Shown piece after piece: positions 1 to 64,000 of a DNA stretch of 64,000 nt. The position numbers were made by a program, and so were the translations under genes. The DNA lies in the NCBI RefSeq assembly GCF_000372725.1, contig NW_005202428.1:2593791-2657790 (forward strand), in the 5' to 3' direction. The stretch comes from Emiliania huxleyi CCMP1516 (Eukaryota). How positions within the stretch are numbered: position 1 is the stretch's first letter; the number at the start of each line of letters is the position of its first letter. The notes under the pieces were generated by a model. That model worked only from the letters and a program-made list of their open reading frames with translations. It searched no databases and was not told the origin of the DNA.

Positions 1-2537
1 CCCGAGCCAGACCGGCGAGAGAAGGGGTGGCGCGGTGCGCTGGCCTCCTCCCTCTGCGCCTGGTCGCAGCCTGCCTCTCGAGCCCCCCCTACCTTCTCGC
101 AGGCGCGCTGGCCTCCTTTTTCCGCGCCACCGTCGGGGTGCTCCTCTCGGTGGCGCAACGGACAACCCTCCTCTTCACCGGGTTCGCCCTCTTCTTCGAC
201 GAGCGGTACGAGGAGGTGACGGCGGGACGCGCGGCGATCAACCCGCTCGTCTGCTGCATGGTTGCCGGCTTCGTGACGAGCAACCTGACCGCGGGGGGCC
301 ACGCCTTCCACGAGGCGGTGACGGACCTGTCTGGCCCGATCTACCTCCTCTTCTTCACCTTCACGGGCATCACGATGGACCTGGGCGTGCTGTGGCGCAA
401 CCGCTCCGCCTGCATCCTCCTCTTCGGCTCGCGCTCCGTCTTCATCGTCCTCGGCTCGCGGATTGGCGGCCAGCTCGGCGGCCAGCCAGCCGAGTACTAC
501 AACCGCTACTGGATGTCCTTTCTCACTCAGGCGGGCGTCACGCTCGGCCTCGCCCAGTCGGTCGCCCCCCACTTTGTGTGGGGCCCCGACTTTGCGGCTT
601 GCATCGTCGCGCTGGTCGTGTGCAACCAGATCGTCGGCCCGCCCCTCTTCAAGCACGTCATCAAGCTCGTCAACGAGTCCAACATCGGGTACAACCCCGC
701 GGAGGTGCCAAAGACTGGCTACGGCCCGCGGATCCGCAACCTCGGCAACGTCAAGAACTCGTCGCTCGGCAAGCCCAAGCCGCGCGGCGTGCTCTGCATC
801 AAGAGCGCCGACTCGCCCCTCGGCGAGGCGATCACGCGCCGGCTGCGCGAGCTGCAGTGGGAGGTGCTCGTCGCCGACGAGACCTTCTCGCTCAACACGA
901 GCGTGGACGAGTCGGAGCAGCTGGAGAAGCGCTCGCGCTACAACATCATCGGCCTGCCCGACGAGCTGCAGCGCGAGCTCCTCTCCCGCGAGGGGGCGCA
1001 GGGCATGCCGATCAAGCCGTGGGAGAAGCTCGTCGCCCACCGCTCCATGCCAACCATGCCAAAGCTCCCAATCTCCGAGAGAGACCTCTGGGGCGGCTCC
1101 CCCGTCGTCGCCACGCCGCGGCGCCGCGCCGACGAGGCCCTCCCGTCCGGCTGGGAGCAGCGTCTCTTCACACCTCGCCTGTGGACAGGCGCAGCCCCGA
1201 CCAGGCCCTCGCCGCCCTCCACTCGCGCGGCTTCGGCTCCAACCCGCTCGAGCGGTCCCGGATGCTCGCCTCGAAGCAGCTCGGCTCCGACGCCGTCAGC
1301 TTCGCCGCCGCTGCGGCGCGCACGCCCTTGCCCCGGCTCGACCTCGGTCGCTTCGACGTCGAGTCCGGCGAGGGGCAGGTGCTCGGCTCGCGGCGGACGC
1401 AGATGCCGCAGCGCAGCGGCTCGGTGCGGCGGGCGAGAGCTTCCCTTCAGCGTTCCGGCGCGTCTTCACGGCTGCACGTGTGAGCAGGTGCGGCTGACAG
1501 CGGGCGAGCCTCGCGAGCCGCGCCGCTCGCCGAGGTCCGGCTCCGGGGGCCGTGCCCACACGCCTCGCGGCCGGCGCGGCTCGCACGACCTCGAGGACGA
1601 CCCGGCCCGGTACGCGTACTCGATGCGGCTGCTCTGGCTGGCAGCGTCGATGAAGAACCTCGACGTGATCCTCGTCCTCGTCTCGTCCGATTCGGAGTGC
1701 CTCGAGGTCTGCCGCCTCGTCAACGAGCTGATGCCGATGATCGAGCGGTCGCGCAAGGCGAGCTGGTCCAAGCCGCCGCAGGTCGTCATCTCGCTCGAGG
1801 ACGAGACGCAGGCGCACCAGCTCACGCCGAGCCCAAACTGCGAGCCGCCGCTCGTGATCGGGCCGCGGCTCGCGCTGCCGCGCCTCATCTGCGAGGTGCT
1901 CCACCCGACGGCGCACTACACGGGCTCGTTCGAGTCGTCCCCGCTCCTCGACGACTCGCTCTCGGTGTCGGACCTGTCCGACCTCGGCCACATGCTCGAC
2001 TTCGGCGACCCGGGCAACGGCCGGAGGGAGGCGGAGAGGCACCACCTCGGCCAGGGCGGCTTCGACCCACCGCCGCGCAGGCGCAGCGGCGAGGGAGCGG
2101 GCCGCGGGCCGGGCTCGACGCCCTCGCTCGCAGGCCGCTCCCGCGGCTGGATGGCGTCGATGGAGGAGGCGTCGGCCGAGTCGTCCTTCGGCGAGCGGTC
2201 GGCCGAGTCGTCCTTCGGCGAGCGGGCCAAGGGCGGCGCAGCCGGCGCGCCCTCCGCCGCGCCTCCGCCGGCCGCCGGCCCGGCGGAGTGGGAGGCGCTC
2301 GCAGCGGGCGGCGGCGGGGGCGCGTTCGAGGGGACCGCCGAGGGCGCCGCCGAGGACGAGGGCGGGTGGGACGAGCCGGCCGAGCCGGCGTGGGGGGGCA
2401 GCCCCGCGGCGGGCGACAACGCGCCCGCCGCGTCCGACGCGCCCTTTTTTTCCGCCGCGGGCGACGAGGCGGAGAACCCGCCGCCGAGCGAGGCAAAGAG
2501 CTCCGCGCCGCCAGGTGGCGCGCTCGACATGCTGTAG
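1..2537 (+). CDS. Cation/proton antiporter (Na+/H+ exchanger-like) membrane protein, 5' end outside window, spliced
   Basis: Several hydrophobic helices with CPA-type motifs (LLFFTFTGITMDL, LTQAGVTLGLA, NQIVGPPLFK), then a long soluble tail. Probable short introns near 1145-1188 and 1430-1487. Confidence 0.7.
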   Translation, partial: RARPAREGVARCAGLLPLRLVAACLSSPPYLLAGALASFFRATVGVLLSVAQRTTLLFTGFALFFDERYEEVTAGRAAINPLVCCMVAGFVTSNLTAGGHAFHEAVTDLSGPIYLLFFTFTGITMDLGVLWRNRSACILLFGSRSVFIVLGSRIGGQLGGQPAEYYNRYWMSFLTQAGVTLGLAQSVAPHFVWGPDFAACIVALVVCNQIVGPPLFKHVIKLVNESNIGYNPAEVPKTGYGPRIRNLGNVKNSSLGKPKPRGVLCIKSADSPLGEAITRRLRELQWEVLVADETFSLNTSVDESEQLEKRSRYNIIGLPDELQRELLSREGAQGMPIKPWEKLVAHRSMPTMPKLPISERDLWGGSPVVATPRRRADEALPSGWEQRLFTPRLWTGAAPTRPSPPSTRAASAPTRSSGPGCSPRSSSAPTPSASPPLRRARPCPGSTSVASTSSPARGRCSARGGRRCRSAAARCGGRELPFSVPARLHGCTCEQVRLTAGEPREPRRSPRSGSGGRAHTPRGRRGSHDLEDDPARYAYSMRLLWLAASMKNLDVILVLVSSDSECLEVCRLVNELMPMIERSRKASWSKPPQVVISLEDETQAHQLTPSPNCEPPLVIGPRLALPRLICEVLHPTAHYTGSFESSPLLDDSLSVSDLSDLGHMLDFGDPGNGRREAERHHLGQGGFDPPPRRRSGEGAGRGPGSTPSLAGRSRGWMASMEEASAESSFGERSAESSFGERAKGGAAGAPSAAPPPAAGPAEWEALAAGGGGGAFEGTAEGAAEDEGGWDEPAEPAWGGSPAAGDNAPAASDAPFFSAAGDEAENPPPSEAKSSAPPGGALDML

Positions 2538-3769
2538 CGGAGCCGACATCCTGTGTAGAGGAGGGGCGTGGATGCGGAGGAGGAAGGACTCGGGAGATGC
2601 ATGCGCATTGGCCCCTGCGAGAGATACAGTACGTGCGGCGGGGCGCGGGGGGTGCCGCGGGGGAACAACCGGAACTCAAGGTGCGGGGTGCGCGTTTGAT
2701 TCGGCGCAGCCGCAGAGGAGAGATGCAGATTGTGGGCGGGAGTCCTACCAGAGCGTCTCTGTGACCGCCGCGGGAGGTCTGCGAGTCGATTATACGTCAG
2801 TAAGTGGTGTGTACATACACACTCACCTCGCTCTCCGTGAGCGTGACCACACCACACGATGTGTGGGATGTGCAACCTGAGCACCCAAACTCTGGGCTGG
2901 CGCGGGGGGCCCAGAGGGTGTCCATGCGGCGGGGGGGGAGATTGGGTCCCATGGCCCGCCGCAGGCGCCGATTTTTCCGATTTTTCACATGTTTTCTTTT
3001 TTTGTCCGATTGTTTACAATCGGTACTTGTTTTCATGGGAATTCGGCGTCCTTGCGGGGCCATGCTATCACGCCTTGCGACAGCCTGTCGGCGCTGCTGA
3101 CCGTGCCATGATGCACAATTGATCACCTGCATAGCTCGCGGCCTTAGTCTTCGGCATTCAGTGACGACCTGATCGTACGGCCAGTAGGAAGGTGTCCTTC
3201 CATCGTGTGCACGCTTCTGACGCAATGCCGTCACAAACTGCCTCAGATTGGCTGCTGGCACTCTCGAGGCTATGCCTACACAGCCTCGCGCGCATGGGCA
3301 GTCAAGAGGGACCACGCACCTTCTCCGGACAGCGCCGGTGCCTCTCTCTTGGACCGGCAAACGTGGTGGTCTCGTGTCACCAATGTGGGACCAGTGCGGC
3401 ATCGCGCCATCGACAGCTCTGAACTGCGCCTCACCACTGACCGGGAAGGCCGCCAAGGGGGCCAGCACCGGTCGCACATTGTGGCAGCAGTCAGCAGTGC
3501 ATGTCGGATAGCTAGAGCAGCAGCATCAGGGTCGCAGGGTCGGATCGTGTCAAGCCTCTCGCCCGGCCGGCCGCGTGCAGACGTCGGCCTGTCTGCTGTC
3601 TGGAGTGATCTGTCGCACATTGTGGCACCTGCTGTCTGGAGTGATCTGAAGGTGGACTGTGCCACCCTTCTCCCTTGAGAGACAAAGTGAGACTGTTGCT
3701 GTGACCAGGCTGAGACAACACAGAGATCGGTGAGAGTCTGTGAGACATTACTGAGACGCACTTGTGACA

Positions 3770-4184
3770 CTGGCTGCCCCGGGGGGGCGTTTTGAGACAG
3801 GGACGAAACACCTGGCTCCTGGGCTCGCCCTGCGGTGTGTGTTCAGGCGGCTTTATTGCATGTTCCGATTGTTCGATGTGTGTTGCTTATCGAATCGATT
3901 ACCCATTACGCGACACGCGTGTCGCGTGTCTTTCGGCAGAACTGACTCTAGGAAGGGGCGGAAATACGAGACCAGTCGACTTTTGAATCGCAATCGGCTG
4001 CCGAGGGACCATGATCCATGTGGAAGACGGCTAGTGCTAGTCCCCCATCGGGAGGACGACCCGCCGGCTAGTCGCCGACCACACCCACAAAGAACCCTGC
4101 ACAAAGATCGCAAGGGCGGGGACCTGTTCCTTTTTACCCATCTCACAGTAGAGAGGTGTCCGTTTTTATTTATTTATTTATTTA
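3770..4184 (+). mobile_element. Retroelement-like remnant ending in a (TTTA)n tail
   Basis: 3' end CAAAGATCGCAAGGGCGGGGACCTGTTCC...CCCATCTC...GTCCGTTTT(ATTT)n is homologous to 10671-10760 and partly to 12710-12745 (-). Left boundary uncertain. Confidence 0.55.
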
Positions 4185-4208
4185 ATCGGCTGCTCTCAAG
4201 GTGCAAAC

Positions 4209-4976
4209 ACACACACGGGGTGATGCTCTGATAAACCCTCTGGATCTTCGACAAAGGTCGGATATTTCTTTTTTCAAAGTGCAAGGTGTGAATACGAGGT
4301 TTATGATAGGGCTACTACGACGAACTATGCGGCAATCGACTGGGCGCCTGGCGCCCGACCACCCCCGCGCAAAGACCTCGTAGTAGCCCTCCCCGTAACC
4401 GACTTGGCCGGACGTGTCCAGGCCGCTGTCGCCGCGCAGATCGGCGCGAGCAGTCGCTCGAGGGGCTCTACTGGCTGGCGGTGCTCAAGGGGAAGGCGTA
4501 CACGCTGGCCGAGGACACGGTCGTCAACACTGACACCATCCCCGCGGGCTATCTCGTGGTCAAGGCGCATTGGCTCAGGCTCGAGCAACGCGAGTGCGAG
4601 GGCAAGCTTCGCTCCTACACGCTGCTCGAGGCCGAGACGCTCATCATCGTGAATCACATGGTGCGGCTGGCGGGCTTGCGCTTCTCGCCCGGCCCGGGCG
4701 GCCCTGCGGACCGCCAGCTGAGGAGCGCGCGCGAGAAGCTCTTTTATATTGGCCTATAGACGCATTACTCGCTCGAGGCGTGCTGCAGTGAAGACCAGTC
4801 TTATTGAGCCTGTTTGGAGGCGTCGATTTGTGCAAAAATGTGTGTTAGAGAGCGCTAGATGGCAAAATTTTCGTCGCCTCCGGCGGGGCTGCTCGCCGCG
4901 GGGCTAGAGAGTGACTTTTGTCGATGTCGGCTAGAAGTGCTGCACGTTTTTCAGAATTTCACCCCACGGCTCTGAG
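4209..4976. mobile_element. Internally deleted DNA-transposon-like remnant with imperfect TIRs and an ORF fragment
   Basis: GGGGTGATGCTCTGATAAAC near 4217 resembles the reverse complement of the right end (GGGGTGAAATTCTGAAAAAC). A broken coding-like segment lies at ~4400-4790. Confidence 0.35.
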
Positions 4977-4988
4977 GCTTTGACACGG

Positions 4989-6527
4989 TCAGGCCCCGCC
5001 CACCGGCCGATTGTTCTCGAAGACGTACTCGAGCATCTCGCGCACCGCCGTGCCGACGTTCTCCGAGTGGCGGATGGTCACGCCGTGCCGCTCACAGATC
5101 TGGCGGTACTCTGCGTACACGCGCGGGAAGTGCGCGCAACTCAGCGTGGGCATCGCGTGGTGGAGCGACTGCGCGTTGAGGCCGGCGGCGAGCGCGGTGA
5201 CGAGCTGCTGCTCCGGCATGGGCGTCGCCGCGCCGAGCGAGTAATCGAGCGACGCGTGGATTTGCCGCGCAGTCCAGCAGCCGCTCTGGGCCTGCGTGGG
5301 CTGGCAGCTCTGCTGCACGTGGCTCACCTGCGTCATCGTCGTGAAGATGAGGCTCATCCCGACCCACGGCCACACGAGCAGCCACAGCCCGAGCAGCGGA
5401 GCCTGCGGGAGCCACACGAGCAGCGGGTAGAGGAGCACGAGCAGCGAGGGCAGCACCGACAACCACAGCGTGCGCTTCGAGACCGCGGCCGGCACGGGCG
5501 TCACGTTGACGTCGTAGTTGGGCGTCGGCTTCTCACGCAGCGTGCGCAGCGGCTGGAGGATGGAGGTGCCGAGCGTGGTGAGGAAGCCCTTCCACACAAA
5601 CGTCCACCCCTCGTTGAAGCTCGACTCGGCGCTCGCCATGCGCGGCATCGCGTCCGAGATGAGCGCCGGAGCAAAGTGGTGGCAGTCGACGTCGTGCTCG
5701 TAGTCGTTGGTGTACTGGTGGTGCGAGAGGAGGTGCTGCGGGATCCAGACGAAGACGTTGAAGCAGATCGGGTGTGACGTGAACTGGGCCCAAAAATTGA
5801 TCCGCGGGTCCGTGTGCAGGTTGCCGTGCGTCGCCTCATGTACGGTGTGGGCGATGAGCACCCAGTGGACAAATGGGAGCAGAAGGCACGCGAGCGCCGA
5901 GCCTTGCACCCAGCCCGCCCAGCATGCCACGGTGCCGACGAGGGCGGCAATCGTGCGCGCCCAGTGCGCCGCGGACGCCTTCGACGAGGCCGGAGTGGGA
6001 AACTCGCGCCGCAGCATCTCCGCCAGATCCCGCCGCAGCTCCGACTCGATGGGCGGCAGAGGCGGCGCCTCGGGCACCGGCTTGCCATCGAGGCCGGCGA
6101 GCACGTAAGGACCCTGCAACGTGCCTTCGCTCGCCTGCTCGGACGGAAACGGGCACGGCCTGCTGGGCTGCGGCAACGATTCGGACTTGAGGCGTGGCAG
6201 ACGGCTCAGTGCCGCCGTCGCAAGCTTCGAGTTCTTCATGTGAATGGCATGGAAGAGCGCAGTCACGTCGCGGCCGCGTGCGTACTCGAGGAGCCAGCGG
6301 CCGCCCGGGTGCTCGTCCGCATAGCTCGACAGATCGTACCACGCGCCGTCGATCCGCAGCGGCAGCGATGTGGTGCTGACACGCTCACGCTGGCCGGCGC
6401 CTCTCGAGCGAGGCTTGGCGCCGGCGGCCGGCTCGGCGAGGGCAACCATGCGCAGGCTGGAGGAGGGTAGGCGTGCGTGCGTGCGCGGGGAGAGGCCAAC
6501 GAGACAGGTGAAAGCGTTCGCTGCCAT
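4989..6527 (-). CDS. Front-end fatty acid desaturase with N-terminal cytochrome b5 domain
   Basis: HPGG heme motif; His boxes HEATH, QHLLSHH and QSLHH (Q-first third box); intronless; first ATG at 6527 (MAANAF...). Confidence 0.92.
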   Translation of the reverse strand: MAANAFTCLVGLSPRTHARLPSSSLRMVALAEPAAGAKPRSRGAGQRERVSTTSLPLRIDGAWYDLSSYADEHPGGRWLLEYARGRDVTALFHAIHMKNSKLATAALSRLPRLKSESLPQPSRPCPFPSEQASEGTLQGPYVLAGLDGKPVPEAPPLPPIESELRRDLAEMLRREFPTPASSKASAAHWARTIAALVGTVACWAGWVQGSALACLLLPFVHWVLIAHTVHEATHGNLHTDPRINFWAQFTSHPICFNVFVWIPQHLLSHHQYTNDYEHDVDCHHFAPALISDAMPRMASAESSFNEGWTFVWKGFLTTLGTSILQPLRTLREKPTPNYDVNVTPVPAAVSKRTLWLSVLPSLLVLLYPLLVWLPQAPLLGLWLLVWPWVGMSLIFTTMTQVSHVQQSCQPTQAQSGCWTARQIHASLDYSLGAATPMPEQQLVTALAAGLNAQSLHHAMPTLSCAHFPRVYAEYRQICERHGVTIRHSENVGTAVREMLEYVFENNRPVGGA

Positions 6528-6590
6528 AGATGCGAGCTTCTGAGAAAAAGGCGCTGAAAAGAATTTTGGTTCGGGAGAATCGTTTCCTGC

Positions 6591-6655
6591 CTGTGTGGTG
6601 GCGGCGTGCCGTCCTCCCATCCCTCCCTTGCTTGTCTGTTTTCTTTCTTTCTTTC
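6591..6655 (+). repeat. ~60-bp dispersed repeat with (TTTC)n tail (SINE/LINE 3'-end-like)
   Basis: TGTGTGGTGGCGGCGTGCCGTCCTCCCATCCCTCCCTTG(G)TTGTCTGTTTT(CTTT)n recurs at 33232-33276 (-), 58824-58881 (+), 58882-58950 (-, variant), 63292-63342 (-) and 63443-63507 (-). Confidence 0.85.
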
Positions 6656-6835
6656 AGCATGGCGCGGTATGGTCCCGAGTTGGGAACACCTATCCATGCT
6701 CGCTGTTAGTGGTGGTGCTCTAACCTCCGAGAGAAACCCATCGGGTCGCTGCTCATTGCAAACCCTGTCAGCAGAGTCCTCCTACGGGAATGTTCGTAAC
6801 ACTCAGGCTGGGATGAAAACATTTTTAAAGAATTC

Positions 6836-7510
6836 TTAAAGGAAAGAAACAAACCCAAGAAACCCAGCCGCGAAGCCATCATGAATTCTGTCTGGGTCTG
6901 GAGCTCTGGAGCGAGAAAAGTAAAAGAACATAGGATGGATAGGGCGCCTGTTCACGGCATGGAGGGTGAGCCACGATGAACGTAATGAACGTAGAGCCGA
7001 ACGAGAGGAAGCCGGGGAAGACGACTCCGAGGAGGACGAAACACCAGTGGTAATCCCGCCATCAGCCTGTCACGATATACCCGAAGGGAGCCCCAGTGCC
7101 AACATCGACCGTTGAGGTACAAGTGTTCGAAGAGAGAGTGGACCTGAGCAACGACATGACTTGGAGGCAAATGATCGGAGTGGGAGTCAGAAATGTGGTC
7201 CTTGCGCGAGGGGAGCTCGATAAACTCGAGGGGCCAAATTATGCCGCGAGGAGGGCGGAGTGAGTTGCGCAGAGCGGCGAGAGAAGCAGCGAGAGCAAGG
7301 CAGACGGCAGCGGCGTCTCACAGAACGAGGCCGAGGAGAGCGATGAGTCAGAGGATGAAATAGCAGGGGAGAGAACGAGGACGAGAGTGAGAAGAACGAG
7401 ATTTGGCATGAAGGTCGCTGCGAGAATTGGTGAGAAACTGCGAAGAGAGATAGGAAGTGGTAGACGCCCGAGGGTGGACGACGGCTAGCACCACACTCCT
7501 CTCCTTAAAA
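6836..7510 (-). mobile_element. Degenerate interspersed element with TTAA at both edges
   Basis: Its minus-strand 5' ~145 bp (TTTTAAGGAGAGGAGTGTGGTGCTAGCCGTCG...) matches 63509-63650 (+). Its other end reads TTGGGTTTGTTTCTTTCC, like the dispersed 3'-tail family. Lower GC than flanking genes. Confidence 0.55.
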
Positions 7511-7561
7511 TGTCCTCCCATCTTTGCCTGACCTCTGGAAATTCTTTCTTTTCCGTTTGTC

Positions 7562-8590
7562 ATGCACCGCCTCCGCCTCTGCTGGCGTAACGGCGTCGCC
7601 TCGCGGCTGGGCCGAACGTTTTGCATCCCAGCCAGCACGGCCGCACCGGCCACGCCTTTGCCCGCCGCCGCTGGCGTGCCAGCTTCCGCCTCTGCCGCTG
7701 CGTCCGCCCGTGTCCGCGAGCTGCGCAGCTTCTGGGCGGAGCTCGGGCTTCCGCATGGGCCGAGCCTGCGCCTCGCGCGCCTCGCGGCCTCCGAGGGCAC
7801 CGCATGGAGCCGCCCGGACGTGCTGCGATCGAGGCTGGCTGCGCTCCGCGCGGAGCTGCCCTCGCTGCCGCTGCCGCTGCTGCTGAGCGACGCGCCAGGC
7901 CTGCTGCTCTACCGGCCACGCAGGCTGCGCGAGAAGCTCGATGCCCTCCGCGGCCTGCTGCCCGCCGCCGACCTGCTCCGACTCGTCCGGCGGGTTTCGC
8001 CGAGTAGATGCGGCATAGTCTACGCCGAGTAGATGCGGCAAGTTGGACGGCCTGTGGCGCTCACAAAAGAGGCGCGGCGAGCAGATGTGGTGGTGAACTC
8101 TTTATTTGCGCCTCTAGCACTCGCGGGACACGCTCTGGCGACCGCAACGCACCACCCTGCTTGACCTCGGCGGCTGGTGGCGGGAAAATTAGCCATCGTC
8201 GCCACCGCCTCCAAGCCCGCCTTAACCGTCGCCACCGCCGCCGTCACCGCCGCCTCCGAGCCCGCCGCCCTCTCCTCCCCTGCCCTCTCCCGCCCCAGGC
8301 CCCCGACATGCTCTCGCGAGACATGGCCAAGCTGGAGGACCGACTAGCGGCACTGGGCGGGCTCGAAGGAGCCGACGCGCCGACGCTGGCGGCGGAGCAC
8401 CCGAGACTGCTGCGCGAGGACGCGGCGATGCTCAGCGGAGCGGGCGGCCGTGCTGTGAAGAGGCGCTGTTCACACCTGCACCGAGCTGTGCGCAGGCGAT
8501 GCTCCGCGAGCGGGTGGCCGTGCTGCGGCGCGCCTTCTCGCCGACGCTGCTGCGGCGAGTGCCTCGCGACAGGCGCTCGCCCCGGCCCTC
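7562..8590 (+). CDS. mTERF-like helical-repeat protein, probably organelle-targeted, spliced; 3' end disrupted by an inverted duplication
   Basis: Arg/Ala/Ser-rich presequence; repeats LLLSDAPGLLLY..LREKL, APDMLSRD..KL and AAEHPRLLRED; introns ~7993-8298 and ~8435-8495. Confidence 0.5.
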
Positions 8591-8807
8591 GCGGGGAGAT
8601 GGCGCGCCGCTGGACGGCCACTCGCTCGCGGAGCATCGCCTGCGCACAGCTCGGTGCAGGTGTGAACAGCGCCTCTTCACAGCACGGCCGCCCGCTCCGC
8701 TGAGCATCGCCGCGTCCGCGCGCAGTAGTGGGGGGTGCTCCGCCGCGAGCGCCGGCGCGTCGTCTCTTTCGACCCCGCCGAGAGCCGCCACCCGCCCCTC
8801 CAGCTTG
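8328..8807. repeat. Inverted duplication (fold-back) next to an assembly gap
   Basis: 8418-8512 is the exact reverse complement of 8623-8717; the outer parts are more diverged. Confidence 0.85.
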
Positions 8808-8808
8808 C

Positions 8809-8908
8809 NNNNNNNNNNNNNNNNNNNNNNNNNNNNNNNNNNNNNNNNNNNNNNNNNNNNNNNNNNNNNNNNNNNNNNNNNNNNNNNNNNNNNNNNNNNN
8901 NNNNNNNN
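8809..8908. other. Assembly gap (100 N)
   Basis: Run of n. Confidence 1.
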
Positions 8909-9519
8909 GCCGGCTCGAGTACCTCTCGGCAGTCTACCCCGGCGTGCGGGGCCACGTCGGCGACTTGCGACTCGTCCGCATGAAGACGTCGCCTCCTCCC
9001 GCAAACAGCCCCCCCCACGCCCGGCCAGCAACCTGACCGCCACGCCGCGAGAGACTTGCATAGGCACCTCTTCCGCAAGGCCTACCGCCCGCGCCGCCTC
9101 ACCCCCGCCAAGCGAAACGCCCTCCGCCGCACCACTGCGCTCGGCCCTGTCCGGCCGGCGGCGGAGGCGCCGCTCCGACCCACCACCAGCGCACCAGCCC
9201 ACGCCCCACTCCCGCTACCCCTCCCCCGCGTGCCCCACCGCCTCGCGCCGCTCTGCAGCAGCCCCACCACCACCCGCCCGGCCCCGGAGCCACGGAGCGA
9301 GCTGCCGCCTCTCGAGTAGGTTCCCGCGGGCGCCAACGCCTTCAGAGAGGGGGAGCGACAGCTCGCGCGCTGGCGGGCAGACCTCGCGCGCGAGATTGAG
9401 AGCGAGAGGCGGGCGCCAAGAGGCATCCTCGGTGCTCACAGCGTCGGGCGCAACCACCCTGTCCGGCGGGTGCTGCCGCCGCAGACGGCCCCGCCTCTGG
9501 CCGCGCCCAGCAGGGCCGC

Positions 9520-10760
9520 CCCGTCTTGAGACACAGCTCACAGGAAGGATGCTCTCTCTCACACATTGTTTGTATGTTCTGTATACTGTCTGCCTGGGAC
9601 GCGTTACGTTTCTTCGTGCAACATAAAACTCGCGCGTGGCCGGTGTGTGTGAGTGTGCGTGGGTGTGTCGTGCGCCGGGATGGCGCAGCGGAAACAAACA
9701 AAGATCCGGTGTGCGCGCGCAGCACCCGCCGCGGCCTCTCGCAGCTCGCCGTGGAGCGCAACTGGTGGAGCTTCAGCGTCAACCCGACGCCCATGGGCAA
9801 GCAGTTCATTGTCCAGCCCCAGTCCCAGTGGGAGAGGGACAGGGAGCGGCAGCAGGCCAAGGAGGGCAGTACCCCACCGCAGCCTGTGCCTGCTGCCACC
9901 TCCGCCGCGGCACCGCCCGCAGCACCGCCTGCCGCCGCTGCAGCTCCGGCCGCAGCACCGCAGGCACACCCGCAGCACCAACAGGTGCAGCAACCCCAGC
10001 CCAACGAGTCGCCCGAGGGGTGGACCAGGGTTGGGAAGGGCGGCATGCCGGACAGGTTCACCATGAGGAACCCTGGCCGCAAGCCGCCGGGCAAGGCGGT
10101 CAAGCGCAAGCCTGACCGCCAGCCCGCACCCAAGGGAGGTGGACCCCCACCCCCCTCTCCCAAGGTGAACAAGAACAGGCTGAGCGCGCTGGGCGCTGGC
10201 CCTTCTGGCACCAGCGGGAGCCACGAGCGCGCACCACCGCGCTCCCCCTCCCCCTCCTCGCCGCCTGCCAAATCACCGCGGCCGTCTGCGCCTGCTTCCG
10301 AGTATGACTCCGAGTTCGACTTTTCCGACGCTGAGGCGCAGGATAGGACGGCAGGGGTCGTACACGACGCAGTTCAGCAGGCTGTGATGCAATACGGCTA
10401 TGACGACGAGCTCTTCCAGGCGTGGAGGGACGGCGAGATACGGCGAAAGGACTTGCCGGAGGAGGTGGTGGCTATGGCTTTGGACCTTTGCGAGAGGTGG
10501 CGAGCGGAGCAAGAGCGGTGTAGGCGCGTCCACGCGGCGCAGCGGCTCTCCCGCGACCCCGGCCCCTCTCGTAGCCGCAGCCGTAGCCGCAGCCCCAACT
10601 CTTGCCGCTCTTCCGTGTCGGGTTGTGACGAGGGGTGAGGGGACACGGATTGAAGTATGAAGATCCCTCACACCAAGATCGTGCAGGGCGGGGACACATG
10701 TCCCTAAATCCCATCTCGTCTCAGAGTTTGCCCGTTTTATTTATTTATTTATTTATTTTA
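9520..10760 (+). mobile_element. Non-autonomous retroelement-like unit with one low-complexity ORF (ATG 9793 to stop 10638) and a (TTTA)n tail
   Basis: Intronless Pro/Gln/Lys-rich ORF followed by GATCGTGCAGGGCGGGGACACATGTCCC...CCCGTTTT(ATTT)n, homologous to 4100-4184. No RT motifs seen. Confidence 0.5.
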
Positions 10761-10780
10761 GCACCCGCGGCGGCCGCGCT

Positions 10781-11743
10781 CTATCGACAGCGGCATGCGC
10801 TCTGCCGTTGCCGCGAGGCGAACTCCACGAAGCGTGCGAGCGGCGGCTGCTCGCGCAGCTTGTCCAGCGTGTTGAAGCGCTCGGCGAGCACCGCGTTGGG
10901 CGCGAACCGGTGGACGGTCGAGTGGCAGAAGCGGCAGAGCATGGCGCCGTACGAGTGCAGGAACTCGCGGCTCGGCTGCGGCGCCGGCCCCCCGTCACTC
11001 GCGGCCTCCGCGACGCCATGCGGGAGGCACTTGCCGAGGTAGCGGCTGTGCGTCGCCACAGGCACCAGGTGGTGGAAGGTGAGGGCGAGAGAGCGGCGGC
11101 AGAGCTCGCACTCGCCCTCCGCCTCGGCCGCATCCTCGTCATCGGCGATTTCCGCCAACGGCACCACCTTTGCTCGCGACGTCTCCTGCACCTTTTGCCA
11201 CTCGACGAAGCGCACCAGCACGAGCGGTGCGCCTCGGCCAGACGGCGGAGGAATCAGCTTCACCACCCGCGCCTCGTGCCACTCCTCGTCCTCCTCCAGC
11301 ACCGCCAGCACCGCGACGCCCTCCCTCAGAGGCGGCGGAGGAGGAGGCTCGTTGCACACCACCCTGTGCCGCCGGAGCGCGCCCAGCAGCTCTGTCGCGC
11401 CCGCCCTCTCGGCTGCATCGGCGCCAGCGTCCGCAACGTCAGCGTCCGCTACGTCGCCAAGCGGTACGCCGAAGTCGGAGCAGAGCTCCAGGAGCACGCC
11501 GATCCAAGCCTCGTCGCAGTCGGCGCGCCGCTCGCTGCCGTACTCGACGAGCGCGGCGGCAAACGAGTCGCGACTGTCTGCAGCGAGCTCAAGCCCTGCC
11601 TCGGTTGCGGCAGCGATAATGGCGCGGTGCTGCAGCTCCTCCGGCAGCCCCGCCATCAGCGTGAGCCAGACGCCCACTGCGGCGGGCTCTGCCGGCACAC
11701 CACGCGCCTTCGCATGCTTGTGGCCGTAGAGCTGCTTCGGCAT
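10781..11743 (-). CDS. Tudor-domain plus HNH-endonuclease-like protein
   Basis: Tudor-like EGVAVLAVLEEDEEWHEARVV...VRFVEW. C-terminal CELC..LTFHHLVP...LCRFCHSTVH..N..L..FNTL zinc/HNH signature. Confidence 0.75.
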   Translation of the reverse strand: MPKQLYGHKHAKARGVPAEPAAVGVWLTLMAGLPEELQHRAIIAAATEAGLELAADSRDSFAAALVEYGSERRADCDEAWIGVLLELCSDFGVPLGDVADADVADAGADAAERAGATELLGALRRHRVVCNEPPPPPPLREGVAVLAVLEEDEEWHEARVVKLIPPPSGRGAPLVLVRFVEWQKVQETSRAKVVPLAEIADDEDAAEAEGECELCRRSLALTFHHLVPVATHSRYLGKCLPHGVAEAASDGGPAPQPSREFLHSYGAMLCRFCHSTVHRFAPNAVLAERFNTLDKLREQPPLARFVEFASRQRQSACRCR

Positions 11744-12099
11744 GCTACGGTCGGGGTTGCGCGAGGGAGGTGGGGGCCGTTGGCGATTGAGGGTCCAGGG
11801 AAGTGCCTCGGAAGCAAGCAGTTCGGAGACCCGACTGCGGGTAAAAAGAGAAAAAATTCACGGAATTTTGATGCGCGACGAGCGCGCTCGAGAGGCGGCC
11901 GCGGGCAACGCGGAGCTTCCGCCGGAGGACGACGCGGTCGAGATGGCGAGCGCCTACTGACACTAGTCACCATTCTTACAGTGGTGTAGCTTGCGCATCG
12001 GCTGCAGCCTCTGCTGGGGCGGAATGCGCGGAGTTTGCGGCGCGATGCCCTCGGCGAGTACACGCTACGTGTCTGCCGCAAGCTCTCCTGCGCGCGCGT

Positions 12100-12815
12100 G
12101 ATGTGTGGGACGCGTGCGCTGCGCCTAACGTCGCGATTTGGCAATAGGCGCTCGAGCCGGCGCACAGCGGGCGGGGGGGTGCGCCGCGCAGGGGGGGTCG
12201 GGGGGTGCGAGAGGGGGCGTGGGTCGGGCGCGCACCGGCAGGCCCTGGGAACGGCCGTCACGTCGAGGAGGGGGGCTGTCGGTGGCTCGAGCGGCGAGGC
12301 GTGCCGCTCTGCTGCGCCGCGTCGACAGCCCCTCTTCCGAGCCTATATAACACATTAGACAGACCCCGGACACACACGAGCCGAGCGGAGGTGCGGAGCA
12401 CGATCACCACCGATCAGTCGATCAGACGCTCAGAGAGGTCAGAGCCAGCGTGCAGCGAGAGAAGAGCGAGGGAGGTAAGCTTAAGGGAGCATGAGAAGGG
12501 GGGGGCGCGAAAACACACACACACTACACACAGGTCCGGCCACGACGAGTGTTTTGTGTTCTCTCTCGCGACGTGTGGTTCACAGTCCGAGTCCGAGTCG
12601 TGTGTGGATGTCAGTTAAAGTATCCGTACGCGACGAATGGCTGGTAATACTGGGGTACATTAGGAAGTCAGCGCCATACTGCCATACCAGGGAGCGACAA
12701 GGACTCACACTGCTGTGTAAAAAGGAACAGGTCCCCGCCAGGCGCGTGATACGCGAGTGTGGTCTGTACTAGGTTGTCTTTTAGCTTAAGGGATCTTAGG
12801 GATGGGAGAGGCGAG

Positions 12816-12863
<48 letters not shown>

Positions 12864-13135
12864 GCTGCCCGGACAACGTACGTAAAGCGGCGGGACCTCT
12901 GTGATATTACACTGTGTGAAGTAAATAAGTATGAAGGCGAACACACAGTCAGAAGTCAGACCAACGACTGTATGTATGTATGTAGGAAGGTCAAGAACAG
13001 CCAGGCTGGGACTGGACACCAACGCGGTATGGGTGGACGCTGGACAGATGATGACGACACGCACGAGCGACACACAGACACAAACATCTGTGTCTTGATT
13101 TGCCAACAATATACCTACAACAAGACACACTAACG
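12100..13135. mobile_element. Non-coding repeat-derived region with (TC)n microsatellite (12819-12860)
   Basis: Lower GC, no coherent ORF; carries a minus-strand copy of GGCGGGGACCTGTTCCTTTTTAC also seen near 4114. Confidence 0.4.
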
Positions 13136-13185
13136 ACGGGACGCAAGACGCCACACCCTCAAGAGAGTGTAAACCCACAGCAAAC

Positions 13186-14295
13186 ATGCACATGCTTCGC
13201 TTCGCAATCCTCGCCGCCGTTTGCGCTGCGCACGGCAGTTGCCTGTCCCGCGTGAGCTGGAGCCCGGCCACCTGGCAGCACCTGTACGCGCTGCTCGCTC
13301 GACCGGTGGCAGCTGACCACGGCAGGGCGCCCGTGGCAGCCTTCGACGCTGACGGCACCCTCTGGTCGGGCGACGCGTTTGGTGCGCTCGGCGCCGAGCT
13401 CGTTCGACGCGGCCTTGTCGACCGCGAGGCGTGCGAGCGCGTTGAGGTCGAGTACGGCCGCAGCCAAGGCGAGGAGCGGCGCAAGTGGCTGCTCGAGTCG
13501 CTGGCGCTCTTCCGTGGGCTCAGCGCGGAGGATCTGGTCGACGCGGGCGAGGAGGCGTGGGGCCGCGGCGACGGCGCAACGGGGCTGGGCGCCACCCTGC
13601 GGCCAGAGATGAGCGATCTCGTCAACCGGCTCCGATCGGGCGGCTGGCGGGTGCTCATAGTGACCGCTTCGCCGGCCGAGGCGGTGCTGCGCGGCGCGCA
13701 GGCGGGCCGGCACGAGCGAGCACTGCCTTGCGTGACACGGGCTTGGGAGGCTGTCCTGGTTGCAAGAGCGTAGGAGCTCGGCATCCCGGAGGGAGACGTG
13801 CCCCTCGTCTCGCCGACTGAGCTCTCGACCTGGCGGAGAGAGTTGTGGGCGCACGAGTCGGACGCTGTGAGCAGGTGCTCGGGGTGCGGCTCGAGTTCGA
13901 CCCGGGCGGCCGGGCGACCGGGCTGCCCGCGCCGAGCATGCCGCTCACGTGGTGCGAGGGCAAGGCGGCCGCGCTGGACGCGTACGGCGTGGTCGGCGGT
14001 CGGCTCTGCCTCGCGGTGGGCAACTCGATGGACGACGTGCCGATGCTGCGCCGCGCGCAGGCGGACGATGCTGCCCGGGCTGCGGCCCGTGCTGCGAGTG
14101 TGAAGCAGCGCCTCCTGACGCCTCTTGATGTGGGCAGGCGGGCATACTGTGTGTCCCTCGCGGCAGTACGAGCGAGGACCGTTGGACGGGCGAGGCGGAG
14201 GGGGCGCAGCGCCTCGCGAGGGTGGCCTCCTCCGGGAGGTGGAGCCGCGCGCCCCTCGGCCGCCTCTCGCTGCAGCCGACGCCGTCTCTGCGTAG
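13186..14295 (+). CDS. Secreted HAD-superfamily hydrolase (SerB-like), spliced; 3' end uncertain
   Basis: Signal peptide; motif I AFDADGTLW, motif II IVTAS, motifs III/IV EGKA...AVGNSMDDVPML; introns ~13702-13773 and ~13798-13874. Confidence 0.75.
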
Positions 14296-15231
14296 GTCGC
14301 GGCCGAGGAAGGCTTCTGGCTGCACGAGGCGACGCAGGGGCGGGAGGAGTACCTCCGGCTCGCGGCAGAGGCGGAGGCGAGCTGCGAAAGCTAGCAGCGC
14401 GGGCCGCGCGCGGTTGAGAGGGCTCACGTCTCAGTCGAAGGTCTCAGTGAGCGGCGCGGGCGCGTGCGCACGGACGATATGCTGCTCCTTGCACGCCGTA
14501 AGCAGTTTGCTAGAATGAGCACACGCACTGCGACATGTTTTCTCCAGAACTCCACACCCGCGGGCCTCCCCCGCGCCGCGGCGCCGCGCGGCGCGGACGG
14601 GACCGCGGTCCCCAGACCGCCAAGCCAGAGATGTGCCCCCCAGACCCTGCACGGCTTTAGCCCGCCACAGAGCCCTAGTCCCTAGACCCTTCCCACAGGC
14701 ACAGCCACAGGCGCCCCGACCCTCCACAAGCTCCACCATCGCGGCCTCGGCACCGCCATGGTGAGACATGTTTTACATTTTTGACCACAAAAATAGAGGT
14801 GCGTAGGGTCTACGGAGTACACGTCTGCCGCATATCCTACATAATGATTAATGTGCGCAAGCCGCCACAACTGAATGGAACCGCAACCGGGGCGCGTGCA
14901 CCTGCAGTCCTGCACGCCGAAGATACAATTTTACCCTCTCCCCCCCCACGGGCAATCGCACACTTCATGCGGGGTGGTGAGTGTCCAGCTAGCAGGCAGC
15001 AGCGCGGCGCACTCAGCGGCGCGCAGTGCGATACAAGCCGAGCGCGCTGCTTGCTGGCTAGGAGGCCCGCCCGCAGGCGAGATCCCGCACGGTGCGAGAT
15101 GGGAGGGGAAGGGGGGGGGGGCAGGAGGCCAGGTCCGGGGAGAGGACGGGAGGAGGTGAGAGGAAGTTAGGGAGGGGGCGGAGGGGGGGGGAGGGGGGAA
15201 ACGCCACCCGCACGACGTCGGGCGGCGTCCT

Positions 15232-16708
15232 CTACAGCCCGTCGACCGCCACGGTGTAGTCGTACTCGATGGTAGGGATGACGGAGGAGATGAACTTGAG
15301 GAAGAGGAAGAGGTACCTGGGGGGCGGGGGGCGGGGGGGGGAGTGGGGCAAGGCAAGAGAGGGAGAGGAGAGGGCAGGGGAAGAGAGGATAGAGGAGGAG
15401 AGGAGAGGAGAGGAGAGGAGAGGAGAGGAGAGGAGAGGAGAGGAGAGGAGAGGAGAGGAGAGGAGAGGAGAGGAGAGGAGAGGAGAGGAGAGGAGAGGAG
15501 AGGAGAGGAGAGGAGAGGAGAGGAGAGGAGAGGAGAGGAGAGAGGAGTATGAGGCCAGGAGCGAGGGGGGGGAGGCGCACTGCGGCGGCTTGGCCTCTCG
15601 CCCCGCGGACTGCAGCTCGGCGACAAGCTTGTGCATCACCGACGCGTGCTTGCCTGAGGAAAGAGGGAGGCGGGGTCAGCTTCTGCACACGCTTAAGGCA
15701 GGCTGCCCCGCGGCATTGCAACGGCGAGGCAGCGGCGGGCCCGCCCTGCCTCTCCCTCTTCTCGGCTAAGGAGAGGCGGACATGGGTGGATGCTCATGTG
15801 CAGCCCTGCCCCCTCGGCGATGTGCGGGTGCGACTCGAGGGTGACTGTCTTGAGGGCGTGGTCGGCGGAGACGTCCTCCAGCAGCTGCGCCTGTGCGGGA
15901 GGCAAGCCGAGCCGAGAGTGAGCGGGAGAGGGAGGGAGCGGGAGTGAGAGATCGAGAGAAGAGAGACAGAGAGACGAGAGACGAGAGAGGCAGACAGAGG
16001 CAGACAGAAGCCGCGCGCGCGTCTCTCCTGCGTGAGCGGCTGCCGCGACTCCGAGTAGCCGTACAGCCAGACGCGCCCTGACTGGTAGTACTTGTCGTAG
16101 GTGATGGTCACGTCGTACGTCCGCGTCTTGACGATGCCGCTGCCGCCGCCCAGCGCAGAAGGGTCGTCCGCCTCCACCATCCCTCCCATCTCCAGCTCCG
16201 CCTCCCCCGCCGCGCCGTCGGCGCCGCCCGCGTCCTCGCTGCCGCCGCCCGCCGCCGCGCCCGACGGTCCCGCGACGTCCATGTGGGCGACCGCGTCGGC
16301 GAGCATGTCGGGCGCCTCCTCCTGCCGCTCGACCTTGTGGTTCGCGTGCGTCAGCGACCAGCCCTCGTCCCCCTCCCCCTCGTCGCCGTCCACCAGCATC
16401 TCCGCGTCCGCACCCGACGCGAGGCTGGCGGCGCGGCGCTGGCACGGGACGCTGCGCGTGACGAGGTACTGCTTGTTCGGCGGGAGGAACGGGCGCGCCT
16501 TGTCCGGCTCGCCAGCCTGCCAGGACCACGTCGGGCAGCGCAGCACCAGCTGGTCGCCGGCCTCAACAAACTCGTCCGGAGTCAACACACCCTTCTCCAG
16601 GAACTGGGAGGTGGTGAGGACGGGGGTGAGGTACTCGGCCGTGCCGAGCATCGCGTTGCGGCCCATGTTCCAGAGCGCGCCGCTGTAGGTGGAGTGGCCG
16701 CCTGACAT
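15232..16708 (-). CDS. ATG3: Autophagy E2-like conjugating enzyme ATG3 (4 exons)
   Basis: FLEKGVLTPDEFVEAGDQLV..CPTWSW, RTYDVTITYDKYYQ, spliced catalytic SIHPC-KHA, and C-terminal YLFLFLKFISSVIPTIEYDYT. Confidence 0.96.
15391..15546. repeat. (AGGAG)n pentanucleotide microsatellite in the last ATG3 intron
   Basis: About 30 tandem copies. Confidence 0.97.
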
Positions 16709-16935
16709 CGCTGATGAGAGGATGTGGAAGGGCCAGTGTCGGGCGGCAGCGGGCCGGCCAGAGAAAAGAAAACCATGCGGCAACTGAGGCCTATCGTGTG
16801 CGTCGCCCATCTCTCCCTGGAGATGACTGCTCTATTTATTTATTGCCGACACGACTGGTGGCGCCTCTCGCTCGCGCTGCACAACAGCAGAAGGACGTGC
16901 ACACCGGCGTAGCATCATGGGCCCGTCCCTTGATT

Positions 16936-19346
16936 CTACAGCGCGCCCGCCTTGGCGTCGTCGTCCTCGACCCGCCAGAGGCGCAGCTTCCCGTCAACGC
17001 CGGCGCTCAGCACGCGCAGCGCGTCGTTCGAGTACTGCAGCGCCGTCGGCGGGGAGGGGCCGTGGCCGTGCGGGATCGTCTCGAGAGTGACCCCGCGGCC
17101 GACGTCAACGATGGAGGTGCCCGTCGCGGTGGCGCCCACGAGCCGCTTCGCAAAGGGCGAGAGGGCGACCCGCTCGAAGGGTGTTCCGTGCGGCGCCTTG
17201 CCGCGCCCGACCTCCGCCGGCTCGGCGTGCCGCAAGTCGGTGCGCACGACAGACCACTCGGCGTCGCGGGCGGCGACGGCGAGGTGGACGCAGTCCTGCG
17301 CGAAGCTCGCCGCCGTCACGCCGCGCGAATGCCCACCCACGCAAAAGACCTGCCTCAGGCCGGTGGGCTCGGCCGCGTCGCCGCCTCCTCCGCCGCGCGC
17401 CACCACCTCAAAGACCGGCACTTGGCCGTGCCGCACCGCGACCGCGCGGCCCGGCGCGAGCTGCGCCGTCGCCGCGACGGCCACGAGCTTCGAGTCCGCG
17501 GAGATGGACGCGCCCAAGACGGCCGCCTGCTTGGCCGTCTCGCGCGCGACCAGCGAGCCCGAGAGCGACCAGAGGCAGACGCTGTGCGGCGCGGCAAGGG
17601 GGGGAGGGCGAGGGTCAGGCAAGCGGGGGGCGGCGCCGGCGCGGGTCGCGGGTGAGGTCGCACCTGCGGTCGCCCTCGGAGCCGACCGTCACTATGTACT
17701 GCGAGTTTGGCGCCAAAATCGCGGCGCTCAGCGGCGCGGGGTGCACCGCCGCCGCGTCGAACTCCCGACGCAGCTGCAGCTTGGGCGAGAGCGAGTAGGC
17801 GAGGAGGCGGCGGCCGGCGGCCGTCGCGACGAGGACGTTGCGCCCGCTGGCAGAGATGGAGCATGCCGTGCCAAAGTCCAGGTGGACGTTGGCGATGAGC
17901 GGCGTCGGCAGCGGAGCGCCTAGGGACGACCAGCAGCAGTCTCGGGGCGGTCCAGGAGAGGACGAGCGGCACACGCTGCGGATCGCCTGAGCCCGCCTGC
18001 CGCAGGCCGCTGAAGACGCGCAGCGTACGGTCCGACGAGACGGCGGCCGCGAGAGCGCCGTCCTGCGAGAGCGCCGCGCCGGTGACGCCCTCGCTGAAGC
18101 CCTTGAGCGTGCAGAGCAGCCGCGGGTGGGAGAGCGGCGGCGGCGTAGGCCTCTTCTTCGGCCTCGCCGCCTCCGGACCCTTGGCCGCCGCAAGCGCAAC
18201 CGCAGACGTCTCGCCGTCGCTCTCCTCCTCGCCCTCGCCCTCGCCCTCGCCCTCGTCGGCAGGGCGCAAGCGCAGCAGCTGCGACGGCACGGCAACAGCC
18301 GCCGCGGCCGCCCACCGCACCAGCCGCAGAGGCAGCAACAGCAGCCCTGCTACCGAGGCCAGACGGATGCGAGACGAGGCAGGCTCGTCCTCAAGGCGCA
18401 GCTCGCCCTCGCCGGTGACGACGCCGCCGCGCTTCTTGCGCTTGGCTGCGAGCTTCGCCGCCGCCTCCCTCTTTGCCCGCTGCCTCTCGCGCTTGGCCGC
18501 CTTGGCTTCGGCCGCGGCGGCGGTGGCAGCGGCGGAGCAGGCCGGCGCTGCGCTCTCCGTTCCGCCTCTGCGGCGGCAGCTGCTGCAGACTGTGCAGCGG
18601 AGGAGTCCGAGGAGCATCGCGCCGAGGCAGAGAGGCCCGAGCCAGCCGGCCAGCCTTCCCCAGTGTGCGTGGTTGCGCGTCGCGGCCACGTGCGGGTGGG
18701 CGATGGCAGCCTCGAGGAGAGGCTGCAGGTGCGGGTGGGACAGCGCAGCCGCGTAGGCGCGGGCGGCGAGGGCGGCTGACGAGTTGTGGGCAGCGCCGAG
18801 CATGGCGGTCGCCCTCTCCGCGTGCGGGTGCTGCAACGCCTCGGCGACAGACGCAGCCGCCGCTTCCAGCTGCGGGTGGCGCAGCGCGGTCGACACGAGA
18901 TCGCTCGCCCTCGCCGCGATGTCGACGGCGACGGCGGCCGTGCTCGGGACTGCGATTGCCGCCGCGACCGCCGCAAGGAGAATGTGGGGCACTGCAGTGA
19001 CCGAGACGGCGCGGCAAAAGCAGAGTGTGAGGAAAGTTGCGGCGAACATCCCCGAACAGGGCACAGCGTCTGGATGCGAGGCGATTTCGCTCACCCTCTC
19101 AGCGAGCGCCGCCGCCCCAGCCTCGCTCATCTGTGAGGCCTCCCTCTGGGCTCTCTGAGCCATCGTCGCGGCCCAGACCCACGCCGCGGTGAGCATCTCG
19201 CCTGCGCATAGGAGTGCGATTCGAGCAGTCGCAACGCAAATTTCCAGGCCTGCCCTCGCAAGCGTCTGCGCAGCCATCGCCATCGCATGCGCCGCGGCAG
19301 CGGCCGCCGCCCAAGGGTCCTCGGTCTCGCTACCGTCTCGCTCCAT
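16936..19346 (-). CDS. Membrane-anchored WD40-repeat protein, TBL2-like, spliced
   Basis: Hydrophobic N-terminal segments and a Lys/Arg patch, then HPRLLCTLKGFSEGVTGAALSQDG..SSDRTLRVF and further WD repeats ending SAGVDGKLRLW. Confidence 0.75.
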
Positions 19347-19449
19347 CGAAAAACGCTACCCGGGTACAGCTGTAGAGCTCGCGACAGCGGTGAGGTGTAG
19401 GCGCGCGGGCAGTTTTCTTTTTTAAGTGTCTCTACCAAGGTTTCTTATG

Positions 19450-20680
19450 ACCGCGCAAGACGTATAAAGGGTGGCTCAGGGCTCTGCCCGCAAGGCGCCC
19501 GCGTCGCCGACGCGGTACCATTGACTAATCCCGGAATCACACCCACACGACTCCTCCGACACCCTCCAGGACGAGCTCCAGCGGAAGCTCGGCCTTTGGC
19601 TCTCCGCGGCGCTTCCCACCCTTCGGGTCGCGCTCGAGCGGGGCATGCCAGTCGATTTCTTCGGCGACTACCTTTACAACAAGGCCCACCACCGGCGGCC
19701 CCACGACGGCGTCCTCGCCGCCTGGGCGGACGCGATGCGCGCCCCGGCCAACGCGCCGGTCGTGCACGGCGACAAGGAGAAACCAGAGCTCACCCGGCAG
19801 TACAATGAGGGGTACAAGACTGACCTCGCAGAACCCCATGCGGGGCCAGGAGGATGCGATGAGGTGAATGAGATCAAGCTCTGGACGCCCCTCCTCAAGA
19901 CCTCCTCGGCGGGCGTTGGCAACGCCTCGAGTGGCGGCACGCCCGCCTCCGTCGGCCACTCCTACGCCTTCGGCAACACCGAGGAGAAGGCCCGCCGCCT
20001 GAACATGGGCTGCAAGGCGCGCGGGCAGCCCAGCCAACCCTTCTCCCACAAGACCGGCCACGGCTACGTCAAGGCGCATCGCGGTTTCTACCACGACGCG
20101 ATCTTTGTCAAGCGCAACAACTTCAACCTGCTGCTCCACGAGACGTTCGGCGGCGGCTTCTCGCCCACCGCCGTTCTCAAGCTGCGCCGCCTCCCGCGCA
20201 AAGTCGCGCGCGGCAGCGTTGACCGCACGGCCTACTCGCCCAAGTACTCGCTCTCTTTTATGTCCCACCATGCAGAGCGCATCTCTCTCTCTGTTGTGCG
20301 AGGCGTGAACCGCGCCATTCGCTCTCACCTGGCAACCCTGTCTGCACGTCTCGCGCGCGCGTGAACAGGGCTCCAGGCCCCAAATTACGTGTGAGTGTTA
20401 GAGTTGTTTGGTATTGAAAAATCTCTCTCACGACCAATAGCAACACAAAAACAACAAGCAGGGCTCCAGGCTGCCCCAAAGACGTGTGAGTGTTAGAGTT
20501 GTTTGGTATTGCTAAAAATCTCTCTCTCTCCCAATAGGAATAGCAAAATCCGAATACCGTGCAAAAACACCCGAATACCACGTTCGTTTCGCCCAGGGGT
20601 CACTTTCGGTCACACCCGACGACCTCGAAAACAAAAATTAGAGTTGTTTGGTATTGCTAAAAATCTCTCTCACGACCTCG
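19450..20680 (+). mobile_element. 5'-truncated non-LTR retrotransposon (restriction-like endonuclease end, CRE/R2-type) with reiterated 3' tail
   Basis: ORF 19645-20364 has D.FGD...HHRRPHD, D..E.K, LLLHETFGG and ERISLSVVRG motifs typical of RLE C-termini. The tail TTAGAGTTGTTTGGTATTG(CT)AAAAATCTCTCTC occurs three times. Confidence 0.65.
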
Positions 20681-20850
20681 AGAACTAGCCGGGGCAGTCG
20701 GAGAAGGGGCAACTCCGTGCACTGACGGTCGGCCGCCAGAAAACACTGCGTGGATCGCGTCACACCACTCCTCGCTACCCAACGCGGCCAAAGGATATCC
20801 ACCTCGAGAACCTCGAGAAGGCTGTGAATACTCGAGCCGGGTTCGGTGCT

Positions 20851-22857
20851 ATGTCGCGCTCGAGCAACAACCGCAAGCAGCCGCTCGACTACGGCACCGC
20901 GGCCGCCATCCGAGACCTGTGCGTGCACCAGGCGTGGCACGCGGTCAACCTGGCCAGCGGCGTGCCCTCCGACGCCAGGTGCGACGCCGAGGCGATGAAC
21001 GAGTCAATCGAGCGGCTCGAGCACCTATCCACGCGGGCAATCGAGCACGCCAAGGAGCTGGCGAGCTCGTGCGCCTGGCACGCCGCGCTGCAGCGCATGG
21101 AGGAGGGCTACCTCGGCAGCGGCCGGGTTCCGGCCGCCTCGCCCTTCTCTTCGTCCGACGCGGCGGCCGAGGCGATCGAGCCGCTCAAGGTGGTGCACCG
21201 CACGCTGGCGCCCTCCAATGGGGACCTGTACGAGCTCGCCAGCGGCGCCGCGTGGTACGCCGCTAACGAGCGCTCTGGGCTCGAGGACGAGTCTGCTGCG
21301 AGCCTGGTCAGCATGTGCCGTGCGTTTGAGCGGCTCTACCGGCTGCAGCGCCGCCCGTGGCGCGGCGTCAACCTCGGCGGGTGGCTGCTGCTCGAGCGGG
21401 GCCCGTCGGCACCCTTCTACGAGGCGAACGGCATCGTCGGCGACGACGGAGAGTGGGACGCCACCGAGGCGCTAAGCCGAGACGGCGGCTCCGGCGCCGT
21501 CACCGCTCTCGCCTACCACCGGCAGAGGCACTTTCGGGAGGGCGATTTGGCCGAGATTGCGCGGCGCGGCTTCAACTCTGTCCGGCTCCCCTTCGGCTAC
21601 TGGATCGTGACCGGACCGACGCACGGAGACCCGTACGTCGGCCCCTCGATCGAGCTCATCGACGCCGCCGTCGAGTGGGCCGCCCGGCACGGGCTGCAGG
21701 TCCTTCTCGACTTGCACGGCAACCCGGGCGGAGAGACGGAGGAGAAGGTCTGCGGCCGAGCGAAGCCGGACTGGAGCTGGGAGGACTGGAGGCGCGACGA
21801 GGCGCTCGAGGTGATCGCGCTCCTTGCCGATCGGTACAAGGAGTACGACCATGTGACCGGGCTGCAGGTTTGCAACGAGCCGTCGCGCAGCTGCCCGCCC
21901 TCGGAGCTGCTCGCCCACTACATCGAGGCGGTGGCGACGGTACGCGAGGCGGGCATGCCGCCCGAGCGGGTGTCGGTTGTCTGCCCGTGCTACTTCCTCG
22001 AAGAGGACCGGCGCGACTTTCTCAAGGAGTGGCGCGAGGCGTGCGCGGCCGGCGAGCTCGACGGTGCGGTGCTCGACATGCACCCGTACTTCTTCACTCC
22101 GTGGTCGAACGAGGTGACGAGAGGGCTCGTCTCGGACCAGGCGCGGGAGGAGGCAGAGTCGTGGGACTTGCTGCCCGCGTGCGTGGTCGGCGAGTTCTCT
22201 GCCGCGTTCCACACCTACCAGGGAGAGCCGTGCTGCGACCGCTCCGCCGAGGGGCGACAGTTGCTCAACGACTTTCTGCGCGTGCAGCAGGACGCGTACT
22301 CGCAGCATGCGACACACGGCCACTTTTACTGGACGTGGTCGGATGGGGCGGTGGGATGGTCGCGGCAGGCAGCGTACCTCGACGCTCCAGACGCGGTGCC
22401 AGAGGAGGACGAGGACGAGGAGGACGAGGAGGGCGAGGGGGAGGAAGAGGACGAGGAGGAGATGGACGAGGCAGAGGACGAGGAGGAGGAGGAGGAGGAG
22501 GAGGAGGACGAGGATATGGGCGAGGAAGGCGAGGAGGAGGAGGAGGATGGGGAGGAGGAGGAGGAGGAGGAGGAGGACGAGCAGATGCAGGAGGAGGAGG
22601 AGGAGGAGGAGGAGGAGGAGGAGGAGGAGGAGGAGGAGGAGGAGGAGGGGGAGGGGGAGGAGGAGGAAGAGGGCGAGGACGGCGAGGACGGCGAGGAGGA
22701 GGGCGAGGAGGAGGGCGAGGAGGAGGAGGAGGAGGGCGAGGAGGAGGAGGAGAGCGAGAGCGAGGACGGGCGCGGGCGTCGGGTGCGGCGATCTCGAGCC
22801 TCGTCCCGTGCCTCGTCGCCGTATGCCCTACGCACGAAGCGCCTCTCCGGCAGCTAG
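20851..22857 (+). CDS. Glycoside hydrolase family 5 (exo-1,3-beta-glucanase-like) with long acidic tail
   Basis: RGVNLGGWLLLE, GFNSVRLPFGYW, LLDLHG, catalytic NEP and VGEFS; intronless; poly-Glu/Asp tail (~22403-22766) then a basic C-terminus. Confidence 0.92.
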   Translation: MSRSSNNRKQPLDYGTAAAIRDLCVHQAWHAVNLASGVPSDARCDAEAMNESIERLEHLSTRAIEHAKELASSCAWHAALQRMEEGYLGSGRVPAASPFSSSDAAAEAIEPLKVVHRTLAPSNGDLYELASGAAWYAANERSGLEDESAASLVSMCRAFERLYRLQRRPWRGVNLGGWLLLERGPSAPFYEANGIVGDDGEWDATEALSRDGGSGAVTALAYHRQRHFREGDLAEIARRGFNSVRLPFGYWIVTGPTHGDPYVGPSIELIDAAVEWAARHGLQVLLDLHGNPGGETEEKVCGRAKPDWSWEDWRRDEALEVIALLADRYKEYDHVTGLQVCNEPSRSCPPSELLAHYIEAVATVREAGMPPERVSVVCPCYFLEEDRRDFLKEWREACAAGELDGAVLDMHPYFFTPWSNEVTRGLVSDQAREEAESWDLLPACVVGEFSAAFHTYQGEPCCDRSAEGRQLLNDFLRVQQDAYSQHATHGHFYWTWSDGAVGWSRQAAYLDAPDAVPEEDEDEEDEEGEGEEEDEEEMDEAEDEEEEEEEEEDEDMGEEGEEEEEDGEEEEEEEEDEQMQEEEEEEEEEEEEEEEEEEEGEGEEEEEGEDGEDGEEEGEEEGEEEEEEGEEEEESESEDGRGRRVRRSRASSRASSPYALRTKRLSGS

Positions 22858-23699
22858 CGCCACGGCCTCTTCATGTCCCAGCGACTGGCGAGGGTCTCCG
22901 GCGCGGGCCACTGCGTCTGCCTCGCCCGCCGTGTTTCGCAAACCTCACGCGAGCCAACTGCGCGGCGACGCCAAGCTCTCCCGCCCGAGGGGGCCGCGCC
23001 TCGCTCCAGTGGGCGCGCCCCCGTGCTCCGGGTTGCGCTTGGGGCAAGTCTGGAAGTGCTCTATGGCTTGCTCTCCAGTCGTGACCGGCGTGCCGAGTGG
23101 ATCGGCAGGGTCGGGGTGGGACCTGGCGCCGTGGAGCGTTGGATCGGCGGCAGCCAGTCGCCTGCCTCCGATCCCGCGCTCCTGCGGCCACCGCCGCGGC
23201 GCGAGTCTGACGCGTGGCAGGGGCCTGCCGTGGAAGCCTTGCCTTGGGGTTGACTCACGCGCTCCTGCGCTGAGGGTTCTCGCCTGAGAGCTCGAGGAGG
23301 CGCGCGCAGCAGCCGCCGGCCCGCCTCTCAGTTTGCACGCCGCCCAGCGAGTAGAGTACACAGAGTGCCTCTCGCTCTGTCGTCAGTTCCCGAACTCACG
23401 GTTATCACATGCACATGCACATGCACGTAAAGGGCAAAGCCGCGTACCGTACAGTGGGTAGTATTACACATTTTTTGAAGAGTTTCAGTTAACATCAAGG
23501 TGTTGCAGTGAAGAGTGATGCGAGTTGCGACACTGCGTGTCAATTTAATCTTTTCCCCTTTAGGAAGTTTAGCCTTTTCCCTCTTCGCACACACTGGTGT
23601 CGGTCCCCAGAGGCTCCAGCGTCCACCCGCCGGGACGGGACCCCCAGCCCGTGTGTGCAGTGTAGAGCGCGCTTTCCTGCGTGCCACAAGGCTGTGTGC

Positions 23700-23702
<3 letters not shown>

Positions 23703-23780
<78 letters not shown>
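23703..23780. repeat. (GT)n microsatellite abutting the left inverted-repeat arm
   Basis: About 39 GT units. Confidence 0.98.
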
Positions 23781-23781
<1 letters not shown>

Positions 23782-25610
23782 ATACATCGAGATCCTCTGC
23801 GGGACACCAGTAGATTTGTACATTTGTTTGTTGAGTGGAGATCGTAGATGCCGATCAGAGATCTTCCACACACAGCATCTCTCACAAAACTCAGAGTCCT
23901 TTAACTGAAGATAGAGATCTTGAGCTGCCGCCATCGTCACCTCGAGATCTCAGGCCGGAGACGGAGATGTTGACTTCGCGCCAAAGGCGCCTCGAGATCT
24001 CAGGCCGGAGACGGAGATGTTGACTTCGCGCCAAAGGCGCCTCGAGAATCGTGTGGCCGACTGGAGATTGCAAAATGGCGCGAAAAGAGGGGGGAGATCC
24101 GCTTGAAGGTGTGAAAGGAAAAGAGCACCCCCTTGGAAGGACGTCGATCCCCCCCCCTGACACGCCTCCCCCACGAGATTGGAGCAGATTGGAGATTGGA
24201 GACAGGAGATGGAGATCGGAGACCGCGCCTCCTTGTTATGAGCGCGCCGCGATGGAGCTCACCTCGTTAGTCTCTGGCATGACCGAGTTCGCCGCGAACC
24301 TGTATCCTCTAAAGACCGAGGAGGAGCTCGTGGCGCTCCTGAGTGGCATGCACCACTTCCCACCTGGCGTGCCTGAGCGTGCCCGTCGCGTCCATGAGCG
24401 GCTGCCCGCCGGGTCGGCACTCTGCTCCTCTGACGTCGGCGTGCTGATTGACCGGCTCGACACGGAGGGAGGCCTTGGCGGGTTGCACAAGCATCTCGCG
24501 CACACAAGGAGGACCCTCTACATTTCGTTCCGAGCACCAACACGGAGGCCGCGGAGCAGGCGTGTCGAGCCGCCCTCTCGCCCTGCACGCGTTGCCCCCT
24601 TGTCACATGTGATGTGCATGCACATGTGCATGTGCAAATCCGCCTGTATAGGCCTTCGTCTTTCTCGCTCGCTCGAAGCACATCTTCCGCCACAACGTGC
24701 CACATGAATGAGGCGTCCTCCCCCCCCCTCCCTCCCCCCCCCCACACACACACACAAAATTATTTGTTGATGGCAGCGCGAACCACACGATAACGCCCCC
24801 AGTTCGGCGTACACAGTCATAGACCGCGCGCGCAGCGCGCTCCGTGTTTGCATACCGCCCTGGCGGACTCGTTTACACTTCCTAGCTCAAGCCAGGCGCC
24901 CCGCAGGCCATAAAGAGGAGCGCAGATTAAAATGGCGCCGCAGGCTCCCCGGGCCGTCCGCGCACCAGTAACCTTTAAAAAACAAAAAGATCATCACAGC
25001 GGCCTCTGTGATCTCCAATCTCCAATCTCCAATCTCGATCTCCAATCTCGATCTCCAAACAATCTACCAAGCCAGACTGCTACTGCCTGCGATCTACTAC
25101 TCTCTTGCAGAGATCTCGATTACTCCCACACAGCCATCCACATGGCCACACCCTCGAGCCGGGCATCTGATCGGCTAACCATCTGCCCGCGCGCATCGAG
25201 GGAACCAAAGGCCTTCATGTACACTTGCGACCGGATCTCGGCGGGCTGATCGGCAAGGTGGTGGGTCGGCCCGACTCCGATCCGAAGGAACGTGGGAGCC
25301 TCGACGGCCATGCCGTCCTTCTCGCCCTTCACCACGTGGTCGACCTTCGCCAGGGTCTGTGCGACGGCTTCGACCTTGTGGCGGAACCCGTCGCGTGGCG
25401 CCCCTGAGGCCTTGCTCCAGATCACCGACAGCTCGTCTCCGCCAGTGCGGTACACCACCCCCTTCATCTCCTCGGTACTAGCCTCCTTCACCACCGAGCT
25501 CAGCAGAGCGGCGTAGTGGTGGAGCGCGCCATCGCCTGCGACGTGGTCGATGGTGTCGTTCACGCCCTTGAAGCCCTGGATGTCGATCGAGAAGAACGCT
25601 GGATCGATGC
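23781..25610 (-). repeat. Left arm of ~1.8-kb inverted repeat (TIR element copy plus GGDEF gene fragment)
   Basis: Reverse complement of 29691-31468 at near identity. The ORF track shows mirrored translations (e.g. 24932+ vs 30372-, 24051+ vs 31254-). Confidence 0.97.
25120..25610 (-). pseudogene. Third, 5'-truncated copy of the GGDEF domain
   Basis: IDPAFFSIDIQGFKGVND...GGDEL...MAVWE*; lacks ankyrins and the DGLTKLLN helix; one-codon indel (DQPAEI vs DQAETEI). Confidence 0.85.
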
Positions 25611-25730
25611 AGATTTTTTGTCGTTTTGTGGAATAGACAAGGTACACATTTTCTACAACATGCACATGCACACGCACATGCTGCACATGTCACATGCAAT
25701 GAGTAATCGTCTGGCAGGTACAGGTCGCTG

Positions 25731-27158
25731 TCACAGCATCTCCCTTGCGCCATTGGCACTCTTGTAGCTATTGTCCTCGTTTGGCGATGGAGCGTCGTCA
25801 CACGCGCGGCACAGGCCAGCAATCATCTGCATGTCAAAGGGTGGCGGCGGCACGGACCACACGCGCACGTGCTTGCGTGCGAGCGGGTCGCGCTCGATGA
25901 GGCCGATGAGGGCGTTTGCAAAATCGGTCAACTCAAAGGCGAGCGACACCTCCGATGTGTCCACCGGCGCGCCCGCGGTCGCCGTGTTCGCGCTAGTCAC
26001 GTCGTCGCGCAGCAGGCTCGCCAGGAGGGAGCGTGCGCTCACTAGAAGGCGGCACGGTCGCTGCGCACAGTTCATCGCGGCAGACACGTGGCGCTCCACG
26101 ACACTGAAGGCATGCTCATTGAAGGCCTGGTCCTCCTCCGCCATCGCCTGCTCATCGAGCTCCTTCTGGTGGCGCCGGCGCTGATAGAGCGCGCCGACCG
26201 CCGTGGGGATGTCGAACATGCCATCCGGGTGCGGCGCCTGGGTGGGCGGCAGAAAGTTGACGGGCATCGGGCGGAAGCCCTGGTCGCCGATAATCGTGCC
26301 GCTTGGGCTGGCGAGCTTGCGGATCTCGCCGCGCAGATCCGCGTCGGGCAGATCGCGCGGGATGAGGATGTTGAGCGCGCATGAGCCTCGAAGCAACGCC
26401 TCATCCTTGCCGCCCAGCATGATTGGCAAAGTGGCAGCCGCGCTGCCCGGCGAGCGCTTCTTGCCGCCATCGATGGCGCGAACGATGGGCTGCACAAAGT
26501 TGAAGAAGTAGCCCATCGCGATGCCCGTGCCCGCCAGGCTGAGCGCGCGACGGTACTTACGCACGAGCGCCGCGACGTCCGCCTCCGGGTCATCCTCGAG
26601 CATGAAGAGACCGTTGATAAAGTGCACGGTGCCGATGATGAATGCGAGCTCGAACAGCTCGCCACGCGTAACCGGCTCCCTATAAGAGCGGAGGAGGCAG
26701 GCCAGCGCGAGCAACACGAGCGCGACAGCGGCGCGCGTCACGTCCTTGGCGCGCCGGGTGCCGAGCCCAAGCAGCGCGGCCCACGTGGCGAGCACAAAGG
26801 GCAGCAGCGTGGCCTCGAAGAGCATGAGACCGATGCTGCCCGTGAGTGCATGGAGAGCCTCATTGTCTTCCTCTGTACTGGCGCGGGGCGCCTTGCCCGC
26901 AAGCAGCCGGCCGTGCAGGGTGGCACAGTCGGTCGCACTGTCGGTCGCATTCACTTCCTGCATGGCGGCGGAAACGGCGTGCGCTGCTCCGCTCAACGCA
27001 AGCGCCGCAAACAGTGCAAAGTCGGCGATGCGCTTGGCGTCCCATTCGCCGACCGGTCGGGGCGCCTCCTTCAGCGGTGCTTTGAGCGCGTAGCATGCCC
27101 CAATTGGCACGGCGTCGTCGGCGTGTCGTGGGGGGCTGACGACGTTCATTGGTTGCAT
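25731..27158 (-). CDS. 4-TM bacterial-like STING cyclic-dinucleotide receptor
   Basis: Four hydrophobic segments, then STING motifs in the expected order: AGTGIAMGYFFNFVQPI, LNILIPRDL, FRPMPVNF, MFDIPTAVGAL, ELTDFANALIGLI..D...VRV. Intronless, 475 aa. Confidence 0.82.
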   Translation of the reverse strand: MQPMNVVSPPRHADDAVPIGACYALKAPLKEAPRPVGEWDAKRIADFALFAALALSGAAHAVSAAMQEVNATDSATDCATLHGRLLAGKAPRASTEEDNEALHALTGSIGLMLFEATLLPFVLATWAALLGLGTRRAKDVTRAAVALVLLALACLLRSYREPVTRGELFELAFIIGTVHFINGLFMLEDDPEADVAALVRKYRRALSLAGTGIAMGYFFNFVQPIVRAIDGGKKRSPGSAAATLPIMLGGKDEALLRGSCALNILIPRDLPDADLRGEIRKLASPSGTIIGDQGFRPMPVNFLPPTQAPHPDGMFDIPTAVGALYQRRRHQKELDEQAMAEEDQAFNEHAFSVVERHVSAAMNCAQRPCRLLVSARSLLASLLRDDVTSANTATAGAPVDTSEVSLAFELTDFANALIGLIERDPLARKHVRVWSVPPPPFDMQMIAGLCRACDDAPSPNEDNSYKSANGAREML

Positions 27159-27370
27159 GTATTGCGGGCCCGATCCCTACCCGCCTTGGTGGGCCACGGC
27201 CTGCGCGGGCGAGTGTTGGGATTGTTTCTTTATTTCTCTTTGCATCTCTCTCTTTTCGCGCTTTATTTCTTAAAAACAGAAATCTTGTCTACACCGCCTC
27301 TCAACGCACACATCCCCGAAGCGAAAAGAAGAAAATCGGTTGCGCTAGCAAAGGAGGCGCGGCGGATCTC
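27159..27370. promoter_or_regulatory. Putative bidirectional promoter between the STING-like and GGDEF genes
   Basis: 212-bp AT/pyrimidine-rich spacer between divergent ATGs at 27158 (-) and 27371 (+). Confidence 0.55.
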
Positions 27371-30184
27371 ATGGGCGCGTGCGGTTCACGGAGTGTCGGC
27401 GCCGATATGCAAGAGGGTGAGCAGGTCACGCAGGAAGAGGGCAGCGAGCTTTCGTACGCGTTGCCTGTCGCGCACAAAGCGAACAAGCAGGGCATCGCTC
27501 TCTGCGACGCGTGCGCCGGCACGGACGTCGAGGCTGTTCGCCAGCTGCTGGATGCGGGCGCGCCTATCGACTACTGGGACGCAGACAACATGCCACCGCT
27601 CGCATCGGTGCTAACCGCGGCGCAGTACATGATGACGGAGATGCAGCTCGAAGGCACCTCCGCCGAAGAATGCAACTTCGCTGCGCGAGAGGCCATCTTC
27701 GCGCTGCTCATCGAGAAGAGCAGTCCTGCCGTGCTGGATCAGGTGTACTCTCTGGGCGACCCGTCGGACAACCTCAGTCTCCACTCGACCGCGTTGCACA
27801 CCGCGTTCCAGGCCGGCTTCCTGGACGAGGCCAATCTGTTGATCGACCACGGCGCCTCCGGCAACATTCCAGCCAAGATGCTCCCAGACAAGGTTTTCAC
27901 AGCCATCGAGTTGGTCATGAGTTCCGGGCCGCAAAGCCCGGAGTTCTTTGACACCTCCCAGCGGATCATGTGGCGACTGGACGGGTGGACGCCGCTGCAC
28001 GCCGCTGCCGTGTGGGGCAAGACGGAGAAATTTATTGAGCTGCTCGAGGCTGGAGAGGTGGACACGCAGGCTCGCACGAAGACGCAGCAGCTGACGGCGA
28101 TGGAGCTCGCCAAGCTCGGTGGGACTGACTTCGGGACCACCGGCAAGAACATGGAGGCGGTGTTGGAGACGTGGGAGGAGCAGCGGCTGGACGGGCTGAC
28201 GAAGCTGCTGAACAAGGGAGCGTTCCTGGACGACGTAGCGAAGCTGGAAGCGCGCGGCATCGATCCAGCGTTCTTCTCGATCGACATCCAGGGCTTCAAG
28301 GGCGTGAACGACACCATCGACCACGTCGCAGGCGATGGCGCGCTCCACCACTACGCCGCTCTGCTGAGCTCGGTGGTGAAGGAGGCTAGTACCGAGGAGA
28401 TGAAGGGGGTGGTGTACCGCACTGGCGGAGACGAGCTGTCGGTGATCTGGAGCAAGGCCTCAGGGGCGCCACGCGACGGGTTCCGCCACAAGGTCGAAGC
28501 CGTCGCACAGACCCTGGCGAAGGTCGACCACGTGGTGAAGGGCGAGAAGGACGGCATGGCCGTCGAGGCTCCCACGTTCCTTCGGATCGGAGTCGGGCCG
28601 ACCCACCACCTTGCCGATCAGGCGGAGACCGAGATCCGGTCGCAAGTGTACATGAAGGCCTTTGGTTCCCTCGATGCGCGCGGGCAGATGGTTAGCCGAT
28701 CAGATGCCCGGCTCGAGGGTGTGGCCATGTGGATGGCTGTGTGGGAGGGCGGCCCGGAGGCCGCGACGCCTGCACCTGCAGAAGCGGTGGTCGTGAAGGC
28801 CACTGATGACCAGGCTGACATCGCGGTTGACGGCGCCGATATGCAAGAGGGTGAGCAGGTCACGCAGGAAGAGGGCAGCGAGCTTTCGTACGCGTTGCCT
28901 GTCGCGCACAAGACGAACAGGCAGGGCATCGCTCTCTGCGACGCGTGCGCCGGCACGGACGTCGAGGCTGTTCGCCAGCTCCTCGATGCGGGCGCGCCTA
29001 TCGACTACTGGGACGCAGACAACATGCCACCGCTCGCATCGGTGCTGACCGCGGCGCAGTACATGATGACGGAGATGCAGCTCGAAGGCACCTCCGCCGA
29101 AGAATGCAACTTCGCTGCGCGAGAGGCCATCTTCGCGCTGCTCATCGAGAAGAGCAGTCCTGCCGTGCTGGATCAGGTGTACTCTCTGGGCGACCCGTCG
29201 GACAACCTCAGTCTCCACTCGACCGCGTTGCACACCGCGTTCCAGGCCGGCTTCCTGGACGAGGCCAATCTGTTGATCGACCACGGCGCCTCCGGCAACA
29301 TTCCAGCCAAGATGCTCCCAGACAAGGTTTTCACAGCCATCGAGTTGGTCATGAGTTCCGGGCCGCAAAGCCCGGAGTTCTTTGACACCTCCCAGCGGAT
29401 CATGTGGCGACTGGACGGGTGGACGCCGCTGCACGCCGCTGCCGTGTGGGGCAAGACGGAGAAATTTATTGAGCTGCTCGAGGCTGGAGAGGTGGACACG
29501 CAGGCTCGCACGAAGACGCAGCAGCTGACGGCGATGGAGCTCGCCAAGCTCGGTGGGACTGACTTCGGGACCACCGGCAAGAACATGGAGGCGGTGTTGG
29601 AGACGTGGGAGGAGCAGCGGCTGGACGGGCTGACGAAGCTGCTGAACAAGGGAGCGTTCCTGGACGACGCAGCGAAGCTGGAAGCGCGCGGCATCGATCC
29701 AGCGTTCTTCTCGATCGACATCCAGGGCTTCAAGGGCGTGAACGACACCATCGACCACGTCGCAGGCGATGGCGCGCTCCACTACTACGCCGCTCTGCTG
29801 AGCTCGGTGGTGAAGGAGGCTAGTACCGAGGAGATGAAGGGGGTGGTGTACCGCACTGGCGGAGACGAGCTGTCGGTGATCTGGAGCAAGGCCTCAGGGG
29901 CGCCACGCGACGGGTTCCGCCACAAGGTCGAAGCCGTCGCACAGACCCTGGCGAAGGTCGACCACGTGGTGAAGGGCGAGAAGGACGGCATGGCCGTCGA
30001 GGCTCCCACGTTCCTTCGGATCGGAGTCGGGCCGACCCACCACCTTGCCGATCAGGCGGAGACCGAGATCCGGTCGCAAGTGTACATGAAGGCCTTTGGT
30101 TCCCTCGATGCGCGCGGGCAGATGGTTAGCCGATCAGATGCCCGGCTCGAGGGTGTGGCCATGTGGATGGCTGTGTGGGAGTAA
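27371..30184 (+). CDS. Tandem (ankyrin repeat-GGDEF)x2 putative diguanylate cyclase with N-myristoylation/palmitoylation motif
   Basis: N-terminal MGACGS. Ankyrins (VRQLLDAGAPID, TALHTA..LLIDHGA, GWTPLHAAA). GGDEF motifs DGLTKLLNK, IDIQGFKGVNDTIDHVAGDGAL, YRTGGDEL and RIGV. Whole unit repeated at 1434-bp offset; intronless. Confidence 0.9.
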   Translation: MGACGSRSVGADMQEGEQVTQEEGSELSYALPVAHKANKQGIALCDACAGTDVEAVRQLLDAGAPIDYWDADNMPPLASVLTAAQYMMTEMQLEGTSAEECNFAAREAIFALLIEKSSPAVLDQVYSLGDPSDNLSLHSTALHTAFQAGFLDEANLLIDHGASGNIPAKMLPDKVFTAIELVMSSGPQSPEFFDTSQRIMWRLDGWTPLHAAAVWGKTEKFIELLEAGEVDTQARTKTQQLTAMELAKLGGTDFGTTGKNMEAVLETWEEQRLDGLTKLLNKGAFLDDVAKLEARGIDPAFFSIDIQGFKGVNDTIDHVAGDGALHHYAALLSSVVKEASTEEMKGVVYRTGGDELSVIWSKASGAPRDGFRHKVEAVAQTLAKVDHVVKGEKDGMAVEAPTFLRIGVGPTHHLADQAETEIRSQVYMKAFGSLDARGQMVSRSDARLEGVAMWMAVWEGGPEAATPAPAEAVVVKATDDQADIAVDGADMQEGEQVTQEEGSELSYALPVAHKTNRQGIALCDACAGTDVEAVRQLLDAGAPIDYWDADNMPPLASVLTAAQYMMTEMQLEGTSAEECNFAAREAIFALLIEKSSPAVLDQVYSLGDPSDNLSLHSTALHTAFQAGFLDEANLLIDHGASGNIPAKMLPDKVFTAIELVMSSGPQSPEFFDTSQRIMWRLDGWTPLHAAAVWGKTEKFIELLEAGEVDTQARTKTQQLTAMELAKLGGTDFGTTGKNMEAVLETWEEQRLDGLTKLLNKGAFLDDAAKLEARGIDPAFFSIDIQGFKGVNDTIDHVAGDGALHYYAALLSSVVKEASTEEMKGVVYRTGGDELSVIWSKASGAPRDGFRHKVEAVAQTLAKVDHVVKGEKDGMAVEAPTFLRIGVGPTHHLADQAETEIRSQVYMKAFGSLDARGQMVSRSDARLEGVAMWMAVWE

Positions 30185-31468
30185 TCGAGATCTCTGCAAG
30201 AGAGTAGTAGATCGCAGGCAGTAGCAGTCTGGCTTGGTAGATTGTTTGGAGATCGAGATTGGAGATCGAGATTGGAGATTGGAGATTGGAGATCACAGAG
30301 GCCGCTGTGATGATCTTTTTGTTTTTTAAAGGTTACTGGTGCGCGGACGGCCCGGGGAGCCTGCGGCGCCATTTTAATCTGCGCTCCTCTTTATGGCCTG
30401 CGGGGCGCCTGGCTTGAGCTAGGAAGTGTAAACGAGTCCGCCAGGGCGGTATGCAAACACGGAGCGCGCTGCGCGCGCGGTCTATGACTGTGTACGCCGA
30501 ACTGGGGGCGTTATCGTGTGGTTGGCGCTGCCATCAACAAATAATTTTGTGTGTGTGTGGGGGGGGGGGAGGGAGGGGGGGGGAGGACGCCTCATTCATG
30601 TGGCACGTTGTGGCGGAAGATGTGCTTCGAGCGAGCGAGAAAGACGAAGGCCTATACAGGCGGATTTGCACATGCACATGTGCATGCACATCACATGTGA
30701 CAAGGGGGCAACGCGTGCAGGGCGAGAGGGCGGCTCGACACGCCTGCTCCGCGGCCTCCGTGTTGGTGCTCGGAACGAAATGTAGAGGGTCCTCCTTGTG
30801 TGCGCGAGATGCTTGTGCAACCCGCCAAGGCCTCCCTCCGTGTCGAGCCGGTCAATCAGCACGCCGACGTCAGAGAGGAGCAGAGTGCCGACCCGGCGGG
30901 CAGCCGCTCATGGACGCGACGGGCACGCTCAGGCACGCCAGGTGGGAAGTGGTGCATGCCACTCAGGAGCGCCACGAGCTCCTCCTCGGTCTTTAGAGGA
31001 TACAGGTTCGCGGCGAACTCGGTCATGCCAGAGACTAACGAGGTGAGCTCCATCGCGGCGCGCTCATAACAAGGAGGCGCGGTCTCCGATCTCCATCTCC
31101 TGTCTCCAATCTCCAATCTGCTCCAATCTCGTGGGGGAGGCGTGTCAGGGGGGGGGATCGACGTCCTTCCAAGGGGGTGCTCTTTTCCTTTCACACCTTC
31201 AAGCGGATCTCCCCCCTCTTTTCGCGCCATTTTGCAATCTCCAGTCGGCCACACGATTCTCGAGGCGCCTTTGGCGCGAAGTCAACATCTCCGTCTCCGG
31301 CCTGAGATCTCGAGGTGCCGATGGCGGCAGCTCAAGATCTCTATCTTCAGTTAAAGATCTCTGAGTTTTGACTTTTGTGAGAGATGCTGTGTGTGGAAGA
31401 TCTCTGATCGGCATCTACGATCTCCACTCAACAAATCTACTGGTGTCCCGCAGAGATCTCGATGTATG
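29691..31468 (+). repeat. Right arm of ~1.8-kb inverted repeat
   Basis: Reverse complement of 23781-25610. Confidence 0.97.
30184..31463. mobile_element. ~1.28-kb non-autonomous TIR element rich in GAGATC/GGAGATT motifs (second copy at ~23786-25120)
   Basis: Ends ATCGAGATCTCTGC...GCAGAGATCTCGAT, flanked by GTA on both sides; internal relic ORF (MELTSLVSG...). Confidence 0.65.
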
Positions 31469-33688
31469 GCTGTGTCGGGAGGGCCACGAGGATCCCAAAC
31501 GTGAGCTGTAGTGTGCAGCATGTTTTGGCTTTTGACTCTTTTGGTTTTGCTTCGATTTTCCGCGTCCCGGTGTTGCGGGTTGGTGCGGGAGCGGTTGGAT
31601 GCTCCATATTTTACTGACGGCTCTGCCATATGACATATGTGAGAGCTTGCATTCGTGTGCATACTGGTGCGCCGCCGGCGCCACGATGGCAAACCGGTGT
31701 AGAGCGAAGTCGCCTCTATTTGTCACTCGCCATGCGCGTCCTTGGCTGACCCTCCAAAACTCCCTCCCCGCCGTTCGCGGCTCGGCTTGCGTATGCGGGT
31801 GGGAGCTTCGAGGACATGCAGGCGTCCCACCCCCTCCGGCCATCCCCCCGGCTCCCAAGCGCGCGGCCGCGACGCGCTGCGCACCCTCTTCCGCGCTGCA
31901 CCCGCTCTTGGCACGGCCGTCGTCCGCCGAGATCACCTCCTCTTCGCGCCGCAGGTGCACAACCAAGGGCTGGCCACCTCCGTATCCATCATGATGAAGC
32001 CAATGGGCCAAAATCGGACTCCGCTCCCCGCCCAGGTGGCCGGAGGGTACACCTCGGGTCGGCGTGCTGGGGGGGGCGCCGGTGCGCAAGCCCACTTTCC
32101 GGGCGACCCCGAGGGGGAGGAGGCCGGGCGAGTGGCAGCAATTCACTGTTAGTGTCCCGGGCCGCTGCGGTACCGTTTATACGGCCCCTCGTGACGTCTT
32201 TCCGATTTTGCATTGTGAGTCGTCCTCTGGCCAGCCGAGGGGCACCAGAACGGCATGTGTACTGGTGCTGGGTGCGGGTGCGGAACGGGCTTTTTTTAAC
32301 TCGCAACCAAGCATACTATACAAGGACACCCTCGGGGGGGACACTCGGCGCATGTGCGACGCGTCAGGGTGGAGTTGGCGGTGGCCGAGCGTCGTCTCCA
32401 GATCGACTCGCAGCGCGGAGTCGAGGGGTGAAGCGCGTCGCGCTGCGACACTCGAGAGCCGGCTGGATGCCGTAGGGCGCAGCCGACTTTGATGTCCTCG
32501 AAGGTCCGGTGCGCATTCGTCCTCTGAGACCCACGCGTACAGGAAAGGGGCGAGAACGAGGCCTTTTGAGGCGGACATTTTGGGGCGCGCATCCGCAAGC
32601 GCGTTCCACACAGTGGCAGCCGCCTATCTCGTGAGGGGCGTGGTTTGGGGCGGGTAGCTCCGGCCCAACCAATCCGGCCGCCGACGGGAGGGCGAGCAAA
32701 AGGGAGAGCACGCGCATGAGCCAAAATGTGCCCGTCGTCGCGGTATTGAACGTTCTCTACGACCCTCTCACCCGGTGTCGACCCGCGGCGCCCCTCCGCG
32801 GGGCGGCCCCGGTCGAACGGTGGGGCAGCGTGTACTCTGGTCACACGACCACAGCCCTTGGTGCTTGGAGATACCAACGCGCTATCCCAACACTGCTGCA
32901 CTGGCTGCTGTGCTGCCGCACTGGCTGCTGTTGCACCTGAGCCGCGAAGGCAAGCCGTGCGACCGCGGCCGCAGGAGCAGGCGGACATCGCGCTTCCAGC
33001 ACACGTGAGAATATCGCCGCTAAGATGGCCCATCTCGAGTACGTCGTCGGCAGCGCGGATGCTCGCCCGCACGGCCCGCCGTCGGTCGTGGTCTCGTCTT
33101 ATTCTGGCGAGTAGAGGCCCCGCCCACCCAGGGTACCCCTCTCGAGGGCTCGCCGGGGCTCTGCTCCAAGAGACCTCGAGAGAGCGTGCGTGTGCCTCTA
33201 CTCGCCAGCGTCTTATTTCTGTGTCAGTGCCAAAAAAGAAAGAAAACAGACAACCCAAGGGAGGGATGGGAGGACCGTGGTAGCAGGTTATTTTTTCTTT
33301 CGGGTCGGGTCGGGTTGGGGCGGGGTTGCTCGGCCTCGGGTCGGGGTGGGGCGGGGTTGTGGGCTAAAATAACAAACCCTATCTCACCGGTTATCGATGG
33401 AAACATCCGAGAGAATTCTTCGTGGCTTTGTGAGGAAAAAAGGTAAGCCTCCCGATCATTTTACTCCCCTTGGCGAACCGTGTTCCCAATTTGAAATGGT
33501 CCGCCACCCGCCAAGATCCATACGTACTCTTCCTGTATTCCTGCAACGGGCTCGCCGCATTTAAAAACTTTGTGAATAACACTTGTTTCAGCTACCAGGC
33601 GCCGCTCCCATTTAACCTTTTTGGGGACTGCTTATCTCAGACCCTTTGCCCCCCTTTCCTTTTCCTGGCCAACCTCTTGCTTCAAAAA

Positions 33689-33788
33689 NNNNNNNNNNNN
33701 NNNNNNNNNNNNNNNNNNNNNNNNNNNNNNNNNNNNNNNNNNNNNNNNNNNNNNNNNNNNNNNNNNNNNNNNNNNNNNNNNNNNNNNN
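33689..33788. other. Assembly gap (100 N) with low-quality flanks
   Basis: Run of n; composition shifts abruptly either side. Confidence 1.
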
Positions 33789-33929
33789 GGGCGGGTTCGG
33801 GTTTTTAATGGTCGGAAGCCCTCAGTAGGCGCCCGATTTAGGCCAGTGGGTCCTCCTTGGCTTCCACAGAGTTTCGAGTTCGGGCGGGGGAGGCTCTCCC
33901 AGGGAGCGGGAAAAGGGGGGGGGGGGCGA

Positions 33930-36288
33930 GGCGGAACGGACCAGGGAGCTGAGCCGGCGCGCTCTTTGCTGCAGCGCGACGATCTTGGTGGCCTTTGCGA
34001 CGCGCTTGAGGGCGGCGAGGGTGGGCACGATGAGCTCCGGGAAGGAGACGTCATACGCGAGTCCGTGCAGGTGCTCGGCGAGCAGGAAGAGCGCCTGCCC
34101 GCGCCGCGCGGCGTGAGGAGGAGGCAGCCGGGAGGCGGGGCCCTCCTGTGCCGGGCGGGTGGCGCCTGCTGGACCATGCTCTCCTGGTAGACCCACTTGT
34201 CGGCGTCCGCCTTGGACACCTTGATGAGCACGGCCCAGTCGGGCGGCTTGTCGCGCGGCGCCTTCTTCGGCGGCTTCGCGAGCTGCGCGAAGCGGAAGGT
34301 CTCGAGCAGCAGCGGCGCGACGGGCACAAAGACGCCCAGCTCCGCAGCGAGGTTGTTGAGCATGCGCACGCACTGGAAGCGGAGGGGCGCGTACCGGATG
34401 TTTGGCAGCAGCCGCGCGGTGCCGAGGCAGATCTGGACGAGCGGGTACGCCAGCTGGCGCAGCGGCGAGTCCGCCGGCTTGGCGAGAGCGCACAGGGCCT
34501 GCGCCCAGAGCCGGAGGCAGTTGACGTACTGCCACGAGTAGACTTGGCGCGTGGCGGCCTCGCTCGTCTTTTGGATGGCGTTGCGCAAGTGGATGGCGAG
34601 CTGGCGGATGTAGACAAACGCCTGGAGGGGGGAAGGAGCGGGGGGGACGGGCGACGGGTGCGGCGAGGGAGGCGGCGGTGTGGTGTGTGGGTGTGCGTGC
34701 GTGGGGGGCCGGGCGTGGGTGGCGGTGGGCTCTTGTGCCGCTCACATGCTGGTAGGCTGCGGCGGGGTCGGCGCCGCACAAGTCGACGAGGCAGGAGGAG
34801 AGAAGCACGACGCGCGCGAGGCGAGGCCGCGTCATCGCCTTGGCGCCGCGAGCGTACGCGAGGTAGAGCCCCTTGAGCGCCTGTAGAGAGGCTCCGAGAC
34901 GGCTCCGAGACGGCTCTGAGACAGCTCCGAGAGGGGTCCCCTCGAGCACCTCGTCGAACATGCCTCCCTCGGTGGCGAGCTGGCGCACGGCGGCGTACGA
35001 CACGAGCGAGCAGCCCTGCCCGCCCGCCTCGGGCGCCGCCCACGCGCGGAGCAGCGCACGCAGCGCCTTGGGGCGCAGCCGTGGGAAGGGCAGCAGGAAG
35101 GGCACGAGGCGGTGCAGCTGGCCGAGCGCCACCGACAGCATCTCGGAGCCGCGCTCCGCCGACGAGGCGAGCCGGTCGACAAAGACGACCAGGTTGGTCA
35201 GGTATGACTTGACCAGCGGCTGCAGAGCACGCCTACAGCAAGGCTCCGAGAAGGCTCCGAGAAGGCTCCGGCTCTCGACTCGGCCAACCAGGTGGGGGAG
35301 AGACGTGCCAGTGTGGGAGCGCGTCCACGCGCACGGCCTTGCCCGCTTTCTTCCCCTCCCGCGTCGCCTTGCTGCTGCCCTTGCGCCCCGCCGGCGCCGC
35401 GCCCCCCTCGAGGTGCGCCCTCAGCACCGCGTCCATCTGGCCGATCGAGAAGCGCATCACCGCGTTGAAGGCGTGCGACGAGGCGAACACCATGTCGGAG
35501 CTGCCCTCGCTCTCGTCGTCGCCGAAGCGGACCGCGGCGCGGAAGGCCGCCACCAGCTGCTTGAGCGAGGCGCGGTGCGTCTTCCCGCCCGACACCGCCT
35601 CCACCCACCCCTCGACGCGAGGCACCGTGAGCTCGACCGCCGCCGTGCGCGGCTGCGGCTTGCGCGGCTGCGCGGCAGCCTCAGCGCCCTCCTCCTCCTC
35701 CTCGTCGTCCTCCTCCTCCCCGCCCTCGTCCTCGTCCTCCTCGTCCTCGTCCTCGTCCTCGTCCTCCTCCTCCTCGCCATCGTCCTCCTCCAGCTCCTCC
35801 GAATCCGCGTCCTCCTCCTCCTCCGCCTCGCTGTCCTCCTCCTCCTCGTCCTCGTCCTCAAAGTTTAGCAGGCTCTTGTCCGTCTGCTGCAGGTACTTGA
35901 AGAAGGCCGGATCCGACTTCTCGAGCGCCTCGAGCTGCGACTTGTGCGACGACTTTTGCGACGACGAGCCTGCACCCTTGCTCCCCGCCTTGGAGCCACG
36001 CGCCGCCTTTGCAGCCGGCGGAGGCGGCGCGACCTCCGTCTCCTCCTCCTCGGCCGAGTCGTCGCCCATGTACTGCTCGAAGCCGCCGTCCAAGAAGGTG
36101 TCCGCGTCCATCTCCTCAGCGTCCTCTGCAGAGCGCAGCAGCACGTCGCCCGGCCCCGCAGCGTCGGCCTCCACCTTGCGGATGGAGCGGTGGAGGCGGT
36201 CCGCCTTGGACTTCTTGATCCGAGCGACCTGCTTCTGGTTCGAGATGGCCACGCCGAGGCGCTTCTTCTGCTGGAGCTTGGTGGGCAT
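33930..36288 (-). CDS. NOC2: Nucleolar complex protein 2 (Noc2/NOC2L), spliced; 3' end lost at the gap
   Basis: HKSQLEALEKSDPAFFKYLQQTDKSLLNF, acidic tract, FVYIRQLAIHLRNA, VYSWQYVNCLRLW, LAYPLVQI, YAPLRFQC, SFPELIVP. Confidence 0.93.
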
Positions 36289-36375
36289 TGGGAGGGCTGA
36301 GTGCGGGCCAACAGAGAGCGGCCAACAAGCTCCGGGGGGCGGCGACGTCTCCGCCAGGTGGTTTTTTTCGGTGTA

Positions 36376-36856
36376 CAGTGGGTTGCGGGCATTAAGAAAA
36401 CAGGATTGCGCGGCACGCCGCCGTTTCTAAGCCTTTCCACAGCCCTCATCCACCCCACGCCGTGGTTTCTTAGCTCCGGGCGGGGCACTCAATCAAGCCA
36501 GAGCGCCGGCCCGAAGGATTTTTAGGTAAGAAGAGTGTTAAAGCTCGGTCCGCGAGGGCGATGCCAAGAGTCTGCCGCCGAGTCGGCTCTCTGGATGAGG
36601 GGAAGACGCACACACGCCTCCATCCACTGACCACTCCACTCAGAACACCGCAGACTTGAAAAGTGACAAGTGCGCTGCCGCAGGCCCAGGCGAAGAGAAA
36701 TTTTGAGCTGCAGCTGGGGCTCCGGACCCGTTCACACTCGTGTCTGGCCTTTTCTCGGGGCCGCGCCTGCGGCGCCCCGTGGTTTCTTAGATTTTTGCGG
36801 AAATCGCTTGGTAGGGTTTCTTAATGCGACGTTTTCTTAATGCCCGCAACCCACTG
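36376..36856. mobile_element. Tc1/mariner-type MITE, 481 bp, TA target duplication
   Basis: Perfect 26-bp TIR CAGTGGGTTGCGGGCATTAAGAAAAC; TA at 36374-36375 and 36857-36858. Confidence 0.92.
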
Positions 36857-37194
36857 TATTGTCTTACGTCATTTTTCGCCTTTGATTTTTCTTCGTGTTG
36901 CACGAAGAACAAACGGAGAAACCAGGCTGCAAACATTTACGCAGTGACGCAAGGGAGTCTAGGCGACGGTGGCGTCCTCCGACGCCGCGGCGAGCCTGAG
37001 CTCGGTCGCAATCTGATCCGCCGCCGCGAGCTGCAGCGCGACTGACATACCCGAAGGTGAACCTATGAGGGTTCCGGATGTTTCCGTGCTTTTCTTCTTT
37101 CTGTTCTCTCACAAGAGAAAAACAACCAGAGCACCCGCGCCGGGCCGCGCCCTGCATCTCGAACCGCTGACGCCCGCGTCAAACAGAGGCGAAG

Positions 37195-38124
37195 ATGGAT
37201 CAATCCAACCTCTCCGCCTACGAGCTCGAGCGGCTCGAAAACATGAGGCGCAACGCGGCGCACCTCGCGAGCCTCGGCCTCGACGACGCGAGCAGCGCCC
37301 CGGCACGCTCCCGCGGCGGCGCCTCCTCCCGCAAGCGGCCCGCCGCGCCTCGCCCGCTGCCCACGGCCCAAGCGGTGCGCCGCTCGTCGCGGCAGCGCGT
37401 AGCGGTGACGCCATACACGGACGCCACGCCGCTGCCCGACGCACGCCGCGCGCCGCCGCCGTCGTCCGCCAGTCACGCGGAGCCGGTTGGCTACGGAGAG
37501 CCCACCGCGCTCGACGCCGCCGGAGCGGCCGCGATGCGGAGCGCGCTCGAGTCGCGCGAGCCCGCGGAGCGCGGCTCGACGCGCGGCGTCCGCGTCGACG
37601 TGCCGGCGCTGCTGCGCGGCGGCCTCGGCGAGCACGTAGCCGGGCCGTCGACAAAGGCGTCGGTGGTGGCGCTCCTGGCGGGCGCAGGGGGGAGCGGGCG
37701 GCAGATGCCTCGCTTCTCAAAGTACGCGGGCGGGCTCGAGTGGGAGAACGCGGTGAGTCTCTTCATCAACATTGGCGGCAGCGACTACAACAACACCTTC
37801 TCGCACGGCGGGCGGCGCGTCAGCTGGTTTGGAGGCAGCAAGATGCACCTCGACACGCCCCTCGTGCAGCGCCTGCTCACCGGCGCCGAGGCCGAGGAGG
37901 AGGGCGGGGAGGGCGGGGAGGGCGCCGCCACGGTGCTCCTGTTTTGCCGCGAGGTGGGGCGCGAGACGGGCGCGTACGTGTGCTGCGGCCGGCTGCGGTA
38001 CGTGCAGCACTGGCAGGTGCACCCGCTCAAGTTCGAGTGGGACCTGCTCGACTTTGACGAGCTGGCCGCCTCCAAGCCGCCCTTCAAGGCGCTGATGAGG
38101 CTCGCGCGGCCGTCGACGAAGTAA
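37195..38124 (+). CDS. Putative nuclear protein with C-terminal DUF3427/SRA-like domain
   Basis: N-terminal LSAYELERLENMRRNAAHLASLGL helix and basic patch. C-terminal LFINI..DYNNTF..VSWFG..LLFCRE..YVCCGRL..PLKFEWDL. Intronless. Confidence 0.55.
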   Translation: MDQSNLSAYELERLENMRRNAAHLASLGLDDASSAPARSRGGASSRKRPAAPRPLPTAQAVRRSSRQRVAVTPYTDATPLPDARRAPPPSSASHAEPVGYGEPTALDAAGAAAMRSALESREPAERGSTRGVRVDVPALLRGGLGEHVAGPSTKASVVALLAGAGGSGRQMPRFSKYAGGLEWENAVSLFINIGGSDYNNTFSHGGRRVSWFGGSKMHLDTPLVQRLLTGAEAEEEGGEGGEGAATVLLFCREVGRETGAYVCCGRLRYVQHWQVHPLKFEWDLLDFDELAASKPPFKALMRLARPSTK

Positions 38125-39381
38125 CTCGGAGGGGACACCCTCTCGCAGTGCTCACACCGCCCTCGGCTCTAGCGATCGCAGCGCCGCGGGTGTCGACGGC
38201 TCCGGCCATGCAGACGAAGCGTATAGTGTAAGGTAAGGTAAGGTACGTAAACGTCTCAGACGGAGCGGACACGCGTCGGTGCGGCCGCAGGAGAGGAGCG
38301 GGGCGGCTGTAGTGGCTGTCGGCACGCCGCTCTGGCTTCTGGCTAGTGTTCGTCCATTTCACTGCTGCGTGCTGGCGCACACAGACAGCTCGCGTTAGCC
38401 GTTACAAAACCTTGATTTTGACCATTTGCGCACTGTTGTACCTCCCCAGGACGCGCAGAGGCAGCTGCGACCCCGCCGAGTGGACGGGCGCACACCGCGC
38501 CATGGCGTGAAGGAAATGTCCATGACTCTCATCATGTCATGCCATGACCGAAAATGTGGGAGTCGGCACACTAGAGGGAGCGGACCCTGAGTTGAGGAAA
38601 TCGGGGGACGCGACCCACTTCGCCACAGACGGTCCCGCGCCTCGCCGCTGCTATGACGGGTAGACGACCGCGGCTCGTGTGCGTCTACCCGTCTTTGTCC
38701 GGAGTGAAAAGTCCAACGCGCTCGTCGGTGACGGCGTCCCCCGATTTCGCCGCGCTCGGCGAACCTCGACAGCGCTTTCGGTGGCATGCAGCTCTTTGCG
38801 CCTGAAGCCTGGAGAGCAGCTCCTCTGCTGCTCATACGCTCTGCACAGTTGGCACAGCCTACTGTGCGGCTGCCACAGCTGTGACAGCGATGGGCTCGCC
38901 CTCACTGGCCCTCAGTCACTCGTGCTGCGGCTTGTGTGAGCGACACTGCTCGGCGACTGCCGGCACACTGTGAGACCATGGGTGTGAGGTAAAACCACGC
39001 TACCAGCGCTTGGTCACATCAGCCCTGAGGTCATATCCTTCTCCTCTGTTGATGGTAACACTTGTCTACTCGCTGGAGCCGAGCAGGAGGGCTTGGCGCA
39101 CAACCCCTGTTCAACTCAGGGTCCGCACCCCGTATACTCACATAGAGCCGTACGCTATACACATGTCACATCACACTTCTCTCACACACACACTGTCTCA
39201 CTGTGCGAGCGGCAGCGGGAGGAGGTGCACATATATGTCATATATGCGCTTCCAGGATCTTGCACCTGGCCCGAAGGCTGACGAGACAAGCGCGTCCGTG
39301 CAGAAAAGATTTTGTCAGACTCGCAAGGGCGGGTAAACACCAGCTCGTCATTCGAACTGCTGCAGCGACGCTGAATTCCTC

Positions 39382-42300
39382 TCAATGCTCAACGCCCGCG
39401 GCGGCGGCCGGACCCCTCCCCACCCCGCTCCTCTGCGAGCCTGGCGAGTCAGCCGGCGAAGCGGTGAAGTGGCCAGCTGCGGTCGCTCCCGGCGGCGGGG
39501 TCTCAGGCAGGTCCTTCATCTGCGTCCACGTCATCGTCGCCTCGGCCTCGCGCCGCCGCCGCCGCTGCGCGCGGAGCGCCCCGCCGACGGCGACAAAGGC
39601 GGAGAGCATGGCGACAGACGCGGCGGGCGCGCCGAGGCCGAGGCCGCCGTCGCCGCGGCGCGCGCCGCGGCCGTTGGGCAGCAGGCTGGCCGGCGGTGGC
39701 GGTTGCCGATCGCGGTCGCACTTGCCGCCGCTACCGCCGTGCCGCGCGATGACTGCGGCGCCGTCTGACGCTGCGCCGTGGAAGCAGACGCAGAGCGGTG
39801 CGGAGGAGAAAGAGAGCCCGTCGTGCGAGAGGGCGAGCAGCACGGGAGCGCAGCCGTCGCTCGCGACAGACGAGGGGGCCGCGACGGCGACCAGCAGCCG
39901 CCGCTGCTCCTCCTCGTCCGAGACGACCTCGACCCTCCCGTCCGCGAGCAGCTCAAAGTCGGTCGGCAGCGCGAGGGCGAAGGGGGCGCGCACCGGGAGC
40001 AGGAAGGTCGCCGAAGCGTTCGCGCGCAGCGCCACCGCCCCGCCCGCAACCACGTCGTCCGGGTCGAGCTCAGGCGGAGGCAGCGCCGCCGACTCGCACG
40101 CCGCGCCGCGGAACCCCGGCTCACAGACACAGCGGCCCGCGTGGCAGCGGCCGCGTTCGCTACAAGCGGGGTCGCAAGCCGGCGGCGGCGGCGGGAGGGG
40201 CGCTGCTGCGGCGGCGGGGTCGACCACGGCGAGGCGGCCCGAGGCAGAGAGCCCGAGGATCTCCGGCTCGAGGCTGCAAGACGCCTTCACGGGCGGGAGC
40301 ACAAAGGAGCCGCGCGTGACGGCCACCGCCTCGAAGCTGACCGAGTGGGTGCCGGCGCTCACCCACGAGGCGGAGAAGGTGACGCGGTCGGGGCGCGTCT
40401 CGCGGCTGAAGGCGGTGCAGCGCCACCACCAGCAGCCCGAGCCCCACGCGGCGTACAGGGGCACCACGCCGCCGCCGCCGCGGCTGCTGCGGGAGGCGCC
40501 GAGCCCGCCGTCGGCGTTTGGGTCGACCGCCTCGAGGCCTGCGGGCAACCACGCGTCGACGAGCAAGTTGTGCAGCGCGTCGACCGACGACAACTGCACC
40601 GTCACTGTCACAATGGCGCCGAGCGGCACCGAAGCGAGCGGAGGCCCCACCGGCCCGTCCAAGCCCGCGTCGTGCCTGCGGATGACGCGCTCCACGCGGA
40701 GGCCGCGGCTGACGGGCTCTTCGAAGAGGTCGAATGGCACAAAATCGACCGCGAGGGCAAAGGAGACCTCGCCGTGGCCCGAGGAGAGCACGAGGAACGG
40801 CGGCGGCGAAGGCGGCAGCGCCGCCCAAGCCAGCGCGAGGGGCGGCGGCGGTGGCGCGGCGGTGGTCACCTTGAGCGTTGGGGCGGCGGAGGCGGAGGCG
40901 GGGCCTAGCGGGCCCGGCAGCCGCTTTGCGCCAACGAAGGCCGTGATGGCCACCGATGCGTCCGTGGAGGAGGTTGCGGTGTCGTAGTCTCCCAGCGCAA
41001 GCGCCACGAGGGGCAGCGCGCCTCCGTGCGAAGAATAGGCGGCGAGGCCGTTGGCCAACTTGTCAATGTTGGCAGTCACCTCTCCCGGCACGGTGGCCCC
41101 GCGCGTTGCGGCGGCGCGCGCGGCGGCGAAGGCGGCGAGCGCGTAGGAGGAGGCGGCGGCGCCCGCGTCGTTGGCCGAGCCCGAGGCGGCGGCCAGGTAG
41201 GCGGAGCGGCCACGCACGCGCAGCGACGAGGCGAGGTAGCGCAGCACGGCGAGGGCAGCGTCGGGGAGGTCCACCGGGGCGAAGCCAGGCGCGTCGGCGC
41301 CGGGCGAGCCGGGCAGGAGCATCGCCAAGGCGAATGCGGCCTTGCCCGAGGCGGAGAGGCTGTCCACCGACGACGCGAGGCGCTCGGTGGAGAGAGCGGC
41401 GGCGGTGACGGGGTCGTTCGGCTGCCACTCAGTGCCGAGAGCGAGGCGCGCGAGGGCGAGGCTCGAAAAGTCGCTCCACTCGTGTCCGCGCGCGGCGGCC
41501 TGCGCCACCTCGGCCTCGAGGCAGCCGGCGAGCGCCTTGGTCCAGGAGGCGCGCAGGGCGGCGAGGGCGGGCAGGGCCCGCAGCCTGCCTGCCAGGGCGA
41601 GCTTGCGCAGCAGGAAGAGCCCGAGGGCGGTGAGCTGCGTGTTGCAGGTGCGGTGCTCCGCCGCGTAGCTCGCCGCAGAAGGCCCGTTGTGCAGCCCGTA
41701 CTGGTTGCTCAGCTGCTCGAGCGGGGCTGCGGCGGACTCCACAGCGAGGGCGGCGGCGGCGCCGAGCGACGGCACAGACCTGCCCGCGGCGTAGGGCAGC
41801 AGCGCGGCGTGCGCTCCGACGAGGCCCAAGCAGGCGCTGGCGCCGTCGATCGCGTCGGGCGGGCTCGGATCGGCCGCCCGGAGCAAGGCGCTGGCAATGG
41901 CCTCGACTGCGGGCAGCCGGCCGGCGCCGAACGTGGCGGTGAGGCTGCCGGAGCCTGGGACCGCGCGCGGCAACGAGATGCCCTCGCGCCAGAGGCTGGG
42001 CGCAGCGGTGGCGACGAGCGCGCGCGAGGTGGCGAGTTGGACGGGCGGCTGCTGCCCGAGGATGGGAAGCTTGAGCTCGAGCGCATCGGCGGGAGCGCCG
42101 CTGGCGCTGACACGCGCGGTGAGGACGGCGGAGCCGATTGCGACGGCACGCATCTCAAAGGCGACCTCGACCGTCTGCGAGGGGGCGAGCGACAGCGTGC
42201 GATTCGTCTCGAGCAGCGAGAGTGGCGCCGGCTGCGACGTGGCCGGCGCGAGGCCGAGCGTGACTGTGGCAGCGGTCCCGGCGGGCAGGTCGGGGGCCGC

Positions 42301-45300
42301 GGTGAGGGTGACGCCGCACGAGAAGGCGTCGCCCACGCGCCCGATGCGCGGGGTGGATGCGGACAGGGAGAGCGGCTTGCGCACGAGCTGCTCGGCCGTG
42401 CCGTGCCCAAACCCGTCGCCCTTGTCCGACACGGCGTACGCGCGCAGCTCAAAGGATCCCGTGTTGTCGGGCAGTGTCCACGGCACCGTCAGCTCGCCCG
42501 ACGGCCCGACGCGCAGCGACGGGCGAAAGAGCGGCGTCGTCACGAAGTTGGATCGTACATGCACACCGGGGCCGGTGGCCGGCGGCGGCCGCCCTGCCGA
42601 GCTGCGCGAGCTCCGCGCCATTGGCATGGCGTCGTCCATGGCCTCCATCGGCGCTGCTGCTGCGAAGGCCATCATCGGCGCCGCCTTGAGCATCATCTCC
42701 GGCGCACCACCGAGAAGGTTGTCGCCGAAGAAGCCGCCATCGATCCCGTGACGCAGGTCGTCGCCATACATGCCGCCGGAGCCCGATGGTAGCTGCGTCA
42801 GGGCGCCGACGTTGGCCGCGAGCACGTCGCTCGGGTCTCGCTCGAGGTCAGACAGCTGCCAGTCGTCGGAGGCGGATGCGCGTGCGCGCCAGCTCAGCCG
42901 CAGGAAGGGGTCCGCCTCGAGCAGCGAGAGGAGCCGGGCCGAGGCGTTGGCCAGGCCGGCGGCGGAGACGAGCTGCTCGTAGGAAGAGGTTGCGGCGTAG
43001 TCGCCTCCCATCACGTCCGGGGACAGCGCACCGCCGACGTCGACGGGAGGGTTCGGCCGCAGCTGGAGGAGGGCGCGGTCCACCGCGAGCAGAGCAACCT
43101 CGCCGGCGACGGGCGAGCCGCTCGCGTCGGCCAGCCGCACCGTCACTGCGCCGGCGGCGCCCGGCAGCTCCACGGGACGCGCCGCAGTCACGGAGACGGT
43201 GATGGCGTTGGCGGGGGACGGCACCGACGCCGCCAGGTCGAAGGAGGCGAGCATCGGCGCGCGCGGCTCGAGGAGGAGCGAGGTTGGCACGTCACCCGGG
43301 AGAGCAGCGCGGCTCGCGTTCGAGGCGGCGGCGAGGTGGAGAGAGATGCGGCAGCCGCCCACACACTCCTCGCCGAGCATGAGCTTGACGGCGCCGTCGC
43401 CGGGAGGAAGCGGCGGCGGCGTGATGTGTCGCCGGCTGAGCGTGTTTCCCCACGCGACGAGCACGGCGAGGGGCGAGCCGAGCGGGTTGTAGACGCGGAT
43501 CGACGCCGTCTCGCCCCGCGCGTACGTCTCTGCGTCGAGCGCGGGAGATAGCGCCCTCTCGAGGTAGTCGGAGCCGGCTGGCTTGCGGCGCCACTGGGGC
43601 CGCGAACGGCCCAGCACCACCGCAGAGCACACCCCGCCCTCCTCGCACGCGGCGAGTAGGAAGTGGCCCATCGAGGGCAGCTGCAGCGCGCACGCTTGCG
43701 CGGTGTCGGCGCGGCCCTCCGAGCTCGTGGTCAGACCGTTGCAGCCCGGCTGGTCGCGCAGCAAGTTGGCGCTCTCCGGTGGAAGAGCGGTCGGCCGGCC
43801 GTCGACGAGCCACTCGACGCCGTGGAAGAGATCGGCGGCCGAATCGAGCTCGGGCGAGGGGCGCGCGTCCAGCGTGGCGCTCCCGTCGGCCCGCGAGAGC
43901 TGGAAGAGCGCCAGAGCCACCGTCGCACCCGCGACCGGCTCGCCGCCGAGCGCCTCGTGGCGGCGCACCGTCAGGCGCGGCGTAAAGGGGACGGAGGGCA
44001 GCTCGGAGTGCGACGGCGGCTCGAGCCGGACTGTTCGCTCGCTCAGCGCGACGGGCACTGCCAGCGACCGGCTCACCACCTCGCGGGTCGGCCCGACCCA
44101 CTCGAAGGAGAGGTGGAGCGAGTCGCCGAGCTTGAGGGGCCGCGAGGCGTTTGGCGGAGGAGACCACTCTGCGGCGAGCGAGCCTACGAAAAAGGCTCCA
44201 AGAAGGTTTCTACAGCAGGTCCCTGCAGAGGAAGAGACGTTCCCGCGGCAGGAGTGCGCCGTCCCCGCCGGTGACCAGGACCTCCTCGCCGGAGGAGGGC
44301 AGCTCCTCACCCTCCTCACCCTCCGCCGCCTCGTCGCGCGGCAAAAGGCAGTAGGAGCACGTCGGCGGGGTCGGCCGTCCGTCGACTCTCCAGCGCAGCG
44401 TGACGCGGGCGCCGCCGAGCGGAACCCCCGAGAGAGTGCGAGTGGCGAGCGAGAGGGAGACGGACCCGCCCGGGGGCACGACACGCATCGCCCCCGCGGC
44501 GACGGAGGCGTCCATCGCGACGGTCGGCGGGCGCGGGTCTGCGACGGCGAGGGTGACGCTGTCCAGGAGGCGCCGGTTGTCGCCGGGAGCGAAGCCGGGG
44601 CCGCCGCGGCGCACGAAGGCGAGGAGAGAGACGCGGTGCTCGCCGTACTGCGCGCCGGTGGGCACGGCTGTCGAGAGGGAGAAGGAGCCGCTCGACGGCT
44701 CGTAGTCGACGTCGAGCAGCGTCTCGCCGCCGTCGCCCCACCGCGCCGAGATGCGGAGGCGCGGCGGCGTGGCTGGCGAGGCGAGCGTGCCTCGCTCCAC
44801 GAGCCGCACGTAGCCGTGCAAGTGGAGAGGGTCGCCAGCCTTGTAGACGGCTCTGTCCGAGAGGAGGACGCTGCGCAACGCCGCGGCGGGCGGCGCGGAC
44901 CTTCCGGAAAGCAGACACGCGTTGGACGAGTGCGTCAGAAGAGGGGAGGTGCCAACGGCGGGCGGAGGAGCGCCCTCGCGACGGCAGCGACGGGAGGAGG
45001 AGCGTCTCGCCCGACGGCGCCTCGACGAGCAGCGCGCGGCGGTTGCGGAGGGCGGCCCTCGGCGGCGGGAGCGCCGCGACGCCGGAGCCGTCGGTGGTGG
45101 CGGTGGCGGCGGTGCGGATGTCTGAGGGCGAGCACGCGTAGCAGCCCCAATCATAGAGCGTGGCAATGGCTCCGGCGAGCGGCTTGTTGGTCGCCGTGTC
45201 GATGGCCCACACCAGCGCCGCCCCGTCGGAGGAGAGGACGTGCGCTGCGGCGGCGCTCCCCGCGGAGACGAGCGACGCCTGACGAGCCATTCACAGCTGC

Positions 45301-47442
45301 TCATCGGAGCCCATCAGGCGGCACCTTGCCCGACGAGAGACGGGCGACGCCGACGCGCGGGAGATGGAAGACCGCTCGCGGAGCCGCGTGAGCACCTGCC
45401 GCGTGCCTACGGGAAGCTTCCTAGACGGCTCCTAGACGGCTCCTAGAAGAGCCGCGTGGGAAGCTGCCGCGTGCCCCGCCGCAGCGCGCCGCCGAGGGGA
45501 GCGGTGCGCGCCTCCGCCTCGCCGCTGCCGGGGAAGGGGAAGGAGGAGAGGGCGGTGCCACCGGCGAGCAGCGCGTCGACGGCGGCGCTCCTACGTTGCG
45601 CAGCCAGGCGAGCTAAGGGCGGGAGCGCGGTGTCGTGCGGTGTGATGTCGAGGCGTTGCATGAGTGCGAGGAGTGCGAGGGCGACAAATGACTGCGTGTC
45701 TTTAGCGTGTGTGTTCAGCATCTGGGGCCGCCGCTCCGCCGCTTGGCGTCGTCCGAGAGGCCGCCGGAGAGGGCGGCGAGGAGTGCCTGGAGGGAGGGGG
45801 GGAAGCCTCAGGTGAGCGAGACTGCATGGCATTGCTTGGGGTCGTTGCGAGAGCGGAAGAGACGAGGATGGAGGCCGAAGCGGCTCTGCTGGCGAAGGGG
45901 GGGGGGGGGGGGTTGGGGGGGGCCTGGTGCGACGAGGCGGGCACAGGCGCGAGCAGCGCAGACACGGCTTCGGCCTGGCCGCACTTCTTCTTGCCGTCGA
46001 GGCACGCCGGCCCGCCTTGCACGACGGCGGGCCAGTTGTCGGGCGGGTCGAGGCCGCCCGCCCCGGAGGCGAAGCGGAGGGGCCTCCCCTGCCCGTCGGG
46101 GAGGGTGAGCCCCGCGTCTGCTGCTGCGGTGTCAAAGGTCGTGTACGAGTGCTGCAGAGGCAGGCCGAAGGCGTCCCTCACCTAGAAGGTTCCGGGAAGG
46201 TTCTGGGAAGGTGCCGGGAAGGGTTGCAGGCCGAGGGCGTCCCTCACCCGGCCCGAGCCAGAGACGGAGAGAGTGTAGCGCGTGTCGGGGAGGAGGTCCG
46301 CCTCGAGTAGCGCGACAGCGCCGCCTGCTCGCAGCTGTGCGTGTGATGACACATCCCGCTCGCCGCCCGAGCAACGGCGGCGCGGCGCCTGGCCGCGAGA
46401 GCATGAGCGGGAGAGCAGCGCCCGTGCTGTTGAGCCGCAAGCTCATCTGAGCCGCGAGAGCGTCGATGGCCACCGACGCGGCGAGCCCGTGCCGCAGCAG
46501 CAGCCGCTGCCGCCGGGCCGACGGCCGCATCGCCCTCCACTCGTCTGCTGGCGGCTCGGTCTGCCGAAAGGGGATCGAAAAGGGCAGGAGGCCGCTGAAG
46601 CGCGCCTCGACGGCGCTGCCCAGCGGGCCGCACGAGGAGTGGTACCGCGTCCCCGCAGGAAGGAGGAGCCTGTGCACGGCGCCCACGCCGAGCGGCGCGC
46701 CTATCCCACCGCGCTGCACGGACGCGTCACGGACGTGTCTGCTGCCAGACTGCCAGCGCTTCCGCCGAGCAAGGTGCGCGCCCTGCAGCGAGAGGGAGGC
46801 GCAGCTGGCGCGTTCGGCGCGGCAGGCGGAGAGGGAGAGGGTGGTGCCGCTCGCGGGCGGGTCGAGCTGGAGCGCCGAGCCGATCGCGGACCGGTCGACG
46901 GCGTGCGAAAAGTGCAGCTCCACGCTCGCGTCTGGCGGCAGCTCGAGCGCGCCCGGCGCTGCCGGCAGCAGCCGCGGCGACCACGAGCCGTTGGTGGCGG
47001 CGGCTGCGGCGGCGGAGGAGACGTCGCCGGCGCGCATGGTGAGGCCCGGCGTGGTGAAGCGGCGAGGGAAGCCGTCGGCGGCGACGCGCAGGCCCTCGTA
47101 CGACGTGAGCCCTGGCTTGACGCCGACTGAGAGATGCAGGTCGGTCGGCCAGCGCTCGTCGGGGTCGAAGCGCGCGATCGAGGTGGTGACCCAGCGCACG
47201 GATCCGGCGACGGGCGGTGAGAGAAGGAACGGGTTTAGCGATTCGGGCAGCTGGCCCGGGCCCCAGTCCGACCCGAGCGCAATGACGGCATGCGTGAAGG
47301 TCATCGTCAGCGGCTGCACGCCCAAGAGTTTGACGGTTGGAGTGGTGGCGCCGACTGCCGCCGATGAGGCGGAGGGAGTGAACGCGGCGACGCGCATGCT
47401 TTCGGCGGGTGTGGCGAGAGCCACGATGGCGAGCATGTGCAT
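39382..47442 (-). CDS. Bacterial-type alpha-2-macroglobulin family protein with EGF-like domain and C-terminal TM helix, spliced
   Basis: Signal peptide; SDRAVYKAGDPLHLHGYVR, ALLAVDRALLQL, VRSNFVTTPLF, LPDNTGSFELRAYAV, PRIGRVGD, LPAGLEAVD, ETRPDRVTF, GSFVLPP; EGF CSERGRCHAGRCVCEPGFRGAAC; TM near the C-terminus. Confidence 0.88.
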
Positions 47443-47586
47443 GAGAGGCCTTTGATGTCGAGCGCCCTCAGGTCAGGACGCGTCTTGAGGGTGGCTCTGC
47501 GCCCGCTTTTTTCTTTCTTACTGGCGAACGTTTTCTTGCCCGAGAAAAGAAATTCGCCGAGGTGCGCGTGGCGTAAAACTCACGAG

Positions 47587-49035
47587 ATGTCTGCAGCGAA
47601 CCAGTCTGGTATGGAGCCTCCGCTCATGCTCACGGCGCTCCCCTCGGAACTCCTCACGCACGTGTGCCTTCTCGCAGCCTGCCCGTGCCGGCTCACGTCG
47701 ACCTCGTGCCTGCTCACCCTCGTGCGCGCCTCACGCACGTGTAAGCCGCTCCACGAGTGTGCAGATGCAGCCGCTCTTCAGCTGGCAGAGAGCCTTGGCT
47801 ACGACCTCGACAAGGGCGACCCGGATTGGGTGCGTCCGGACTGGTCGATGCTCGAGCGCCTCTACACGCTTTACCAGTCGGACAATGCGGCCAGGATGCC
47901 GACCGCGGTGCACGCCGAGGACGGCACTGCTGCGCTATCTGTGCTGCGAGAGCAGTTTGGACACTTCCACCCGATCCTCTGCCAGCAGCTCGTTCTGCCA
48001 GCGGACGCGTCTGATCAGCCTCGAAACGAAGACACCAAGCAGCTTCCTCCCGGAGCAGCCGAGTATGCGAACTTAGCCGCGCTGTACTGCTCAGCGGTGC
48101 CATCTCAAGGCGCGGAGCAAGGCGCCGATGACGAGGCACCTCCTGGGACACGGGAGATGCAAGAGTGGGTCGAGGCAGGATGGGCAGAGGGCTTCGACGC
48201 CGAGGGCCGCGCCCACTTTGGAGGCGAGCTCGCAGGCAAGTCCGGCGAGGACGCGTATATCGGGGCGACAGAGTTACTTGTCGCGCTCTTCCACAAGCGG
48301 TTCCGAGCGTGCATCGTCGAGATCGACAACGACCGCCCAGGCCACACCATCTTCAACGTCGCCAAGAAGGCCTTCTCCTTCGACGAGCCAGCGTGCCTCC
48401 CGATCTTCCTGCAAAAGGATGGGCACTCGTTTCTGATTGTTGGAGTCACTACATGCCTGACGGCCGCGGACACTGGCAAGCTCCTCGTTTGCGATCCAAA
48501 CAAGCCCGGTCGCGTCATTGCCATCGACCCCCAGCTCAAGCTGAAGGGGAGCAGACAATACCAGCTCCTCATCGTCTTGGGCCGGGAGCCGTTCCCGAAC
48601 ATCTCCCGGGAGGTGTGCCTCACCTTGAATCAGCAGGACGGTGCAGGGGATGACGGCACAGACCTGTATCCCGCCGGGGCGTGTGTCGGCAGGGGCATGC
48701 CGCAGTGGCGCTTCGGCCCTTTCCCATCTGGCCGCCGGACCTACCGTGATCTGACCCCGAGCATCATTTGGTTCGAGCGTGCGATGCGTTCGACGCCCGA
48801 CTGGTTCACTCCGACGGGTTTCCGGTGCGTGTACCGCATGGGCGGCGAGGACCAGTCGGAGTTCCCGTACCTCGTCATGGTGCAGCGCGGGAAGCGCAAT
48901 GTCAATCTGGGGCGGTTTCCCACCGCAGAGGCGGCGGCGCGTTTTTTCGCGCAATCGCCGGAGGGCCAAGCGCGGCTAGCGGCGCAGCACGAAGATGAGG
49001 TCCTGCCCAGCCTCGACACCCTTGCTCTTGGGTGA
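47587..49035 (+). CDS. F-box-like + peptidase C78 (ZUFSP/ZUP1-like, catalytic Cys absent) + AP2-like domain protein
   Basis: LTALPSELLTHV; MQEWVEAGWAEGFDAEG..YIGATE; PIFLQKDGHSFLIVG..LLVCDP; TGFRCVY..PYLVMVQRGKRNVNLGRFPTAEAAA..SPEG. Confidence 0.75.
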   Translation: MSAANQSGMEPPLMLTALPSELLTHVCLLAACPCRLTSTSCLLTLVRASRTCKPLHECADAAALQLAESLGYDLDKGDPDWVRPDWSMLERLYTLYQSDNAARMPTAVHAEDGTAALSVLREQFGHFHPILCQQLVLPADASDQPRNEDTKQLPPGAAEYANLAALYCSAVPSQGAEQGADDEAPPGTREMQEWVEAGWAEGFDAEGRAHFGGELAGKSGEDAYIGATELLVALFHKRFRACIVEIDNDRPGHTIFNVAKKAFSFDEPACLPIFLQKDGHSFLIVGVTTCLTAADTGKLLVCDPNKPGRVIAIDPQLKLKGSRQYQLLIVLGREPFPNISREVCLTLNQQDGAGDDGTDLYPAGACVGRGMPQWRFGPFPSGRRTYRDLTPSIIWFERAMRSTPDWFTPTGFRCVYRMGGEDQSEFPYLVMVQRGKRNVNLGRFPTAEAAARFFAQSPEGQARLAAQHEDEVLPSLDTLALG

Positions 49036-49275
49036 TGTTGAGGTGCGGGGGTCTGCACCAAGGCCCTAGCAGGCTCTCTACTCCGTACTACTGATGTGTT
49101 TTTTTCCAGCCTCCCGCGTCATTTGACGCAACGGAAAGAAGGATTTTGATGTGGTTCGCGAGCTCTCGCAAGAGAGTGAGCTCTACACAGTATCGTAAAG
49201 AAGTCAAAACTAAGGCAGAAAGGAGACACTGTGTGTGAGCTGTGATGTGTGAAAGCTCAGAAAAGTTCTCAGGTC

Positions 49276-52114
49276 TCAGGACGCACTCAACGTGCTCAGC
49301 GCGGCTGGTGCTGAGTGGTAGTACCCCTCCTCAACCAGCGTGATCATGCCTGTGAGCGCGCCCCAGTGGTAGAACTTTGTGCCCGAGCAGTCGCCGTGGT
49401 GGTCGTCCGCGGTCTTGTGCGGCGAGTAATTTTCGCAGATGTGGCGGTGCGCGCGCCACTGCGAGAGCATCAGCGCCGTCATCTGAGAGCACAGCGCCTT
49501 GCGGCCGGCGCGGACGGCGGGGACGTGGTCATACTGCTGCAGCGACCAGTACGTCAGCATCGCCATCGGCCCCCACACGTAGCCGCGCCAGTAGCCGAGC
49601 GGCGGGAAGGCGGGGTCCGAGCGCTGGATCGACGGCAGGCCCCAGTAGCAGTCGTCGTGGTTGCCCTGCATGTCGCCGTCCTTGGCGATGCAGAAGCGCT
49701 CGGGCGAGTGCAGCCACTGCTCCACCATCGCCGCCGCCTGCTCGTCGGTGGCGGCGCCGGCCATGAGCGCGTAAAAGGAGGTTGGCGAGATGCGCCGGTA
49801 GAAGGTGCCATTCCAGAACCGGTTGACGAAGATGCCCGACTCGGCGTCCCAGAGGTGCGCCTTGATGAGGGCGCGCTGCGCCGCGGCGCGAGCCGAAAGC
49901 GCCGCCACGTCGTCGGCGCGGCCGAGCAGCCTCGCCAGCTCGCTGAGGCTCTCCGCCTCCTGCACGAACATCGAGGCCATCCCGACGTCGTACAGCTCCA
50001 TCTGCCCGACCGCGAACGCGCCGTCGACCGCCACGGTCGCGTTGAAGAATGCGCCGTCGTACATCGGCGAGTTGTCGAGCCCGCTCTCGTACCGCGCGCC
50101 CTGCATCGCGTTGGCAGCCGCGTCCTTGAAGCCGTCGATGCGGTCCGAGCCGAGCGAGATGAGCCGCGCCTGTTCGCCAGTCCCGCCACGCTCAGAGCAG
50201 CCGGCCAGGCCCCGGCCCCCGCCAGCCCCGAGTGGGGCGTCGCACCGGCCCGAAAGCCCGCGAGGCGAGGAACCAGTCGCTCCACCTCTTGAGGTCGTCG
50301 AACAGCAGCTGCACCAGCCACGTGTCCGAGTACTTGCGGTGCAGCTCGAGCAGGACCTGGGTGCGGCACCGCGCGGCTGAAGAGACGGCGGCAGCGCGAT
50401 AGGACGGGCTCATGGGGCCGCGGGGCCTTTGCGCCGATCGGCGGCTCGGTGCGGTCGACGCTCTTCGACCCGCCGGCGGAGTAGTTTGGGACGAAGCCGC
50501 GAGACGTGCGGCTGCGCACCACCTGAGCGAGGGCTGGAGGGCGGTGTGGGAGAGAGGGGCGTGGCGGTGTCCGGCAGAGAGGGTGTGTGGCCGTGTCTGG
50601 GCGGCAGGGTGTGGCGAGGGCATGGCGGTGTCTTGGCGGGGCGGGGCGGGGACTGGGCGGGAGGCCCTCGGGGGGGTGGCCGCCTGGATGAAGTTTGAGT
50701 AGGCGACGTCCTTCGCCGCGGGGTCGAGCGAGGTCATGTAGGTTGCGAAGATGTTGTCCCAGTCGAAGATGACGTACGCCCAATCGTTGTTGGCCGCCTG
50801 CTTGACGAAGTTCCAGGAGCGAGAGACGGGCAGGAAGGGGCCGTACTCGGCGGGCGAGTAGACGTAGTTCCAGAACGTGGCCGCCTGCAGCCCCTCCTTG
50901 ACGGAGGAGAGAGCGCCGTACGCTGCGTACCGCCGCGACTCCCTGGCGAGGGACGCGGCGACCGACGCCCTCACGTCGCCGAGCGAGGGCGGAGCTAGGG
51001 GCGGGGCGGACGCGTTCCCCTCGCACAGCGCGACGGCACCCCGCCCCAGAGAGAGCGTGAGGTGCGGCGCAGCGCGCAGGGCCTCCGGCAGCAACGCGTC
51101 CGCCCTCGCAGAGTGGCGCGCCGTCGGCCGCACCTCCGTCGGCGGCATGCCGAGCGGCGAGAGGGTGACGAGGCCGCCGCCCGACGAGGGGTCGACGAGG
51201 ACGCTGCCTCGCCGGTACCACGCAAAGCGAGGCTGCACGACGAGCGCAAAGTCGGAGCAGTTTGCGGCGCTTTGCCCCGCGGCGCCGGCCGGCGAGGCAG
51301 TCTTGTCGCAGCCGAGAGGCTCGACGAGGAGGCGGAGAGGGCCGTCGCCTCCGAGGTAGGAGAGGGAGAGGTTGAGCCCCTTGTAGGCGACGTAGTACTG
51401 CCAGTAGCTCTGGTCGATGGCGAAGGGTCCGACCCGGATCGCCGCCGCCGTGTCCTCGATCCGCGTGCTCTCGAGGCACTCTCCAGTCGAGAGCTGGCAG
51501 ATGGCCGTGGTCAGCACGAAGCTCTGCGGAAGCCGGGCGACACTCAGCAGGTTGTACAGCCACAGATTCCAGCCGCTCTGAAGCGACCTCTGCAGAGAGC
51601 GCCGCTGCAGCTCCACCGCCGAAGAGCCCGGCGTCAGAAGGCGGGGCGGCACCGCAGAAAAGTTGGCCGGCGCGTCGGCGGCGAGCGGCGAAGCGAGTGA
51701 CGCCCAGCGCACCGACACGTCCGCCGGTGTGTCCCTGACCGGCTGCTCGGAAGAGGCGTAGATGTGGATCACGATGTGCTGCCTCGTGGCGGCGCTGTAC
51801 GAGAGCGGATTCTCCTTTGAGCCATCGATGGAGGAGTTTGTGTTGCCGAAGGGCGGGTCGGTGTGGCAGACGAGGTGGTCCTCGATCCAGACAAAGACGA
51901 TCTGGCCGCCCGCGATTCTGCACGAGAAGGCGTAGTACGAAGCGTTTGGAATATCAAGCGTGCCGGTGATCTCTGTGGAGCCTCCGGGCTGGATCGAAAA
52001 GTCGAGCGAGTCGATGGTCGACGTTTTTGGTGTGCCGTGGAGTGCACTGGTGGAATATGTGTCCACTTTGAGCGTGGCCGTGGAGGAGAGGAGGAGGGAA
52101 AGCATGATGGGCAT
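49276..52114 (-). CDS. Secreted GH63/MGH1-like (alpha/alpha)6 glycoside hydrolase, spliced
   Basis: Signal peptide MPIMLSLLLSS; IFDWDNIF, RTEPPIG, YESGLDNSPMYD, YWRGYVW, ICENY..FYHWGAL; possible PA14-like N-terminal domain. Confidence 0.82.
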
Positions 52115-52378
52115 TGGGGCGGCCTGCAGTGGCGTGCGAGTCAACAGGTGTGACGACTGTTTTCTTTTCCTGCTACTCCCTAGGGAGTATAGTGCCTTGT
52201 TTTTGTTAGTGCTTTGAGAGAGGCTTGTGATCTGTGATCTGTGAGGTTCCGCCCGCAGGCGCATTTTGTATACCGAGGCGGTGCCCGGTCCGAACCTGTT
52301 GGCCTTGAGACGCATTGCACATGTGCATGTGCATGTGGATAGATCCCTGGGCGAGGGTGGATCCCTGGGCGAGGGTGG

Positions 52379-52440
52379 AGAGAGAGATTTTTAGCAATAC
52401 CAAACAACTCAACACTCACACATCAGTTGGGGCCTGGAGC
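52379..52440 (-). repeat. Solo copy of the RLE-retrotransposon 3' tail
   Basis: Reverse complement GCTCCAGGCCCCAA..GTGTGAGTGTTGAGTTGTTTGGTATTGCTAAAAATCTCTCTCTC matches 20370-20430 and 20463-20530. Confidence 0.85.
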
Positions 52441-52484
52441 TTTGTTTGTGAGGGTGGTGGCTTGTGTAGTGTGAGAAGAATTAA

Positions 52485-53549
52485 GGTTCTCCGGGCCAGT
52501 TGGGGGGGGCAAACCCTGCCCGCCCCCTAGGACCCCAGGTAAGGCCCAGGTGTGGCCTACAGTTCCGGACGGGCATTAAGAACGCACAGGTTCTTCGCCC
52601 AGCCTCAGGTTCTTAGCTAAGTCGGCGGTCCGTCGGGGGCCGAGCCTCAGGTTCTTAACCGGGTGGATGGTTTTTTAAACCGTTTCGGCTTCGATTAAAA
52701 ATCAATAAATGGGTCTTAAAACAGTTTGGAACAGTAAGTTCGCGCATGGCGTGACAAGAGAGTCATTCGCTGCCGTGAGCTGCCCCTGCGGCTGCGGCCG
52801 CGGGGGCAGGGGCGCCGGCTGCAGGCGTTGGCCCAGCCTCAGGTTCTTAGGGAGTTCTTAGGGATCCGGCCGAAATATGAGCCTCAGGTTCTTAACGTTA
52901 GAGGTTCTTAATGCCCGTCCGGAACTGTAGGGCATCAGAAGGGATCAAGAGGAGTCCAGTCTGAGCCATAGAAACCATGTCTTTGCCCCCGAAGGTCGCG
53001 TTCAAATGCCCGGAACGGACGTCACAGTGGTGTCCGGCCGGCGCGATCACCGAGCTGTGACGCTCAGGGAAGCCGGTTGAGGTGCTGGTTTCTTTGGCCA
53101 GGCCTGGCCTACGGCCCGTGCTGGATCAGCTGAGCAAGGTTTGGGGAGAATCCCCCATTCAGATCTTCAGATATTTTGACGGATGACCGAAATCACCCCG
53201 TTTTTGCCCATTTTCGGTCATCCGTCAAAATATCTGAAGATCTGACCGGGGGATTCTCCCCAAACCTTGCTCAGCTGATCCAGCACGGGCCGTAGGCCAG
53301 CCCAGGGCAAAGAAACTAGTACCTCATCAGGCTTCCCTGAGCGTCACAGCTCGGTGATCGCGCCGGCCGGACACCACTGTGACGTCCGTTCCGGGCATTT
53401 GAACGCGACCTTCGGGGGCAAAGACATGGGCTCTATGGCTCAGACTGGACTCCTCTTGGTCCCTTCTGATGCCCTAGGCCATACCTGGGCCTTGCCTGGG
53501 GTTCTAGGGGCCGGGCAGGGTTTGCCCCCCCAAACTGGCCCGAGGGACC
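52485..53549. mobile_element. Fold-back (almost fully palindromic) non-autonomous DNA element with TTAA target duplication and GG..CC ends
   Basis: TTAA at 52481-52484 and 53550-53553; ~335-bp arms (excluding the nested MITE) meeting at a short loop near 53195-53212. Confidence 0.9.
52560..52927. mobile_element. Tc1/mariner-type MITE, 368 bp, nested in the fold-back element
   Basis: 24-bp TIR CAGTTCCGGACGGGCATTAAGAAC; TA duplicated; internal AGCCTCAGGTTCTTA repeated four times. Confidence 0.93.
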
Positions 53550-53628
53550 TTAAGATTAAGTGAAGAAATCCCGAAGCCGCGGTCTCGTGCCGTCGCGTTG
53601 TGGCACGTGGCCGCCCGCGCAACTCAAA

Positions 53629-55100
53629 TCACACGCTAAACGCAAACGAGGCGAGGGCGGCGGGGCACTCCAAGTTGAACGCAAAGGCGATCCGGGCAGT
53701 GCTGGCGTCCAACCCGCCGGACGCCTTCCCCGCCGCCCCCCCTCCCGCCGCCTCGCCGGACACGACCGCGTGCGGCAGCCAGGCTGGAAATATGATCAGG
53801 TCCCCCTCGCGCGGCGAGAAAACTCGCTGCTCGATGAACGGAGCGCGCAGCGCGCCGGACGACGGGTCGCCGCCGCCGCCAGGCAGGCCTCCCTCGTCGC
53901 GCAAGTTGAGCCGGAGACCGCCGGCGCCGCCGGTGGCGGCGCCCACGTCCGCCCACGGCACTCCCCGCGGGTCGTCAAAGACGAGCGGCGCGACGCCGCC
54001 GGCTGCGGGCAGCGACGCGTAGAAGACGCCCGAGCAGAGGTTCCCCTCGTGGTTGTGGCGGTGGTGCGCCTGCGCGGGAGCGCCGAGGAGCGGATCAGAC
54101 GGTCGAGCGACGGCTCCCCCGCCCCGCGGCCGTGGCGGTGGGCGCGCCTCGCTCGGCTGCAGCACCGCCGCCCAGAGGGAGAGCGGCGCGTCCCGCAGCA
54201 GCGCCTCGAGCTCCTCCCTAGCCTACGGCGCCAAACACCCCACGCCGCGGTGGCGACCCCGCCCCGCCCCGCGCGCGCCTCCTCCCGAGTTCCTCAAGCG
54301 CCTCCCCTCCGAGCCGTGCGCTGTAGCTCAGGTGAGAGATGCACGCGCGCCGCGCCACCCGCTCGAGCGCGAGCACGTCCGGCTGCCGCCGCACGAGCCG
54401 CTGGTTGCGCATCTGCGCGCGGAAAAACTCGCCGTTCTCGAGCGGCGCGGTCGGGTCGGACCGGTTGGTCGACGCCTGGCGGCGGTCGGGCGAGAGGGGA
54501 GAGGCGTCGGCGCCGGGCGTGCACCGGCGTGTTCCCCGCGTGCCCCGCGCGCCTTTTGGTACAGCGCGAGTGCAAAGCGCGTCAGCCGCCGCCGGAAGGC
54601 CTCGTCGCCCGCCTAGAGGACGGCCGCCACAAGGAGCTGCCGACTAGGCTCCAGCCCGCCCGGCGGAAGGGCTCCGTCGCCAACCGTCCCGACGCCGACC
54701 AGAGTCGGAAAGACGCTGCCCACTCGGAGCGGAGAGAGCGAGTGAGCGCCATACGCACCACCGGAGGCACCCTCCCGAGCGGGCCGCCATCGCGAGACCA
54801 GCCCCCGCACCCACTCGCGCCACCCCCCGCCCTCGCCGCCCTCGCCGCCGGCGGAAGAGGCCTCCGCCTCCGCCTCAACCGCGTGCGGGCCGAGCCACTC
54901 GCCCGTCGGCTCGAGCACGAGGACGGACGCGAGCCGGTCGGGGGACGTCGCGAGCCCGACCAGGCCAGCTGCGAGTGGCGCCTGGCCCGGGGCCTCCAGG
55001 CCGCCGCAATCGGTGGCGGCCTGGAGCATGAACACGAGGAGGGTCTGATCTTACGTTGCATCGTGCCGTGTCTTCACAAAGGGCGTCGGATGCAGTCAAG
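53629..55100 (-). CDS. Putative 2OG-Fe(II) oxygenase, spliced; start uncertain
   Basis: HHRHNHEGNLCSGVFYA, LVFDDPR, PREGDLIIFPAWLPHAV, RIAFAFN. Confidence 0.78.
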
Positions 55101-55137
55101 GCGGCTGCAACACAGCCGAGTATCTCGAGCGCGCTAG

Positions 55138-56185
55138 TCAGAGCACAAGGAATCTGTTTTCCGCATCTAGAATTCCGGCCGTGGCGGCGGCGGCGGCGGC
55201 GGCGGTGGGGATGGCGGCGGCTTGGCGGCGCGCGAGCGTCTCCAGGCCTGCTCTGACGCGGGGCGGCGCGTGCGGCGCCCAGCGGTGGAGCAGCCGCAGC
55301 AGCGGGGTGGAGAGGTGCGGGTGTGCGCGGCGTGCGCCCGCGAAGGCAGTGCAGACCTCGAGCAGCGTGAGCTGGTCGGGCACGGACACGGCGAAGGCGA
55401 CGTGCGCGGTGGCGGTGAGCTCCCTGCGGGTGGCAGGGAGGGCGGCCGCCGAGGGGCAGTGTGCGCAGCGGTGCTGCGCAGCGGCGTGGGTGCGGGTGCG
55501 CTCCACTGCCCTCTGCTACCCTCTGCTACCCTCTGCTACCCTCTCACCACGATGCGGCAGACGGGGAGGCGCGCAGGAGCTCGAGCGCCGCGGTGAGGGC
55601 AGAGTAGACTGCAGCCACGGCCTCCTCGCCGGACCGCCTACGCATCTGCCTCGCGGGGGCAGCCGCTTCAGCCGGCGTCGCCGTTGACGTCTGTCCCGCA
55701 GCCTCAGCCGCTGCCTCTGCCGCCGCCTCCGCCGCCGCCGGCTCCGCCGCTTTCTTTGCCGCGCTCTCTGCGGGGCTGCCGGGTGCCACCGTCTCGCTGC
55801 CGTCGCCCTGCGACGGCGAGCTGCTGGCGACGGCGGCCGGGTCGCATGGCCTGTTGTCAGCTCCGCGCCAAGTGCCGCTGCCGTCCCGCCAGGCAGCGCG
55901 GTGCTCGCTGTCGCCGAGCCGGCAGGCGGGAGGCTGCTGTCCAGGCGCGACGCCGCGCAGCAGCGGCAGCAGACGAGGTGGCGTAGCCAGCAGCAGACGC
56001 TCCCACAGCAGCGCTGAGTGCCAAGCCGCTTGGCTCTCCCTCTCCAGCCACGGCTCCCACGCCGCCGCAGCGGCACCGCGTGCAGGCATGAGGGAGAGCG
56101 GCGTCACCGCTGGCTGCCACGGCGACCATGCGAGGAGCAGCCCAACCGAGAGCCCACCGATGAAGTAGTGGGACTCGCTCGGCAT
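55138..56185 (-). CDS. Hypothetical protein with N-terminal hydrophobic anchor, probably one intron
   Basis: ORF 55544-56185 (MPSESHYFIGGLSVGLLLAW) could join ORF 55138-55506 across a (GGTAGCAGAG)n-containing intron. Confidence 0.4.
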
Positions 56186-56399
56186 CCTGGGCGGCGCGGC
56201 GGCCAGAAGAAGAAACCGTAGCCCTTCCAGGTGAAGGTGGTGCTGAGCTTCTTAGTTAGTCAAAAACAGTTCCGCGTACGACGGCGTGTACACACCTCAC
56301 CGTATAAGCCCCACATACTCAGGCCGTCCAAAAAGCCCAGCACAGCACGAACATACTGTAATGTGTAATCAACCGCCGGGGCACTCTCTCCGCCTCTCC

Positions 56400-58755
56400 G
56401 AGGAGCCCACGAGGTGCAGCGCCTCGCTCCCGCCTCCGCGCCTGAGTCACGGCCCTGGCTCAGGGCTCTGCTCTGCAGACGATCTGATAATCCACGTCGC
56501 AGTCCGGCGGAACCGTGGGCAGGAGCGAGGCGCTCACGTTCGCAGCCGCGCCTTGCTCGGCGGCGGCGGCGGCTGGCGGCGCCTCGCCGCTCGCCTCGCC
56601 GCTCGAGCGCCGCGCCCGCCGCCTGCGCGCCGCGTCGAGGCGCTGCTCGACGCCCTCCATCACCACCGGCCCCGTCCCCGCGGCGCAGAGCAGCGGCAGC
56701 ACGAGCTCGTAGCCGCGCGTGAGCTCGAAGAGGAGGAGCGCCTGGAGAGGAGCGGCATGCGTTCAGAGAGAGCAGGCTGTGACCAAGGTCGCGACTTCGA
56801 GGAGGAGGAGCGCCGACGTGAGCGGCGCGCCAAAGACGCTCGACAGGAAGGCGGCGCCGCCGACCATGGCGAAGGTGGGCGCGTTTGCCACGGAGGTTGC
56901 GCCAGCGAGGGCGGGCACGGCGGAGGCGAGGAGGGCGAGGGCCCGCGCGGCCGCCTGGGGGCACGGGACGACGACCTTCAAGGAGGTGTCTGTGTGAGGT
57001 GTCTGGGAGGTGTCCGGGAGGTGAGTGGGAGGTGTCGGGGAGGAGAGTGTCCAGGGAGTGTCCTGCACCCGGTGGTACACAACTCCGAGGGAGGAAGAGA
57101 AGAGAAGAGAAGAGAAGAGAAGAGAAGCTCCACCTGGTGGTACACAACTCCGAGGGAGGAAGAGAAGAGAAGAGAAGAGAAGAGAAGAGAAGAGAAGAGA
57201 AGCTCCACCTGGTGGTACACAACTCCGAGGGAGGCGCCGAGGAGGAGGGAGGGGGCGAAGGTGCCGCCGACGAGCCCGCTCGCCACGCAGCCGGAGGTGG
57301 CGACCAGCTTGGCGACCAGCAGGCCGGCGCCAGGCAGGGCGGGGCCGCCGCCCGCCGCAGCGCCGGCGAGGGGCGAGCCGAGCGCGGCGTTGAGCGTGGC
57401 GGCGCTCAGCGGCAGCGACTGCACGATCGCGTCCAGGGTGGCGTAGCCCGAGAAGAGGACCTGCGGGGCGGCGGAGGGGGAGGGCCTCGCGGGGAGGGCG
57501 TGGCGGAGCCCGCCTCGCGCGGTGAGGCGACCTGCGGGAAGGCGAGGCCGATCGCCCCGCAGCAGAGGCCGCCGAGGGCGGGGCGCGCCATCGGCGGGAC
57601 GGCGCGGAGGGGCCCTCCGCCCCCGGCGCCGTCGTCCACGAAGAGGGCGCGGAGCGCGGCGGTGGTGCGCTTGAAGGCGAGCGCGGTCACCCCCGCGACC
57701 GCGCCGAGCCCCGCGTAGACGGGCAGGGCGGTCCAGCGCAGCCGGACGGGCCAGCCTCCCGGAGGGAGGGCGTGTCCGCTGCCGAGCACCTCCTGCGCAA
57801 CGACCGCTGAGACGAGGCTCGAGAGGACGACGCCGGAGATGGCGGTGCGGGACTTTGCGTCCAGCTCTGCAGAGTCGCGCCTCGCCTCCAGCTCCGACAC
57901 GGACCCGACCTCGGACGCAGAGCCGACGCCAAGCGCGTCCGCCTCGCCGCCGCCCCCGCCGCCCTCGTCCACCGCAGACCGCACCGCCGCCGCCACAATC
58001 TCGAGCGCGAAAAAGACGCCGGCGAGGGGCGCGTTGAAGCCGGCCGCGACACCGGCCGCCGCCCCCACCGCGAGCATCTGCCTCGACCTCCTCTGCAGGT
58101 GCGCCGCGCCCTTCCAGCCCCGCCTCGCCGCCACCGACCCGACCAGGCGGGCGACGCCGCAGCCGATCTCGACCGAGGGACCCTCGGGGCCGAGCGAGTT
58201 GCCGCTGCCGAGGGTAACCGCCGAAGCCGCCGCTCGTGTCGCAAAGGCGGCCGTCCGGAGTGGCACCCCCGACTCGACCTCGGCCACGTGCTCCGCAAGG
58301 CCGGGGCCGAACCGTCCGCCCGGGCTCAGCGCCCGCAAGACGGCGACGGCGACCCCGCCGACCGCGGGCAGCAGCAGCATGGCCGCGCCGCGACGGGCGC
58401 CGCAGCCGGTCCACCCCGCGGTCGTGTCTGCTCCAAACAGCGCCACCGCGCACGCGACGATGCTCAGCTTGAAGCCGGACACCGCGGCGCCGGTGCAGGC
58501 GCCCGTTGCGGCAGAGGCGGCGAGGAAGCGAGAGCGCGAGGAGAGCGACGTGGCGTCCTCCTCCTGGTCACGGACCGCAGCCAGCGGCGCCGCTCTTGCC
58601 GGCACCGAGGTCCGGAATGGGCACCGCCGGTGGGGTGGAGCTGGTGCCGCAAGAGGAGCCTCCGACCAAAGCCGAGGATGCGAGCTCATGGGTGCGTATG
58701 AGGCGGCTGAGGTGGCAGCCAGGAGGGAAAGGGAGAGCCGCGACATTGTGTGCAT
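56400..58755 (-). CDS. CLC chloride channel/transporter (CLC-e/f-like, probably plastid-targeted), spliced; 3' end uncertain
   Basis: GSGNSLGPEGPSVEIG, GAAAGVAAGFNAPLAGVFFALE, SGLVGGTFAPSL, FGAPLTSALLLLE; signal plus transit-like N-terminus. Confidence 0.92.
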
Positions 58756-59521
58756 ACCGGTGCGGCACTCGCGCGAGCGAGCGAGCGAGCCGAAAAAGAA
58801 ACAGAAAAAAAACAGCCCCTTGCGGTGGCGGCGTGCCGTCCTCCCATCCCTCCCTTGGGTTGTCTGTTTTCTTTATTTTTTAGAAAGAACGAAAACAGAC
58901 AACCCAAACGAGGCATAGGGGAGGAGGACAGGGTCCCCACCTGCACGAGCAGGATTTTGGAAGGACGATCAGGGGGACAGGTGGGCTTCTCCCTTCTTCG
59001 CGCACGTCTTCGAGGCACACCTCTCGTCATTGCCACAGCATGTCGTTCCTCGCACCGTACCCACGCGACGGCACCAGCTGACCGAGATCGCGCTCCCTGA
59101 CGGCTGCCGCGTGCCTTACGGGGGCGGCTCACGGCGCGCTCAACAAGTCATCCGAGGGCGGACTGCTGTTACGCTCGACGAGTTGCGACGCCGCTCTAGC
59201 AGCTCGAGTTCAAACGCGAGGCGACCATCGTCTCCGCCGAGCTCGACGACGAGGCGGCCGTTATTATCTCCTTCCTGCCCTCGGAGGGCTGCGGCGGCGG
59301 TGAGAGTCGGCGGCGCGCTCCCGATGACAAATATTCGCCTCACAGTCCAACACGGCTGCTTACACGCCCAGCCGTGCTCTGGTGCGTCGCTATCTTTGGC
59401 CGCACGGACCATACCACACCCCGGAAAAAGTTGGAACCCAGCGCGCCTTGGCTGCTTGGTCATTTGTGAGGATTCGCCGCCTCGCTTGGACCGGCGAGCG
59501 CACACGGCCGATCTCCGCCCG

Positions 59522-60834
59522 ATGCCGGCGCAGCGCACCGTTCCTACCAGCTCGCAGTCACGAAACAGCGAGAGCGGCGCGCCGGCCGCGGCGGCGAGCG
59601 CGCCGCCGCTCCGGCCACTCATCAAGGTCGCTCTGCTCGGCGACAGCCAGGTCGGCAAGACGTCACTGATGAACCGGTTCATCGAGGGCACGTTCGACGA
59701 CACGGAGCTGCAGACGCAGGGCGTCAACTTCATGGAGAAGACGGTCAGCATCCGCGGGCACGAGGTCACGTTTTCGATCTGGGACATCGGAGGCCACAAA
59801 GACTTTGAGTCGATGCTGCCGCTCGCGTGCAACGACGCGGCGGCGATGCTGCTGCTTTTCGACCTCTCCAAGCCGGAGACGCTCGACCGGATCCGGGTCT
59901 GGCACCAGAAGGCACGAGAGCGAAACAAGTTCGCTACGCCCGTCCTGGTCGGCTGCAAGTTTGACCTCATGCTCGAGGCGTCAGCCCTCTTTGCCCCGCC
60001 CCGCTCCGCCCTCTCCGAGCGACACGAGCTCCCGCCGCCCGCCTCCCCGGCAGGCGCCGCTGGAGGAGCAGCGGCACATTGTGCAGATGAGCCACCAGTT
60101 CGCAAAGGCGCGCCACCGCTCCGCACCACTCCGCACCTCTCTCTCACCGCACCCGGCGATGTCCGCGCCGCGGCTCGCAGCGCTTCCAGCAACACGCGTT
60201 GCGACCTGCCACCCCTTCCCAGGCCATCAACGCGCCGCTCGTCTTTTGCGCGCCGTCGGTGCCGATCAACGTGACCAACGTCTTCAAGGTCCGGCCCCCC
60301 CACCCTCCCCTTCCTGCTCCTCTCCCGCCCGGCGGGCTCTCTCTCCCCTCCCTGGCGTGCTCTCTCTCTCTGTCTCCGTTCCCTCGACCCCCCCCCCCCC
60401 CCCCTCCCCCATCCCCAGGTCATCCTCATCTCTCTCTTCGGCCTCGAGCCCGCAGTCCCGCAGCTCACCCGGCTGGGCGAGCCCCTCCTCCTCTACGCCG
60501 GAGGCGACCCTCCCACCCTCCCACCCTCGCCTCAACACCCTTCCCTCCCCTCCCTCCCATCTCGCCGCCCTCCCATCCCTCGCCTCCACTCGCCGCCGAG
60601 CCGCCCCGCCGCAACCACACCACCAACACACGTCTCCCCTCAGGCGAGCTCGACCTCGACTCGGTGGCGGAGCCGCCGCCGCCGCTGCTGCCGCGCAGCA
60701 ATGGTGGCGCCTCACCCCTCGCCGATGTCGCCGGCATGGCGCCCGCTTCGCTCCGCTCGAACTCGTTCGGCGGCGGGCACGCCGGCGCAGAAAAGACGTG
60801 GGGCGCCTCGTCGGGCGCGTCTCTTGGCGTGTGA
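59522..60834 (+). CDS. Spg1/Tem1-family small GTPase, spliced
   Basis: GDSQVGKTSLM, QTQGVNFMEKTVSIRGHEVTFSIWDIGG, MLPLACNDA, PVLVGCKFD; GC-donor introns near 59978 and 60108. Confidence 0.9.
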
Positions 60835-61152
60835 GAGTGTGTGTCCTGAGAGTGTCACAGTCACCTGGGAGCTTATGACCTGGGAACTATATGTGTATGT
60901 CAGTGCGCCTATGCTCATGTCACATGTGTGGTCTCCTTCCCCCTTTTCTCGGCACAGGCACCGCCCACCCACCTCGAGCCACCCACGCCCACGCGCACCC
61001 CAGCACACCCCCCACCACCAAACTAGAACGCGAACGGCGGCGTTTTGCTCGTCCCCTGGCCTGTGGGGTTCTCGTGCGGTCGTGGACGTGCGGTATGAGA
61101 GTTGACGTGAGACACCGTATGCACTAGCACATGCGACATGCACATGACAACA

Positions 61153-61202
61153 TGGACATGGACATGGACATGGACATGGACATGGACATGGACATGGGCA
61201 TG
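61153..61202. repeat. (TGGACA)n hexanucleotide microsatellite
   Basis: About 8 tandem copies. Confidence 0.95.
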
Positions 61203-61690
61203 GCTGTGCGCGGCCGCGCGCGAGGCCCGAGCAAATCGCCGACGAAAAGGAAAGATGTCGCGCAAGCCTCTCTCTCAGCACTGCCACTGCGCACTGGCAC
61301 GACAAAGGGCGTGGACTGGCGCATACTAGTACACACATCGGCACACACACACACACACACACCAACAAAGAGAAGCGGAAGAAATTAATTGAAGAAAATA
61401 GGCGAAGCTCGAAGGACGCTGGACGGGCGGGAAGTAAGTCGGGACAGACGTACGTTGAAGAATATGTATTGGCGGGGACGCAAAGATGGGACGGAGGGTG
61501 GATAGTGTTGCCAACAACTTTGCCAACAACATACCTGATACATGATTACTTTCCGGCCACAAACCTACACATTTTGCCGGCGCCGCGTTTCCGAGGACGA
61601 GTCGGGAATAGGAAATTGGACAAATTTGGGTGGCCGTCATGTCGACGAATTCGTCGACGCGGCAGCAGCACCCGCAAAGGAAGCCGCGAC

Positions 61691-63276
61691 ATGACGGTCG
61701 CTCGTGCGCTGTGTATCGCCGCTACCTTTGCGGGTGCTGCTGCCGCGTCGCGTAGACTGCAGCTGCGCGCGACCAGCGTTTGTTCGACAGCAGCCAACAG
61801 TGCAAGCTGGTGCGCGGCCCGCGCATTGGAGAATGAGGCCCGAGATTGAGCCAAGCTCAGCCGCGGCAACGCCCTCCTGCAGGGGGGGAGGCACCCCGAG
61901 TGCCACGATGAGCTCGACCGACGGCACGTATTCGGCCTCCTACTGCGTCGACGGCGACTATTCGACGTCAGCGACCTTTTGCAAGAGCAACTATGAGTCA
62001 GACGCTTGGATCGAGATCGTCACCGAGCAAGCCTCAGGCGGGACACCCATCAACCACGTGATCCTCTACACAGATGATTCGGGCAAGAGCGATCTCGACG
62101 GCACGATTTCTGTGTACGTGTCCAGCAGCTCCATGGCAGGGAGTCCTGACTCGAGCTACCTTTGCTACAACGCCACTTGGACCGGGCTGGAGGACGCAAA
62201 CGAGCTAACGTCTTCGTCTCTCTCTCTCGGCCGTACGGCTCGACGAGGCTCTCCGCTCTGAGTCCACCCCCGCCCTCTTGCAGGTTTACGGACTGCGAGA
62301 TCGACGTCTCGTCGGCAGCAAATTGCTACACCCTGATCGTGTTGGGCGGTGACCGCTTGCCCGCCGGTGGCCCGTGCTCGCCGTTGCCGTCCACACCCCA
62401 CTCCATGATGGTGCTGTGCCGCTAGGCTCAAATCGCCGCATCAATCTCGCAGAGGCGGCCGTGTGCTACAGCGACTCTCCACCTCCTCCCCCGCTGCCAA
62501 ACCCACCTCCTCCCGCAACCCCCGTCGGCGCCGAGCAAGACCCCCACATCGCCTTTGCTGGAGGCGGGCGCGCCGACTTTCGAGGCCACGACGGCAGCTA
62601 CTACGCCTTCCTCTCGGCTCCTGGAGCTCAGGTCAACGTCAAGACGGAGGATGCCACCTTCAAGCTGCACGACGCGCGGCTGGTTGTTGACGGCTCATTC
62701 ATCACCGAGGTCCACGTGATCGCGGTCGTGGGCGGATGGAAGAAGAAGGCGTTCACGTCGTCGTTTTGGGGTGCCGCTCTCAACGAGTTCAACACCGGGC
62801 ACGGCTTTGTGAACGGCTCGTGCGGCTACCACGGCGGTTTTGCCATGCTGGTGGCCCACTCGAGGCGGTGCGAGGAGGCGGTGACCCGCGTCAAATATTC
62901 CTCCGCCACCATCTCTCTGCGCGGCTGGCAGATAGCCATTCGCGGCAATCACGTGTACGGCCGAGTGAGCGGCCCGACGCACCGGCTAGACGTCTCCTTC
63001 GCCGCCAGCAGCGGCGCGGCCTCTCGCGACGCGCCCCATGGCTTAGTGGGCCAGTCCTTCCTCTCGGAAAAGCGGCGCTCGGGGAAGCTCGACGCGTACC
63101 CAGCGTCCGGCCGGATCGCGACCAGCGCGCAGGCGGAGGGTGCGATCGAGGGCTCGGCGGCCATGTACGAGGTGGCCTCCTCGCACGCCACCAGGTTTGC
63201 CTTCTCTCGATTCGATGCGGAGCCCGGCCTAGAGCCCGGCGAGGCACGTTCCGCGCCGGGAGCCGGCATCATGTGA
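61691..63276 (+). CDS. Secreted protein: galactose-binding/F5-8-like domain, Pro linker and VWD-like (DPH..GGRADFRG) domain, spliced
   Basis: Signal peptide MTVARALCIAATFAGAAAAS; MSST..ASYCVDGD..CKS..DAWIEI; DPHIAFAGGGRADFRGHDGSYYAFLS..GSFITE..PHGLVGQSF..AEGAIEG. Confidence 0.6.
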
Positions 63277-63291
63277 GGCCACGGAAATTCT

Positions 63292-64000
63292 AAGAAAAAA
63301 GAAAGAAAGGAAACAGAGAGCCCATGGGAGGGATGGGAGGACGTCATTCTCTGCTTGTTTTGCGGATGGCAGAATTCTTTTTCACGAGGTGTGCACACCT
63401 GTGTTAGTGCCAGTGCGCGCCAGTCCCGTGCCCCCAGTATGTAAGAAAGAAAGAAAACAGACAACCCAAGGGAGGGATGGGAGGACGGCACGCCGCCACC
63501 ACACAGGGATTTTAAGGAGAGAAGTGCGGTGCTAGCCGTCGCCCACCCTTGGGCGTCCGCCTCTTCCTTCGCAGTTTCTCGCCAATTCTCGCAGCGACCT
63601 TCATGCCACCTCGCGTTCTTCCCACTCTCGTCCTCGTTCTCTCCCGTGCCCAGTGTCGTGCAACCGCGTCCGACTTCTTTTTCAGAGCCCCGTGCCTAGT
63701 GTCGTGCGAGCCACTTGGAGCACTTGGAGTGCAGTCGGTAACCTCACATCCAGGGCCGGGGAGCTAAGAAGCGTACCCAGCGGGCCGGATGATCGGCATC
63801 GGGCTACGGGCTAGAGAGCCCTGACCCCTAGGGGGGTGCGCGTTCGCAGGGAAAGGGCTGTAAAGTAAACACGGGTCCCCGAGGGTTAGCTCTGCGCTCC
63901 GGGTTTCCCCTAGCAGCGGAACGCCCCCTCAGCTCTACTCGGGGCTAGTAGACACCAGACACTATAGCACGACAACACACACATTCCTCACTGACATCAC
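63292..64000. mobile_element. Cluster of interspersed repeat fragments
   Basis: Two minus-strand ~60-bp tail repeats, a copy of the 7365-7510 element end starting TTTTAAGGAG at 63509, and a distal segment ending in CA repeats. Confidence 0.6.

Follow-up and report, generated by a model that had tools for sequence, protein, structure and literature searches.

Two intron-free genes lie head to head in the window, the whole 64,000-nucleotide stretch of the Emiliania huxleyi CCMP1516 genome that was analysed (Table 1). One encodes a STING protein, and the other encodes ankyrin repeats and GGDEF domains in tandem, a predicted diguanylate cyclase. Each frame is open up to a single terminal stop, the cyclase frame beginning at its first in-frame ATG. 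The frames, their coordinates and the gap between them bear out a sequence-only reading made earlier of this DNA, though not its wording "operon-like" – the genes are a divergent pair sharing one spacer.

Table 1. Features of the STING–GGDEF locus, in window positions
Feature	Position	Strand	Remarks
Left arm of 1.8-kb inverted repeat	23781–25610	-	95.4% to right arm, with gaps
Truncated inverted copy of cyclase 3' part	25120–25610	-	Without first GGDEF helix; 3-nt deletion; absent from L009
Four-helix membrane STING, bacteria-like eukaryotic	25731–27158	-	475 aa; ORF, Pfam, AlphaFold/Foldseek
Spacer separating the start codons; probably a promoter region used by both divergent genes	27159–27370		212 bp; middle hypervariable
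(Ankyrin-GGDEF)x2, predicted diguanylate cyclase	27371–30184	+	937 aa; ORF, Pfam, TIGR00254
Ankyrin-GGDEF unit 1	27394–28747	+	GGDEL at 28424–28438 (residues 352–356)
Ala/Pro-rich in-frame linker joining the two units	28748–28827	+	
Ankyrin-GGDEF unit 2	28828–30181	+	99.3% identity to unit 1; GGDEL at 29858–29872
Right arm of inverted repeat: cyclase 3' end and downstream repeat	29691–31468	+	

The STING frame matches prok_STING (PF20300) with an E-value of 2.3e-9 and a score of 37.8 bits (cut-off 27.1). Hydropathy gave four hydrophobic segments (residues 44–62, 105–123, 140–158 and 168–186), and the AlphaFold model (pLDDT 80.6, from an input alignment of 56 rows) has N-terminal helices at about 41–77, 95–130, 133–157 and 165–184. 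In the structure comparison that had been proposed as a check, Foldseek found 75 matches in the PDB at E<=0.001; the 28 that were listed are STING without exception. These results bear out the four membrane segments and the STING domain first recognised from the letters alone. The likeness to bacterial STING also held: with the 56-row profile, bacterial chains rank first (the best 10 of 24 matches, E 1.7e-17 to 2.1e-8), and the HH probability against bacterial TIR-STING is 98.8%. No TIR domain was found in the window protein. The marks of the bacteria-like STINGs (blSTINGs) are a PF20300 match above cut-off, four N-terminal helices, a tree position between bacterial and animal STING and a host without CD-NTases. 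The first two are seen here, along with an insert of about 55–60 aa in the ligand domain, before the last helix.

The PMC10732462 supplement already includes the protein among its eukaryotic STING matches (P038452). The window protein is 82% identical to E. huxleyi EMIHUDRAFT_108891, and its residues 1–467 are 99.8% identical to EMIHUDRAFT_194791, a model of this same locus. There are two further STING models in E. huxleyi. In a tree of the 56 rows, which contains no animal rows and omits P0093–P0095 as too short, the window protein and two paralogues are grouped (100/98) and do not nest within the seven rows labelled bacterial, although the deep branches are weak (63/90).

Alignment to 7EBL and 8HWI predicts ligand-site residues N220, F221, R296, D316 and T319 and a lid of R-P-M; judged by sequence, five of the six c-di-GMP contacts are kept. 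These are equivalent to the MySTING contacts N168, L169, R230, D251 and T254 described in PMC8748872. Within the 56 family rows, the Arg and the Asp are each found in 51, the Asn in 48 and the Thr in 47. The lid of class I, c-di-GMP-specific STINGs is described as RX(Y/F), with Y232R lowering binding ~1200-fold (PMC8748872). The window protein aligns with class I at the Arg, Asp, Asn and Thr and at the stacking Phe/Leu, but since its lid is R-P-M rather than RX(Y/F) it is not filed in that class. Met is the family consensus at this lid position (30 of 56 rows, with Phe in 4 of 56), and is also found in a protein of the choanoflagellate Didymoeca. Two choanoflagellate bacteria-like STINGs are reported to bind c-di-GMP with a Kd of 0.59 and 1.75 uM (10.1101/2025.09.04.674280).

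The cyclase gene is a tandem duplication, with 9 mismatches in 1354 nt between the units and, among 440 codons, four synonymous and four non-synonymous differences. This duplication, the 1.8-kb inverted repeat and the GGDEL motif are absent from the earlier note. The tandem joint was found in runs X3 and X4 and in L009, an independently assembled marine contig. Three independent database records have 938–946 aa, and single-unit versions of 459–468 aa are also present. The earlier assignment of ankyrin repeats fused to GGDEF domains was confirmed by profile matches: GGDEF (PF00990) matches with an E-value of 4.3e-24 (85.5 against a cut-off of 23.8), Ank_2 with 8.4e-20, and TIGR00254 with 82 bits against 37.4.

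The cyclase looks intact. In alignment with WspR and DgcB, it retains D305, K310, N313, D314, D322, R350 and G352-G353-D354-E355. The residues for metal and guanine binding and the general base (D..FK..ND, H..GD, R.GG[D/E]E) are present in both units and invariant in a seven-row alignment, two rows of which are conventional GGDEF proteins at greater distance. Against bacterial GGDEF cyclases the protein has an Atlas feature match of 0.98, and the closest conventional GGDEF matches have 33–38% identity. The GGDEF signature is given as [G/A/S]G[D/E]E[F/Y], and canonical enzymes as having a cross-dimer Arg (PMC6456294). Here the fifth motif residue is L356, not F/Y, and Lys282 is at the cross-dimer position, so that the protein is predicted to be a DGC-like but non-canonical member. 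The Pfam match spans only positions 3–118 of 161 in the GGDEF model and the C-terminal third is divergent, with a clade-specific motif that is invariant among relatives of 41–48% identity; the feedback site RxxD is absent. In the Hypr enzymes, GGDEF proteins that make 3'3'-cGAMP, Ser replaces the guanine-binding Asp, a position for which a role of D348S is described (PMC6456294). Our alignment shows that D322 is retained at this position, which indicates c-di-GMP as the product.

None of 11 matches of 253–805 aa is labelled by NCBI as ankyrin-GGDEF. Multi-pass receptor-like proteins carry fusions of the same GGDEF clade, so the clade may serve general signalling. The N-terminus of the cyclase is MGACGS, with Gly2 and Cys4 kept in a 73% relative (P0008, MGGCGT); it resembles a myristoylation/palmitoylation signal, and is presumably a lipid anchor.

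The DNA of the locus is repeat-rich and recently rearranged. Owing to the inverted repeat, the STING gene is followed by a truncated copy of GGDEF, and the non-coding part of its left arm is a dispersed multi-copy repeat. In X1 and X2, this repeat appears as many short, loose-ended contigs with a summed depth of up to 635 and 1063, respectively, compared to ca. 10–60 on the STING gene. The spacer matches L009 well only at its 28-nt and 23-nt ends, and X1 and X2 have a further variant with clustered changes. Neighbouring genes are eukaryotic (Noc2, Atg3-type, Rab-type), and GC3 is 0.81–0.83 in a window of 60–70% GC. No nucleotidyltransferase family was found in the 63 frames scanned of the 83 with at least 250 aa, nor in four proteins profiled, in line with the earlier statement that no CD-NTase is visible in the window; what adjoins the effector here is not the CD-NTase gene that defines CBASS.

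L009 has the same pair, which is therefore not an assembly artefact; three amino acids of its STING are changed and its spacer is rewritten. One X1 contig spans STING, spacer and cyclase start (26780–27426), and long contigs of both genes occur in RNA-library runs (X4: 25644–27212 and 27397–28749). A metagenome scan for the pair gave one locus out of 578 pattern matches. The recurrence on which the sequence-only reading had staked the pairing was thus seen in a second independent contig, but only within near-identical strains, and is explained by shared descent. No GGDEF domain was found in 64 STING-family representatives scanned (64 of 67 matches; another scan was negative for P0006 and for a cluster-mate of P0005), nor within the examined flanks of 18 bacterial STING loci. 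A rough, post hoc estimate from assumed gene numbers puts adjacency by chance at ca. 0.07–0.7% (2–3 STING loci, 5–30 GGDEF genes, 25–30k genes), or 1.3–2.4% with 100 GGDEF genes.

Published scores for E. huxleyi are cGLR 0, OAS 0, eSMODS 0 and STING 1 (PMC10732462 supplement), and the same paper asks if bacteria-like STINGs can function where CD-NTases are lacking, and by what means. One answer, from a choanoflagellate preprint, is the sensing of foreign c-di-GMP (10.1101/2025.09.04.674280). The present locus offers a two-gene, intron-free test of another answer – that a eukaryote makes the STING ligand itself, with a GGDEF enzyme. Because a predicted c-di-GMP enzyme adjoins a predicted c-di-GMP receptor, the alga likely has its own signal-plus-receptor pair rather than bacterial sensing alone, and because the published table gives it no cGLR, OAS or eSMODS CD-NTase, the GGDEF enzyme is the obvious endogenous source. 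The favoured reading, to which we assign a probability of about 0.55, is that STING and the ankyrin-GGDEF protein form a self-contained endogenous c-di-GMP synthase-receptor module.

In such a module, GTP would be converted to 3'3'-c-di-GMP by the ankyrin-GGDEF protein, and STING would bind this product and act via its transmembrane domain. The cyclase is likely anchored to the membrane by lipid at Gly2/Cys4. GGDEF catalysis takes two domains with one GTP each, and the tandem duplication brings the two domains together in a single chain; the ankyrin repeats probably gate their pairing upon a trigger, and without an RxxD feedback site the output may be steep, fitting an alarm. c-di-GMP would close the STING dimer via the five predicted ligand-site residues. 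With no TIR found, the four-helix membrane part may produce the output by oligomerising – as ion leak, membrane traffic or cell death.

Giant viruses end E. huxleyi blooms. The module may plausibly serve in defence against viruses or bacteria, though this is the least supported step. Tentatively, the pair could be a coccolithophore CBASS-like immune cassette with a non-homologous component, in which an ankyrin-gated single-chain GGDEF enzyme makes c-di-GMP on infection and fires the adjacent STING. This would add a third way of activating STING to those by CD-NTase/cGAS and by foreign nucleotides, and it would belong to a broader c-di-GMP network in algae that also includes receptor-type and rearranged GGDEF enzymes.

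The genes may instead be chance neighbours, STING being a stand-alone sensor of bacterial c-di-GMP and the cyclase belonging to a separate algal signalling family, brought alongside by local rearrangement. This is a serious alternative, if a less probable one, and it accounts for the confinement of the pair to near-identical strains, the absence of GGDEF fusions from the 64 STING relatives scanned, the receptor-type architectures elsewhere in the cyclase's clade, and the tandem and inverted duplications and dispersed repeat that flank the locus. A stand-alone sensor model has also been published for choanoflagellate bacteria-like STINGs. However, the modelled chance of adjacency is below 1% at plausible gene numbers (with assumed inputs), the ligand shown for STINGs of this type is the very product of the cyclase's enzyme class, and the spacing resembles that of a functional choanoflagellate cGLR-STING pair. 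A cell with both c-di-GMP synthesis and a receptor would presumably couple them wherever the genes lie. Less likely still is a functional link in which the GGDEF protein does something other than synthesise c-di-GMP, being weak or inactive, making another dinucleotide, or regulating STING by binding nucleotides. GGDEL, Lys282, the divergent C-terminal third and a STING lid without the class I aromatic residue would all fit, but the invariant metal, guanine and base-catalytic residues and the Atlas match point the other way, and the C-terminal motif, invariant at 41–48% identity, argues against decay.

A single STING-GGDEF fusion as the true product is very improbable. EMIHUDRAFT_194791 is a gene model of such a product, mapping to 27158–25758 and 25653–25123 with a 107-nt GT-AG intron, and a "fusion" model at the locus is listed in the PMC10732462 supplement. 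Contigs from X1, X2, X3, X4 and X5 nevertheless cross the predicted donor unspliced, and no spliced joint is listed in seven runs, though contigs can drop rare forms. The inverted fragment that is the source of the fusion model is absent from L009 and lacks the first GGDEF helix, and the alleles shown in the cluster (P0019, P0025, P0026) end at 475 aa; the public gene model is probably a false fusion. Hardly any weight is given to an assembly artefact in the adjacency or the tandem, or to a bacterial contaminant: near-identical repeats and the single-unit database versions could suggest an artefact, but L009 and an X1 contig span the pair, X3, X4 and L009 all contain the tandem joint, and the three full-length records are independent, while the eukaryotic neighbours and the GC3 speak against contamination.

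If the module reading is true, E. huxleyi would represent a second eukaryotic lineage with c-di-GMP synthesis, Dictyostelium being the only eukaryote known to make it (PMC10399225), and it would be the first in which a candidate receptor is encoded next to the enzyme. An unrelated fold could then take the synthase slot in STING signalling, and the alga would have a candidate cell-autonomous defence pathway.

The earlier statement that no partner cyclase was known stands in part: blSTINGs appear in the literature without a partner cyclase, but a protist with adjacent synthase and STING genes is not unprecedented, as the choanoflagellate cGLR-STING pairs of Monosiga brevicollis and Salpingoeca macrocollata show (10.1101/2025.09.04.674280). 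There, as here, a unicellular eukaryote has its synthase and STING genes ~200 bp from each other (178 bp, against 212 bp in the alga). As described in that preprint, the choanoflagellate synthase belongs to the cGAS-like CD-NTases and makes 2'3'-cGAMP, and the STING falls with those of animals; the algal synthase is a non-homologous GGDEF protein with ankyrins, and the algal STING is bacteria-like. The stand-alone blSTINGs (PMC10732462; DgSTING and SdSTING in 10.1101/2025.09.04.674280) share prok_STING behind four helices and a host without a detected CD-NTase, but are described as foreign c-di-GMP sensors without a partner cyclase, whereas here a candidate cyclase adjoins and the ligand domain has its insert. 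Bacterial CBASS with CD-NTase and STING (Cap12 TIR-STING; PDB 8HWJ, 9LMQ, 8HWI, 7UN9, 7EBL) is alike in STING fold, in the Asn, Phe/Leu, Arg, Asp and Thr contacts, and in having the synthase beside the receptor. It differs from the algal locus, which has a eukaryotic host, divergent genes, GGDEF in place of CD-NTase, a four-helix membrane domain in place of TIR, and R-P-M in place of RX(Y/F). Dictyostelium DgcA is likewise a bacterial-type diguanylate cyclase in a eukaryote; its product is a developmental signal, and its source mentions STING for mammals only. By description, the algal enzyme is set apart from DgcA by its fusion to ankyrins, its tandem structure and its distinct GGDEF clade. 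With WspR, PleD and DgcB it has in common the motifs DxLT.L.N, D(I)xxFKxxND, HxxGD and RxGGDE, and it differs from them in its ankyrin rather than receiver/PAS input, two catalytic domains per chain, missing RxxD, GGDEL and clade-specific C-terminus.

The DNA of the window is eukaryotic and high in GC, and housekeeping genes (Noc2, Atg3-type, desaturase, CLC channel and Rab-type GTPase) lie around the STING gene and the cyclase gene. The sequence-only reading had described a STING gene and an ankyrin-GGDEF gene in divergent, head-to-head orientation 212 bp apart, and this was confirmed by the ORFs, Pfam and structure matches. Its calls for the two proteins also held: the minus-strand protein is a real STING by Pfam, profile alignment, and AlphaFold with Foldseek, and the plus-strand protein consists of ankyrin repeats and GGDEF domains, in fact as two near-identical units in tandem. 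The gene anatomy and the domain folds of both proteins are thereby established. Behind STING lies a truncated copy of GGDEF, put there by a 1.8-kb inverted duplication. A large gene of an immune-type protein family, the alpha-2-macroglobulin or thioester-protein type, is found 9 kb from the pair.

Features of the STING-cyclase region
Feature	Coordinates	Strand	Description
GH5 cellulase-family gene	20824-22857	+	long acidic tail
CA/GT microsatellite	23691-23790		long; outer end of left inverted-repeat arm
Inverted repeat, left arm	23781-25610		
STING ORF	25731-27158	-	475 aa, intron-free
Spacer	27159-27370		1650-1847 in L009
Cyclase ORF	27371-30184	+	937 aa, intron-free
Inverted repeat, right arm	29691-31468		
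Alpha-2-macroglobulin/thioester-protein-like gene	39385-45313	-	EGF repeats

The STING protein scored above the Pfam prok_STING cut-off. A 56-row profile of its family matched bacterial STING structures at E 1.7e-17, with chains named 'stimulator of interferon genes' lower (best E 1.7e-5), and aligned with bacterial TIR-STING at a probability of 98.8%. The AlphaFold model (pLDDT 80.6, pTM 0.65) shows four helices at the N-terminus, plus a STING domain; among the Foldseek matches listed, 28 of 28 rows were STING, with a target TM-score of at most 0.74 (bacterial domain) and a whole-chain score of just ~0.3. A search of 1.84 billion representatives found 67 relatives, the majority of them four-helix membrane STINGs; the sources of those with names are a choanoflagellate, a labyrinthulomycete and a pinguiophyte. 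The closest named relatives are both from Emiliania huxleyi CCMP1516 – EMIHUDRAFT_108891 (82% identity) and EMIHUDRAFT_120249 (71%). Together with the match of gene model EMIHUDRAFT_194791 to the window, this assigns the locus to E. huxleyi or a near-identical coccolithophore. In a tree with weak deep support and without animal rows, the window STING did not nest within the bacterial rows. In database records P0122 (733 aa) and P0144, a protein of eukaryotic type carries a tandem pair of membrane-STING units, with two prok_STING stretches.

The two ankyrin-GGDEF units of the cyclase are joined in frame and differ by 9 mismatches in 1354 nt. The tandem joint was also present in sequencing runs X3 and X4, in the marine metagenome contig L009 and, in the databases, in three proteins of 938–946 aa; across database records, the number of units is one or two. 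The C-terminal third of the GGDEF domain is clade-specific, and the Pfam match spans 3–118 of 161. The protein begins MGACGS, and a 73% identical relative MGGCGT; such starts fit dual lipid anchoring. The 3' end varies by allele – in the window the stop comes right after WE (30181 onward), and elsewhere the ending is WEG or WEGHEDPKREL (database records P0042, P0044 and P0045, and a loose end in run X4). Because these ends differ, the repeat downstream of the cyclase seems to have been inserted or rearranged recently.

Relatives at 41–48% identity, most of them unnamed records, carry the GGDEF clade behind multi-pass receptor-like domains, and an algal family of such cyclases therefore seems to exist. 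P0059, P0064, P0010 and P0011 are fusions of the clade with multi-pass membrane proteins, in P0064 with an additional ANF-receptor-type ligand domain; they have the appearance of receptor diguanylate cyclases from marine eukaryotes. In the membrane-linked records P0013, P0014, P0015, P0146, P0147 and P0148, of the same clade, the domain core is rearranged: the first helix motif is still in front, and the C-terminal PTFLR...ARG half stands ahead of the DIQGFK...GGDE half. This permuted domain could have derived from a tandem like that of the window cyclase. P0008/P0053 represents a single-unit ankyrin-GGDEF protein whose ankyrin part is 60% identical and whose GGDEF part is 92% identical; among its members is one with the label Phaeocystis antarctica. 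Identity this high suggests that transfer, gene conversion or contamination of a transcriptome took place.

The pairing of the two genes is real at the DNA level. L009 carries them head-to-head with a largely different spacer, and a single contig of run X1 spans STING, the spacer and the start of the cyclase, so that an artefactual adjacency is scarcely credible. The spacer is hypervariable, with at least three versions (window, X1/X2 and L009) between coding parts that are ~99% identical. For P0019, a STING allele, and P0042, a single-unit cyclase allele, the longest contig is in each case 4231 nt and comes from one source; perhaps it is a single contig with the whole pair. RNA-library runs X4, X5 and X9 gave long contigs of each gene, which are no proof of transcription or co-regulation. 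The public gene model EMIHUDRAFT_194791, 99.8% identical to the window STING across residues 1–467, splices STING to the truncated GGDEF copy, giving a 643-aa fusion. It was set aside: the joint is listed in none of seven runs, five runs are unspliced across the predicted donor, and L009 is without the truncated inverted fragment. The annotated fusion is probably a prediction artefact, and very improbable as a real product.

The favored reading, at a probability of roughly 0.55, is that the ankyrin-GGDEF protein and STING form an endogenous c-di-GMP synthase-receptor module. The cyclase would be held at the membrane by its anchor and gated by its ankyrins; its two GGDEF halves, once brought together, would make c-di-GMP without feedback braking; the adjoining STING would bind it and oligomerise. 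Since no TIR domain was found in the window STING, output would pass through the four-helix membrane part. We infer the trigger and output of the module, and an antiviral role, the boldest step, is less likely than not.

That c-di-GMP is the product and is bound by STING is a prediction, drawn from residues and related proteins. Each cyclase unit keeps D305, K310, N313, D314, D322, R350 and GGDE, and has Asp where cGAMP-making Hypr enzymes have Ser (role of Ser from the available part of PMC6456294; position mapping from this analysis). The RxxD feedback motif, placed according to the accessible portion of PMC13725321, is absent upstream of the active site. Three features are non-canonical – the motif ends in Leu, Lys282 replaces the cross-dimer Arg, and the C-terminal third is clade-specific – and might point to a GGDEF protein that is non-catalytic or has a different product, which the conserved residues make quite unlikely. 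PMC8748872 describes six c-di-GMP determinants, and by alignment STING keeps five of them (N220, F221, R296, D316 and T319); the lid aromatic position is Met, the eukaryotic family consensus (30 of 56 rows).

The two genes might instead be chance neighbors, with STING sensing bacterial c-di-GMP. Among 578 pattern matches, a metagenome scan found only one second STING-GGDEF locus, L009, whose strain is near-identical; GGDEF fusions occurred in none of 64 STING relatives scanned, and a search for a viral copy found none. None of 18 bacterial STING loci had GGDEF in its flanks; hence nothing points to a bacterial operon that was ready-made. (In four of these loci, L010–L013, a short STING gene directly follows a gene for a zinc-dependent deaminase, a non-cyclase.) In favor of a selected pairing, a rough model with assumed inputs, applied post hoc, puts chance adjacency at <1% with as many as 30 GGDEF genes. 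The neighbor also belongs to the enzyme class that makes c-di-GMP, which by analogy may be the ligand here: two choanoflagellate blSTINGs (bacteria-like eukaryotic STINGs) bind it with Kd of 0.59 and 1.75 uM, according to the part of 10.1101/2025.09.04.674280 available. E. huxleyi is moreover listed without cGLR, OAS and eSMODS in the PMC10732462 supplement. Chance neighbors are an unlikely explanation. The module proposed from sequence gains partial support, from the folds, the cyclase residues and the STING contacts; the recurrent adjacency expected with it extends to one further contig and not beyond near-identical strains.

The window STING is already catalogued as a blSTING in the PMC10732462 supplement, with a GGDEF Pfam row that is the sole one in the file as available. 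The accessible main text of that paper makes no mention of GGDEF, cyclase, diguanylate, c-di-GMP or Emiliania, nor does the accessible choanoflagellate preprint (10.1101/2025.09.04.674280) mention GGDEF, diguanylate or haptophyte. No report of a GGDEF-STING pair was found in the literature searched, with subscription papers outside its coverage. Dictyostelium is the one eukaryote with known c-di-GMP synthesis, according to the part of PMC10399225 available. In its working the pair would resemble the CD-NTase-STING systems of CBASS and the cGLR-STING pair of choanoflagellates, whose genes are 178 bp apart in the preprint, but it belongs to neither, because its synthase is a GGDEF protein. As a variant of the synthase-plus-STING module, it would make a question raised in the available text of PMC10732462 – how blSTINGs work without CD-NTases – testable with two intron-free genes.
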